Shown piece after piece: positions 1 through 32,000 of a stretch of 32,000 nt of DNA. The DNA comes from Erysipelotrichaceae bacterium (lineage in GTDB: Bacteria; Bacillota_I; Bacilli_A; Erysipelotrichales; Erysipelotrichaceae): NCBI GenBank assembly GCA_963663995.1, contig OY760660.1, positions 1,230,001 to 1,262,000 of the forward strand. Direction: 5' to 3'. The notes below the pieces were generated by a model, which saw nothing but the letters and a program-made list of their open reading frames with translations, ran no database searches and was not told where the DNA came from. The translations under genes and the position numbers were made by a program. The first letter of the stretch is position 1, and each line of letters begins with the position of its first letter.

Positions 1-1455
1 TCCTGCAATTCGATCTAATGTTAAATAGTTTAGTCCAACATCTTTTAAGAAACTTAAGCGTTCATCCACTTCTTTACGCACTAAATGCGCAATCTCTTCT
101 TGCATCGGTTTAAGTTTTAAATTAGCCATATAATCTAAGGCTTGTTTAACTGACATGGCTGTCCATTCTGAGATATTTTTTTCGCCTACACGAACACTTA
201 GTGCCATCTCATTTAATCGTTTACCTGAACATGTTGGACATTCAGAATCTGTCATAAACGTTCCATACCATTCACGTGCTGCCGATGAGCTTGTTTCCAT
301 AAATCGACGTTCAATTAATGTTTTGACACCTTCTATATAGTCATTACGTGAGAAACGATTACCAGATCGTGTTTCAATGGTATATCTAATGGGTTCTTTT
401 GAACCATTTAACACGATATCTAATTGTTCTTTAGTGAACGTAGCAATTGGTTTATTTAAAGGAACATTATAAGACTCACAGAGTTTTTCAAAGTTTTGCC
501 ATTCAATGTTTTCAGAACCTTTAATATTCTTATAGTAGATAATCCCACCTTCCATAATCGATAGACTTCGATCAGGAATTAGATAATCAACATCAACCAT
601 TTGAATAATGCCTAAACCTTTACAAGTATTACAGGCCCCTAAAGGTGAGTTAAACGAGAATAATCGTGGTTGAAGATTGGGGACAGAAAAACCACACTTT
701 GGACAAGCATAGTTTGCTGAAAATAATATTTCTTCTTTAGGTGTAACCACTAAAGCTAAACCATCTGCGTTTTTAATCGCAATTTCTAATGAGTCATGTA
801 GACGTGAAGCACTATCGTCGCGCTTAACAATACGGTCAACAATCACATCGATATCGTGTTTCTTATTCTTATCTAATTCAATTTCATCTTCCAACTTCTT
901 TACATCGCCATTTACACGAACTCTCACAAATCCTTCTTTACGCATTCTTTCGAAGAAGTCTTTATGGGTTCCTTTTTGTTGACGAATCGTAGGTGCACAA
1001 ATCATTAATCGTGATTCATTTTCTTCACTCATCACGCGATCAACCATTTGTCTAATCGTTTGTGCATGAATTGGTTCATGATGATTAGGACAATAAGGTG
1101 TTCCTACACGGGCATACATTAAACGTAGATAATCATAGATTTCTGTAACGGTTCCTACCGTTGATCTTGGATTATTTGAAGTTGTTTTTTGATCAATTGA
1201 AATACTTGGGGATAAACCTTCAATCGCATCAACGTCTGGTTTTTCTGTATTTCCTAAAAATTGTCGTGCATACGCACTTAAAGACTCCACATAACGTCTT
1301 TGTCCTTCCGCATAAATCGTGTCGAACGCGAGTGAAGTTTTACCTGAGCCAGAAAGTCCCGTCATAATAACTAGCTGATCTCTAGGAATTTTAATATCAA
1401 TATTTTTGAGGTTGTTTTCACGAGCCCCTTTAATTTCTATAAACTCTTTTTGCAT
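1..1455 (-). CDS. uvrA: Excinuclease ABC subunit A (UvrA), N-terminal 485 codons; gene continues past the left edge
   Basis: Missing from the ORF track because it runs off the edge. Reverse-strand translation from ATG (1455..1453) gives MQKEFIEIKGARENNLKNIDIKIPRDQLVIMTGLSGSGKTSLAFDTIYAEGQRRYVESLSAYARQFLG... and stays open to position 1. Walker A GLSGSGKT; Zn-finger-like CPKC...CNTC and CPTCSGKR. Confidence 0.95.
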   Translation of the reverse strand, partial: MQKEFIEIKGARENNLKNIDIKIPRDQLVIMTGLSGSGKTSLAFDTIYAEGQRRYVESLSAYARQFLGNTEKPDVDAIEGLSPSISIDQKTTSNNPRSTVGTVTEIYDYLRLMYARVGTPYCPNHHEPIHAQTIRQMVDRVMSEENESRLMICAPTIRQQKGTHKDFFERMRKEGFVRVRVNGDVKKLEDEIELDKNKKHDIDVIVDRIVKRDDSASRLHDSLEIAIKNADGLALVVTPKEEILFSANYACPKCGFSVPNLQPRLFSFNSPLGACNTCKGLGIIQMVDVDYLIPDRSLSIMEGGIIYYKNIKGSENIEWQNFEKLCESYNVPLNKPIATFTKEQLDIVLNGSKEPIRYTIETRSGNRFSRNDYIEGVKTLIERRFMETSSSAAREWYGTFMTDSECPTCSGKRLNEMALSVRVGEKNISEWTAMSVKQALDYMANLKLKPMQEEIAHLVRKEVDERLSFLKDVGLNYLTLDRIAG

Positions 1456-1556
1456 CCATTTTATTATACACGAGTGTGCTTAAACTTTCTTATCACATAC
1501 CCTAAGTGATTGACTCAATGTCCCCTTTTTGGGATAATTAGCACTGGGAAAAATTT

Positions 1557-1952
1557 ATGAAAAAACTATTTGCACAAATCTTTAAATTTCTTATTGTTGG
1601 CGGCCTATCCTTTATCATTGATATGGTCCTTTATTTTATCTTTACGCGATACCTTAATATCGTTGAAATGTTAGCGACAATAATGTCCTTCTCAATCTCA
1701 TTAATCTTTAATTACATTATGAGCATGCGTTATGTTTTTGTTGGAAAAGATGATATGAAGAAACATCATGAGTTCATGATCTTTGTAACTTTCTCTGTGA
1801 TGGGAGCTGGATTAAACTGGGCTTTATTTTACTTAATGTTCTATGTACTTCTTATTCCAGATTTGATTACTAAAATCTTAGTGGCTGGAATTGTTATGGT
1901 CTTTAACTTTATTACCCGGAAAATATTCTTAGAAAAGAAAGAAAACGCTTAG
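1557..1952 (+). CDS. GtrA-family small membrane protein
   Basis: 131 aa with 4 predicted TM helices. N-terminal FLIVGGLSFIIDMVLYF and C-terminal FNFITRKIFLEK are typical of the GtrA-like family. Confidence 0.8.
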   Translation: MKKLFAQIFKFLIVGGLSFIIDMVLYFIFTRYLNIVEMLATIMSFSISLIFNYIMSMRYVFVGKDDMKKHHEFMIFVTFSVMGAGLNWALFYLMFYVLLIPDLITKILVAGIVMVFNFITRKIFLEKKENA

Positions 1953-1973
1953 GCAATTGCCCAAGCGTTTTTT
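1942..1973. terminator. Bidirectional intrinsic terminator between convergent genes
   Basis: aaaacgcttagg-caattg-cccaagcgtttt hairpin (one mismatch) with A-run/T-run flanks. It overlaps both stop codons (1950..1952 and 1972..1974). Confidence 0.6.
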
Positions 1974-3732
1974 AGTTTTGTCCGACTAAGACGATAATGT
2001 CATAATTTGCGTCATCACCGTTAATATAAATATTCTGGAAGATTACTCTTAACTTATAATCTCCTTCTTGTGTATCAAATATCATATCTTCAACATGCAT
2101 CATATCTCTATTTATATTTTCATCAAGCCATAAGTTTTCAACATAGGTATAGAGTGATTTACTTTCAACAACAGTCATCCCTTCACTATCCACTACATTA
2201 AGCACTGCATCTAGATTAATCACATGATCAATCTTTAATCGATAATCTTGACCTTTCATTTCAAAGTCATAACTTAAATCTTGAGCACTCATATTCCGAT
2301 AGATATTAACTCTAAGCAATACATCATAACCTTCAATTGGTAAGACCTCTTCATAGTCTAACCAAGCATTGAAAATATCTTCTTCAACCACACCATAGTT
2401 ATATGCCATTTCAAAACCAAAGGTATCTTTAAAATCTTTCCAAGTATCAAAATCACTTGGTAACCATGTGAGATCTTCTAGGTAGTTTCGACGATTCATG
2501 TATTCAATGATACTCGTCGTTTCTTTTCGTACTTCTAGTCCTACATCTTCACGCGCAACAAGTTGTCCATCGACTAATAGATTAGCTTCCTCTAAGATAT
2601 TTTCTAAACGCGATTTTTGCGACCAACGTGAAATACTAAAGGCATCAACAGGTGGAACAATCGAAACGAGTGAGATAATCATCGCAATTAATGCAATTTT
2701 CTGATTATTCACAACAGGTCTAAAACTTAAGTAAATACCCATTCCTAATGAATATAGGGCAAATAAAGTTAAGTAGTATCTTGACTCTGTAATGCCATAG
2801 GCATTTAATCGAATCGATATCGAGATCATTTGTGTAACAACAATTGGAATCCATACATATGGGAAAAAGCGTTGATAGCTTTTCGCAAATGCATTCTCTA
2901 AATTACTTGCGAGAACATAAACGACAATACCTGCAATCGAATAACCAAGTACCATTGGGCCAAGTTGACCAATCGGCCAAACAAAAGTCACAACAATCTT
3001 AATAATATAAGCAAAGAGAACTAAGCTATAAATTCCAACTAAAGGAATCGCAATATAAGAAATAAGAATTAATAAAATTTTTGGAAAATCTGTGACTTCT
3101 AATCGATGTGCAATAGCTTTCTCATCACTACTATTAAAATCAGGTAGTAAAGATAAGAAGTACATGACCATAAAGAATAACCAAACAAGCACTGCTGTAT
3201 AGCCATAAACTTTCGAATCGATATTAAAGAGTAAGAGATCAATACTTGCGATGGTTGCCATTAAGCCTAAGAATAAAACTAAGGCGTAAAGAACTGATGT
3301 AAACATCGCTTTAAAAGCAGTTAAGGAAACTAAGTTAAATTCAAAAGCTCTTTTATAAGATGGAACATATAAAGCTAAGCAGATCAGCGCAAAAATTGTA
3401 ACCGTTGTTCGTGTCCCGACTAAATAGTCAATTTCTGGGGATGGCCAAATGATTAAACTATAAAGAACAATTAATCCAAAGGTCGCGCTATAGGCGAGCA
3501 ATTTAAACTTTTGACGTCGATCAAATCTCTCAATGATAAACTCAACACTTACTCCAGATACAATCGCGACCGCTAAGATAAAAACAATCTTCATCATTGT
3601 CGATGTTGGATCTGTATCTTGGGCGATTAAATACCAAAGTAATATCGTCTCTGCACTTAGCGATAAAACGGCAAGTGGGAAACGTTTAAAGGCTTCTATT
3701 AATCCATGAAAGGATTTCAAAAGGAATTTCAT
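1972..3732 (-). CDS. Polytopic membrane protein with a C-terminal ~200-aa soluble domain (possibly DUF4153-like)
   Basis: 586-aa ORF with about 10 hydrophobic segments in the first ~370 aa. GAGGAGG RBS and TATAAT upstream. The family name comes from memory of similar N-termini and is not verified. Confidence 0.6.
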   Translation of the reverse strand: MKFLLKSFHGLIEAFKRFPLAVLSLSAETILLWYLIAQDTDPTSTMMKIVFILAVAIVSGVSVEFIIERFDRRQKFKLLAYSATFGLIVLYSLIIWPSPEIDYLVGTRTTVTIFALICLALYVPSYKRAFEFNLVSLTAFKAMFTSVLYALVLFLGLMATIASIDLLLFNIDSKVYGYTAVLVWLFFMVMYFLSLLPDFNSSDEKAIAHRLEVTDFPKILLILISYIAIPLVGIYSLVLFAYIIKIVVTFVWPIGQLGPMVLGYSIAGIVVYVLASNLENAFAKSYQRFFPYVWIPIVVTQMISISIRLNAYGITESRYYLTLFALYSLGMGIYLSFRPVVNNQKIALIAMIISLVSIVPPVDAFSISRWSQKSRLENILEEANLLVDGQLVAREDVGLEVRKETTSIIEYMNRRNYLEDLTWLPSDFDTWKDFKDTFGFEMAYNYGVVEEDIFNAWLDYEEVLPIEGYDVLLRVNIYRNMSAQDLSYDFEMKGQDYRLKIDHVINLDAVLNVVDSEGMTVVESKSLYTYVENLWLDENINRDMMHVEDMIFDTQEGDYKLRVIFQNIYINGDDANYDIIVLVGQN

Positions 3733-3809
3733 ATCAATACCTCCTCTTACCCTTATTATAATCTTTTTTTATTGTTTAACAATAACTATTTATCGTTTTT
3801 CGATAATTT

Positions 3810-4670
3810 TTAGAATAGTTTCATCTGTTTTTTATCTTCAAAGGTACTAAGATACTTAAAAATCTGATCGGGATCATTCATTATTTGATTTTGATCAGTA
3901 AATTCTTCAAATATTTTCATTAATTCTTTGTCTTTTGGAGATGGGCAATAATAGGCATTCCCAAATTCTTTAATATATTTTTCTTTTAAAGATGGAAACA
4001 ACTTATCAAGTTGTTCATAGAAATATTCACGATCACCATCTCTTAAAGTAAGCCCAAACCCAAAACAAATAATGCCTTGTACTTTGGCTTCTTTACATGC
4101 TTCTAAAATAGACAATAAGTTTTCTTTTGTATCGTTAATAAAAGGCAGAATCGGACTTAACCAAACAACGGTCGGAATTTGATGATCTCTAAAAACATTT
4201 AAAGCTTCAATCCGCTCTTTTGTACTTGAGACATGTGGTTCAATTTTCTTACATAAATCTTCATCAAAGGTTGTTAAGGTCATTTGAATAACTGCCTTTG
4301 TTTTCTCATTGATTCTTTTATACAAATCTAAATCTTCACAAACCCTCGCAGATTTAGTGATAATTGTTGCGCCAAATCCATATTTATCAATAAGTTCTAA
4401 GGACTTTCGCGTAAGCATAAATTGTTTATCTAAAGGCATATAAGGATCTGTCATAGAGCCAGTCGCAATCATGCATTTATTTCTTTTGCCTTTTAAACTT
4501 TGTTCTAGTATTTCAATCGCATTAATTTTGACTTCAATATCTTCAAAATCGTGATCCATCTGATAACACGTGCTTCTTGAGTCACAGTAAATACAACCGT
4601 GTGTGCAACCACGATATAGATTCATGCCATTCTTCGCTGAGAGGATACCTTTTACTTCTTTTGTGTGCAT
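3810..4670 (-). CDS. Radical SAM protein, SPL-family / COG1533 DNA-repair-photolyase-like
   Basis: CTHGCIYC (CxxxCxxC) at residues 22-29. The 286-aa size and architecture fit the SplB-related radical SAM group. Lies between uvrB and uvrA. Confidence 0.8.
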   Translation of the reverse strand: MHTKEVKGILSAKNGMNLYRGCTHGCIYCDSRSTCYQMDHDFEDIEVKINAIEILEQSLKGKRNKCMIATGSMTDPYMPLDKQFMLTRKSLELIDKYGFGATIITKSARVCEDLDLYKRINEKTKAVIQMTLTTFDEDLCKKIEPHVSSTKERIEALNVFRDHQIPTVVWLSPILPFINDTKENLLSILEACKEAKVQGIICFGFGLTLRDGDREYFYEQLDKLFPSLKEKYIKEFGNAYYCPSPKDKELMKIFEEFTDQNQIMNDPDQIFKYLSTFEDKKQMKLF

Positions 4671-4685
4671 ATTACTATTGTATCT

Positions 4686-4706
4686 AAAAAAGAGGCAAAG
4701 CCTCTT
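4686..4706 (-). terminator. Intrinsic terminator after the uvrB-small ORF unit
   Basis: aagaggc-aaa-gcctctt hairpin (4690..4706) followed on the minus strand by TTTTT (4686..4690). Confidence 0.65.
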
Positions 4707-4711
4707 AAAAA

Positions 4712-4882
4712 TTATTTAATGGGAATAATATAATCTAAAATTAAATCTTTTCCATTTTGAATAGATTCGACAAAATCTTGAGTATAAAGTTCAGCCATGA
4801 AATCTAAAGACTCATCAATACTGTAACCGACACATAAGCATGCATCAAAGTTAATTACTTCAGTCTTCAATAATTTTGTCAT
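4712..4882 (-). CDS. Hypothetical small acidic protein (56 aa)
   Basis: Below the ORF-track size cut-off. Translates as MTKLLKTEVINFDACLCVGYSIDESLDFMAELYTQDFVESIQNGKDLILDYIIPIK*. The ATG lies 2 nt after the uvrB stop, GAAGG lies ~10 nt upstream, and a terminator follows directly. Confidence 0.45.
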   Translation of the reverse strand: MTKLLKTEVINFDACLCVGYSIDESLDFMAELYTQDFVESIQNGKDLILDYIIPIK

Positions 4883-4884
4883 TT

Positions 4885-6855
4885 CTAAGTCGCCTTCAAT
4901 TCTAAAATTACATCTCTAAGTTCAGCTGCTCTTTCAAAGTCTAGAACACGAGCAGCTTCTTTCATTTCTCTTTCGAGTGAAATGATTAATTCTTCTCTTT
5001 CTTTCTTATCCACTTTTTGATGTTTAGAAAGATATTTCTTAGCCATTGCTTGTGTTTCTTTTCCACGGATAACATCGTGAATTTCTTTGCGAATGGTTGT
5101 TGGGGTAATCCCATGTTCACTGTTATAAGCTTGTTGTATTTCACGACGACGTTCAGTTTCACTCATCGCTTTTTCCATAGAATTCGTGATCCGATCAGCA
5201 TAGAGAATAACTTGTCCATTTGAGTTACGGGCAGCGCGACCAATCGTTTGAATTAAACTTCTCTCTGATCTTAAGAAACCTTCTTTATCGGCGTCTAAAA
5301 TACAGACCAAAGATACTTCTGGTAAATCTAAACCTTCTCTAAGTAAGTTGATTCCTACTAATACATCATATTTACCTTTACGTAAATCATGGAGAATTTC
5401 AATTCGTTCTAGGGTATGTGTCTCATGGTGTAACCATGCTACTTTTATATCTAGGCGTTTTAAATAAGCTGTTAATTCTTCAGCCATTTTAACGGTTAAG
5501 GTTGTGATTAGAACACGCTCATCTCTTTCCTTGCGAATATTGATTTCATTAATGATGTCATCAATTTGTCCATGTGAAGGACGAACGGATAAAACTGGAT
5601 CTATTAAGCCTGTTGGACGAATGATTTGTTGAACCACTTCATGGTTAACTTTATCTAATTCATAATCACCTGGGGTTGCAGAAACATATATAACTTGATT
5701 AACCACCGTTTCAAATTCTTCAAAACGCATCGGTCTGTTCTCTAGTGCTGAAGGAAGTCTAAAACCATATTCAACTAAGGTTGTTTTACGAGCTCGATCA
5801 CCGTTATACATCCCTCTCACTTGTGGTACTGAAACGTGTGATTCATCAATGATGAATAAAAAATCATCTGGGAAGTAATCAAAAAGATTGTAAGGTCTTT
5901 GACCACTTTTTCTACCATCAATGTGCATTGAATAGTTTTCAATCCCAGAGCACATCCCAAATTCCCGAAGTGCTTCAAGGTCATAACGCGTCCGTTGTTC
6001 TAAGCGTTGTGCTTCTAATAATTTATTTTCTGCGTTTAATTCTTTTAAGCGATCTTCTAGTTCATGTTCAATCTTATTACAGGCAATAGCCATTTGTTCT
6101 TTCGAACGAGAGTATTCATTGGCAGGGAAAATATTATAGACCGAATAGGCATGTAAAATTTGACCACTCACACGATCAACTTCTGTGATTCTTTCTATCT
6201 CATCATCATACATTTCAATTCTCAAATTAAATTGATCTGTATAGCCTAATGAGATTTCAATAACATCACCAGTGACTCTAAATGTACCCCGTTTCATTTC
6301 AATATCATTACGACCATATTGACGTTCAACGAGTTTCATCAGTAATTCTTTGCGATCAATGATTTCACCTTGTCGTATGGTAAAGAATAATTCACGGTAA
6401 AGTTCAGGATCAGATGATGCATAAATACAGGCGACAGAAGCAACAATAATCGTATCTCGTCGTTCTAAGACAGCGTTTAAACTTGCCATTCTTAACATAT
6501 CTAATTCTTCATTAATCATCGAAGTTTTTTCGATATAGGTATCACTTTTAGGAAGATAAGCTTCGGGTTGATAATAATCAAAATTCGAGACAAAATATTC
6601 CACCCGATTGTTTGGAAAAAGTTCTTTGAACTCACTATAGAGTTGTCCCGCTAATGTTTTATTATGCACAAAAACAAGCGTTGGTCGATTCATTTGAGCA
6701 ATCACATGAGAAACCGTAAAGGTTTTACCAGTCCCGGTTGCACCTAAAAGAACTTGATGTCTCTTTTTAGCTTTTAACCCTTCAACCAATTCTTCAATGG
6801 CAGCTGGTTGATCCCCCATAGGTACATAAGGTGATACCAGTTCAAATTTATCCAT
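4885..6855 (-). CDS. uvrB: Excinuclease ABC subunit B (UvrB)
   Basis: 656 aa. Walker A GATGTGKT, helicase motifs and a C-terminal UVR domain (ERAAELRD) are colinear with UvrB. Confidence 0.98.
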
Positions 6856-8347
6856 TTAGTATTTTTAAACCTTCGATTTTTTGTGTATCCTTTGTATCAT
6901 TTTCAGTATGCCATACGCGGACTACTTCTGAGATCAGTTGACTGAGTAATTCTTTATCAATAAGACCTGTTTGATTTAAGCCCATGTCTTCTTGGAAAGC
7001 TAAGATTGCGTAACGTGTACTTTCATCAAAATAACCATCTAGACGATCTAAGTCATAGCCTAAGAAATCTAAAGAGAGTTGAGCATCTTCAACGCTTGTA
7101 TGGACGCTATCAAAAGCAATAGTTTCGCTCTCTTCTAAAGCAGTAAACTGACGTTTCATGACCGGATGTTGTTCAATTATGATGTCAGGAGTAATACCGA
7201 CACCATTGATGTGGTTTCCATTAGGAGTTAACCATTCTGCCACTGTATATTTTAAAGCAGAACCATCTGAGAACGGATATTGTTGTTGAACGGTTCCTTT
7301 ACCATAAGTCGTTACACCAACAACAGTTGCTTCTCTATTTTCTTGAATAGCAGCGGTAAAGACTTCGGCTGCAGATGCCGTATTTTCATTAACCAAAATG
7401 ACGATATGATCAAAGTCAATAATCATATGTCCTTCAGATTTTGAAGTTATTACTTGTCCATCACGTGTATTTTGTTGAATAAGCACTTCACCTTCTGGAA
7501 GGAACAAAGATCCCATATCTTCTAAAGAGGTTAAATAACCACCGCCATTATCACGTAAATCAATCAAGATATTAGTTGCCCCTGCAGCTTTAAATACTTC
7601 TAAGTACTGTGAAACTTCAAGTGCTGTTGTTGTGCCAAATTGATAGATTTCTAAGAAGGCGGTATCTTTATCAAGCATTTGTCCAAATGAAGTATTATTG
7701 ATTGGTCCACGGGTTATATCGAAATTAACTACTTCATCACCACGGATAAACTCAATATTTACAATCGTTCCTTCAACGCCTCGAACCATTTCAACAAGCG
7801 CGTCTGAGTCAATAGTGTGCACATCGATTCCATCTACTTTAGAGATAATGTCACCTGACATGACCCCAGCATTTTCAGCTGGTGAATCGATAAATACATT
7901 TTCTACGATATAGGTTCCATTAGAATCAAAGTAAGAGACTCCAATTCCCACAAAGCCACGATCAATCGATTGAGTGAAATATTGAACTTCTTCACTACTC
8001 ATGTATTGTGTATGAATATCACCTGTACTATCTACCATACCAGTAATAGCTTCATTAATTAATTGTTGGTCAAGATCATTCATATCTTTACCAAAATACC
8101 AATCTTCAACCAAGAGTTCATAAACCGCTTTTAGACGGGTAAATTGATCTTCAGTTTGAACCACTTGTACTTTTGGTTCTACCAAAAGTGCATGGCTAAA
8201 GAAACCAAAGTTAAAGAAAAGAACTAAGGCTAAACCACTTAGGATATGTCGTCTTTGTCTTTTTTTTCTTGCTTCTTTTTCATCTGGCCATTCATATCTT
8301 TCGAGTGGCACACGTACTTTATTTTTTGTCATATTTCTAACCTTCAT
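6848..8347 (-). CDS. S41-family C-terminal processing peptidase (CtpA/CtpB-like) with PDZ and C-terminal peptidoglycan-binding domain
   Basis: Motifs: [11 protein letters not shown] (catalytic Ser), TYGKGTVQ (Lys), [18 protein letters not shown]_binding-like [17 protein letters not shown]. An alternative start at 8332 (MTKNK) lies 4 nt after the upstream stop. Confidence 0.9.
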
Positions 8348-9740
8348 ACCAAGAATAAACTTTTACATTAAATATATCCAATGGATTCTCACGACATGGT
8401 GTAACCCAGTCATTCAATTCACAGCGATAACTTAGACCGGTGTTCCCCCAATGACTTCCAAAGGATAAGTCTCCATTCCAATTGTTAGCGTAATAAGAGA
8501 CAGAGTTTGTTCCTAAATAGTGTACTTCAATATGTAGATGAGGGCCAGTCGAAGACCCAGAAGACCCTACAGCTCCAATTTTTTGTCCTTGTGATACAAC
8601 TGTTCCACTACTTATTACTGTATCTTTTTCTAAATGCATATATGTAATCGCATAAGATTTATTATTAACAGACACAATTAAATATGCTTGGTTTCCACCA
8701 CGGTTAATTCCCGGATATCCACAGTTACTTCCATAGTAACCATAGGTTGGACAGGCATTCGCTGTGTAGACAACCACTCCATTCCCAACGGCCACTAAAG
8801 GTGTTCCAACAGGTGCACCTAAATCAATCGCTAAATGGGTTGCCCCAGACATATATGACCATGCCCCCGCAGTCACTCTAAAGCTACCATCGATCGGGTA
8901 AATCCAGCCTGCAGAAGGTAAGATATTATCTAAGGCATCGGCAATTGATGCTAATTGATCACGAATGCTATTTAAGTTAGCAGCCATGTATTCTTCTTTA
9001 GCCATTAACTCAGCTTCTTGAAGTCGATATTCTGCAAGAATTTCTTCTATCGCAGCTTGTAGCCCAATTTGTGTTTGTTTATTTTTTTCTAAATTATTTT
9101 TATTTTCTTCTAATGCTGCAACTTGTCTTTCAAGTTCCGCTTTATCGGCATTAAATGCTTCAACTTCGAGTGTTAAATTATCGATATTTTCTCTATCTGC
9201 TTTCGTAATTTCATTGATACCCTCAATTCGACGAACTAAGTCAATAAAATCACTGGCACCCATAATGAAATCAATATAAGAGTTTAAACTTAGAAAAGAT
9301 TGCATCGCAATCATGCGTTCTTGGATAAATTGGTCAATTTCATCAATTCTATCTTCACGAATCGCAATGTCATTTTCTAAAATAACAATGCTATTTTCAG
9401 ATTGCGAGATGGATTTTTCGATATTCACAATATCAGCACTTAAATCATCAATCTTATCTTGATAAGCTGTTACTTGTTTGGCATATTCTAAAATATTGGC
9501 TTTGATATCTTTTAAATCTTGTCTTAAATCTTCCAGTTCACTAGCAGCATTTAGTGCTTTATCATTTACATAATCTTGATAAGCATTACAGGTATCAGAA
9601 TAGTTACTGGCATCAGCTGATGAGCATAAATTAGAATAATAAGCTTCATTTGCAGAGAAATCTATATTACTTGCGCTAACAGGAATAATCAAAGCCAATA
9701 CAAGCATGATATTGATGAATAAAATCAATGACTTTTTCAT
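8337..9740 (-). CDS. M23-family peptidoglycan metalloendopeptidase with long N-terminal coiled coil (EnvC/PcsB-like FtsEX partner)
   Basis: Signal peptide, ~250 aa of heptad-rich sequence, then HLAIDL (HxxxD) and GPHLHIEVH (HxH). ATGA overlap with the ftsX stop. Confidence 0.9.
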   Translation of the reverse strand: MKKSLILFINIMLVLALIIPVSASNIDFSANEAYYSNLCSSADASNYSDTCNAYQDYVNDKALNAASELEDLRQDLKDIKANILEYAKQVTAYQDKIDDLSADIVNIEKSISQSENSIVILENDIAIREDRIDEIDQFIQERMIAMQSFLSLNSYIDFIMGASDFIDLVRRIEGINEITKADRENIDNLTLEVEAFNADKAELERQVAALEENKNNLEKNKQTQIGLQAAIEEILAEYRLQEAELMAKEEYMAANLNSIRDQLASIADALDNILPSAGWIYPIDGSFRVTAGAWSYMSGATHLAIDLGAPVGTPLVAVGNGVVVYTANACPTYGYYGSNCGYPGINRGGNQAYLIVSVNNKSYAITYMHLEKDTVISSGTVVSQGQKIGAVGSSGSSTGPHLHIEVHYLGTNSVSYYANNWNGDLSFGSHWGNTGLSYRCELNDWVTPCRENPLDIFNVKVYSWYEG

Positions 9741-10630
9741 CGTACACTCCGTAAGTATCGAGTTACAGAAATAAAACTACCAAATAAACCAATGACGACT
9801 CCTAACATTACAAGTAGATAAGAGAGTTGTAAAACAAAGGGGAAAACATCTCTGAGTTTAAAGAGTTCCGCAAATAATACTCCCCCCAACACTTCATACA
9901 TTCTTTGATATCCCCAAATGGTTAAACCAATCGGAATAAAGGATCCAAACAAACCAATAAAGATTCCTTCAAACAGAAAGGGAGCTCTGATAAAGTTATT
10001 CGTTGCGCCAATGGTACGCATAATTTGAATTTCATGAGAACGATTTTGAATCGTAATTTTTATCGTATTTACAATCAGAATTAAAGCTAATAAACCTAAA
10101 GCTGCGACTAATATAAAACCACCATCTCTTACATTATGGAGTAAATCAACAAGTTGTATGGTTGAATTACCCCCATAGTTTGCTTTAAGGACACCTGTCA
10201 TATTCGCAATACTTAAGGTAGTGGATTCAATTTGTAGATTGTCACTTAGTTCAACAATTAAAGCATTCTTTAGAGGATTATTTTCTCCACGATACATTTC
10301 GAAAATAACACCATCTTCTCCATATGATTCAATAAACTTATCTAATTCAATATCTTTGCTTGAAAACTCCACGCTGATAACAGCAGGTAATTGTTTAATT
10401 TGATTCTCAATGGAAGAAGGATCTTCAACACTATCTTCTAACTGTACATGGATTTGGATTTTATCTTCAACCGTCGTCGTGATTTCTTGTATGTTAACAC
10501 TTAACATCATAAAAAGTGAGACAAGTAATAAAGTCACACTCACCGCAACCATTGATGAAAAAGACATGGAAAAATGGCGTACAAAACCATGGAAGGCTTC
10601 TTTAATCGGCCGTATCAGATAATTCAACAC
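9737..10630 (-). CDS. ftsX: Cell-division permease-like protein FtsX
   Basis: 297 aa with TM1, a large extracytoplasmic loop and 3 C-terminal TMs. Sits directly downstream of ftsE. Confidence 0.9.
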   Translation of the reverse strand: MLNYLIRPIKEAFHGFVRHFSMSFSSMVAVSVTLLLVSLFMMLSVNIQEITTTVEDKIQIHVQLEDSVEDPSSIENQIKQLPAVISVEFSSKDIELDKFIESYGEDGVIFEMYRGENNPLKNALIVELSDNLQIESTTLSIANMTGVLKANYGGNSTIQLVDLLHNVRDGGFILVAALGLLALILIVNTIKITIQNRSHEIQIMRTIGATNNFIRAPFLFEGIFIGLFGSFIPIGLTIWGYQRMYEVLGGVLFAELFKLRDVFPFVLQLSYLLVMLGVVIGLFGSFISVTRYLRSVR

Positions 10631-11312
10631 GCGTGTGATAGCCTCCTTTTGATAAATCAGTTGCGATATGTCCAGAATCTAAGACAATCGTTCTTTTCTT
10701 ATATTTATTAACAATTTCAATATCATGAGTCACCATTAATATTGTCGTTTTTTCTTCTTTATTAATTCGCTCTAATAACTCAATAATCTCTTGAGATTTC
10801 TTGGGATCTAAGTTACCAGTTGGTTCATCAGCAATCAGGATCTTTGGTTTATTGGCAATCGCTCGTGCAATAACTGCCCGTTGTTGTTGACCACCTGAAA
10901 GCTCATTAGGATAATGAGAACCTTTATCACTTAAGTCTACTAATTTTAAAACTTCTCTAACTCTTTGTCGTGCTTGAAGAACAGGTTGATGCGTTATTTC
11001 TAATGCATACATGACATTCTCAAAAACGGTTTTCTTTTCTAAGAGTTTAAAATCTTGAAAAACGACACCAATATGTCGTCTATAATACGGAACTTTACCA
11101 TGTCTTAGAGCCCCAACATCTATACCAGCAACTTCAACTTTGCCTTTAGTTGGTTTCTCTTCCGCATCTAAAAGTTTAATTAATGTACTCTTACCAGAAC
11201 CAGTTGGTCCAATAATATAGACAAACTCAGATTGATCAATAAAAAGATTTATATTATGAAGTGCATTTACACCATTTTTATAGGTTTTAGAAACTTTGCT
11301 TAATTGGATCAC
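10602..11312 (-). CDS. ftsE: Cell-division ATP-binding protein FtsE
   Basis: GPTGSGKST, LSGGQQQR and ILIADEPTGNLD motifs. GTG start with GAGGG 7 nt upstream. Confidence 0.95.
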   Translation of the reverse strand: MIQLSKVSKTYKNGVNALHNINLFIDQSEFVYIIGPTGSGKSTLIKLLDAEEKPTKGKVEVAGIDVGALRHGKVPYYRRHIGVVFQDFKLLEKKTVFENVMYALEITHQPVLQARQRVREVLKLVDLSDKGSHYPNELSGGQQQRAVIARAIANKPKILIADEPTGNLDPKKSQEIIELLERINKEEKTTILMVTHDIEIVNKYKKRTIVLDSGHIATDLSKGGYHTRVELSDTAD

Positions 11313-11336
11313 AGAATACCCTCAATTCACTTTTTA

Positions 11337-11345
11337 ATTATACCA
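11337..11345 (-). promoter_or_regulatory. Extended -10 promoter (TGGTATAAT) for ftsE operon
   Basis: Minus strand reads TGgTATAAT 24 nt upstream of the GTG start, with SD GAGGG in between. Confidence 0.5.
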
Positions 11346-11391
11346 TTGCACTGTTGTGAAAACGCATTGCAAGGCACATTGGAATTCTAAT

Positions 11392-11448
11392 TTTTACATT
11401 AAATTGGACGAATAATTTTACTATTTTACATTAATATGGACGAATAAT
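11392..11448. repeat. Tandem direct repeat, 2 x 25 bp (period 32)
   Basis: ttttacattaaattggacgaataat (11392..11416) and ttttacattaatatggacgaataat (11424..11448) match at 23/25. They lie between the YitT-family stop and the ftsE promoter. Confidence 0.75.
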
Positions 11449-11451
11449 CTT

Positions 11452-12297
11452 TTATACTTTGAAATCAAAGCTAAATCCATTCCCTTTTACTTCAGTCGCA
11501 TCATTCACAATAATGAAGGCATGTGGATCAAGCTCATTGCATAACTTAACCAGTAATGGATATTGAGTTTTAGTAATAACACTCAAGATAACCGGTTTAT
11601 CTTTTTCAGAATAACTTCCTTTACCGGAAAGTAAAGTCGATCCACGATCTAAATCTATATGAATCTTCTTAATCAGTTCTTGATAGTGATCAGAGATAAT
11701 CATGACTGAGTAAGCTTCTAAGTCGCCAAAGACTAATACTTTCTTAATCGCAAAGGAAGACGCATAAACTGAAATAAAACCAATTAATACTGCTTCAATA
11801 TTAAAGACATACCAACCAAACAACACCGTTAAGACATCTGTTGTGAGTACGAGTTTTGATAAATCAATGTTTGTGTACTTATGAATGATCAGTGGCGGAA
11901 TATCCATCCCGCCTGTTGACGCCCCAACTCTAAATGTTAAACCAATACCTAATCCGGCAATCGCTCCTCCATAAAGAGAGGCTAAGAGCGGTTCAGTATG
12001 AACAACTAATTCAAAGTTATTCAGGATCGCTAAAAACATTGGGTACAAAATCGTTGAATGCAGTGTATGTATGGTAAATTTCTTTCCTAAGAAAAGTGAA
12101 CCTAATAGATATAAAACTAAGATTAAACCAGTAATTAAAATATCAGATTGAATGCCAGTTAACTTTGATATCGCAATTGCTATACCAGCGACTCCACCAG
12201 TCAAGATTTCATATGGCAAAATAAACACATGAACAGCTAGCGCTAAAAAGAAATTACCTAAAACAACCATGAATACATCAAAGATTTTTTGTCGCAT
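11452..12297 (-). CDS. YitT-family membrane protein (DUF2179 C-terminal domain)
   Basis: 281 aa with multi-TM GGxxG-rich repeats (LTGGVAGIAIA, ASTGGMDIPP) and a soluble C-terminal domain. GAGGT RBS. Confidence 0.85.
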   Translation of the reverse strand: MRQKIFDVFMVVLGNFFLALAVHVFILPYEILTGGVAGIAIAISKLTGIQSDILITGLILVLYLLGSLFLGKKFTIHTLHSTILYPMFLAILNNFELVVHTEPLLASLYGGAIAGLGIGLTFRVGASTGGMDIPPLIIHKYTNIDLSKLVLTTDVLTVLFGWYVFNIEAVLIGFISVYASSFAIKKVLVFGDLEAYSVMIISDHYQELIKKIHIDLDRGSTLLSGKGSYSEKDKPVILSVITKTQYPLLVKLCNELDPHAFIIVNDATEVKGNGFSFDFKV

Positions 12298-12313
12298 AAC
12301 TACCTCACATGTG

Positions 12314-12331
12314 ATGGTACAATTATACCAT
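12314..12331. promoter_or_regulatory. Palindromic pair of overlapping divergent extended -10 promoters
   Basis: atggta-caatta-taccat. Plus strand: TGgTACAAT (12315..12323). Minus strand: TGgTATAAT (12322..12330). Confidence 0.5.
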
Positions 12332-12332
12332 T

Positions 12333-12773
12333 ATGATTCCCTTACATAGACAGCCCAAACTTAAACTTAAATACTCAGTCTTAAGCCTCATTGTTATTCT
12401 TATTATTTTTGGATTTTCACTTCAATCTGGTGATGATTCATCAAGTCAAAGTGGTTGGATTGTACAGATTGTAATTAATCTATTCACATTACTTAATATC
12501 CCAACAAGCGGTTATCCTTTAGCTTTGATTGTTCGAAAAACAGCTCATTTCTCTGAGTATTTTGTCTTGGGTTTAACGGTGCCACATACAGAAAAAGAAC
12601 TCAATCAAGCTCATCTCCATTATTTTCTATATTTGATTCCAATCATGGATGAGTCGATTCAGTTCTTTACACCTGGTAGAGTCATGTCACCAATCGATAT
12701 GTTTATTGATGCATGTGGTTATACTTGTGGATATTTCCTAAGTCTAAAATTTCTGTTAAAAGAAAAAAATTAA
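12333..12773 (+). CDS. VanZ-family membrane protein
   Basis: 146 aa. RKTAHFSEYFVLG resembles the conserved VanZ-like core. 4 TM segments. Confidence 0.75.
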   Translation: MIPLHRQPKLKLKYSVLSLIVILIIFGFSLQSGDDSSSQSGWIVQIVINLFTLLNIPTSGYPLALIVRKTAHFSEYFVLGLTVPHTEKELNQAHLHYFLYLIPIMDESIQFFTPGRVMSPIDMFIDACGYTCGYFLSLKFLLKEKN

Positions 12774-12784
12774 TGTGTGGTTTT

Positions 12785-13075
12785 TTATTTATGAACAACT
12801 ATTTCAATGGAAGCATCTAAACCTTTTAACAATCTAAATAATGTATCCATTTTAGGGATATGTTTCTCACATTCAAACCGAGATATTGCCTGTTGAGATA
12901 ACTTTGTTTTCTCAGCCAGCTCTTTTTGTGATAGTCCCTTGAGTTTTCTAATCTTTATTATCTGATCTGCTAAATCATACTGTTGGCTTATTTTAATATA
13001 CTCTTCTTTAAATCCAGTTTCCTTTAGCTTCTCTTTGATTTTTCTATCAATATCAATCTCTTTAAATGGGCACAT
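12785..13075 (-). CDS. XRE-family HTH antitoxin (HigA-like)
   Basis: 96 aa. LKGLSQKELAEKTKLSQQAISRFECEK is a classic HTH_3 motif. Overlaps the upstream toxin gene by 14 nt. Confidence 0.85.
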   Translation of the reverse strand: MCPFKEIDIDRKIKEKLKETGFKEEYIKISQQYDLADQIIKIRKLKGLSQKELAEKTKLSQQAISRFECEKHIPKMDTLFRLLKGLDASIEIVVHK

Positions 13076-13400
13076 GTTTTAGTAGCTCCTTTTTTCTTTT
13101 TATAGCTTTCTCTATATCTTTTAACTCAGTCTTATTTTTTTGTTTTTTACATGCATGTAATATATATAAGCTATCCATATCAAATGTCATATAAAACAAT
13201 CTGTTAAATCTTCTAAATTTAATTTCCCAAACTTTTTCTCTTAAGTAACGTGTATCCAACAGTTCTAAGTAATCTTTTCCTTGTGTGGAAATATTTTTTA
13301 TTATTTTATAAGCTTCTGCTTTTTCATCATTTGGTAAAGCATCAATAAAACTAAAAATCTCGTCTTTCCCATTTCTTCGACAATAAGTGTATACTTTCAT
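13062..13400 (-). CDS. RelE/ParE-superfamily toxin, Gp49/HigB-like
   Basis: 112 aa from ATG 13400; the ORF-track start at 13406 is a TTG. The toxin-first gene order and the ...WEIKFRRFNRLFYMTF..LYILHACKKQ pattern resemble phage Gp49-like toxins. Confidence 0.75.
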   Translation of the reverse strand: MKVYTYCRRNGKDEIFSFIDALPNDEKAEAYKIIKNISTQGKDYLELLDTRYLREKVWEIKFRRFNRLFYMTFDMDSLYILHACKKQKNKTELKDIEKAIKRKKELLKHVPI

Positions 13401-13411
13401 ATACAAATCTC

Positions 13412-13433
13412 ATTATACATCATATTTGATGTA
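13412..13433 (-). promoter_or_regulatory. TATAAT -10 abutting a 6-6-6 palindrome (putative TA operator)
   Basis: Minus strand reads TACATC-AAATAT-GATGTA then TATAAT (13417..13412), 11 nt before the toxin ATG. No SD is visible. Confidence 0.45.
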
Positions 13434-13493
13434 TTTACTTCTTTTAATATGTGTTTCATACTTATCTATATGACCGATATTTAGTTACTCCTT

Positions 13494-13516
13494 AAAAAAG
13501 CGTGACTACTCACGCT
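13494..13516 (-). terminator. Intrinsic terminator after the B12-domain gene
   Basis: agcgtga-ctac-tcacgct hairpin directly after the stop codon (13517..13519), followed on the minus strand by TTTTTT. Confidence 0.7.
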
Positions 13517-15355
13517 TTATGCACAATTTCCTTCAGCATACTCACATCGTGCTTTCGCATCGACTTCTCGATTTTCTTTATCGACTAAAATAACAGATCC
13601 ATTTTGATATCGAGAATCAAAGTAGATCGCATTCACAAAGATTTCTGTTGCGTTATACAAGTAAGGTGTTGGTAGATAGCCTGCTTCATAGATTGTATAG
13701 AATCCTTGTGCACTTAGATAATTATCAACATGTTTTTCAATAGATTTTAAAATAATTCTTGCTTCTGATATGAAGTGCTTTTTCAGTTGCTCAATATCTT
13801 TATCATAAGCACTTAAATCAATCTTATGATTGGCTTTTTGTTTACGATAATAGTCGATGGCAGCACAGGTAATTTGGATGCTTTCATTCATCACTGCAGG
13901 ATTTGCCATAAATAGTGCTTCACTATAAGACACAACATGAACAATTGCAGGACTGTTTTTAATGTGAGGTTCAATATCATCCATTAACATACTTACCATG
14001 GCTAGTTGCACTTTAGCTAAGTCTTCATCTGGTGAAAAGAAATCTAAACCCGCACGCGGTTGAAGAATCACTTTAAAGTTTTTATCTTCTAGTGGTTTTA
14101 TCAATTCTAATATGGCTCGTGCTTTGGCAATATCAGTGATGCCCCAAGTATAGCGCGGAGTATTCAACATCACTTGTAAGATAAAATCTTTTATTCCATG
14201 TTTCTTTGCTAAACGAGCAGCCAAAACAGCCGATAGAATATAGGTCACATCATCGCTTCCTCTAAAAGCAAAGTGGTGTGGTGTATTAGGTTCATATGGT
14301 TTATGGGTGCTTGCGATAAAATCTAAAGCTTTTTCACTTTGTATGAGGTTTGTCAGTAGATCATTAGGACCTCTTCCATCTAATTGATTAAACCACCACA
14401 ATGACATGGCATGCCATGCAATGTTAAGACTTCTTTCATGGATATGAGCTAAATCATCGACATGATTTGTACCTGAATATGTTCGCACTAAAAGAGGTCG
14501 ACTAGCCTCATATATATCGTCATATTCGAATTCATTTTGAATCGGTACACCACCACCATTCGCTAGATTTTCCCAATTTTCATTGAAATGAGATTGAGTT
14601 AATTGCGAAGAACCAATGGAAAGAATATCTAAGTGTTTTGTCTTAGCTAATGTTTTACACCAATCTTTGAATGCTTTTAAAGCTTCTTCACGATTTTGAT
14701 GATAAGGACCAACGTGTAAGCGCGTTAAAGGTAGATCTGATGACTCTTGATGATATTTTAATCTAAGAGTTAATCGATCATGCTTTGTACCATATTCTGG
14801 ATAGTTGGTATTTTTCTTTACGCTAAAGTGTTCTTTATCAAAATCTTGCATAAACGCTTTAGCACAATTCATCAAAGCATGATCATACTTTGATCCTTTG
14901 ATAAGTGATTCTGGTATTTCATCGTCTTCTAAATCTAAAGCTATAAGAACTTCTGCCATTTCTTCTGATCCAACAAAGGTCATCACTTTATCCTTAAAGA
15001 CTTCTTTTATTTTCTGACAGGATTTTGGTAAGCCGGCAAAGTAGATCTTTTTAAGATGACCACCTTCGCTTTCAAAAATATAGTTCTTTTCGCATATTTC
15101 AAAAACAGACTTCACAGTATTTAAAGCATCTTCTTCATCTAAACGATAGGATAAACCTAAATGACTTATATGATGATCCAATAACCAATTAGCGAGTTCT
15201 TCTTTATTTTCGATTTCACCTATATGGTTTGTTTTTGAGATTAGTTCATCGGCTAGAAAGACAATTTGATCACAGGCATTTAACTGACTCTTTATCGCAT
15301 TGATCCCTAAGGTATGTGCATCATGAGTCGGTTTTAAAAGTCCATAGCGTCTCAT
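13517..15355 (-). CDS. Cobalamin-binding-domain protein (N-terminal GlmS/MutS-like B12 domain fused to ~470-aa unknown domain)
   Basis: 612 aa. LLKPTHDAHTLGINAI carries DxHxxG at residues 12-17, placed as in the glutamate mutase S subunit. Later ISHLGLSY and IYFAG segments sit at the SxL/GG positions. There is no CxxxCxxC, so it is not a radical SAM protein. Confidence 0.65.
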   Translation of the reverse strand: MRRYGLLKPTHDAHTLGINAIKSQLNACDQIVFLADELISKTNHIGEIENKEELANWLLDHHISHLGLSYRLDEEDALNTVKSVFEICEKNYIFESEGGHLKKIYFAGLPKSCQKIKEVFKDKVMTFVGSEEMAEVLIALDLEDDEIPESLIKGSKYDHALMNCAKAFMQDFDKEHFSVKKNTNYPEYGTKHDRLTLRLKYHQESSDLPLTRLHVGPYHQNREEALKAFKDWCKTLAKTKHLDILSIGSSQLTQSHFNENWENLANGGGVPIQNEFEYDDIYEASRPLLVRTYSGTNHVDDLAHIHERSLNIAWHAMSLWWFNQLDGRGPNDLLTNLIQSEKALDFIASTHKPYEPNTPHHFAFRGSDDVTYILSAVLAARLAKKHGIKDFILQVMLNTPRYTWGITDIAKARAILELIKPLEDKNFKVILQPRAGLDFFSPDEDLAKVQLAMVSMLMDDIEPHIKNSPAIVHVVSYSEALFMANPAVMNESIQITCAAIDYYRKQKANHKIDLSAYDKDIEQLKKHFISEARIILKSIEKHVDNYLSAQGFYTIYEAGYLPTPYLYNATEIFVNAIYFDSRYQNGSVILVDKENREVDAKARCEYAEGNCA

Positions 15356-16416
15356 TTTGGGAAGTATTCGTCAAAGAATCCTTTCACATCATGTCGGCCG
15401 ATGACACTGAAATCTATATAGTATAAAGAATTTGCTAAATCTAAGACTAATTCCATATGTTTATGTGGCGTTTTCGCTAGTTTTGCTAGTTCTAACATAG
15501 GCACAATACCGGTGGGAATATCTTCATAGATATAACGGGTTGTGATATCTGTTGGTGATAGGATTTCATCATATTGACTGGTTGCTTGAAGCCTTAGGTA
15601 TAAACTATCCCCTTGTGATCCATAAACAATATCCAACCATTCATAAGCACTAGGAATCTTAATTCCAAATGCTTGAGCTAAAGCAAGTCTTTCTTCATCT
15701 AATTTTTCAATCACATTCGCAACTAATGGTGTTATCCCCTCTTTATAGTGATGATAAGAATCTCCGCACTCAATACGCGTAAGATTCATTAAAGCAGGAA
15801 AAGGATGAAACAACATCCCAATATTAGAAAGAGAGGTTGTTAAGACTGATTTTTCCATTTGTATCATATTAAAACTAGGTTTTAAACATTGATAGATAAT
15901 CTCACTGTGTTGTGGGTTTAATGCAGCAACTCTCAGTTTTTTCTTACGTGAAAAGATTTGTGATACACCCGGTCTAACTCGTCTGGATGTTAAAACAAAG
16001 GTATCTGTTTCACAGATTGGGATATCTAAATCACAACCAGCATTCACTAAGTATTGTTTAAATAAGTAAGCCCCTAAAGTGCGTCCAGGATTTATCACAA
16101 TTTTATGGGTTTCATTAAGAAGAGGAGCCATTTGTATGGCGATGTCTTCATGGGCATGTGCGGGTATACAAATCATAATAATTTCTGATTGATCCAAGGC
16201 ATCTTTTAAAACATGAGTTGCTTTGATATTTCTAACCATTGTCTCAATCATGCCGTGCAGTTGAACGCCTCCCATTGAATTAATTTGATCAATGACGGTT
16301 TTTGTTCGATTGAATAAAATTGTAGGATTTGATAAGTGTGCTAAGTATGCGGCTAATGCTTGGCCTCCGTGACCGGCCCCAATAACACAATATTTTTGTT
16401 GTTTAAGACTTGTCAT
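15352..16416 (-). CDS. NAD(P)-dependent opine (octopine/nopaline) dehydrogenase-family oxidoreductase
   Basis: Start refined to MTSLKQQKYCVIGAGHGGQALAAYLA (ATG 16416, AGGAGG 6 nt upstream). Rossmann GxGxxG; length and layout fit the ODH family. ATGA overlap with the downstream gene. Confidence 0.75.
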   Translation of the reverse strand: MTSLKQQKYCVIGAGHGGQALAAYLAHLSNPTILFNRTKTVIDQINSMGGVQLHGMIETMVRNIKATHVLKDALDQSEIIMICIPAHAHEDIAIQMAPLLNETHKIVINPGRTLGAYLFKQYLVNAGCDLDIPICETDTFVLTSRRVRPGVSQIFSRKKKLRVAALNPQHSEIIYQCLKPSFNMIQMEKSVLTTSLSNIGMLFHPFPALMNLTRIECGDSYHHYKEGITPLVANVIEKLDEERLALAQAFGIKIPSAYEWLDIVYGSQGDSLYLRLQATSQYDEILSPTDITTRYIYEDIPTGIVPMLELAKLAKTPHKHMELVLDLANSLYYIDFSVIGRHDVKGFFDEYFPK

Positions 16417-16575
16417 GTTATCCTCCTGTAAGTGCTTACAGTTTATCGAATAAAATTCAAGAAACGATGTGATTAGACGAATATTCATGAAAATTTCATG
16501 TAATTTTTAATGAAAAAAGACAGGTTTAGCTAAAGATAGATATTTAAAAGATTTCCAAAGTGCTATTGTATAAGT

Positions 16576-17493
16576 ATGAACAAGATCATCGAAATTAAAC
16601 ATTTATCTAAATCTTATGACAAACTTAAAGCGGTTGATAATATTAGTTTTTCAGTTAATGAAGGGGAGCTTTTTGCCTTTTTAGGACCTAATGGAGCTGG
16701 TAAATCTACCACCATCAACATTCTTTCAACACTGCTTTCAAAGGATGAAGGTGAGATTATTATAAATAATCATCCACTTGGAACTGAGGACGATAAAATA
16801 CGACAAAACATTGGAATAGTTTTTCAAGATTCATTCCTAGATGATTTATTAACGGTGAGAGAAAACTTAATCACAAGAGGTCTATTTTATAAAATCGACA
16901 AAAAAGAAGTCATCAGTAGAACCGATAGACTTTGCGAACAATTATCATTATCTGAATTTATTGATCGTCCTTATGGAAAGTTGTCTGGAGGACAAAGACG
17001 TCGTAGTGATATCGCAAGAGCACTCATCAATCATCCAAAAATTCTATTCTTAGATGAACCAACCACTGGTTTAGATCCGCAAACACGCTTAAGTATATGG
17101 TCTTATATTGAAAGTCTTAGAAAAGAACATAAAATGACGATCTTTCTAACGACACACTACATGGAAGAAGCGGCTAAGTGTGATCGTGTTTGTATTATCG
17201 ATCATGGGAAAATCCTAGAACTTAGTACACCTCGTGATTTAAGAATTAAATATGCACCAACCCTTTTAAGATTAAAATCAAATTCACTAAATGAATCTGA
17301 TTTTGAAACCTTTGATCTTCCTTTCACAAAAACAAGTGATGGCTATGAATTTGCGCTAAAATCAAGTGTCGAAGCATATCCTATCTTAGATAAATACAGA
17401 GACAAAATTGATCAATTTGAAGTTTTAGAAGGGACGATGGATACCGTTTTTATTGCCCTAACGGGAAACACGATTCGGGAGGATAAAGCATGA
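16576..17493 (+). CDS. ABC transporter ATP-binding protein (DrrA/ABC-2 type)
   Basis: GPNGAGKST, LSGGQRRR and LFLDEPTTGLD motifs. Confidence 0.93.
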   Translation: MNKIIEIKHLSKSYDKLKAVDNISFSVNEGELFAFLGPNGAGKSTTINILSTLLSKDEGEIIINNHPLGTEDDKIRQNIGIVFQDSFLDDLLTVRENLITRGLFYKIDKKEVISRTDRLCEQLSLSEFIDRPYGKLSGGQRRRSDIARALINHPKILFLDEPTTGLDPQTRLSIWSYIESLRKEHKMTIFLTTHYMEEAAKCDRVCIIDHGKILELSTPRDLRIKYAPTLLRLKSNSLNESDFETFDLPFTKTSDGYEFALKSSVEAYPILDKYRDKIDQFEVLEGTMDTVFIALTGNTIREDKA

Positions 17494-18371
17494 GTACAAT
17501 CCTTAGTTTAACGACTCGCAATCTAAAAATGTTCTATCGAAATAAGTCGCTTGTCTTTTTTTCCTTCTTATCGGTTTTTATCATCTTGGGCTTATATGTT
17601 TTATTCTTAGCTGAAATCCAAATCAACAATATTGAGGCAGAGATTGGTCGCGTGGATGGGATCGATGCCTTGATCTATGCCTGGATGTTGCCAGGAGTTG
17701 TGGCCGTCGCATCAATGACTTTATCACTGGGTAATATGGGACAACTTGTCGATGATGAAGATAATCAAACACTCCTTGATTTCTTAGTCTCACCGATGAA
17801 AAGAAGTCAGTTGATTTTTTCTTATCTTTTTTCATCGATTGTTATTTCAACTATTATCTTATTCATTATGTTTACTTTGAGTATTGTGATTGTCTATCTT
17901 AAAGGTGGCCCACTTTTAATGCTCGATCAAGTGATTGATTCCTTACTTGTCATCGCACTGCTTATTATCTCTTCTTCATTGTTGTCATTATTAATTGCTT
18001 CCTTTGTGAAGTCACAAAACACTTATGGTGTCATTAATACTTTAGTTGGGACTTTTATTGGCTTTGTGACAGGAGCCTATATGCCCATGGGTATAATGCC
18101 TACCTTAGTTCAAAATATGTTTAATATATTCCCTGTTTCCATGGGCGCAAGTTTGTTGCGTCAAATCTTTTTAAGAGATGTCATGGCAGAAGTCTTTGCG
18201 GGAGCACCGGCAATATACGTCAGTGAATATCGCTATTTTCAAGGAATCGATTTAAAGGTATTTGAAAAAATTTTGGAACCAAATTTCATGATTTCTATGA
18301 TGCTTGTTTATATCCTTGTTTTATTTCTAATTAATTTAATTCGTTTTTCTAAGTTAAACAAAAGAATTTAA
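17490..18371 (+). CDS. ABC-2-type transporter permease
   Basis: 293 aa with 6 TM segments. ATGA overlap with the ATPase gene. Confidence 0.85.
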   Translation: MSTILSLTTRNLKMFYRNKSLVFFSFLSVFIILGLYVLFLAEIQINNIEAEIGRVDGIDALIYAWMLPGVVAVASMTLSLGNMGQLVDDEDNQTLLDFLVSPMKRSQLIFSYLFSSIVISTIILFIMFTLSIVIVYLKGGPLLMLDQVIDSLLVIALLIISSSLLSLLIASFVKSQNTYGVINTLVGTFIGFVTGAYMPMGIMPTLVQNMFNIFPVSMGASLLRQIFLRDVMAEVFAGAPAIYVSEYRYFQGIDLKVFEKILEPNFMISMMLVYILVLFLINLIRFSKLNKRI

Positions 18372-18910
18372 TCATTTGGATTGAGAAGACCATAGATATA
18401 ATGGTCTTCCCATACACCATCAATCTGTACATTTTTACGGTTAAGTCCTTCTTGGATAAAACCGTTTTTTTCTAAGACTCTTTGAGAACCAAAATTATTA
18501 ACCATTACCCCTGCTTCAATACGATGTAATCTCACGGTTTTAAAGGCGTAGTCGCAGATAATCTTTACAGCTTCACTCATGTAACCTTTGCCTTGCATCG
18601 TTTGATCAATGCGATAACCTAAGAAACAAGAATTAATATTAGGGACATCTAATATTTCAAAAAGTGAGACCCAACCGATTAAATGATTTTGATAATCATA
18701 CATACAGAAACTATGACTAATATTGTCAAGATAGGCTTGTACTTGACCTTCGACAAAGGCTTTCTTACCTTCTAGTGTGTAAAAGGATTCAGAACGAGTT
18801 GGTGAGGTCAAAGTAAAGAAAGCTCTATTTCTAAGTTCAAAGTCTAAGAGATTTTGGGTATCTTCAATATCAATTAATTTTAAATAAAAATGTTCTGCTT
18901 TGAATTTCAT
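18368..18910 (-). CDS. GNAT-family N-acetyltransferase (RimJ/RimL-like)
   Basis: 180 aa. QGKGYMSEAVKIICDYAF is the acetyl-CoA motif A region. RIEAGVMVNNFGSQRVLEKNGF is typical of Acetyltransf_3. Confidence 0.88.
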   Translation of the reverse strand: MKFKAEHFYLKLIDIEDTQNLLDFELRNRAFFTLTSPTRSESFYTLEGKKAFVEGQVQAYLDNISHSFCMYDYQNHLIGWVSLFEILDVPNINSCFLGYRIDQTMQGKGYMSEAVKIICDYAFKTVRLHRIEAGVMVNNFGSQRVLEKNGFIQEGLNRKNVQIDGVWEDHYIYGLLNPND

Positions 18911-18976
18911 AACTTATCCTATATATCGTTCTTTCTTTTTCTCATCATTTAAAGAATTCATTACTACCATTTTAAC

Positions 18977-19002
18977 AAAAAGAGAGAAGTTTTACGCTTC
19001 TC
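18977..19002 (-). terminator. Probable intrinsic terminator overlapping the kinase stop codon
   Basis: gagaag-N7-cttctc hairpin (18984..19002) followed on the minus strand by a T-rich run. Confidence 0.45.
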
Positions 19003-20425
19003 CCTCACAGTCTTTAATGATAAATCTAAAAGTCGTTCCTTCATTAAGATGAGAATCAACTTCAATATCTATATCATGTTTTTCAGCTATTTTTTGAACA
19101 ATTAATAAACCTAAACCATTTCCATCTGGGTTATTTGCTGTGTCTTTTTTATATCTGACAAAGAGTTCTTTGACTTGTTCAACGCTCATTCCCTTACCTG
19201 TATCCGCAATCGCAATAACCACTTTATCTTTGCGTCTTCCTATAGATAATGAAATCACTGAATTCTCATCAGCAAACTTAGTTGCATTGTGGATAATTGC
19301 CAACAACATTTGTTTGAGTCGTTGGGTATCTCCTTTACCAAAGATGAGTTTTTCATCTTGAGTGACTAAGAGTTTTTGGTTTTTCCTTTTAACCAACTCT
19401 TGTGCACTTCTAACGACATCCATGATTAATTCATGATATTCAAAACGAACCTTTTCCACTTTAAAGTCAGGATCTTCTAGTTTCGATAATTCTAATAAAT
19501 CATTAATCAGTCTTTGCATATCTTTACTTTCCTTTAAGATTTGAGGTATGACTTCTTCCTGCTTATATACTAAATCTTGTAATCCTTCCGTTAAACCGCG
19601 AATCACCGTAACAGGTGTTCTTAGTTCATGCGTGATATCGGCAATAAAGTTCTGTCTCATTTTTTCTAAATTATTGCGTGAATCACGTGCTGCCTTGAGT
19701 TCATCTGATAAGTTTACGATATTAGATTGTAGAACACCGACTTCATCTTTACGTTGTTTATTCTTTTTAAGATTATAATGGCCCTCGGCAAGTTGTTGAA
19801 TTGAGTAGGTTGCTTCTTCTAAAGGTTTAGTAAAGATGGAAGCAAGGACGATTCCTAAGACAACCGCAAAGAGTAAACCAATCCCTAAAGCGGTTAATAG
19901 TATATTAAAACCGGTATTTGCTAAAGCTGAAATGGACTGAGTTGTCGCAGAAATAAACAAACCCCCTACTATAGTATTCGCGCTCATGACCGGAGTTCCT
20001 ACAGTAATCGCATCAGAATTAAAAAATCCACTGACTTCTTCAGAGGTTATTTGTTCACCCGCAAAGACTTCATACAAAACAGATTGTGTTTGTTCAGATA
20101 AACGTGAGGCTGATCGCATCATCCCCATGCCAGATAAGTTATGGTTTGTTAAATAAACAATATCGCCATTAATACTGATATAAAAGATTCGAACATCTTC
20201 AATATTAATACGCGCTAGACTATTTGCTATGATTGTTTGATCAAGCATCATGCCACTATTAAAATCCAGGTTTTCAACAAGATAATTTGATTCACTAACT
20301 AACTTATCAGTCACTGCATTTTTATTTTGACTTTGATAAGTAAACAAGAAAACAACACCAATAATAATCGAAAAGAAAATCATCGCAGAAGTAAAATATA
20401 AAACAAACTTCGTTCTAATTTTCAC
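18992..20425 (-). CDS. Sensor histidine kinase (2 TM, extracytoplasmic loop, HAMP, HisKA, HATPase_c)
   Basis: H-box ITHELRTP, G1 DTGKGM, G2 GNGLGL. The GTG start directly abuts the regulator's TAA stop. Confidence 0.93.
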   Translation of the reverse strand: MKIRTKFVLYFTSAMIFFSIIIGVVFLFTYQSQNKNAVTDKLVSESNYLVENLDFNSGMMLDQTIIANSLARINIEDVRIFYISINGDIVYLTNHNLSGMGMMRSASRLSEQTQSVLYEVFAGEQITSEEVSGFFNSDAITVGTPVMSANTIVGGLFISATTQSISALANTGFNILLTALGIGLLFAVVLGIVLASIFTKPLEEATYSIQQLAEGHYNLKKNKQRKDEVGVLQSNIVNLSDELKAARDSRNNLEKMRQNFIADITHELRTPVTVIRGLTEGLQDLVYKQEEVIPQILKESKDMQRLINDLLELSKLEDPDFKVEKVRFEYHELIMDVVRSAQELVKRKNQKLLVTQDEKLIFGKGDTQRLKQMLLAIIHNATKFADENSVISLSIGRRKDKVVIAIADTGKGMSVEQVKELFVRYKKDTANNPDGNGLGLLIVQKIAEKHDIDIEVDSHLNEGTTFRFIIKDCEGEA

Positions 20426-21100
20426 TTAAAGTACCTCAAATTTATAACCCACACCCCAAACCGTTTTGACGTCCCATTTTGGATGATCATATTTATCTAA
20501 CTTCGCTCTTAAACGTGTCATGTGCGCATCAACTGTACGACTATCACCAAAGTATGAGTAGCCCCATACTTGATCAAGCAAATTATCTCGACTAAAGGCT
20601 TGTTTATTATTCGCTGCTAAAGTGTACAGAAGTTCGATTTCTTTCTTCGTTAAATGAAGTTCTTCATGATTGATTGATGCTTTAAAGGCAGTAAGATCTA
20701 CATGCAGATTATCAATATCTATGATATGTGAATTACTTTGCACATCAATTCGTCTTAAAACCGCTTTAACACGAGCCATAACTTCAGCTGGTGAAAAAGG
20801 TTTGACGATATAATCATCGGCTCCAATATCTAAGCCCATGATTCTCTCATAGTCTTCACCACGAGCCGTCACCATGATAATTGGTGTTGTTGAGTGTTTT
20901 CTAATTTCTTTGCAAACACTAAATCCATCTAACTCTGGCATCATGACATCAAGCAAAACTAAATCAATATCTGTTTTAAATAATTCAAGAGCTTGCGTTC
21001 CCGTACTGGCAACGACACTTTCAAACCCTTCCTTAAGAGCATAATCTTTGAGGATGTTAGTTATTTGTAAATTATCATCAGCAATTAGTAATTTTGGCAT
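20426..21100 (-). CDS. OmpR/PhoB-family response regulator
   Basis: Start refined to MPKLLIADD (ATG 21100, AAGGAG 8 nt upstream). Receiver motif LLDVMMPELDG; winged-helix end WGVGYKFEV. Confidence 0.95.
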   Translation of the reverse strand: MPKLLIADDNLQITNILKDYALKEGFESVVASTGTQALELFKTDIDLVLLDVMMPELDGFSVCKEIRKHSTTPIIMVTARGEDYERIMGLDIGADDYIVKPFSPAEVMARVKAVLRRIDVQSNSHIIDIDNLHVDLTAFKASINHEELHLTKKEIELLYTLAANNKQAFSRDNLLDQVWGYSYFGDSRTVDAHMTRLRAKLDKYDHPKWDVKTVWGVGYKFEVL

Positions 21101-22102
21101 AATATAAAACTCCTTAATTATTTCTATTATAGAAGTCATTTGTAACAAAACCATAACAATTTTACTTATGTTTCAAGTTTTAGTGCTTACAAAACCAAAT
21201 CTTTCAATTTTTTATACTAATAAAACATTGTATTTTAAGCATACATTAAATAAATTATCATAAAATGTTAATCCCTTATCACTAGGTTCAGATTCATCTC
21301 TATTTGCAAATATGTGAGGCTAGGAAGTTGACACCAAATAAACCATCAAACCGATTTTAATAAAGCCTGCTCATATCTTGATATCGAAGAGAATATAAGC
21401 AGCTTAATACTGACGACTATTATGTCTAATAGTTAATCACCTCACGTTATTTGTTGGAAGTAGTTCGTTTTTTTAATTCTGTAACTTTTCGATATATATT
21501 TAATTCTCAAATTATAAAGCTAGCTAACTCAGGTGGATGGTATAAAATTGGACAAAAGCGAGAAATATAAAATATATTTAAAACAATAAATTGGTTGATT
21601 TTTAGAACACTATAAAAAAATCATAGCACATAGCTGATCTCACGAAGGACCATCTATCTTTATTAAGGTCATGTTTAAACAATATCTAACCATCAAATTT
21701 TTATTTTACTCAACGCTTATCCTTATTGATTGAACATATAATCATGTGAATCAAAAATTAAAGTTTTGAAATATCATAAAAACTTTGTAGGTGATTTTTA
21801 GACTAGTTTACTATTACAAATTAATTAAGCGTAAAAATAAGGTTTACTTAAATACCAATTGTATTGGAATATAAACCTATAAAAGTATCCCCTCACGCCT
21901 ATTAGTTTACACGCTAAACCTTAGTAGTCTGTGATGGCAAATGCTTGAATAAATAAAAAAAATACTTATACATGGTGAGGAGTGTTATTACTCACAAAAA
22001 TTAAAATCACCCCTAAAGCAATCCCTACATCAGTTAGAGCGGAATTAAACTTTATATTATCTATGGTTAGGTTAAAGGAAACATAAAATGAATCAGTATC
22101 TT

Positions 22103-22933
22103 TTATAATTCAATAATATGTCCCGTATGATTTAGTTGAAATTTAAGATGATAATAGTCCTTCATTTTATCCATTGCCTTATCACCTGTACAATGAGATG
22201 CAGCTAGTAATGCGAGTTCTTCTTGATCTAAATGTTGAATTGTTTTTTGTATGCGTTCATCACTTGCTTTATTTAAATGTGTTCCACCAATAATCGCTCG
22301 TATAGGTAATCGGGTGTGTGTCTTAATATGCTCAACGATATTAACAATTCCTATATGAGAGCAGCCAACTAACAAAATTAATCCGTTATCACTTACGATA
22401 CCTAAAACTATCTCATCGTGAAATTTATCATTTACAAACTGATTGTTTTCTTTTAAATAAAAACGTGGTTCTATCTCTTCAAAATCGTTTGTTTTACTAA
22501 AGTGATGAAAAACCATAATCTTTTCATCTATTTGGTAATCTTCATTTTCAATTTTGACGCAATCAATTCCATTTAATCTGCAAAATTCTTCATCAAACTC
22601 AACTCCATTAGCATGATATTCATCATTTTCTTTTTTGTACTTTTGATCGAAAAATTCAGAACCTACAACAACTTGCTTTACTTTGAAGTTATCCACTAGC
22701 TTTCTAAACCCACCGGCATGGTCATAATGCCCATGTGAAATAAGACACACATCAAGATCACTTAAATCAATGCCTAGCATTTGAGCATTCTTGATAAAAT
22801 CACCACTCAAACCTGTATCAAAAAGTATTTTCTTGCCATATGCGTTTATATACATTGATATGCCATGTTCATAAAATAAATCAATATTTGGATGTGGATG
22901 ATTTTCAATTAATGTTGTTATCTTGATACTCAT
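22103..22933 (-). CDS. MBL-fold metallo-hydrolase, COG1237 type
   Basis: Start refined to MSIKITTLIENH (ATG 22933). HGHYDHAGG (HxHxDH) motif. Confidence 0.85.
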   Translation of the reverse strand: MSIKITTLIENHPHPNIDLFYEHGISMYINAYGKKILFDTGLSGDFIKNAQMLGIDLSDLDVCLISHGHYDHAGGFRKLVDNFKVKQVVVGSEFFDQKYKKENDEYHANGVEFDEEFCRLNGIDCVKIENEDYQIDEKIMVFHHFSKTNDFEEIEPRFYLKENNQFVNDKFHDEIVLGIVSDNGLILLVGCSHIGIVNIVEHIKTHTRLPIRAIIGGTHLNKASDERIQKTIQHLDQEELALLAASHCTGDKAMDKMKDYYHLKFQLNHTGHIIEL

Positions 22934-23194
22934 GTCATTTTCCGTTCTAGTTCTTAGAAACTTGTTTCCTAAAATCATTATTTTAAATTACCATCTGCTA
23001 TTCATTTGCTTGTCCAACAAGAATTATCCTAATGTAACTTATTTAAGCCATCTTATTCAAAATACTGATTCCAATTATTTTACAACATCTATCATTCATC
23101 AAAGTCATGGCCCACAATGAGACTACAATTGATGACATTGAAATAGGCAATGTTTATAGTCTTTTAAAACAAATTACTCGACTAAAAGACTTCT

Positions 23195-24070
23195 TTAGAC
23201 CAGGGAATCTTTATTGAATATCTCCATTGTTTGATTAAAAACATCGGTTACTGCTTTTTTTGCTTCACAATCTACATCAACGATTGTTAAGGCGTTGTTA
23301 ATTGCCTTAATAGCTTTTGTATCATATGGAATTTTACCAACAAATGGTAGATGATTTTTTTTACAATAATCTTGGATTTTTTCTGTATAATCTAAATTTA
23401 CATCATATTTATTTACGCATATACAAATTTTTGTTTGAAATTTTTGTGCCGTGTGAATAATTCGTTCCATATCACTAATCCCTGACAAAGAAGGTTCTGT
23501 GACAATTAGAACCATATCAACTCCGCTTAATGAGGCAATAACTGGACAACCAATACCTGGTGATCCATCGATGATTGATATATCTACATCTTCTGCATTG
23601 TTCTTCATTTGTTTTTTTACATCTGTAACTAACATACCCGAATTACCACTACCCATTTTTAATTGAGCCGTTGAAAATGTACTATGATTTTTAAATAACT
23701 TAATTTCACCATTAATCGATGGTCGCATTGTTATGGCGTTGCTTGGGCAAACTAATTCACAAACAGCACACCCTTCACATGCATTCTCATCAATGTGATA
23801 TTGATTATTTACATATATCGCATCAAATCGACACGCTTGTTTGCAAAGACCACATTGCGCACATCGTTCTGAATCTATTTCAGCTTTGGGTAAGCCATAG
23901 TAATCTGTTTTTACTACTTTTGCATTTTGACTCAAGACTAAATGAAGATTTGGTGCATCCACATCGCAATCTGCATATGCTTTAGCATCTAAAATTTTTA
24001 TAAAAGCACTACTAACGGTTGTCTTCCCCGTTCCACCTTTACCACTAAGGACGAGAAGCTGTCGCATCAT
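23195..24070 (-). CDS. MinD/Mrp-type P-loop ATPase with inserted 2x[4Fe-4S] ferredoxin domain (COG1149-like), copy B
   Basis: GKGGTGKT; CAQCGLCKQACRFDAI and CEGCAVCELVCPSNAI (CxxCxxCxxxC x2). AAGGAGG RBS. The start may be the second ATG (24067). Confidence 0.88.
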   Translation of the reverse strand: MMRQLLVLSGKGGTGKTTVSSAFIKILDAKAYADCDVDAPNLHLVLSQNAKVVKTDYYGLPKAEIDSERCAQCGLCKQACRFDAIYVNNQYHIDENACEGCAVCELVCPSNAITMRPSINGEIKLFKNHSTFSTAQLKMGSGNSGMLVTDVKKQMKNNAEDVDISIIDGSPGIGCPVIASLSGVDMVLIVTEPSLSGISDMERIIHTAQKFQTKICICVNKYDVNLDYTEKIQDYCKKNHLPFVGKIPYDTKAIKAINNALTIVDVDCEAKKAVTDVFNQTMEIFNKDSLV

Positions 24071-24944
24071 TTACCTCCTTAATAACAACATTGAGTAATG
24101 AAGTGAATAGTTCTTTAAACTTTTCATCTTCTCTCACTGATATGAGCGCATTTGAATTTAAATGGCCTAATGTTGTATCAAATGGAATCCTCCCTAAAAT
24201 ATCAATTTTATTCTCAATACAGTATTTCTCGGATGGATTATCCTTATTTACATATTTATTTAAAATTACTCCATGCGGTTTCTTAAATACTTTCACTAGT
24301 TCAGTCACCATATTCAGATTATGTGATCCAAAAATACTTGGCTCAGCTACTAATATACAATAATCAACATCCTTAATGCTTTCCATAACAACACACGAAC
24401 TACCAGGAGGACAATCAATAAAAGTTATTTCATTATTATCTTGTATGCCTTCAATTAGTTTTTTTATTATTGGCACTCCAGATTCTTCACCTGTGTTTAA
24501 AATTCCACTCTTAACAAATACATTGTCTGCGTAACCTTTTTGAACTTCCCCAATTTTCTTATCTTTTTCACTTATTGCTTTTTCAGGGCAAATTAAAGAA
24601 CACCCACCACATGAATGACAAACATCTTCAAAAACATGTAGTTTAGGTGAAATATAAGCTAAGGCATTAAAACGACAAAAATCGACACACTTTCGACAAC
24701 CGTTGCATAAATCAGGATTCACTACAGGAATCTTCACTTTAACATCTTCGATTTCAATGTTCGATGGTTTAAAGAAAAGATGCCCATTGGGTTCTTCTAC
24801 ATCACAATCAATATAATTTGATTTAAGTGACGCTGCTGCTAAATTAACAGATACAAGGGTTTTACCAGTACCACCCTTACCACTTAATACAGCAATTTTT
24901 AATGAATTAGTGGCCATCGGTATGGAAACCTGCGTGAATTTCAT
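24045..24944 (-). CDS. MinD/Mrp-type P-loop ATPase with inserted 2x[4Fe-4S] ferredoxin domain, copy A
   Basis: GKGGTGKT; CNGCRKCVDFCRFNAL and CHSCGGCSLICPEKAI. A start at 24917 (MATNSLKIAVLSGKGG) is more likely and would cut the overlap with the upstream gene from 38 to 11 nt. Confidence 0.88.
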   Translation of the reverse strand: MKFTQVSIPMATNSLKIAVLSGKGGTGKTLVSVNLAAASLKSNYIDCDVEEPNGHLFFKPSNIEIEDVKVKIPVVNPDLCNGCRKCVDFCRFNALAYISPKLHVFEDVCHSCGGCSLICPEKAISEKDKKIGEVQKGYADNVFVKSGILNTGEESGVPIIKKLIEGIQDNNEITFIDCPPGSSCVVMESIKDVDYCILVAEPSIFGSHNLNMVTELVKVFKKPHGVILNKYVNKDNPSEKYCIENKIDILGRIPFDTTLGHLNSNALISVREDEKFKELFTSLLNVVIKEVNDATASRP

Positions 24945-25272
24945 TTAAAGGTTTTAAATGTCCTTCTTTAAAAGAATTAATGTTTTCCATAATAGTAGAA
25001 CTATTTGTTTTAAAAATTTGTATATGGGCTGCACTTAATACTTTGGCTGCATTTTCACCACATTGTGGCGTTAATAATGCATCAACTTGAGCATCTACGA
25101 TAATTTGGGCTGCCTTAATACCTGCCCCACCTTGTGCACTCATAGCGTGATTATCAATATAATCACTTTCTTGTGTGTCTGTATCGTAAATTAGGTAAAA
25201 AAGTGTTCTTGCAAATGTAGTGCTAATGTTGCTTTCTAAATTCTGATCTGTAACTGGTAACGCTATTTTCAT
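24907..25272 (-). CDS. NifB/NifX-family (dinitrogenase FeMo-cofactor-binding fold) protein
   Basis: 121 aa. MKIALPV..., GGAGIKAAQIIVDAQVDALLTPQCGENAAKVLSAAHIQIF matches the family pattern. ATGA overlap with the DUF134 gene. Confidence 0.82.
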   Translation of the reverse strand: MKIALPVTDQNLESNISTTFARTLFYLIYDTDTQESDYIDNHAMSAQGGAGIKAAQIIVDAQVDALLTPQCGENAAKVLSAAHIQIFKTNSSTIMENINSFKEGHLKPLNEIHAGFHTDGH

Positions 25273-25661
25273 TTATGATTTCCTCTACGATTTCTTCTCC
25301 CTTGTCCTAGATTGTTTTGACAACGGCTTCGATGGCAATTTCCACAAGCTTTTAGACGTTCGTTTTCGTCATAAAGTTGGTAGTCTCCACCTTCGATTCT
25401 TAAATTAGTTCCATTAATTAATGACTCAGCAATCTTTTGTCTTGCACTTTTATAGATAGCTTGCACGGTAGCTCTAGCTACTTGCATTTTATCAGCACAC
25501 TCTTCTTGTATAAGCTCTTCAAAATCAATTAATCGAATACATTCGTATTCTTCTAGACTCATGATAATTGTTTTAGGTTGTGGATCTACTTGATATAAGG
25601 GACCATAATCTAATCGTTCAGGCATACAGCAGACTCTACGCATTTTTCTAGGTCTTGGCAT
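25269..25661 (-). CDS. DUF134 (UPF0251) predicted DNA-binding protein
   Basis: The MPRPRKMRRVCCMPE N-terminus is the family hallmark. Sigma-70 region-4-like HTH (ECADKMQVARATVQAIYKSARQKIAE). Cys/Arg-rich tail CGNCHRSRC. Confidence 0.82.
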   Translation of the reverse strand: MPRPRKMRRVCCMPERLDYGPLYQVDPQPKTIIMSLEEYECIRLIDFEELIQEECADKMQVARATVQAIYKSARQKIAESLINGTNLRIEGGDYQLYDENERLKACGNCHRSRCQNNLGQGRRNRRGNHK

Positions 25662-25695
25662 TCTTTTTTTGTAAAGTAAAAGGGATTTCTCCCTA

Positions 25696-25965
25696 TTACT
25701 TTAAATCCTTTATAGAATCTAATTCTTGATTAATACGATTAAGTTCTCGTTGTAGAAGTTCTTTTTCTTGGAGAAGCGTTGTCTGACTAAAATTGTTTTT
25801 GTTTATAAATTTTCGTTCGTTATTGTTTCTCATTCTACCCCCTCTACCATAACCACCATAAAAACCAGATGAATTTTGTTGAGTATCAGTTGTTCTACAA
25901 TAACCTAACCGTCTGCCAGTCATTGCACCTTGTCCTTGTGGACCTGTTTTATCTTGTCTTGGCAT
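25696..25965 (-). CDS. DUF5320-family small protein
   Basis: Start refined to MPRQDKTGPQGQGAMTGRRLGYC (ATG 25965, AGGAGG 7 nt upstream). Gly/Arg-rich middle and C-terminal coiled coil (LLQEKELLQRELNRINQELDSIK). Confidence 0.8.
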   Translation of the reverse strand: MPRQDKTGPQGQGAMTGRRLGYCRTTDTQQNSSGFYGGYGRGGRMRNNNERKFINKNNFSQTTLLQEKELLQRELNRINQELDSIKDLK

Positions 25966-25986
25966 ATAATACCTCCTAATAGTTTT

Positions 25987-26037
25987 TGACATATGTCATT
26001 TACATATGTATTATACATCTTTTTTGGCATATGACAA
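25987..26037 (-). promoter_or_regulatory. Sigma-A-type promoter with three CATATG-centred palindromes (putative operators)
   Basis: Minus strand: TTGTCA (26037..26032), 16 nt, TATAAT (26015..26010). Palindromes: tgacatatgtca (25987..25998, perfect 12-mer), tacatatgta (26001..26010), tggcatatgaca (26025..26036). Confidence 0.55.
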
Positions 26038-26043
26038 ATATAT

Positions 26044-26080
26044 AAAAAAAGAATGTTATATTTTCACAACATTCTTTTCT
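26044..26080. terminator. Bidirectional hairpin/insulator upstream of the DUF5320 operon promoter
   Basis: aagaatgtt (26049..26057), 10-nt loop, aacattctt (26068..26076), flanked by an A7 run and a T-rich run. Confidence 0.5.
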
Positions 26081-26281
26081 TGTTTATGTTTGTTCTTCAA
26101 ATCTATTTTCACTTTTTCTCATAAATTATAACTCTCTGATATTTTGCCACACGTAATGAGTGTTTACATTTAGATGATTGAGATGCTCGTGATAATTAAT
26201 GTAATAACTTCTTCAAATAAAGCAATGATAAGACCTAGAGCGATGGATAAATTACGTATCACTGATTCTTATTTCAAAACC

Positions 26282-26307
26282 GTACTCTATCTTAGAGTAC
26301 TCTTTTT
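26282..26307 (+). terminator. Orphan plus-strand terminator-like hairpin in a coding-free gap
   Basis: gtactct-atctt-agagtac then tcttttt. No credible plus-strand gene lies upstream. Confidence 0.35.
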
Positions 26308-26504
26308 GTAATTACTCCATCGATAAAAATAATTTATGTGAAGCAGTAGTCAAGCTTAACTTCGCTTTCTAATAAACAAGACAATGATTTTTTCCTCAGA
26401 AATAAATAATTTTATGTTCAATGAAAAATAACATGTCATCAAAACTAAGCTTTAAATGTTTTTATTATTTAAATCTAAAGAATTCAAAATGATTAAGAGT
26501 TTAG

Positions 26505-27278
26505 TTATATCCATCCAAATTTCTTACAAGCATTGTAGATTCCATGATCTACATTGTTGTCAGTAATATAATCTGCTTTTTCCTTTAATTCATCGCAAGC
26601 ATTTCCCATCGCAATACTTGTCCAACGATTATCAAACATGACTAAATCATTCGTATCATCCCCAAAAACTACAACATCCTCTAGTTTCCCATTAACATGT
26701 TCAATCATATTTTCGATTCCTCGATGTTTTTCATCATATTGGAATATAAGATACTCAGGGACAAAGCGTAAATGTCCAATTGAGTTAATCAATTTTACTT
26801 TATGTTCATCTTTCTCTGAAATACTTAAATAGAGTTTTAAGATATCTGTTAATTGTTCATAGTCTATATTTGGATCAATGATGTATTCTGTGGGTTCTTG
26901 TCGTTCCCCAACTTGTTCTCTAAATTTATTATTCTTTGAATACACCTTGATTGAGTCATCTAACATGACTAAAACACCCACATCTTTTGCTTCAGCTTCT
27001 CTAATCAAAGCTTTAGCTTTATCAATGTCTAATGGTATATTCTCAACAAGTTCTCCATCAATGACAAGACCACCGCCGCCACAACAAACCATATTACTTA
27101 GTTTTAAATCATCAAAAACCCAACGTGCTTTATAGTGTGCTCGACCTGTAGCGATAGCAACAAAATGTCCATTAGCTTCTAATGCTCTAATAGTATCAAC
27201 TGCTGAAGGAACAACCTGATGTGTACGTTTATCTGTTAATGTTCCATCAATATCAAAGAAGAAATATTTTTTACTCAT
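26505..27278 (-). CDS. Cof-type HAD-IIB family hydrolase (sugar phosphatase-like)
   Basis: FFDIDGTLT (motif I), ATGR (motif II region), GDDTNDLVMF (motif IV). Confidence 0.9.
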   Translation of the reverse strand: MSKKYFFFDIDGTLTDKRTHQVVPSAVDTIRALEANGHFVAIATGRAHYKARWVFDDLKLSNMVCCGGGGLVIDGELVENIPLDIDKAKALIREAEAKDVGVLVMLDDSIKVYSKNNKFREQVGERQEPTEYIIDPNIDYEQLTDILKLYLSISEKDEHKVKLINSIGHLRFVPEYLIFQYDEKHRGIENMIEHVNGKLEDVVVFGDDTNDLVMFDNRWTSIAMGNACDELKEKADYITDNNVDHGIYNACKKFGWI

Positions 27279-27628
27279 AACCCTTACCTTTATCTTTTAA
27301 AAGTTTAACATTCTTTTTTTGAAATTTCTTTCCATAAAAAATGCTAAATATTTATAATTACATTTTATTTTCACTCATTTTATTATTAATACGTAGCATC
27401 CATTTAAAAAATATTTTTAATCATTATCTAATTAATTGAAATATTATTTCAAATGTTTTTCTTTATGATATATGAATTTATACGACTTATATATAATGAA
27501 CTCAGCTTAGAACACCTAAGTTGTGCAAATGTTATTTTCTCAGATTCTTCTTGTTACAACACTTTGAGAATAACCCTTGATGTTTAAGTAAAACCATCCA
27601 ATGTTTCCTTAAACAAGATTAACACACG

Positions 27629-27666
27629 AAAAGAGATAGATTCATGGGCATGATTCTATCTCTTTT
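27629..27666 (-). terminator. Strong hairpin terminator after the EcsC-family gene
   Basis: aaaagagatagattcatg-gg-catgattctatctctttt, 17/18-bp stem, starting 5 nt beyond the stop codon. Confidence 0.7.
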
Positions 27667-27670
27667 CAAT

Positions 27671-28738
27671 TTAACTTAATGATTTTTCATCGATAATTTC
27701 AATATCAATTATTTCTTTATATGACTCAGGATCACTTAATCTAAGTTCCATAAAACTTTTCTTTAATTTACTACAACTTGGTTTGAAAGTTGCATAAGTT
27801 AAGCCACCTGAGACAAGTCCTCCAACAATTGGAACAACTTTTGATACACCTTTAGCAAAGATTGCTTTAGTCATATTTGCCCCTAACTTAGTAGCGATAC
27901 TTTTCACTATTGGATAATAGGCAGTTTTAGTTAACGCTTTAGCAGCAAGAGATTTCGCGACTTTTGCGGTTGCTAATTCTGCAATAGTTGCTACCCCTTT
28001 ATTTGCCCCTTGTACTCCAAACATGACTCCCATAAATATCATAAGTTCATTTAATGTATCATCATTGATATCTGATTCATCCAATTGTAGTTCATCAAAT
28101 CCATATAAGTATGCCAATTTTTGTAGAACTCGAACAACATGTCCAAAGTATTGAGCAATATCGGCAGGAATTGTAGCTGCCATGGTTAACCCACCTGGAA
28201 ATCCAGCTGCGAATGAAATTGCAGAAACTTTGTTTGTCTCAAAATTGATAATTTGATCAGCTATTTCGTTAATTTTTTTTCTTTCAATTCCTGCATATGC
28301 TGGATTCTTTTCAATTGCTAAAATAACTTGTTCATTTGGATAATATTTAATTAATTCTTTTTTAAGAAATTGATCTCTCTCGACCTTCATTCCAGGAATT
28401 TTTATGACTTGCTTAATAATTGTTTCAGGTTCTATTTCATACTGAGACCAGTCTGTTTCTTTTATTTTTGTTGAGACAACATCATAAGCTTCGACACTTT
28501 TCTCCCCAACAAATTTTGAACCATCAACAATTGCTTTGCCCGCCACTTTTCCTGTGCTTACTGCTACTTGTCCAACAACTGCTGCAGTTTTCTCGATATT
28601 CTCTTTTGTGATTCCCACACTGACAGCTGCTGCTTCAACTTTTTTTGCAGCTTCGCCTACACTTGTTGCTGCTTTGTTAATCTCTTCCACTGCACTATTA
28701 AACTTTTCTAAGACGTTTATTTTCTTTTTTGTTGCCAT
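27671..28738 (-). CDS. EcsC-family protein with N-terminal Ala/Val/Lys-rich extension
   Basis: FAAGFPGGLTMAATIPADIAQYFGHVVRVLQKLAYLYGF parallels the B. subtilis EcsC core (GGxxGxGGL...IPA...RVxQxxAxxYGF), recalled from memory. AGGGGG RBS. Confidence 0.7.
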   Translation of the reverse strand: MATKKKINVLEKFNSAVEEINKAATSVGEAAKKVEAAAVSVGITKENIEKTAAVVGQVAVSTGKVAGKAIVDGSKFVGEKSVEAYDVVSTKIKETDWSQYEIEPETIIKQVIKIPGMKVERDQFLKKELIKYYPNEQVILAIEKNPAYAGIERKKINEIADQIINFETNKVSAISFAAGFPGGLTMAATIPADIAQYFGHVVRVLQKLAYLYGFDELQLDESDINDDTLNELMIFMGVMFGVQGANKGVATIAELATAKVAKSLAAKALTKTAYYPIVKSIATKLGANMTKAIFAKGVSKVVPIVGGLVSGGLTYATFKPSCSKLKKSFMELRLSDPESYKEIIDIEIIDEKSLS

Positions 28739-28820
28739 GTTACCCCCTGCATTAATTAAAGAAAACTATTCAATCTAATCTGTGTTTTTCACGCGAATGA
28801 AATTGAATAACATTGTTAGT

Positions 28821-28833
28821 TTAATTATATATT
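28821..28833. repeat. Left flanking direct repeat of the IS (ttaattatatatt)
   Basis: Identical 13-mer at 30053..30065, immediately outside the inverted repeats. Confidence 0.6.
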
Positions 28834-30052
28834 CCTCGATTGTAAAATGAACTCGTCCACCCGTTAGAAAAAGAAAAGCACCATTCATAAGAATCCTAGT
28901 ATCATTAAGTTGCTAAACACAATGAGAAAGGTCATATGAACGATGCAACACAATGATATAACGGCTAGGTCTAAAGGACAACATTTAAGTTTGTCTGAAC
29001 GTATCGAAATTCAAACACAGAAGCGATTAGGCTATTCAAATCGGCGGATCGCTAAGAATCTTTATCGAAGTCACTCAACCATTAACGATGAAATTAAACG
29101 CGGTACAGCGATACAAAAGAAGATTGTGAATGGTTATACCTATTATTCTGAGAACTATTACGCAGAGACAGGTCAAATCGTTTATGAACGACATCGCTTA
29201 AACAGTCGACCACAACCTAAGCTAGTTAAGGTACAAGCCTTCATCGATTACGCTACACAAAAGATTAGTGTTGATAAGTGGTCACCTGATATCGTTGTAG
29301 GGCGAGCTTTAAAAGAAGGTTAATTTGATCAATCTGAAACAGTCTGTGCTAAGACCTTATACAATTATATCGATAGAGATTTCATCAAGGATTTGAATAA
29401 CTTGAATCTATGGTTGAAACTAAGACGAAAGACAAAGTCTAAGAAAGCACCTAAACATCGAAGAGTATTGGGTCAATCAATTGATCATAGACCCCAAGAA
29501 ATCAATGACAGAAACACCTTTGGACATTGGGAGATTGATACTGTCATCGGAAAGAAGAAAAAAGATGAACCTGTTCTACTTACCATGACAGAAAGATTAA
29601 CACGCTATCAAATCATTCTTAAAGTCAGAGGCAAACACGAAGCTGCGATTAATGAAGGACTTAAACAATTAAACCTAGATCATCCAAACTTTCCAAAACT
29701 CTTTAAGTCCATCACCAGTGATAATGGCTCTGAGTTTGCAGGATTAACTGAACTGATACAGGACTTAAGTGATGTCTACTTCGCTCATCCCTATTCATCT
29801 TGGGAAAGAGGAACGAATGAAAGACACAATGGACTGATTAGACGTTCCATTCCTAAAGGCAAGTCACTTAAAGCCGTTCCGGAAGAAATGATAAAACAAG
29901 TGGCTCATTCCATGAACCACTTGCCTCGTAAGATTCTTAACTACCAAACACCTACTGAATCTATTCTCTTCCACTTCAAACAAATTCAAACAACTTAATG
30001 ATTCTTGTTTTCTTTATTTCAAAAAGTGGACGACTTGATATTGCAATTTAGG
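28834..30052 (+). mobile_element. IS30-family insertion sequence (1219 bp)
   Basis: Terminal inverted repeats cctcgattgtaaaatgaactcgtccac (28834..28860) and gtggacgacttgatattgcaatttagg (30026..30052), about 20/27 matching with perfect outer cct and inner tcgtccac. Encloses an IS30-type transposase frame. Confidence 0.88.
28943..29998 (+). pseudogene. IS30-family DDE transposase interrupted by one in-frame TAA (29321..29323)
   Basis: The two track ORFs (28943..29323 and 29393..29998) are in the same frame. Sequence after the stop reads on as FDQSETVCAKTLYNYIDRDF... N-terminal HTH; DDE region HWEIDTV / SDNGSEF / ERGTNERHNGLIRR. Confidence 0.85.
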
Positions 30053-30065
30053 TTAATTATATATT
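30053..30065. repeat. Right flanking direct repeat of the IS (ttaattatatatt)
   Basis: Identical to 28821..28833. Overlaps the TAA stop (30064..30066) of the AAA ATPase gene by 2 nt. Confidence 0.6.
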
Positions 30066-31278
30066 ATGTAAAAAAGATATCTTTCTTAAATAGTAAGAAA
30101 TCAAGGATATTTATATGTGTTATTCCATCTCTTGTAAAATCAAATTTATCCATACTTAATACAAACTTAGGAGATTGATCTTTGATAGGACTAAAAGCAC
30201 CAAATTCTCTATCTATTACTTCATCAGTCGCTAATAAATAGGCGACTTGTATAAAACATTTCTTTGTTCCATTGAATACTACAAAGTCAACCTCACCTTT
30301 ATAGGTTTTCCCAACATAACATTGATATCCACGAGATTGTAATTCATTAAATATAATCGTTTCTATAGCTTGCCCAACATCAATATTCTTATTTGGATTA
30401 ACAAGTGTTTTTAATCCAAGATCACTTACGTAATATTTATCAATTGCTTGTAGAATTTTATGTCTGTTTAAGTCGTATTTTAGACAAGGTGTTATCGCTT
30501 TCGAATCAATACATCTATAAACATAATCATAAACGTCATCTTTTCTAACAGTAGTATCATCATTAAATAAAGTTTTGTAAACATTATTTATAGAAACATT
30601 TCGTCCACTTTGATTGAATAAAAATCTAACAATTTTTATGATTAAATTTTTACTGAATTTATCCAAATTAAAAGCAATGTCTTTCATAATTACTGAGTCC
30701 ATTACATCTTGTAGATAAGCTTGAATTGAATATGGTTCATCCAATATTAGTCTTTGTGGCAACCCACCCCAGGTCGCATAATCTAAAAAAGAATCTTCGT
30801 TTATTTCCTTATCTAACAATTTCATGTAATCTATGTATTCACTATATGAAAACGGCATAATCGTAAAGGAAACATATCTTCCAGCTATATAAGTGGCGTT
30901 TTTGCCAGATAATAGTTTTGCATTTGAACCAGTTATAAATATTGAAACATTATATTTATTTTTTAATGATGCGATAACTCTTTCAAAGTCTTCTAATTCC
31001 TGTATTTCATCAATAAATATATACGTCTTGTTTTCATTATTTATTTTAGCTTCTATAAATTCTAAAAAAAGATCAGGGTTCATAATTGAATTGTATTCAT
31101 AGTTTTCAAAATCTATTTCAATCAAAGTTTTATTCAATTGATCTTCATTTAGAATTTCATTTTTTATTTGTTTTAGTAATTCAGATTTCCCAGATCTTCT
31201 TAATCCTATTAGTATTTTAACTAGATCTAAGTGATAGAATGGTCTAATTTTTGATAAATATCTTTCACGTTTCAACAT
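30064..31278 (-). CDS. AAA-superfamily ATPase with C-terminal DUF4143 domain (COG1373 type)
   Basis: Walker A GLRRSGKS and Walker B IFIDEIQ. The 404-aa length and the C-terminal ...GEVDFVV... region fit the AAA_14/DUF4143 architecture. TATAAT (31304..31299) and AAGGA RBS upstream. Confidence 0.82.
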   Translation of the reverse strand: MLKRERYLSKIRPFYHLDLVKILIGLRRSGKSELLKQIKNEILNEDQLNKTLIEIDFENYEYNSIMNPDLFLEFIEAKINNENKTYIFIDEIQELEDFERVIASLKNKYNVSIFITGSNAKLLSGKNATYIAGRYVSFTIMPFSYSEYIDYMKLLDKEINEDSFLDYATWGGLPQRLILDEPYSIQAYLQDVMDSVIMKDIAFNLDKFSKNLIIKIVRFLFNQSGRNVSINNVYKTLFNDDTTVRKDDVYDYVYRCIDSKAITPCLKYDLNRHKILQAIDKYYVSDLGLKTLVNPNKNIDVGQAIETIIFNELQSRGYQCYVGKTYKGEVDFVVFNGTKKCFIQVAYLLATDEVIDREFGAFSPIKDQSPKFVLSMDKFDFTRDGITHINILDFLLFKKDIFFT

Positions 31279-31440
31279 TTCATTAATCCTTTTAATACAT
31301 TATACAACTTATTTTATATCTTTCCACATATTTGGGAATATTTTAAATTATTTATAATTGTTCCAAAATATTATGCAAAATTCCGTTGAACAATACATAG
31401 AATAGTCTTTGTATATTTGGAATATCCTCTAATATTTAGT

Positions 31441-31467
31441 AATCTTTCCCATATATTGGGAAAGATT
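31441..31467. promoter_or_regulatory. Perfect 11-bp-arm palindrome (aatctttccca-tatat-tgggaaagatt)
   Basis: Seen directly. A degenerate copy lies at 31318..31342 over the -35 position of the AAA ATPase promoter, and a half-site at 31413..31425. Confidence 0.45.
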
Positions 31468-31490
31468 ATGATTTTTTATATCTTTGTACT

Positions 31491-31512
31491 AAAAAAGACT
31501 CCGAAGAGTCTT
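31491..31512 (-). terminator. Intrinsic terminator of the alcohol dehydrogenase gene
   Basis: aagactc-cgaa-gagtctt hairpin (31495..31512) overlapping the stop codon, followed on the minus strand by TTTTTT. Confidence 0.7.
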
Positions 31513-32000
31513 ATAAACACATTCTATAGATAGCTTCTACATCACCCGCATCTAATGTCATTAGACCATAGATTTTATCACCATCCACAGCCTTCTGTGC
31601 CATTTCTGGGATATGAGTTTCATCAATATCAATTGCAGTGAGTGTCCCCGGTAATTCTAGTTCTATTTCAAAGAAATCAGATAGTTTTTGAATACCAGCT
31701 TTCGCAATCATCATATCGTCACCATTATCTTCAACCCCAAAAACATTGATGGCGAAACGTTTGAAACGATGAACGTTTTCTTCACTTAAGACATAGTTCA
31801 TCCATTTAGGGGTTAGGATTGCTAACCCTAAACCATGAGCAATATCGTAGAAGGCTGATAGTTCATGTTCCATTGAATGACATGACCAACCTGTCGTTTG
31901 TCCATGACGGGTAAAACCATTTAACGCCCAGGTTCCTGAGTACATGAGATTAGCTCTTGCTTCATAGTTTTCAGGTTCTTTTATGGCGATAGGTGCATAC
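31511..32000 (-). CDS. Iron-containing alcohol dehydrogenase (butanol dehydrogenase/YqhD-like), C-terminal part; gene continues past the right edge
   Basis: HSMEHELSAFYDIAHGLGLAILTPKW carries the Fe-ADH His motifs. The frame stays open upstream of the track's Met through 32000 (...YAPIAIKEPENYEARANLMYSG...). Confidence 0.9.
   Translation of the reverse strand, partial: YAPIAIKEPENYEARANLMYSGTWALNGFTRHGQTTGWSCHSMEHELSAFYDIAHGLGLAILTPKWMNYVLSEENVHRFKRFAINVFGVEDNGDDMMIAKAGIQKLSDFFEIELELPGTLTAIDIDETHIPEMAQKAVDGDKIYGLMTLDAGDVEAIYRMCL

What the first reader, a model, noticed from the sequence alone, without database searches (positions are those of the whole stretch)
13517..16416. Opine-dehydrogenase-family gene translationally coupled to a 612-aa B12-domain fusion protein
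Seen in sequence: the two genes share an ATGA overlap (15352..15355), one AGGAGG-led start and one terminator. The second protein starts with a GlmS/MutS-like cobalamin domain (DAHTLG = DxHxxG at residues 12-17) followed by ~470 aa with no radical SAM motif. Its total size roughly equals the glutamate mutase S+E subunits fused. Established knowledge: base-off/His-on DxHxxG domains occur in carbon-skeleton mutases, aminomutases and corrinoid methyltransferases. ODH-family enzymes reductively condense or oxidatively split amino-acid/keto-acid adducts. Inference: the pair may form a two-step pathway for an unusual amino acid or opine-like compound (B12-dependent rearrangement plus NAD(P)-linked oxidation). 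I know of no characterised example of this pairing. No adenosyltransferase or reactivase is nearby.
Basis: partly seen in the sequence, partly recalled or inferred. Interest (0 to 1): 0.6.

Follow-up and report, generated by a model that had tools for sequence, protein, structure and literature searches.

The report
Orphan B12 mutase with opine dehydrogenase
Two overlapping genes encode an opine dehydrogenase tuned to acidic amino acids and a one-piece vitamin-B12 radical enzyme built like glutamate mutase but with a different substrate pocket; the pair is widespread in bacteria and was flagged in 2009, and its reaction is still unknown.

Summary
Observation confirmed. The 612-aa protein models confidently (pLDDT 94.5). 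It has an N-terminal cobalamin Rossmann domain with DxHxxG, fused to a barrel closest to glutamate mutase E (Z 28.5; lysine aminomutase tied at 27.6). The probable adenosyl-binding glutamate (E479) is kept; the glutamate-binding arginine claw apparently is not. The aminomutase PLP lysine is absent. Relatives are fused to, or flanked by, the mutase reactivase GlmL. The dehydrogenase has the Arg/Gly signature shown to select Asp/Glu, as do all 137 partner enzymes checked. The pairing is conserved: 135 of 160 loci carry the dehydrogenase, and all 17 tested genomes with a lone mutase gene encode it elsewhere. Neighbours (ATP-grasp ligases, amidotransferases, amino-sugar loci, c-di-AMP riboswitches) suggest synthesis of an unusual acidic opine, used as a solute or surface decoration. 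Substrate and step order are inferred, not shown. The family and its pairing were predicted in 2009 (PMC2667541); I found no characterisation since. This genome has a PduO adenosyltransferase elsewhere. The scan noted this pair before on other DNA (35 findings).

The parts
15352..16416 (-). Opine dehydrogenase gene (354 aa) of the acidic-amino-acid type: R112/G200 correspond to Arthrobacter ODH positions 111/198, and R37 marks NADPH acceptance
   Evidence: PF02317 E 1.6e-39; 1bg6 E 5.6e-55 with residue alignment; specificity rules from PMC10787698
16422..16427 (-). AGGAGG ribosome-binding site of the ODH gene
   Evidence: sequence
15352..15355 (-). ATGA stop/start overlap, implying translational coupling
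   Evidence: sequence; commonest junction in relatives
13517..15355 (-). Single-chain adenosylcobalamin mutase-like gene (612 aa)
   Evidence: AF2 pLDDT 94.5, pTM 0.92; at least 3453 homologues
14921..15355 (-). Cobalamin-binding Rossmann domain, residues ~1-145
   Evidence: VIA Z 14.6 (rmsd 2.0, 122 aligned) to 4r3u_D and 13.7 to IcmF; 24 of 50 homologues match PF02310 weakly
15305..15322 (-). DxHxxG motif (D12-G17); H14 is the predicted cobalt ligand
13538..14788 (-). Glutamate-mutase-E-like TIM barrel, residues ~190-606
   Evidence: VIA Z 28.5, rmsd 3.2, 376 aligned to 1cb7_B; Foldseek E 3.5e-13
13919..13921 (-). E479, probable counterpart of GlmE E330 (binds the adenosyl ribose)
   Evidence: motif position after strand 8 and profile alignment with low posterior; present in 203 of 207 members; role of E330
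13494..13518 (-). Intrinsic-terminator-like hairpin with U-tract

Best explanation
A two-enzyme biosynthetic module for an unusual, branched acidic opine. (1) The dehydrogenase uses NADPH to join pyruvate to L-glutamate or a close acidic amino acid. This is shown for homologues with the same two residues and inferred here. (2) The 612-aa enzyme binds adenosylcobalamin base-off through H14. It breaks the Co-C bond with help from E479, and the adenosyl radical drives a 1,2 carbon-skeleton shift as in glutamate mutase (inferred from fold, motif and GlmL links). (3) The glutamate claw is remodelled and five other arginines are conserved family-wide, so I favour the tricarboxylic opine itself as the mutase substrate. 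An example would be N-(1-carboxyethyl)glutamate converted to N-(1-carboxyethyl)-3-methylaspartate (inference, about 0.3 for this exact reaction). (4) In this genome the product probably stays free as an anionic solute. In other lineages it is amidated, or ligated to an amino sugar or peptide. Component odds: AdoCbl radical isomerase 0.85; both enzymes in one pathway 0.9; biosynthetic direction 0.65.
For: Fold: glutamate mutase E is the top hit, and the top 20 rows are all AdoCbl isomerases. The N-domain best matches mutase B12 domains. The reactivase GlmL is fused in P0169, P0214 and P0179 and adjacent in five further loci; one passes the GlmL cut-off (596 vs 475 bits). Own genome has PduO and NrdJ. 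All 137 partner ODHs carry R112+G200, the pair shown to switch specificity to Asp/Glu. Co-occurrence: 135 of 160 loci; 17 of 17 lone-mutase genomes have a strong ODH hit elsewhere. Within the host family, the 5 of 121 genomes with the mutase are exactly those with a close ODH. Biosynthetic neighbours: Ddl-like ligases (about 22 loci), asparagine-synthase-like genes (12), and amino-sugar aminotransferase plus ATP-grasp cassettes (7). One mutase is fused to an ATP-grasp domain and followed by an amidotransferase. c-di-AMP riboswitches lead the operon in 8 of 11 Firmicutes loci tested (7 of them were also found by the motif scan).
Against: No biochemistry exists for either protein. Active-site mapping rests on about 18%-identity profile alignments with low posteriors, and R149 may map to R291 instead of Y293. 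Lysine 5,6-aminomutase is tied with glutamate mutase in Z (27.6 vs 28.5). The window has no accessory gene, and no c-di-AMP riboswitch was found in this genome, so the solute role is borrowed from relatives. No GlmL or MeaB was found in this genome. Characterised ODHs of this type work best on plain Asp, which cannot undergo a glutamate-mutase-type shift; this fits the mutase-first rival.
Confidence: 0.42

Rival explanations
1. Mutase first: the B12 enzyme rearranges a free acid (glutamate to 3-methylaspartate, or a homologue or keto acid), and the ODH then caps the product with pyruvate, pulling the equilibrium.
For: Glutamate mutase is the nearest fold. ODHs of this type prefer Asp over Glu, and 3-methylaspartate is an Asp analogue. 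GlmL association.
Against: R66, R100 and E171 of the glutamate site (roles) have no like counterparts. A same-family genome (G196) carries both true GlmE and this pair, which suggests different jobs.
Confidence: 0.22
2. Catabolic route: an environmental opine or amino-polycarboxylate is rearranged by the mutase and split oxidatively by the ODH to pyruvate plus Asp or Glu.
For: ODH reactions are reversible (established knowledge). One locus has a GntR regulator upstream, and another has fumarase-like and malic-enzyme-like genes downstream (read from sequence). An earlier scan note describes TRAP importers around the pair (not tested here).
Against: No transporter is a recurrent co-oriented neighbour. 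No methylaspartate ammonia-lyase in this genome. The NADPH signature, ligases, amidotransferases and glycan loci point to synthesis.
Confidence: 0.15
3. PLP-free aminomutase: the pyruvate imine of the amino acid (the ODH intermediate) replaces PLP as the electron sink for a 1,2 amino shift, giving a beta-amino-acid opine such as a beta-glutamate derivative.
For: Aminomutase barrels score Z 24.5-27.6. The PLP lysine is missing (position H+11 is Leu). The gene never occurs without an ODH in the genomes tested. beta-Glutamate is a known osmolyte (own knowledge).
Against: No precedent that I know of. A free imine is unstable in water. In Tissierellia the two genes are unlinked.
Confidence: 0.1
4. 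Corrinoid methyltransferase-type protein acting on an opine.
For: The B12 domain also resembles corrinoid proteins and MetH (Z 12-12.8). Some databases name homologues 'methionine synthase'.
Against: Pterin-binding (DHPS-type) barrels score only Z about 16, against 28.5 for GlmE. There is no helical cap domain before the Rossmann fold. GlmL fusions are a mutase feature.
Confidence: 0.04

Closest known systems
Glutamate (methylaspartate) mutase GlmS/GlmE with GlmL, Clostridium cochlearium (PDB 1CB7, 6H9E; EC 5.4.99.1; PF02310 + PF06368)
   Same: DxHxxG Rossmann domain plus a collinear TIM barrel (Z 28.5, 376 residues); probable E330 counterpart; GlmL association in relatives.
   Different: One chain in S-E order; about 17% identity; no PF06368 hit for this protein; arginine claw and E171 apparently not kept; tied to an ODH instead of methylaspartate ammonia-lyase.
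'Novel B12-dependent protein family' of Zhang et al. 2009 (PMC2667541)
   Same: N-terminal B12 domain, always next to PF02317, with Ddl and asparagine synthase nearby; Clostridia and Lactobacillales among the hosts.
   Different: It was a prediction from 11 genomes, with no mutase fold, reactivase link, ODH specificity or riboswitch described. Its sequences could not be retrieved to confirm identity directly.
[quoted passage not shown]
   Same: Barrel fold (Z 24.5-27.6); DAHT-G cobalamin loop like KamE.
   Different: No PLP-anchoring lysine; B12 domain is N-terminal and in the same chain.
Acidic-amino-acid opine dehydrogenases (mODHs; PMC10787698) and Arthrobacter ODH (1BG6)
   Same: Fold, catalytic His region, R/G specificity pair, Arg at the NADPH position.
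   Different: mODHs were studied as biocatalysts with no genomic context. This work suggests their natural partner is the B12 enzyme.
IcmF and acyl-CoA mutases (4XC6, 1REQ, 4R3U)
   Same: B12 domain fold; N-terminal B12 domain order as in IcmF.
   Different: No MeaB G-protein domain or gene; barrel Z only 16-20.

Membership tests
Base-off/His-on cobalamin-binding domain | DxHxxG in a five-stranded Rossmann fold with downstream SxL and GG motifs | tested here: met
   D12-H14-G17, S69-x-x-L72 and A107-G108 align with mutase B12 domains; Z 14.6 to 4r3u_D
Base-off/His-on cobalamin-binding domain | Binds a corrinoid | not testable with these tools
   needs spectroscopy
AdoCbl carbon-skeleton mutases | Mutase-type TIM barrel | tested here: met
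AdoCbl carbon-skeleton mutases | Ribose-binding glutamate after strand 8 (GlmE E330, MCM E370) | tested here: inconclusive
   E479 is in 203 of 207 members and at the right motif position; two of three local profile alignments place it on E330, with low posterior
Glutamate mutase GlmE | Family profile PF06368 above cut-off | tested here: not met
   no hit for this protein; only one distant relative passes narrowly (27.5 vs 26.6 bits)
Glutamate mutase GlmE | Arginine claw R66/R100/R149 and E171 | tested here: not met
   R66 maps to H214 in every local alignment; R100 maps to Q254 or a gap; R149 maps to Y293 (or R291 in one alignment); E171 has no acidic match. Sequence-profile evidence only
Glutamate mutase GlmE | Pathway partner methylaspartate ammonia-lyase | tested here: not met
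   no match above cut-off in the complete genome; not a recurrent neighbour
PLP-dependent B12 aminomutases | PLP-binding lysine on the Rossmann domain, 11 residues after the His ligand (own knowledge of KamE K144) | tested here: not met
   position is Leu25; the only family-wide lysine is K411, on a barrel helix
B12-dependent radical SAM enzymes | CxxxCxxC cluster motif | tested here: not met
   no conserved cysteine
Corrinoid methyltransferases | Cap domain and a pterin- or zinc-binding barrel | tested here: inconclusive
   no cap domain; DHPS-type barrels Z about 16 vs 28.5; absence from a ranked list does not exclude
Opine dehydrogenases PF02317, acidic type | PF02317 plus Arg111/Gly198 (ArODH numbering) | tested here: met
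   135.8 bits vs cut-off 30; R112/G200
Zhang 2009 predicted family | N-terminal B12 domain, ODH adjacency, Ddl and Asn-synthase neighbours | tested here: met
Zhang 2009 predicted family | Sequence identity to the 11 listed proteins | not testable with these tools
   the figure is not held, and the motifs were not found in the (truncated) supplements

The most novel reading that the evidence does not exclude
A new reaction type for coenzyme B12. One form is a mutase acting on an N-alkylated opine skeleton. The most radical form is a PLP-independent aminomutase that uses a pyruvate imine as its electron sink. Either would make an undescribed osmoregulated solute and glycan substituent across many bacterial phyla.
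Probability: 0.35. Interest if true: 0.82.

Novelty: new variant of a known kind. Interest (0 to 1): 0.6.

Why it matters
Only about a dozen adenosylcobalamin isomerase reactions are known (own knowledge). This family is large: at least 3453 and 6054 sequence clusters in two capped searches. It has no Pfam model of its own, and where it is named at all it is a generic cobalamin-binding protein or 'methionine synthase'. Defining its reaction would add a B12 enzyme class and give the biocatalytically useful acidic opine dehydrogenases a natural role. It would probably also reveal an unknown solute and surface-glycan substituent. The window holds the minimal two-gene form, which makes a direct test simple.

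Tried and rejected
Pfam, NCBIfam and PDB sequence searches with the single protein gave nothing meaningful, and the close-homologue profile gave no PDB hit. Complex prediction of mutase with ODH gave no verdict; it is not used as evidence either way. No match among plasmids. No Rfam element in the window, and no c-di-AMP riboswitch in this genome or four Erysipelotrichaceae-type relatives or in 13 further loci. CobA, MutL, MeaB, GlmE and methylaspartate ammonia-lyase were not found in this genome. I considered the pair as a D-aspartate source and set that aside, because the genome has a separate racemase-like and ligase-like pair near G000:1216861 (read from sequence only). P0253, an apparent ODH-mutase fusion, sits at a contig end and does not translate cleanly, so it is not counted. 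Literature searches found only the 2009 paper linking the two families and no known glycan substituent matching the predicted product. The tree-distance correlations (r 0.85 and 0.88) are inflated by shared host ancestry and are treated only as consistent with co-inheritance.

Full report
Observation. The two minus-strand genes are as described. The opine dehydrogenase (ODH) gene runs 16416..15352, with AGGAGG five bases before its ATG. The 612-codon gene runs 15355..13517 and overlaps the first by ATGA. A hairpin with a U-tract overlaps its stop codon. The flanks are unrelated: a divergent ABC exporter upstream and a Gp49/HTH toxin-antitoxin-like pair downstream. The host appears to be an Erysipelotrichaceae-type bacterium, judging by the nearest loci, with a complete 1.95-Mb genome.

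The first gene. It matches PF02317 and Arthrobacter ODH 1BG6. The alignment places R112 and G200 on ArODH positions 111 and 198. Telek et al. showed by reciprocal double mutants that Arg/Gly at these positions switches specificity from apolar amino acids to aspartate. Such enzymes prefer L-Asp and L-Glu with pyruvate (PMC10787698). R37 corresponds to position 35, where Arg marks NADPH acceptance. All 137 full-length ODHs found beside family members carry R+G. The distant ODHs of related genomes that lack the B12 gene did not show the motif in my scan.

The second gene. Alone it hits no family, but it has thousands of full-length homologues and a more distant clade with CxHxxG in place of DxHxxG. 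The AF2 model is confident. Residues 1-145, folded alone, match mutase cobalamin domains best (Z 14.6). Residues 190-606 match glutamate mutase E (Z 28.5, rmsd 3.2, 376 aligned). Lysine aminomutase is tied at 27.6, acyl-CoA mutases score 16-20, and pterin-type barrels about 16. Profile alignment to GlmE is collinear over about 400 columns (E 2e-5). With 1CB7 numbering, G68, G151-T152 and probably E330 and E214 are kept. E330 binds the adenosyl ribose. The arginine claw R66/R100/R149 and E171 that grip glutamate are apparently not kept: R66 becomes His, R100 has no counterpart, R149 aligns to Tyr293 or, in one alignment, Arg291, and E171 has no acidic match. R212, R291, R328, R365 and R434 are instead nearly invariant across 207 members. 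R212, and probably R291, lie two residues earlier on the strands that carry R66 and R149. I infer a deeper, more cationic pocket. These mappings are low-posterior and need a structural superposition. There is no conserved cysteine and no aminomutase PLP lysine. Three relatives are fused to the mutase reactivase GlmL/MutL, and five further loci have it adjacent. This is independent evidence for adenosylcobalamin radical chemistry. This genome lacks GlmL and MeaB but has PduO beside a B12-dependent ribonucleotide reductase, and a MetH-sized protein with DxHxxG, so the cofactor should be available.

The pairing. Of 80 genome loci, 58 have the ODH directly adjacent and 3 more have it nearby. Of 80 metagenome loci of the distant clade, 68 have it adjacent and 6 nearby; the other 6 are cut short. 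All 17 tested genomes with a lone mutase gene encode a strong ODH hit elsewhere. In several Tissierellia that ODH sits where a distant-clade mutase gene has been lost, with remnants in one. This suggests that the two clades do the same job. In the host family the pair is patchy (5 of 121), and the two genes always occur together. A same-genus genome lacks the pair but has true GlmE, and another genome of the family has both. Tree distances correlate (r 0.85-0.88), which shared ancestry alone would partly produce.

What it makes. Recurrent neighbours are Ddl-like ATP-grasp ligases (about 22 loci) and asparagine-synthase-like amidotransferases (12). In 7 polysaccharide loci, from Bacteroidota, a clostridium and others, there is an amino-sugar aminotransferase plus ATP-grasp cassette. 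One mutase is fused to an ATP-grasp domain and followed by an amidotransferase. Opine-type acyl groups on 4-amino sugars exist, for example alanopine in Providencia O35. Following a lead from earlier scan notes, I confirmed c-di-AMP riboswitches at the head of the operon in 8 of 11 Firmicutes loci tested. A motif scan found the element before 13 pair loci and 14 unlinked ODH genes. These riboswitches are off-switches that, in Bacillales and Clostridia, mostly lead ion, osmoprotectant and amino-acid transport genes (PMC9960051). Together this favours a biosynthetic product that is an acid, sometimes amidated or ligated, and sometimes linked to osmotic control. None of these extras is present at this locus, which is the minimal two-gene form.

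Mechanism. Shown by computation: the domain folds, the motifs, the specificity signature and the co-occurrence. Inferred: NADPH-dependent condensation of pyruvate with an acidic amino acid, and an AdoCbl radical 1,2-shift. My preferred order has the mutase act on the tricarboxylic opine; I put the pathway at 0.42 and the specific Glu-to-methylaspartate opine reaction at about 0.3. Rivals are mutase first on a free acid (0.22), catabolism (0.15), a PLP-free amino shift through the pyruvate imine (0.1) and methyl transfer (0.04).

What is known. Zhang et al. 2009 predicted a novel B12-dependent family always adjacent to PF02317, with Ddl and asparagine synthase nearby, and asked for experiments. 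I found no later paper on it. The protein works like glutamate mutase but fails that family's membership tests. The scan has noted this pair before on other genomes; those notes were used as leads and re-tested where stated. Verdict: real, an uncharacterised variant of the AdoCbl mutases with a defined partner and a direct assay; interest 0.6.

Noticed in passing
window 12785-13406 (-): Gp49/DUF891 (RelE-like) gene plus HTH_3 gene, a probable type II toxin-antitoxin pair right after the terminator; present in the nearest relative L001 but not in L007.
   Followed up: partly
G000:C1:1508497-1511940 (L081): PduO adenosyltransferase gene between a B12-dependent ribonucleotide reductase and two small genes, one resembling an ECF cobalamin S component (read from sequence only).
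   Followed up: partly
L212, L213, L215, L217, L223, L224 vs L147, L220: In Tissierellia the riboswitch-led ODH remains while the CxHxxG-clade mutase gene behind it is lost (remnants in L223); a DxHxxG-clade gene stands elsewhere. Likely paralogue replacement.
   Followed up: partly
P0136 (L113), P0142, P0147: Full-length family members that lack the DxHxxG histidine; P0136 has no ODH nearby. Possibly inactive or repurposed copies.
   Followed up: no
P0190: Family member fused to a weak Peptidase M15 domain.
   Followed up: no
L191:1872-9638: Largest cassette seen: c-di-AMP riboswitch, ODH, Ddl-like ligase, small gene, GlmL, second ODH, mutase.
   Followed up: partly
L238 / L064: The ODH gene is split by an internal TAG in one Erysipelothrix MAG while the mutase gene is intact.
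   Followed up: no
G000:C1:1215361-1218873 (L206): ATP-grasp ligase and aspartate-racemase-like gene inside a sugar-nucleotide locus about 13 kb before the window (read from sequence).
   Followed up: no
window 23195-25661 (-): Two MinD/ParA-type ATPases with 4Fe-4S domains, a NifB/NifX-like gene and DUF134: a common anaerobe cluster.
   Followed up: no
window 27671-28738 (-): 355-aa ORF with no Pfam match.
   Followed up: no

Follow-up and report, generated by a model that had tools for sequence, protein, structure and literature searches.

A candidate reduced ORP-type gene cluster with paired ferredoxin-ATPases and a putative DUF134 repressor in an Erysipelotrichaceae bacterium

We analyzed a 32,000-nucleotide stretch of DNA from an Erysipelotrichaceae bacterium (GCA_963663995.1 OY760660.1:1230001-1262000; hereafter, the window), which contains a cluster of genes for two MinD-type ferredoxin-ATPases, a NifX/ORP-like protein and a DUF134 protein. 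The order of these genes recurs in dozens of species and is far from chance, and a promoter flanked by two palindromes appears highly conserved in a comparison with 80 other species. On balance, we favor the explanation that the locus is a reduced Bacillota form, under a dedicated repressor, of the gene cluster of the ORP (orange protein) type that is specific to anaerobes. As judged from sequence, the operon is probably an ATP-driven system for handling metal-sulfur clusters.

Gene organization and recurrence

The locus consists of six open reading frames that run in the same direction:

25696..25965, minus strand: DUF5320 gene, 89 aa (Pfam PF17253); 25696..25992 in the ORF list
25269..25661, minus strand: DUF134 gene, 130 aa (Pfam PF02001)
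24907..25272, minus strand: NifX/ORP-like gene, 121 aa, single domain (Pfam PF02579)
24045..24944, minus strand: ATPase A gene, CbiA plus two Fer4 stretches; probable start 24917
23195..24070, minus strand: ATPase B gene, CbiA plus two Fer4 stretches
22103..22933, minus strand: MBL-fold metallo-hydrolase gene (Lactamase_B); ORF 22103..22978, likely start 22933

The co-directional genes, family placements, motifs and strong promoter described in an earlier, sequence-only reading were all found again, and a profile-HMM search against Pfam placed all six proteins in the claimed families. That reading also described the genes as chained by overlaps, which holds at the three junctions from DUF134 to ATPase B: the coordinates give an ATGA overlap of the DUF134 and NifX-like genes (25269..25272), an overlap of the NifX-like and ATPase A genes of 11-38 nt depending on the ATPase A start (24907..24944), and a 26-nt overlap of the two ATPase genes (24045..24070). 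The DUF5320 and DUF134 genes, however, do not overlap but are 34 nt apart, with a small hairpin (25694..25681) between them. Likewise, the gap of 260 nt described before the MBL gene is 261 nt with the start at 22933, but 216 nt with the start at 22978.

The recurring order is DUF5320 > DUF134 > NifX-like > ATPase A > ATPase B > [MBL] > [Mrp/MrpORP] > [NifX-like]. Recurrence of the neighborhood, as proposed in the earlier reading, was confirmed in Bacillota, Atribacterota, Synergistota and Sphaerochaeta, and independently found loci have the identical order. When gene content was counted over the 60 species loci with sufficient flank, NifX-like genes occurred in 37, Mrp-like genes in 30, DUF5320 in 28, a pair of ferredoxin-ATPases in 26 and MBL in 10; the core of DUF134, NifX-like and two ATPases was found in 26/60, 17 of which add DUF5320. 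Fuller versions have Mrp/MrpORP and a second NifX-like gene, and the window has neither of these nor an IscU-type scaffold. In the orthologous cluster of Syntrophomonas, the gene after the two ATPases is an NCBIfam MrpORP equivalog (468.5 bits, cut-off 450); in Alkalibaculum, the gene at the MrpORP position is split in two; and four species encode an IscU/NifU_N scaffold within the cluster. The MrpORP equivalog and these scaffolds support the metal-cluster theme of the earlier reading. Overall, the recurrent partners in the relatives' loci are Mrp/MrpORP, IscU, ferredoxin and DUF1847.

The MBL gene product (Lactamase_B, 51.7 bits) has an HGHYDH motif and is related to PDB 2P4Z and TM1679. Translational coupling joins this gene to ATPase B or DUF134 in 12 other species, and the hydrolase is probably a member of the same regulon.

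Properties of the encoded proteins

Both ATPases contain SGKGGTGKT and two CxxCxxCxxxC motifs, and have a MinD-type P-loop with an inserted ferredoxin domain, predicted to hold 2x[4Fe-4S]. They are paralogues of like architecture with 31% identity, and form distinct orthogroups (31/31 each), ATPase A of the window falling in the first-position group. Each retains an invariant Walker A together with the DCD motif, a Cys located seven positions past the Asp of Walker B, and an additional Cys. According to an AF2 model and Foldseek, the ATPase B core groups with MinD, FlhG, nitrogenase Fe protein, CooC1 and BchL; MinD and FlhG are the closest, with the scores of nitrogenase Fe protein, CooC1 and BchL nearly equal to that of MinD. 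The ATPase model is modest (pLDDT 67), with values under 50 for residues 37-61 and 117-143, and offers no usable geometry of the insert; a search for a solved structure covering the whole ATPase found none. The deviant Walker A GKGGxGKT with its signature lysine, the MinD/NifH-like fold and the conserved switch II Cys are shared with the SIMIBI ATPases (Mrp/NBP35/ApbC, CooC, nitrogenase Fe protein, BchL); however, the two-cluster ferredoxin domain after switch I is absent from the solved relatives.

The NifX-like protein (Nitro_FeMo-Co, 67.4 bits, cut-off 26.3) has a GGAG loop and a C-terminal His motif, IHAGFH..GH, as supported by sequence conservation. Against the PDB it matches 1RDU (6e-16), 1EO1 (1.4e-15) and 2WFB, the Desulfovibrio gigas orange protein (5e-9); it is nearer to TM1290 and MTH1175, the latter being the second-best solved relative (E 1.4e-15), than to ORP. 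The D. gigas protein is reported to contain a [S2MoS2CuS2MoS2] Mo-Cu sulfide cluster (PMC6345978). IssA of Pyrococcus furiosus, whose clade is reported to include MTH1175, stores thioferrate, which yields [4Fe-4S] clusters only with reductant (PMC5524996). IssA and the window protein have the NifX-type globular domain in common, and the cationic Gly-rich tail and single Cys of IssA, proposed to bind thioferrate, chemically resemble DUF5320 (PMC5524996). However, IssA has its tail in the same polypeptide, whereas the Gly/Arg-rich segment in the window is a separate coiled-coil protein and the NifX-like protein has just a short His-rich end; in addition, IssA is not reported with ferredoxin-ATPases. 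PF02579, and with it the idea that a complex metal-sulfur cluster is carried non-covalently, links the protein to NifX, NafY and the C-terminal domain of NifB, although the partners in nitrogenase cofactor biosynthesis are NifEN/NifH rather than MinD-type ATPases. No nifHDK, nifEN or nifB gene is present in the window, and the gene cluster is widespread in genomes chosen regardless of diazotrophy.

DUF5320 (68.3 bits, cut-off 27, 1.4e-18) has an N-terminal MPRQDKTGPQGQGAMTGRRLGYC motif, a Gly/Arg-rich middle, a C-terminal coiled-coil helix and one conserved Cys (G 19%, R 11%; pI about 9.9). Its 538 representatives are essentially all stand-alone small proteins, and no DUF5320-NifX fusion occurs among the best 150 relatives. 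A role as scaffold or adaptor is pure conjecture.

Promoter, operators and the DUF134 regulator

The control elements of the operon are as follows:

26032..26037, minus strand: -35 hexamer TTGTCA; with the -10, 11/12 consensus match
26010..26015, minus strand: -10 hexamer TATAAT, at the same place in the cross-species consensus
26026..26035, no strand: operator site 1, GTCATATGCC (gene strand), overlapping the -35; one base off GRCATATGYC
25987..25998, no strand: operator site 2, TGACATATGTCA, a perfect 12-bp palindrome in the early transcribed region, downstream of the -10
25972..25977, minus strand: RBS AGGAGG, 6 nt before ATG 25965; GGAGG is likewise placed in the consensus
25681..25694, minus strand: small hairpin AGGGA/TCCCT, then a T-rich run; terminator-like, between DUF5320 and DUF134

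The promoter, TTGTCA-16-TATAAT (26037..26010), thus matches at 11 of 12 positions, and in 48 other species the sequence aligned with its -35 is a TTGACA contained within operator site 1. The ATG at 25992, the DUF5320 start in the ORF list, was rejected because it is the palindrome center and the ATG at 25965 has AGGAGG. In most other species, the DUF5320-DUF134 intergenic region has stems, CAGGGG..CCCCTG(TTACTT), of -12 to -41 kcal/mol, of which the window hairpin appears to be a weak copy.

The usual layout, identical in the window, is one palindrome over the -35 and the other directly past the -10; the cores are 38 bp apart in the window, and the mode across species is 38-39 bp. The cross-species consensus is GTTATTGACATATGyC-N13-TATAAT-N11-GrCATATGTCAATAAC-GGAGG-ATG, in which the central ATAT of the palindrome is invariant. 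The 10-bp palindrome GRCATATGYC has 117 exact copies in 1.29 Mb, as against 4.1 +/- 1.7 in shuffles. All loci were picked via DUF134; in the interval -800..+150 around the DUF134 start, 48 of 75 species have paired sites and 66 carry one or more. The pair is kept where DUF5320 and DUF134 are the sole encoded cluster genes, and also where nothing else of the cluster is left but DUF134, alone or with DUF5320. In the window by itself, motif hits are not enriched (2 versus 2.3 expected by chance), and the significance of the two hits comes only from their position and cross-species conservation. At some loci, extra sites precede HdrD-like plus CoA-disulfide reductase/rhodanese and DUF169 plus radical SAM operons.

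DUF134 (72.1 bits, cut-off 27, 6e-20; also a weak Sigma70_r4 match) has at its N-terminus an MPRPRK arm that includes Cys11/Cys12, followed by a sigma-region-4-like HTH and, at the C-terminus, a Cys-rich tail; conserved Cys are at positions 11, 12, 55, 106 and 109. In Foldseek, its AF2 model (pLDDT 81) matches the DeoR N-domain and sigma region 4 at an rmsd of 0.6-0.8 A. This resemblance, in the DNA-binding unit of three helices, places it near sigma-70 region 4 and small region-4-like HTH regulators (Bacillus subtilis DeoR N-domain, GerE/LuxR type), and sigma-70 region 4 reads the -35 consensus that is contained in the operator half-site TTGACAT. However, DUF134 lacks region 2, stays far under the sigma-factor cut-offs in its scores, and has an N-terminal arm and a Cys-rich tail of its own.

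DUF134 is most likely an autorepressor binding both palindromes; since it would recognize a palindrome, it would be a dimeric repressor rather than an RNA polymerase subunit. A DUF134 dimer would sit on each GRCATATGYC site. The outer half-sites read TTGACAT and therefore hold a -35-like hexamer; because the palindromes cover the -35 and adjoin the -10 downstream, occupancy would switch off the near-consensus sigma-A promoter, and the regulator would control its own operon. The conserved Cys probably bind a metal or Fe-S cluster, which would be the sensed signal. The earlier proposal of DUF134 as the regulator is supported by the conserved paired operator at its own promoter. We consider it unlikely that the palindromes are instead bound by a global regulator of the iron-, redox- or CRP/FNR-type encoded elsewhere, with a different role for DUF134, such as that of an anti-sigma-like or nucleic-acid-binding accessory protein. 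CRP/FNR-type sites follow the scheme TTGAC-N4-GTCAA, which TTGACATATGTCAA superficially fits, the extra sites before other operons point in the same direction, and DUF134 binding is itself deduced from sequence. However, the central ATAT is invariant and not free, the site stands at the DUF134 promoter in most of these DUF134-selected loci, the pair survives at loci that have lost every cluster gene but DUF134, or all but DUF134 and DUF5320, and DUF134 is the sole constantly adjacent protein with a DNA-binding fold.

Relation to the ORP complex and alternative functions

The ORP complex of D. vulgaris Hildenborough and D. alaskensis G20 (Orp3, Orp4, Orp8, and Orp9 = MrpORP) resembles the window operon in its core of two paralogous MinD-type ATPases with two [4Fe-4S] motifs and a single-domain Nitro_FeMo-Co protein, in its occurrence in anaerobes and in having a dedicated regulator at the locus; moreover, sister clusters of the window operon have a bona fide MrpORP equivalog as the next gene. 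In Desulfovibrio, Orp3 and Orp4, with two [4Fe-4S] motifs each, co-purify with Orp8 and are loaded with Fe-S clusters by MrpORP (PMC6345978). By contrast, MrpORP, an Orp5-type small Fe-S protein, OrpR and a sigma-54 promoter are absent from the window, which instead has a single sigma-A promoter between two palindromes, DUF134, DUF5320 and the MBL hydrolase, and whose NifX-like protein is closer to TM1290/MTH1175 than to D. gigas ORP. The putative homology of the ATPases to Orp3/Orp4 is judged from their architecture, from MrpORP synteny and from what has been published on the Orp proteins.

By homology to Orp3-Orp4-Orp8, ATPases A and B would pair into an ATP-sandwich heterodimer of the MinD/NifH/Mrp class, with two [4Fe-4S] clusters in the inserted ferredoxin domain of each subunit, and the NifX/ORP-like carrier would dock on this heterodimer. 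An anionic cluster, of the Fe-S type or a heterometal sulfide, would then be loaded, converted or released, driven by ATP binding and hydrolysis, and electron transfer via the ferredoxin domains may be coupled to this step. The carrier may grip the cluster non-covalently via the GGAG loop and the C-terminal His motif, and the cationic DUF5320 may bind the same anionic species in trans, as proposed for the IssA tail and thioferrate.

A low-probability alternative, overlapping with this explanation and not in conflict with it, casts the system as an ATP-dependent low-potential reductase, following NifH/BchL or archerase logic, that feeds electrons to an enzyme or to stored iron-sulfide instead of building clusters, with the NifX-like protein as substrate carrier or adaptor. 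The two-cluster ferredoxin domain in each ATPase suits this role, the fold agrees equally well with nitrogenase Fe protein, BchL and MinD, and the conversion of IssA thioferrate requires reductant. In the Azotobacter vinelandii Fe protein, Asp125 to Cys132 is the same seven-residue distance as that to the invariant Cys here, a likeness in sequence spacing only. However, no conserved catalytic partner enzyme is encoded beside the ATPases, and the low-confidence segments of the model leave the insert geometry unusable.

Still less probable is the handling or detoxification of Mo/W-Cu thiometallates, in which the NifX/ORP-like protein would carry a Mo-Cu sulfide cluster, as reported for its homologue D. 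gigas ORP, and the ATPases would assemble or dismantle it. Dde_3197-3199 of D. alaskensis G20 are presumably part of the orp region, and feoA and flavodoxin are classic markers of iron status. The Dde_3197-3199 genes, including Dde_3198, annotated as a dinitrogenase FeMo-cofactor protein, shift by 6-7 log2 units on copper surfaces, but they move together with feoA and flavodoxin (PMC10533852). Furthermore, neither a molybdate/tungstate transporter nor a molybdopterin gene recurs in the neighborhood, the recurrent partners are Fe-S proteins, and the NifX-like protein is nearer to MTH1175, of the IssA clade, than to ORP.

Least probable is a role in cell division or positioning, as originally put forward for the ORP complex of Desulfovibrio; here the MinD-like ATPases would place the septum or a polar structure, and the clusters would be redox sensors only. 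In Desulfovibrio, altered cell morphology is the sole reported phenotype: D. vulgaris cells that lose orp expression have morphological defects, and MrpORP has a polar location (PMC6345978, PMC8359166). Although MinD and FlhG are the closest structural matches of the ATPase core, the cluster-handling ATPases score nearly as high, NCBIfam minD_bact reaches 52 bits against a cut-off of 212.9, a minC/minE-type partner occurs in 0/86 loci, no C-terminal amphipathic membrane helix is recognizable by eye in the sequences, and the constant partners are cluster carriers or scaffolds (NifX-like, Mrp, IscU).

Returning to the reduced ORP-type explanation, the window has neither an Mrp/MrpORP donor nor a second NifX-like gene, so the clusters must come from elsewhere in the genome. 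The earlier statement that these families have no demonstrated function outside nif systems is wrong: ORP binds a Mo-Cu sulfide cluster, Orp3-Orp4-Orp8 take Fe-S clusters, and IssA stores thioferrate. Because these functions have been described, the operon is not an orphan but a variant of a described system.

Genes, signals and conserved neighbourhood of the operon

The operon consists of six open reading frames that run in one direction on the minus strand (22103-25992) and encode, in order, DUF5320, DUF134, a NifX-like protein, ATPase A, ATPase B and an MBL hydrolase. The sequence-only reading had already described five co-directional genes followed by an MBL gene and placed them in families, and both the ORF listing and the Pfam profile annotation bear this out. 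The first two products belong to PF17253 (DUF5320; 68.3 bits against a gathering cut-off of 27, E 1.4e-18) and to PF02001 (DUF134/UPF0251; 72.1 bits against 27, E 6e-20), the latter also matching Sigma70_r4 below threshold (residues 38-77). The NifX-like protein contains a Nitro_FeMo-Co domain (PF02579, 67.4 bits, E 1.4e-18), both ATPases a CbiA/MinD-type P-loop domain interrupted by two Fer4 motifs, and the MBL gene product a Lactamase_B domain (E 1.3e-13). SGKGGTGKT and two CxxCxxCxxxC motifs are found in ATPase A and ATPase B alike. In NCBIfam, no curated family cut-off is passed by any of the six proteins. The signals and gene overlaps are as follows.

26037..26010, minus strand: sigma-70-type promoter TTGTCA-16-TATAAT, 11 of 12 consensus positions
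25977..25972, minus strand: AGGAGG, from sequence reading
25965, minus strand: DUF5320 start codon, downstream of AGGAGG, from sequence reading
25269..25272, minus strand: ATGA overlap of the DUF134 and NifX-like genes, from ORF coordinates
24907..24944, minus strand: overlap of the NifX-like and ATPase A genes, from ORF coordinates
24045..24070, minus strand: overlap of the ATPase A and ATPase B genes, from ORF coordinates

The promoter and the three overlaps had been claimed before and agree with the sequence. DUF5320 and DUF134 had also been regarded as chained by an overlap, but the two genes are in fact separated by a 34-nt spacer with a small hairpin. The ORF list starts DUF5320 at the ATG at 25992, which forms the centre of a palindrome, and the gap between the ATPase B and MBL genes is 216-261 nt. 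The remaining ORFs of the window encode UvrB, a tail-specific protease, a PcsB-like hydrolase, FtsEX, a two-component system, an HAD phosphatase and a broken IS30-type transposase. The last is in two pieces (28943-29998), an HTH_38 ORF at 28943..29323 and, beyond an intervening stop codon, an rve ORF at 29393..29998, and is probably a decayed insertion sequence. For two ORFs, 13517-15355 (612 aa) and 27671-28738 (355 aa), Pfam gave no match at E <= 1e-5. An Rfam scan of the entire window gave zero matches. An AT-rich stretch of about 950 nt (21155-22102, GC 0.275) separates the MBL gene from the response-regulator gene; it has no ORF of 40 aa or more and neither an Rfam match nor an operator motif.

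To compare the neighbourhood, one genome per species was scanned with DUF134 as the anchor. Of the at least 555 loci found, the closest 80 were retained; profiles made from the window proteins were run over every ORF of these loci. The best 80 of the at least 555 loci are mainly from Bacillota, with one locus each from Atribacterota, Sphaerochaeta and Synergistaceae and none from Desulfovibrio. DUF134 homologues in Alkalibaculum and Syntrophomonas have the same gene arrangement as the window. The recurrent order is DUF5320, DUF134, NifX-like, ATPase, ATPase, followed optionally by an MBL gene, an Mrp-like gene or an Mrp-NifX fusion of about 400 aa, and a second NifX-like gene. Among the 60 loci with sufficient flanking sequence, to which gene counts were limited, the NifX-like gene is present in 37, an Mrp-like gene in 30, DUF5320 in 28, two ferredoxin-ATPases in 26 and the MBL gene in 10. 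The core of DUF134, the NifX-like gene and two ATPases occurs in 26 of the 60, and 17 of these 26 have DUF5320 too. A locus found independently via ATPase B has the identical gene order. The recurrence of the neighbourhood, which the sequence-only reading had proposed, is borne out in Bacillota, Atribacterota, Synergistota and Sphaerochaeta.

Some loci contain other genes as well. An IscU/NifU_N scaffold gene lies within the cluster in four species, and proteins of the uncharacterised family DUF1847 lie within or beside it in some (L018:2256-3574 and L058:14684-15277; L numbers denote DUF134-anchored loci of other species). In three loci of a common metagenomic lineage (L002-L004:7508-8351), a NifX-like gene and then DUF134 follow a palindrome pair spaced 30 bp apart; the adjoining convergent genes encode a CdhC-like protein, a BcrAD/BadFG-type activator, two HGD-D dehydratase subunits and an ArsA/CbiA ATPase.

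A conserved operator pair and its candidate repressor

In the window, a perfect 12-bp palindrome, TGACATATGTCA, lies directly past the -10 hexamer, and a related sequence, GTCATATGCC, overlaps the -35 hexamer 38 bp upstream of it. Within the window alone, matches to the motif are not significant (2 against 2.3 expected). Across species, the 80 loci (1.29 Mb) contain 117 copies of the core GRCATATGYC, where shuffled sequences contain 4.1 +/- 1.7. Exact matches number 126 over all 86 sources, window included, and mostly lie no more than 600 nt upstream of the DUF134 ORF start. At least one site is found at the DUF134 promoter in 66 of 75 loci and a pair in 48 of 75, and the distance between copies peaks sharply at 38 and 39 bp.

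Aligned promoters give the consensus GTTATTGACATATGyC-N13-TATAAT-N11-GrCATATGTCAATAAC-about 8 nt-GGAGG-ATG. The -35 hexamer TTGACA is therefore inside the first palindrome, and the second lies in the early transcribed region, directly past the -10 element. The promoter itself is near consensus, and two palindromes placed over the -35 and past the -10 have the layout that would be expected for a repressor of a strong promoter. The pair is kept where DUF5320 and DUF134 are the sole remaining genes of the cluster. Further pairs are found upstream of neighbouring operons in some species, which suggests a small sulfur/Fe-S regulon. As for a sigma-54 promoter, TGGCAC-N5-TTGC matches are at chance level and none is upstream of the operon.

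The genes that accompany the additional pairs are varied. The divergent pair at L013:9437-9484 accompanies an HdrD-like CCG/Fer4 protein, a CoA-disulfide reductase-rhodanese and a TraB-family protein; the pair at L054:9621-9668 a DUF169-radical SAM pair; the pair at L005:5230-5273 (Syntrophomonas) small unannotated proteins; and those at L073:4373-4419 and 5097-5143 more NifX-like and ATPase genes. In an Erysipelotrichaceae MAG, two divergent DUF134 operons share an intergenic region with four palindromes, that is, two pairs (L035:9529-9672).

DUF134 would be the autorepressor of the operon. The palindromes might, as a rival explanation, be controlled by a regulator other than DUF134; DUF134 is the sole gene constantly adjacent to the sites whose protein has a DNA-binding fold. 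In its AlphaFold model (pLDDT 81), residues of about 36-83 superpose with sigma region 4 as well as with the N-terminal HTH of DeoR (0.6-0.8 A), and the structure search found no solved structure that matches it over the full length. DUF134 is not a member of the sigma-70/ECF family (TIGR02937, 19 bits against 42.9), since it has a region-4-like unit only and not regions 2 and 4. Among its relatives, the N-terminal arm MPRPRK is invariant and is followed by Cys11 (92%) and Cys12 (77%); Cys55 (94%), Cys106 (70%) and Cys109 (94%) are also conserved, and three or four cysteines are present in the tail of 62 of 79 relatives. These cysteines are putative ligands of a sensed metal or cluster. The EYExIRLxD core and the other invariant columns are present in the window protein. 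The public gene call for this protein (P0001, 118 aa) begins at Met13 and therefore loses the invariant arm together with Cys11 and Cys12 (window 25626-25661), while the 130-aa reading from 25661 agrees with the family.

Literature searches, which covered few subscription journals and regulon databases, found no publication on the function of DUF134 or on the GRCATATGYC motif; searches for DUF134, DUF5320 and the COG numbers returned incidental mentions only, and those for the palindrome sequence only unrelated primers and CRP papers. D. vulgaris Orp7 is presumably a DUF134 protein, and is not used here as evidence.

Relationship to the ORP system and to other cluster carriers

The ORP complex of D. 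vulgaris comprises Orp3, Orp4, Orp8, Orp5 and Orp9 (MrpORP), of which Orp3 and Orp4 are paralogues with two [4Fe-4S] ferredoxin motifs each and Orp8 is the orange protein, with a Nitro_FeMo-Co domain (PMC6345978). Orp4 and Orp8 co-purify with His-tagged Orp3, the absorption of the purified proteins is Fe-S-like, and MrpORP transfers clusters to these proteins in vitro (PMC6345978). The sequence-only interpretation stands in part, but its statement that none of these families has a demonstrated function outside nif systems is contradicted by these results. The orp genes have been termed anaerobe-specific (PMC3897727) and are driven by sigma-54 together with OrpR, an activator that senses redox; what the proteins do is stated to be still unclear (PMC8359166).

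Like the ORP system, with Orp3 and Orp4 compared by their published description, the window has adjacent paralogous MinD-type ATPases with two [4Fe-4S] motifs each, and a single-domain Nitro_FeMo-Co protein homologous to Orp8. Unlike it, the cluster has no MrpORP anywhere in the 32 kb, and instead of an OrpR enhancer-binding protein, which is absent from the window ORFs, and a sigma-54 promoter, it has a sigma-70-type promoter. In the Syntrophomonas cluster (L005), the gene past the two ATPases is an MrpORP equivalog (468.5 bits against an NCBIfam cut-off of 450), and in the Alkalibaculum cluster (L001) the MrpORP counterpart is divided between two genes, one for the Mrp part and one for the NifX part. 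The window has neither a second NifX-like gene nor a pseudogene of it or of MrpORP; Mrp-type proteins compared with the window by tblastn match only the P-loop region of ATPase A, which argues against an Mrp/MrpORP pseudogene. Three points lead us to regard the window operon as a reduced ORP-type cluster, a variant of a known system: the NifX-like protein has a match in the orange protein of D. gigas (2WFB, E 5e-9 over residues 2-106), a sister cluster contains MrpORP, and the ATPases have the architecture published for Orp3/Orp4.

The best solved relatives of the NifX-like protein are TM1290 (1RDU, 6e-16) and MTH1175 (1EO1, 1.4e-15). Its 121 aa include the conserved motifs FGR (FAR in the window), GGAG, AAQ, cGeNA and C-terminal IHxGFHGHGG, and it ends in a 9-residue His-rich motif. 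Unlike the NifX/NafY cofactor carriers, it is not associated with nitrogenase: nifEN and nifHDK, as had been claimed, and also nifB are absent from the other window ORFs (of at least 100 aa), and all of them are absent from the recurrent neighbourhood. IssA has a cationic, Gly-rich tail with a single Cys, the proposed wrapper of anionic thioferrate, and MTH1175 is reported as a member of the IssA clade without the tail (PMC5524996). In contrast to IssA, the window NifX-like domain has no long cationic Gly/aromatic-rich tail in the same chain; the Gly/Arg-rich segment is a separate gene, DUF5320. Because the chemistry of DUF5320 (Gly-rich and cationic) resembles that of the IssA tail and MTH1175 lacks the tail, one idea, by analogy, is that DUF5320 might supply an IssA-like tail in trans.

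A word-indexed search found 2 homologues of DUF5320 and an exhaustive search 538. In the family alignment the N-terminus is conserved (MPRRDGTGPMGxGxMTGRGxGxC), the middle is rich in Gly and Arg (G 19%, R 11%, median pI 9.9), and an amphipathic helix lies at the C-terminus; the window protein has the MPRxDGTGP..GxGxC N-terminus and the helix. DUF5320 is stand-alone in essentially all cases (77-118 aa), with no domain fusions among the best 150 of the 538 relatives, and the few long matches have either a mis-called start or an N-terminal motif duplicated in tandem. The tandem motif in three relatives (P0239, P0249 and P0323) suggests that it is an independent functional unit. A role as a RiPP precursor was considered and dropped, since the conserved parts are the N-terminus and the helix and no modifying enzyme recurs. 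In most species a stem-loop, often CAGGGG-loop-CCCCTG and then TTACTT (-12 to -41 kcal/mol), separates DUF5320 from DUF134 (for example, L006, L009, L037, L077 and L085); the window has a weak 5-bp copy (25681-25694). This element may be an internal attenuator or may stabilise the mRNA, and may determine how much DUF5320 is made relative to the downstream proteins.

The MBL protein has HGHYDH, in agreement with the HxHxDH metal motif, and belongs to the group of 2P4Z (E 3.9e-33 over residues 2-255) and TM1679 (3H3E, 1.4e-30), both structural-genomics entries without known function. In other species a -4 overlap couples translation of its gene to that of ATPase B or of DUF134 itself; it is therefore taken as part of the system despite the gap in the window.

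ATPases A and B are 31% identical and represent two orthogroups, in that the first genes are nearer window A in 31/31 cases and the second genes nearer window B in 31/31. ATPase B is very strongly conserved: it has at least 8000 relatives at E below 1e-10, many of which, from a range of families, are about 65% identical to it. In all 32 pairs inspected, both subunits keep Walker A with the signature lysine, the switch I motif DCDV(E/D)xPN including its invariant Cys, the eight ferredoxin cysteines, switch II D-x-x-P-G-x-x-C (Cys184 in A, Cys175 in B) and another Cys (242 in A, 236 in B). The switch II Cys follows the Walker B Asp by seven residues, just as Cys132 follows Asp125 in the Fe protein of A. 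vinelandii; by this analogy, which is a lead and not a result, it would be at the dimer interface. Foldseek searches with the ATPase B model, which is modest (pLDDT 67), gave approximately equal matches to MinD, FlhG, the nitrogenase Fe protein, CooC1 and BchL, so that MinD-like and NifH-like affinity are not separable by this search. The structure search found no solved structure with the ferredoxin insertion.

An ATP-dependent reductase is an alternative that overlaps with the cluster-handling model proposed below. Handling of Mo/W-Cu thiometallates, for which the cluster of the D. gigas orange protein speaks, is weakened by the neighbours, which are Fe-S proteins, and by D. alaskensis Dde_3197-3199, which swing together with feoA and flavodoxin (PMC10533852). 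A role in cell division, the original ORP proposal, is weakened by the lack of MinC/MinE partners in the loci compared and by scores far under the MinD cut-offs (minD_bact, 52.1 bits against 212.9; minD_arch, 52.4 against 201.75).

A model of the system and its significance

In the best-supported reading, the operon would encode an ATP-driven complex that handles metal-sulfur clusters, consisting of the A/B heterodimer and the NifX-like carrier, helped by DUF5320, and DUF134 would repress the operon of this complex. This analysis itself establishes the gene families and their motifs, the synteny, the statistics of the operator and the HTH fold; for complex formation and Fe-S loading we rely on published work on homologues; and we infer that DUF134 binds DNA and acts as a sensor, as well as what ATP does, what the cargo is and how DUF5320 and the MBL protein contribute.

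A more far-reaching joint reading, which we put forward as doubtful in its entirety, would make DUF134 proteins widespread metal- or Fe-S-sensing repressors of anaerobes that act by mimicry of region 4. A dimer of sigma-4-like HTH units would sit on two inverted -35-type hexamers (TTGACAT/ATGTCAA) and would thus compete directly with sigma-A at the promoter. The regulon, consisting of DUF5320, the NifX/IssA-like carrier, the ferredoxin-ATPase heterodimer, Mrp/IscU and the MBL hydrolase, would mobilise or build iron-sulfide-type clusters by an ATP-driven route distinct from ISC, SUF and NIF, with DUF5320 as the trans-acting equivalent of the thioferrate-binding IssA tail.

Few conserved proteins of unknown function are as widespread in anaerobes as the NifX-like proteins and the MinD-type ATPases with ferredoxin motifs. 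Of the new elements, the conserved pair of operators together with a candidate repressor is the most useful; it brings both regulation and the inducing signal within reach of direct tests. With the Bacillota clusters tied to ORP, the regulon can be mapped in any genome via GRCATATGYC pairs, the inducing signal can be sought by a simple reporter, and DUF134 and DUF5320 become open to biochemical tests. Such work could lead into a branch of metal-sulfur cluster trafficking that is so far unexplored, in strict anaerobes that include gut and syntrophic bacteria.
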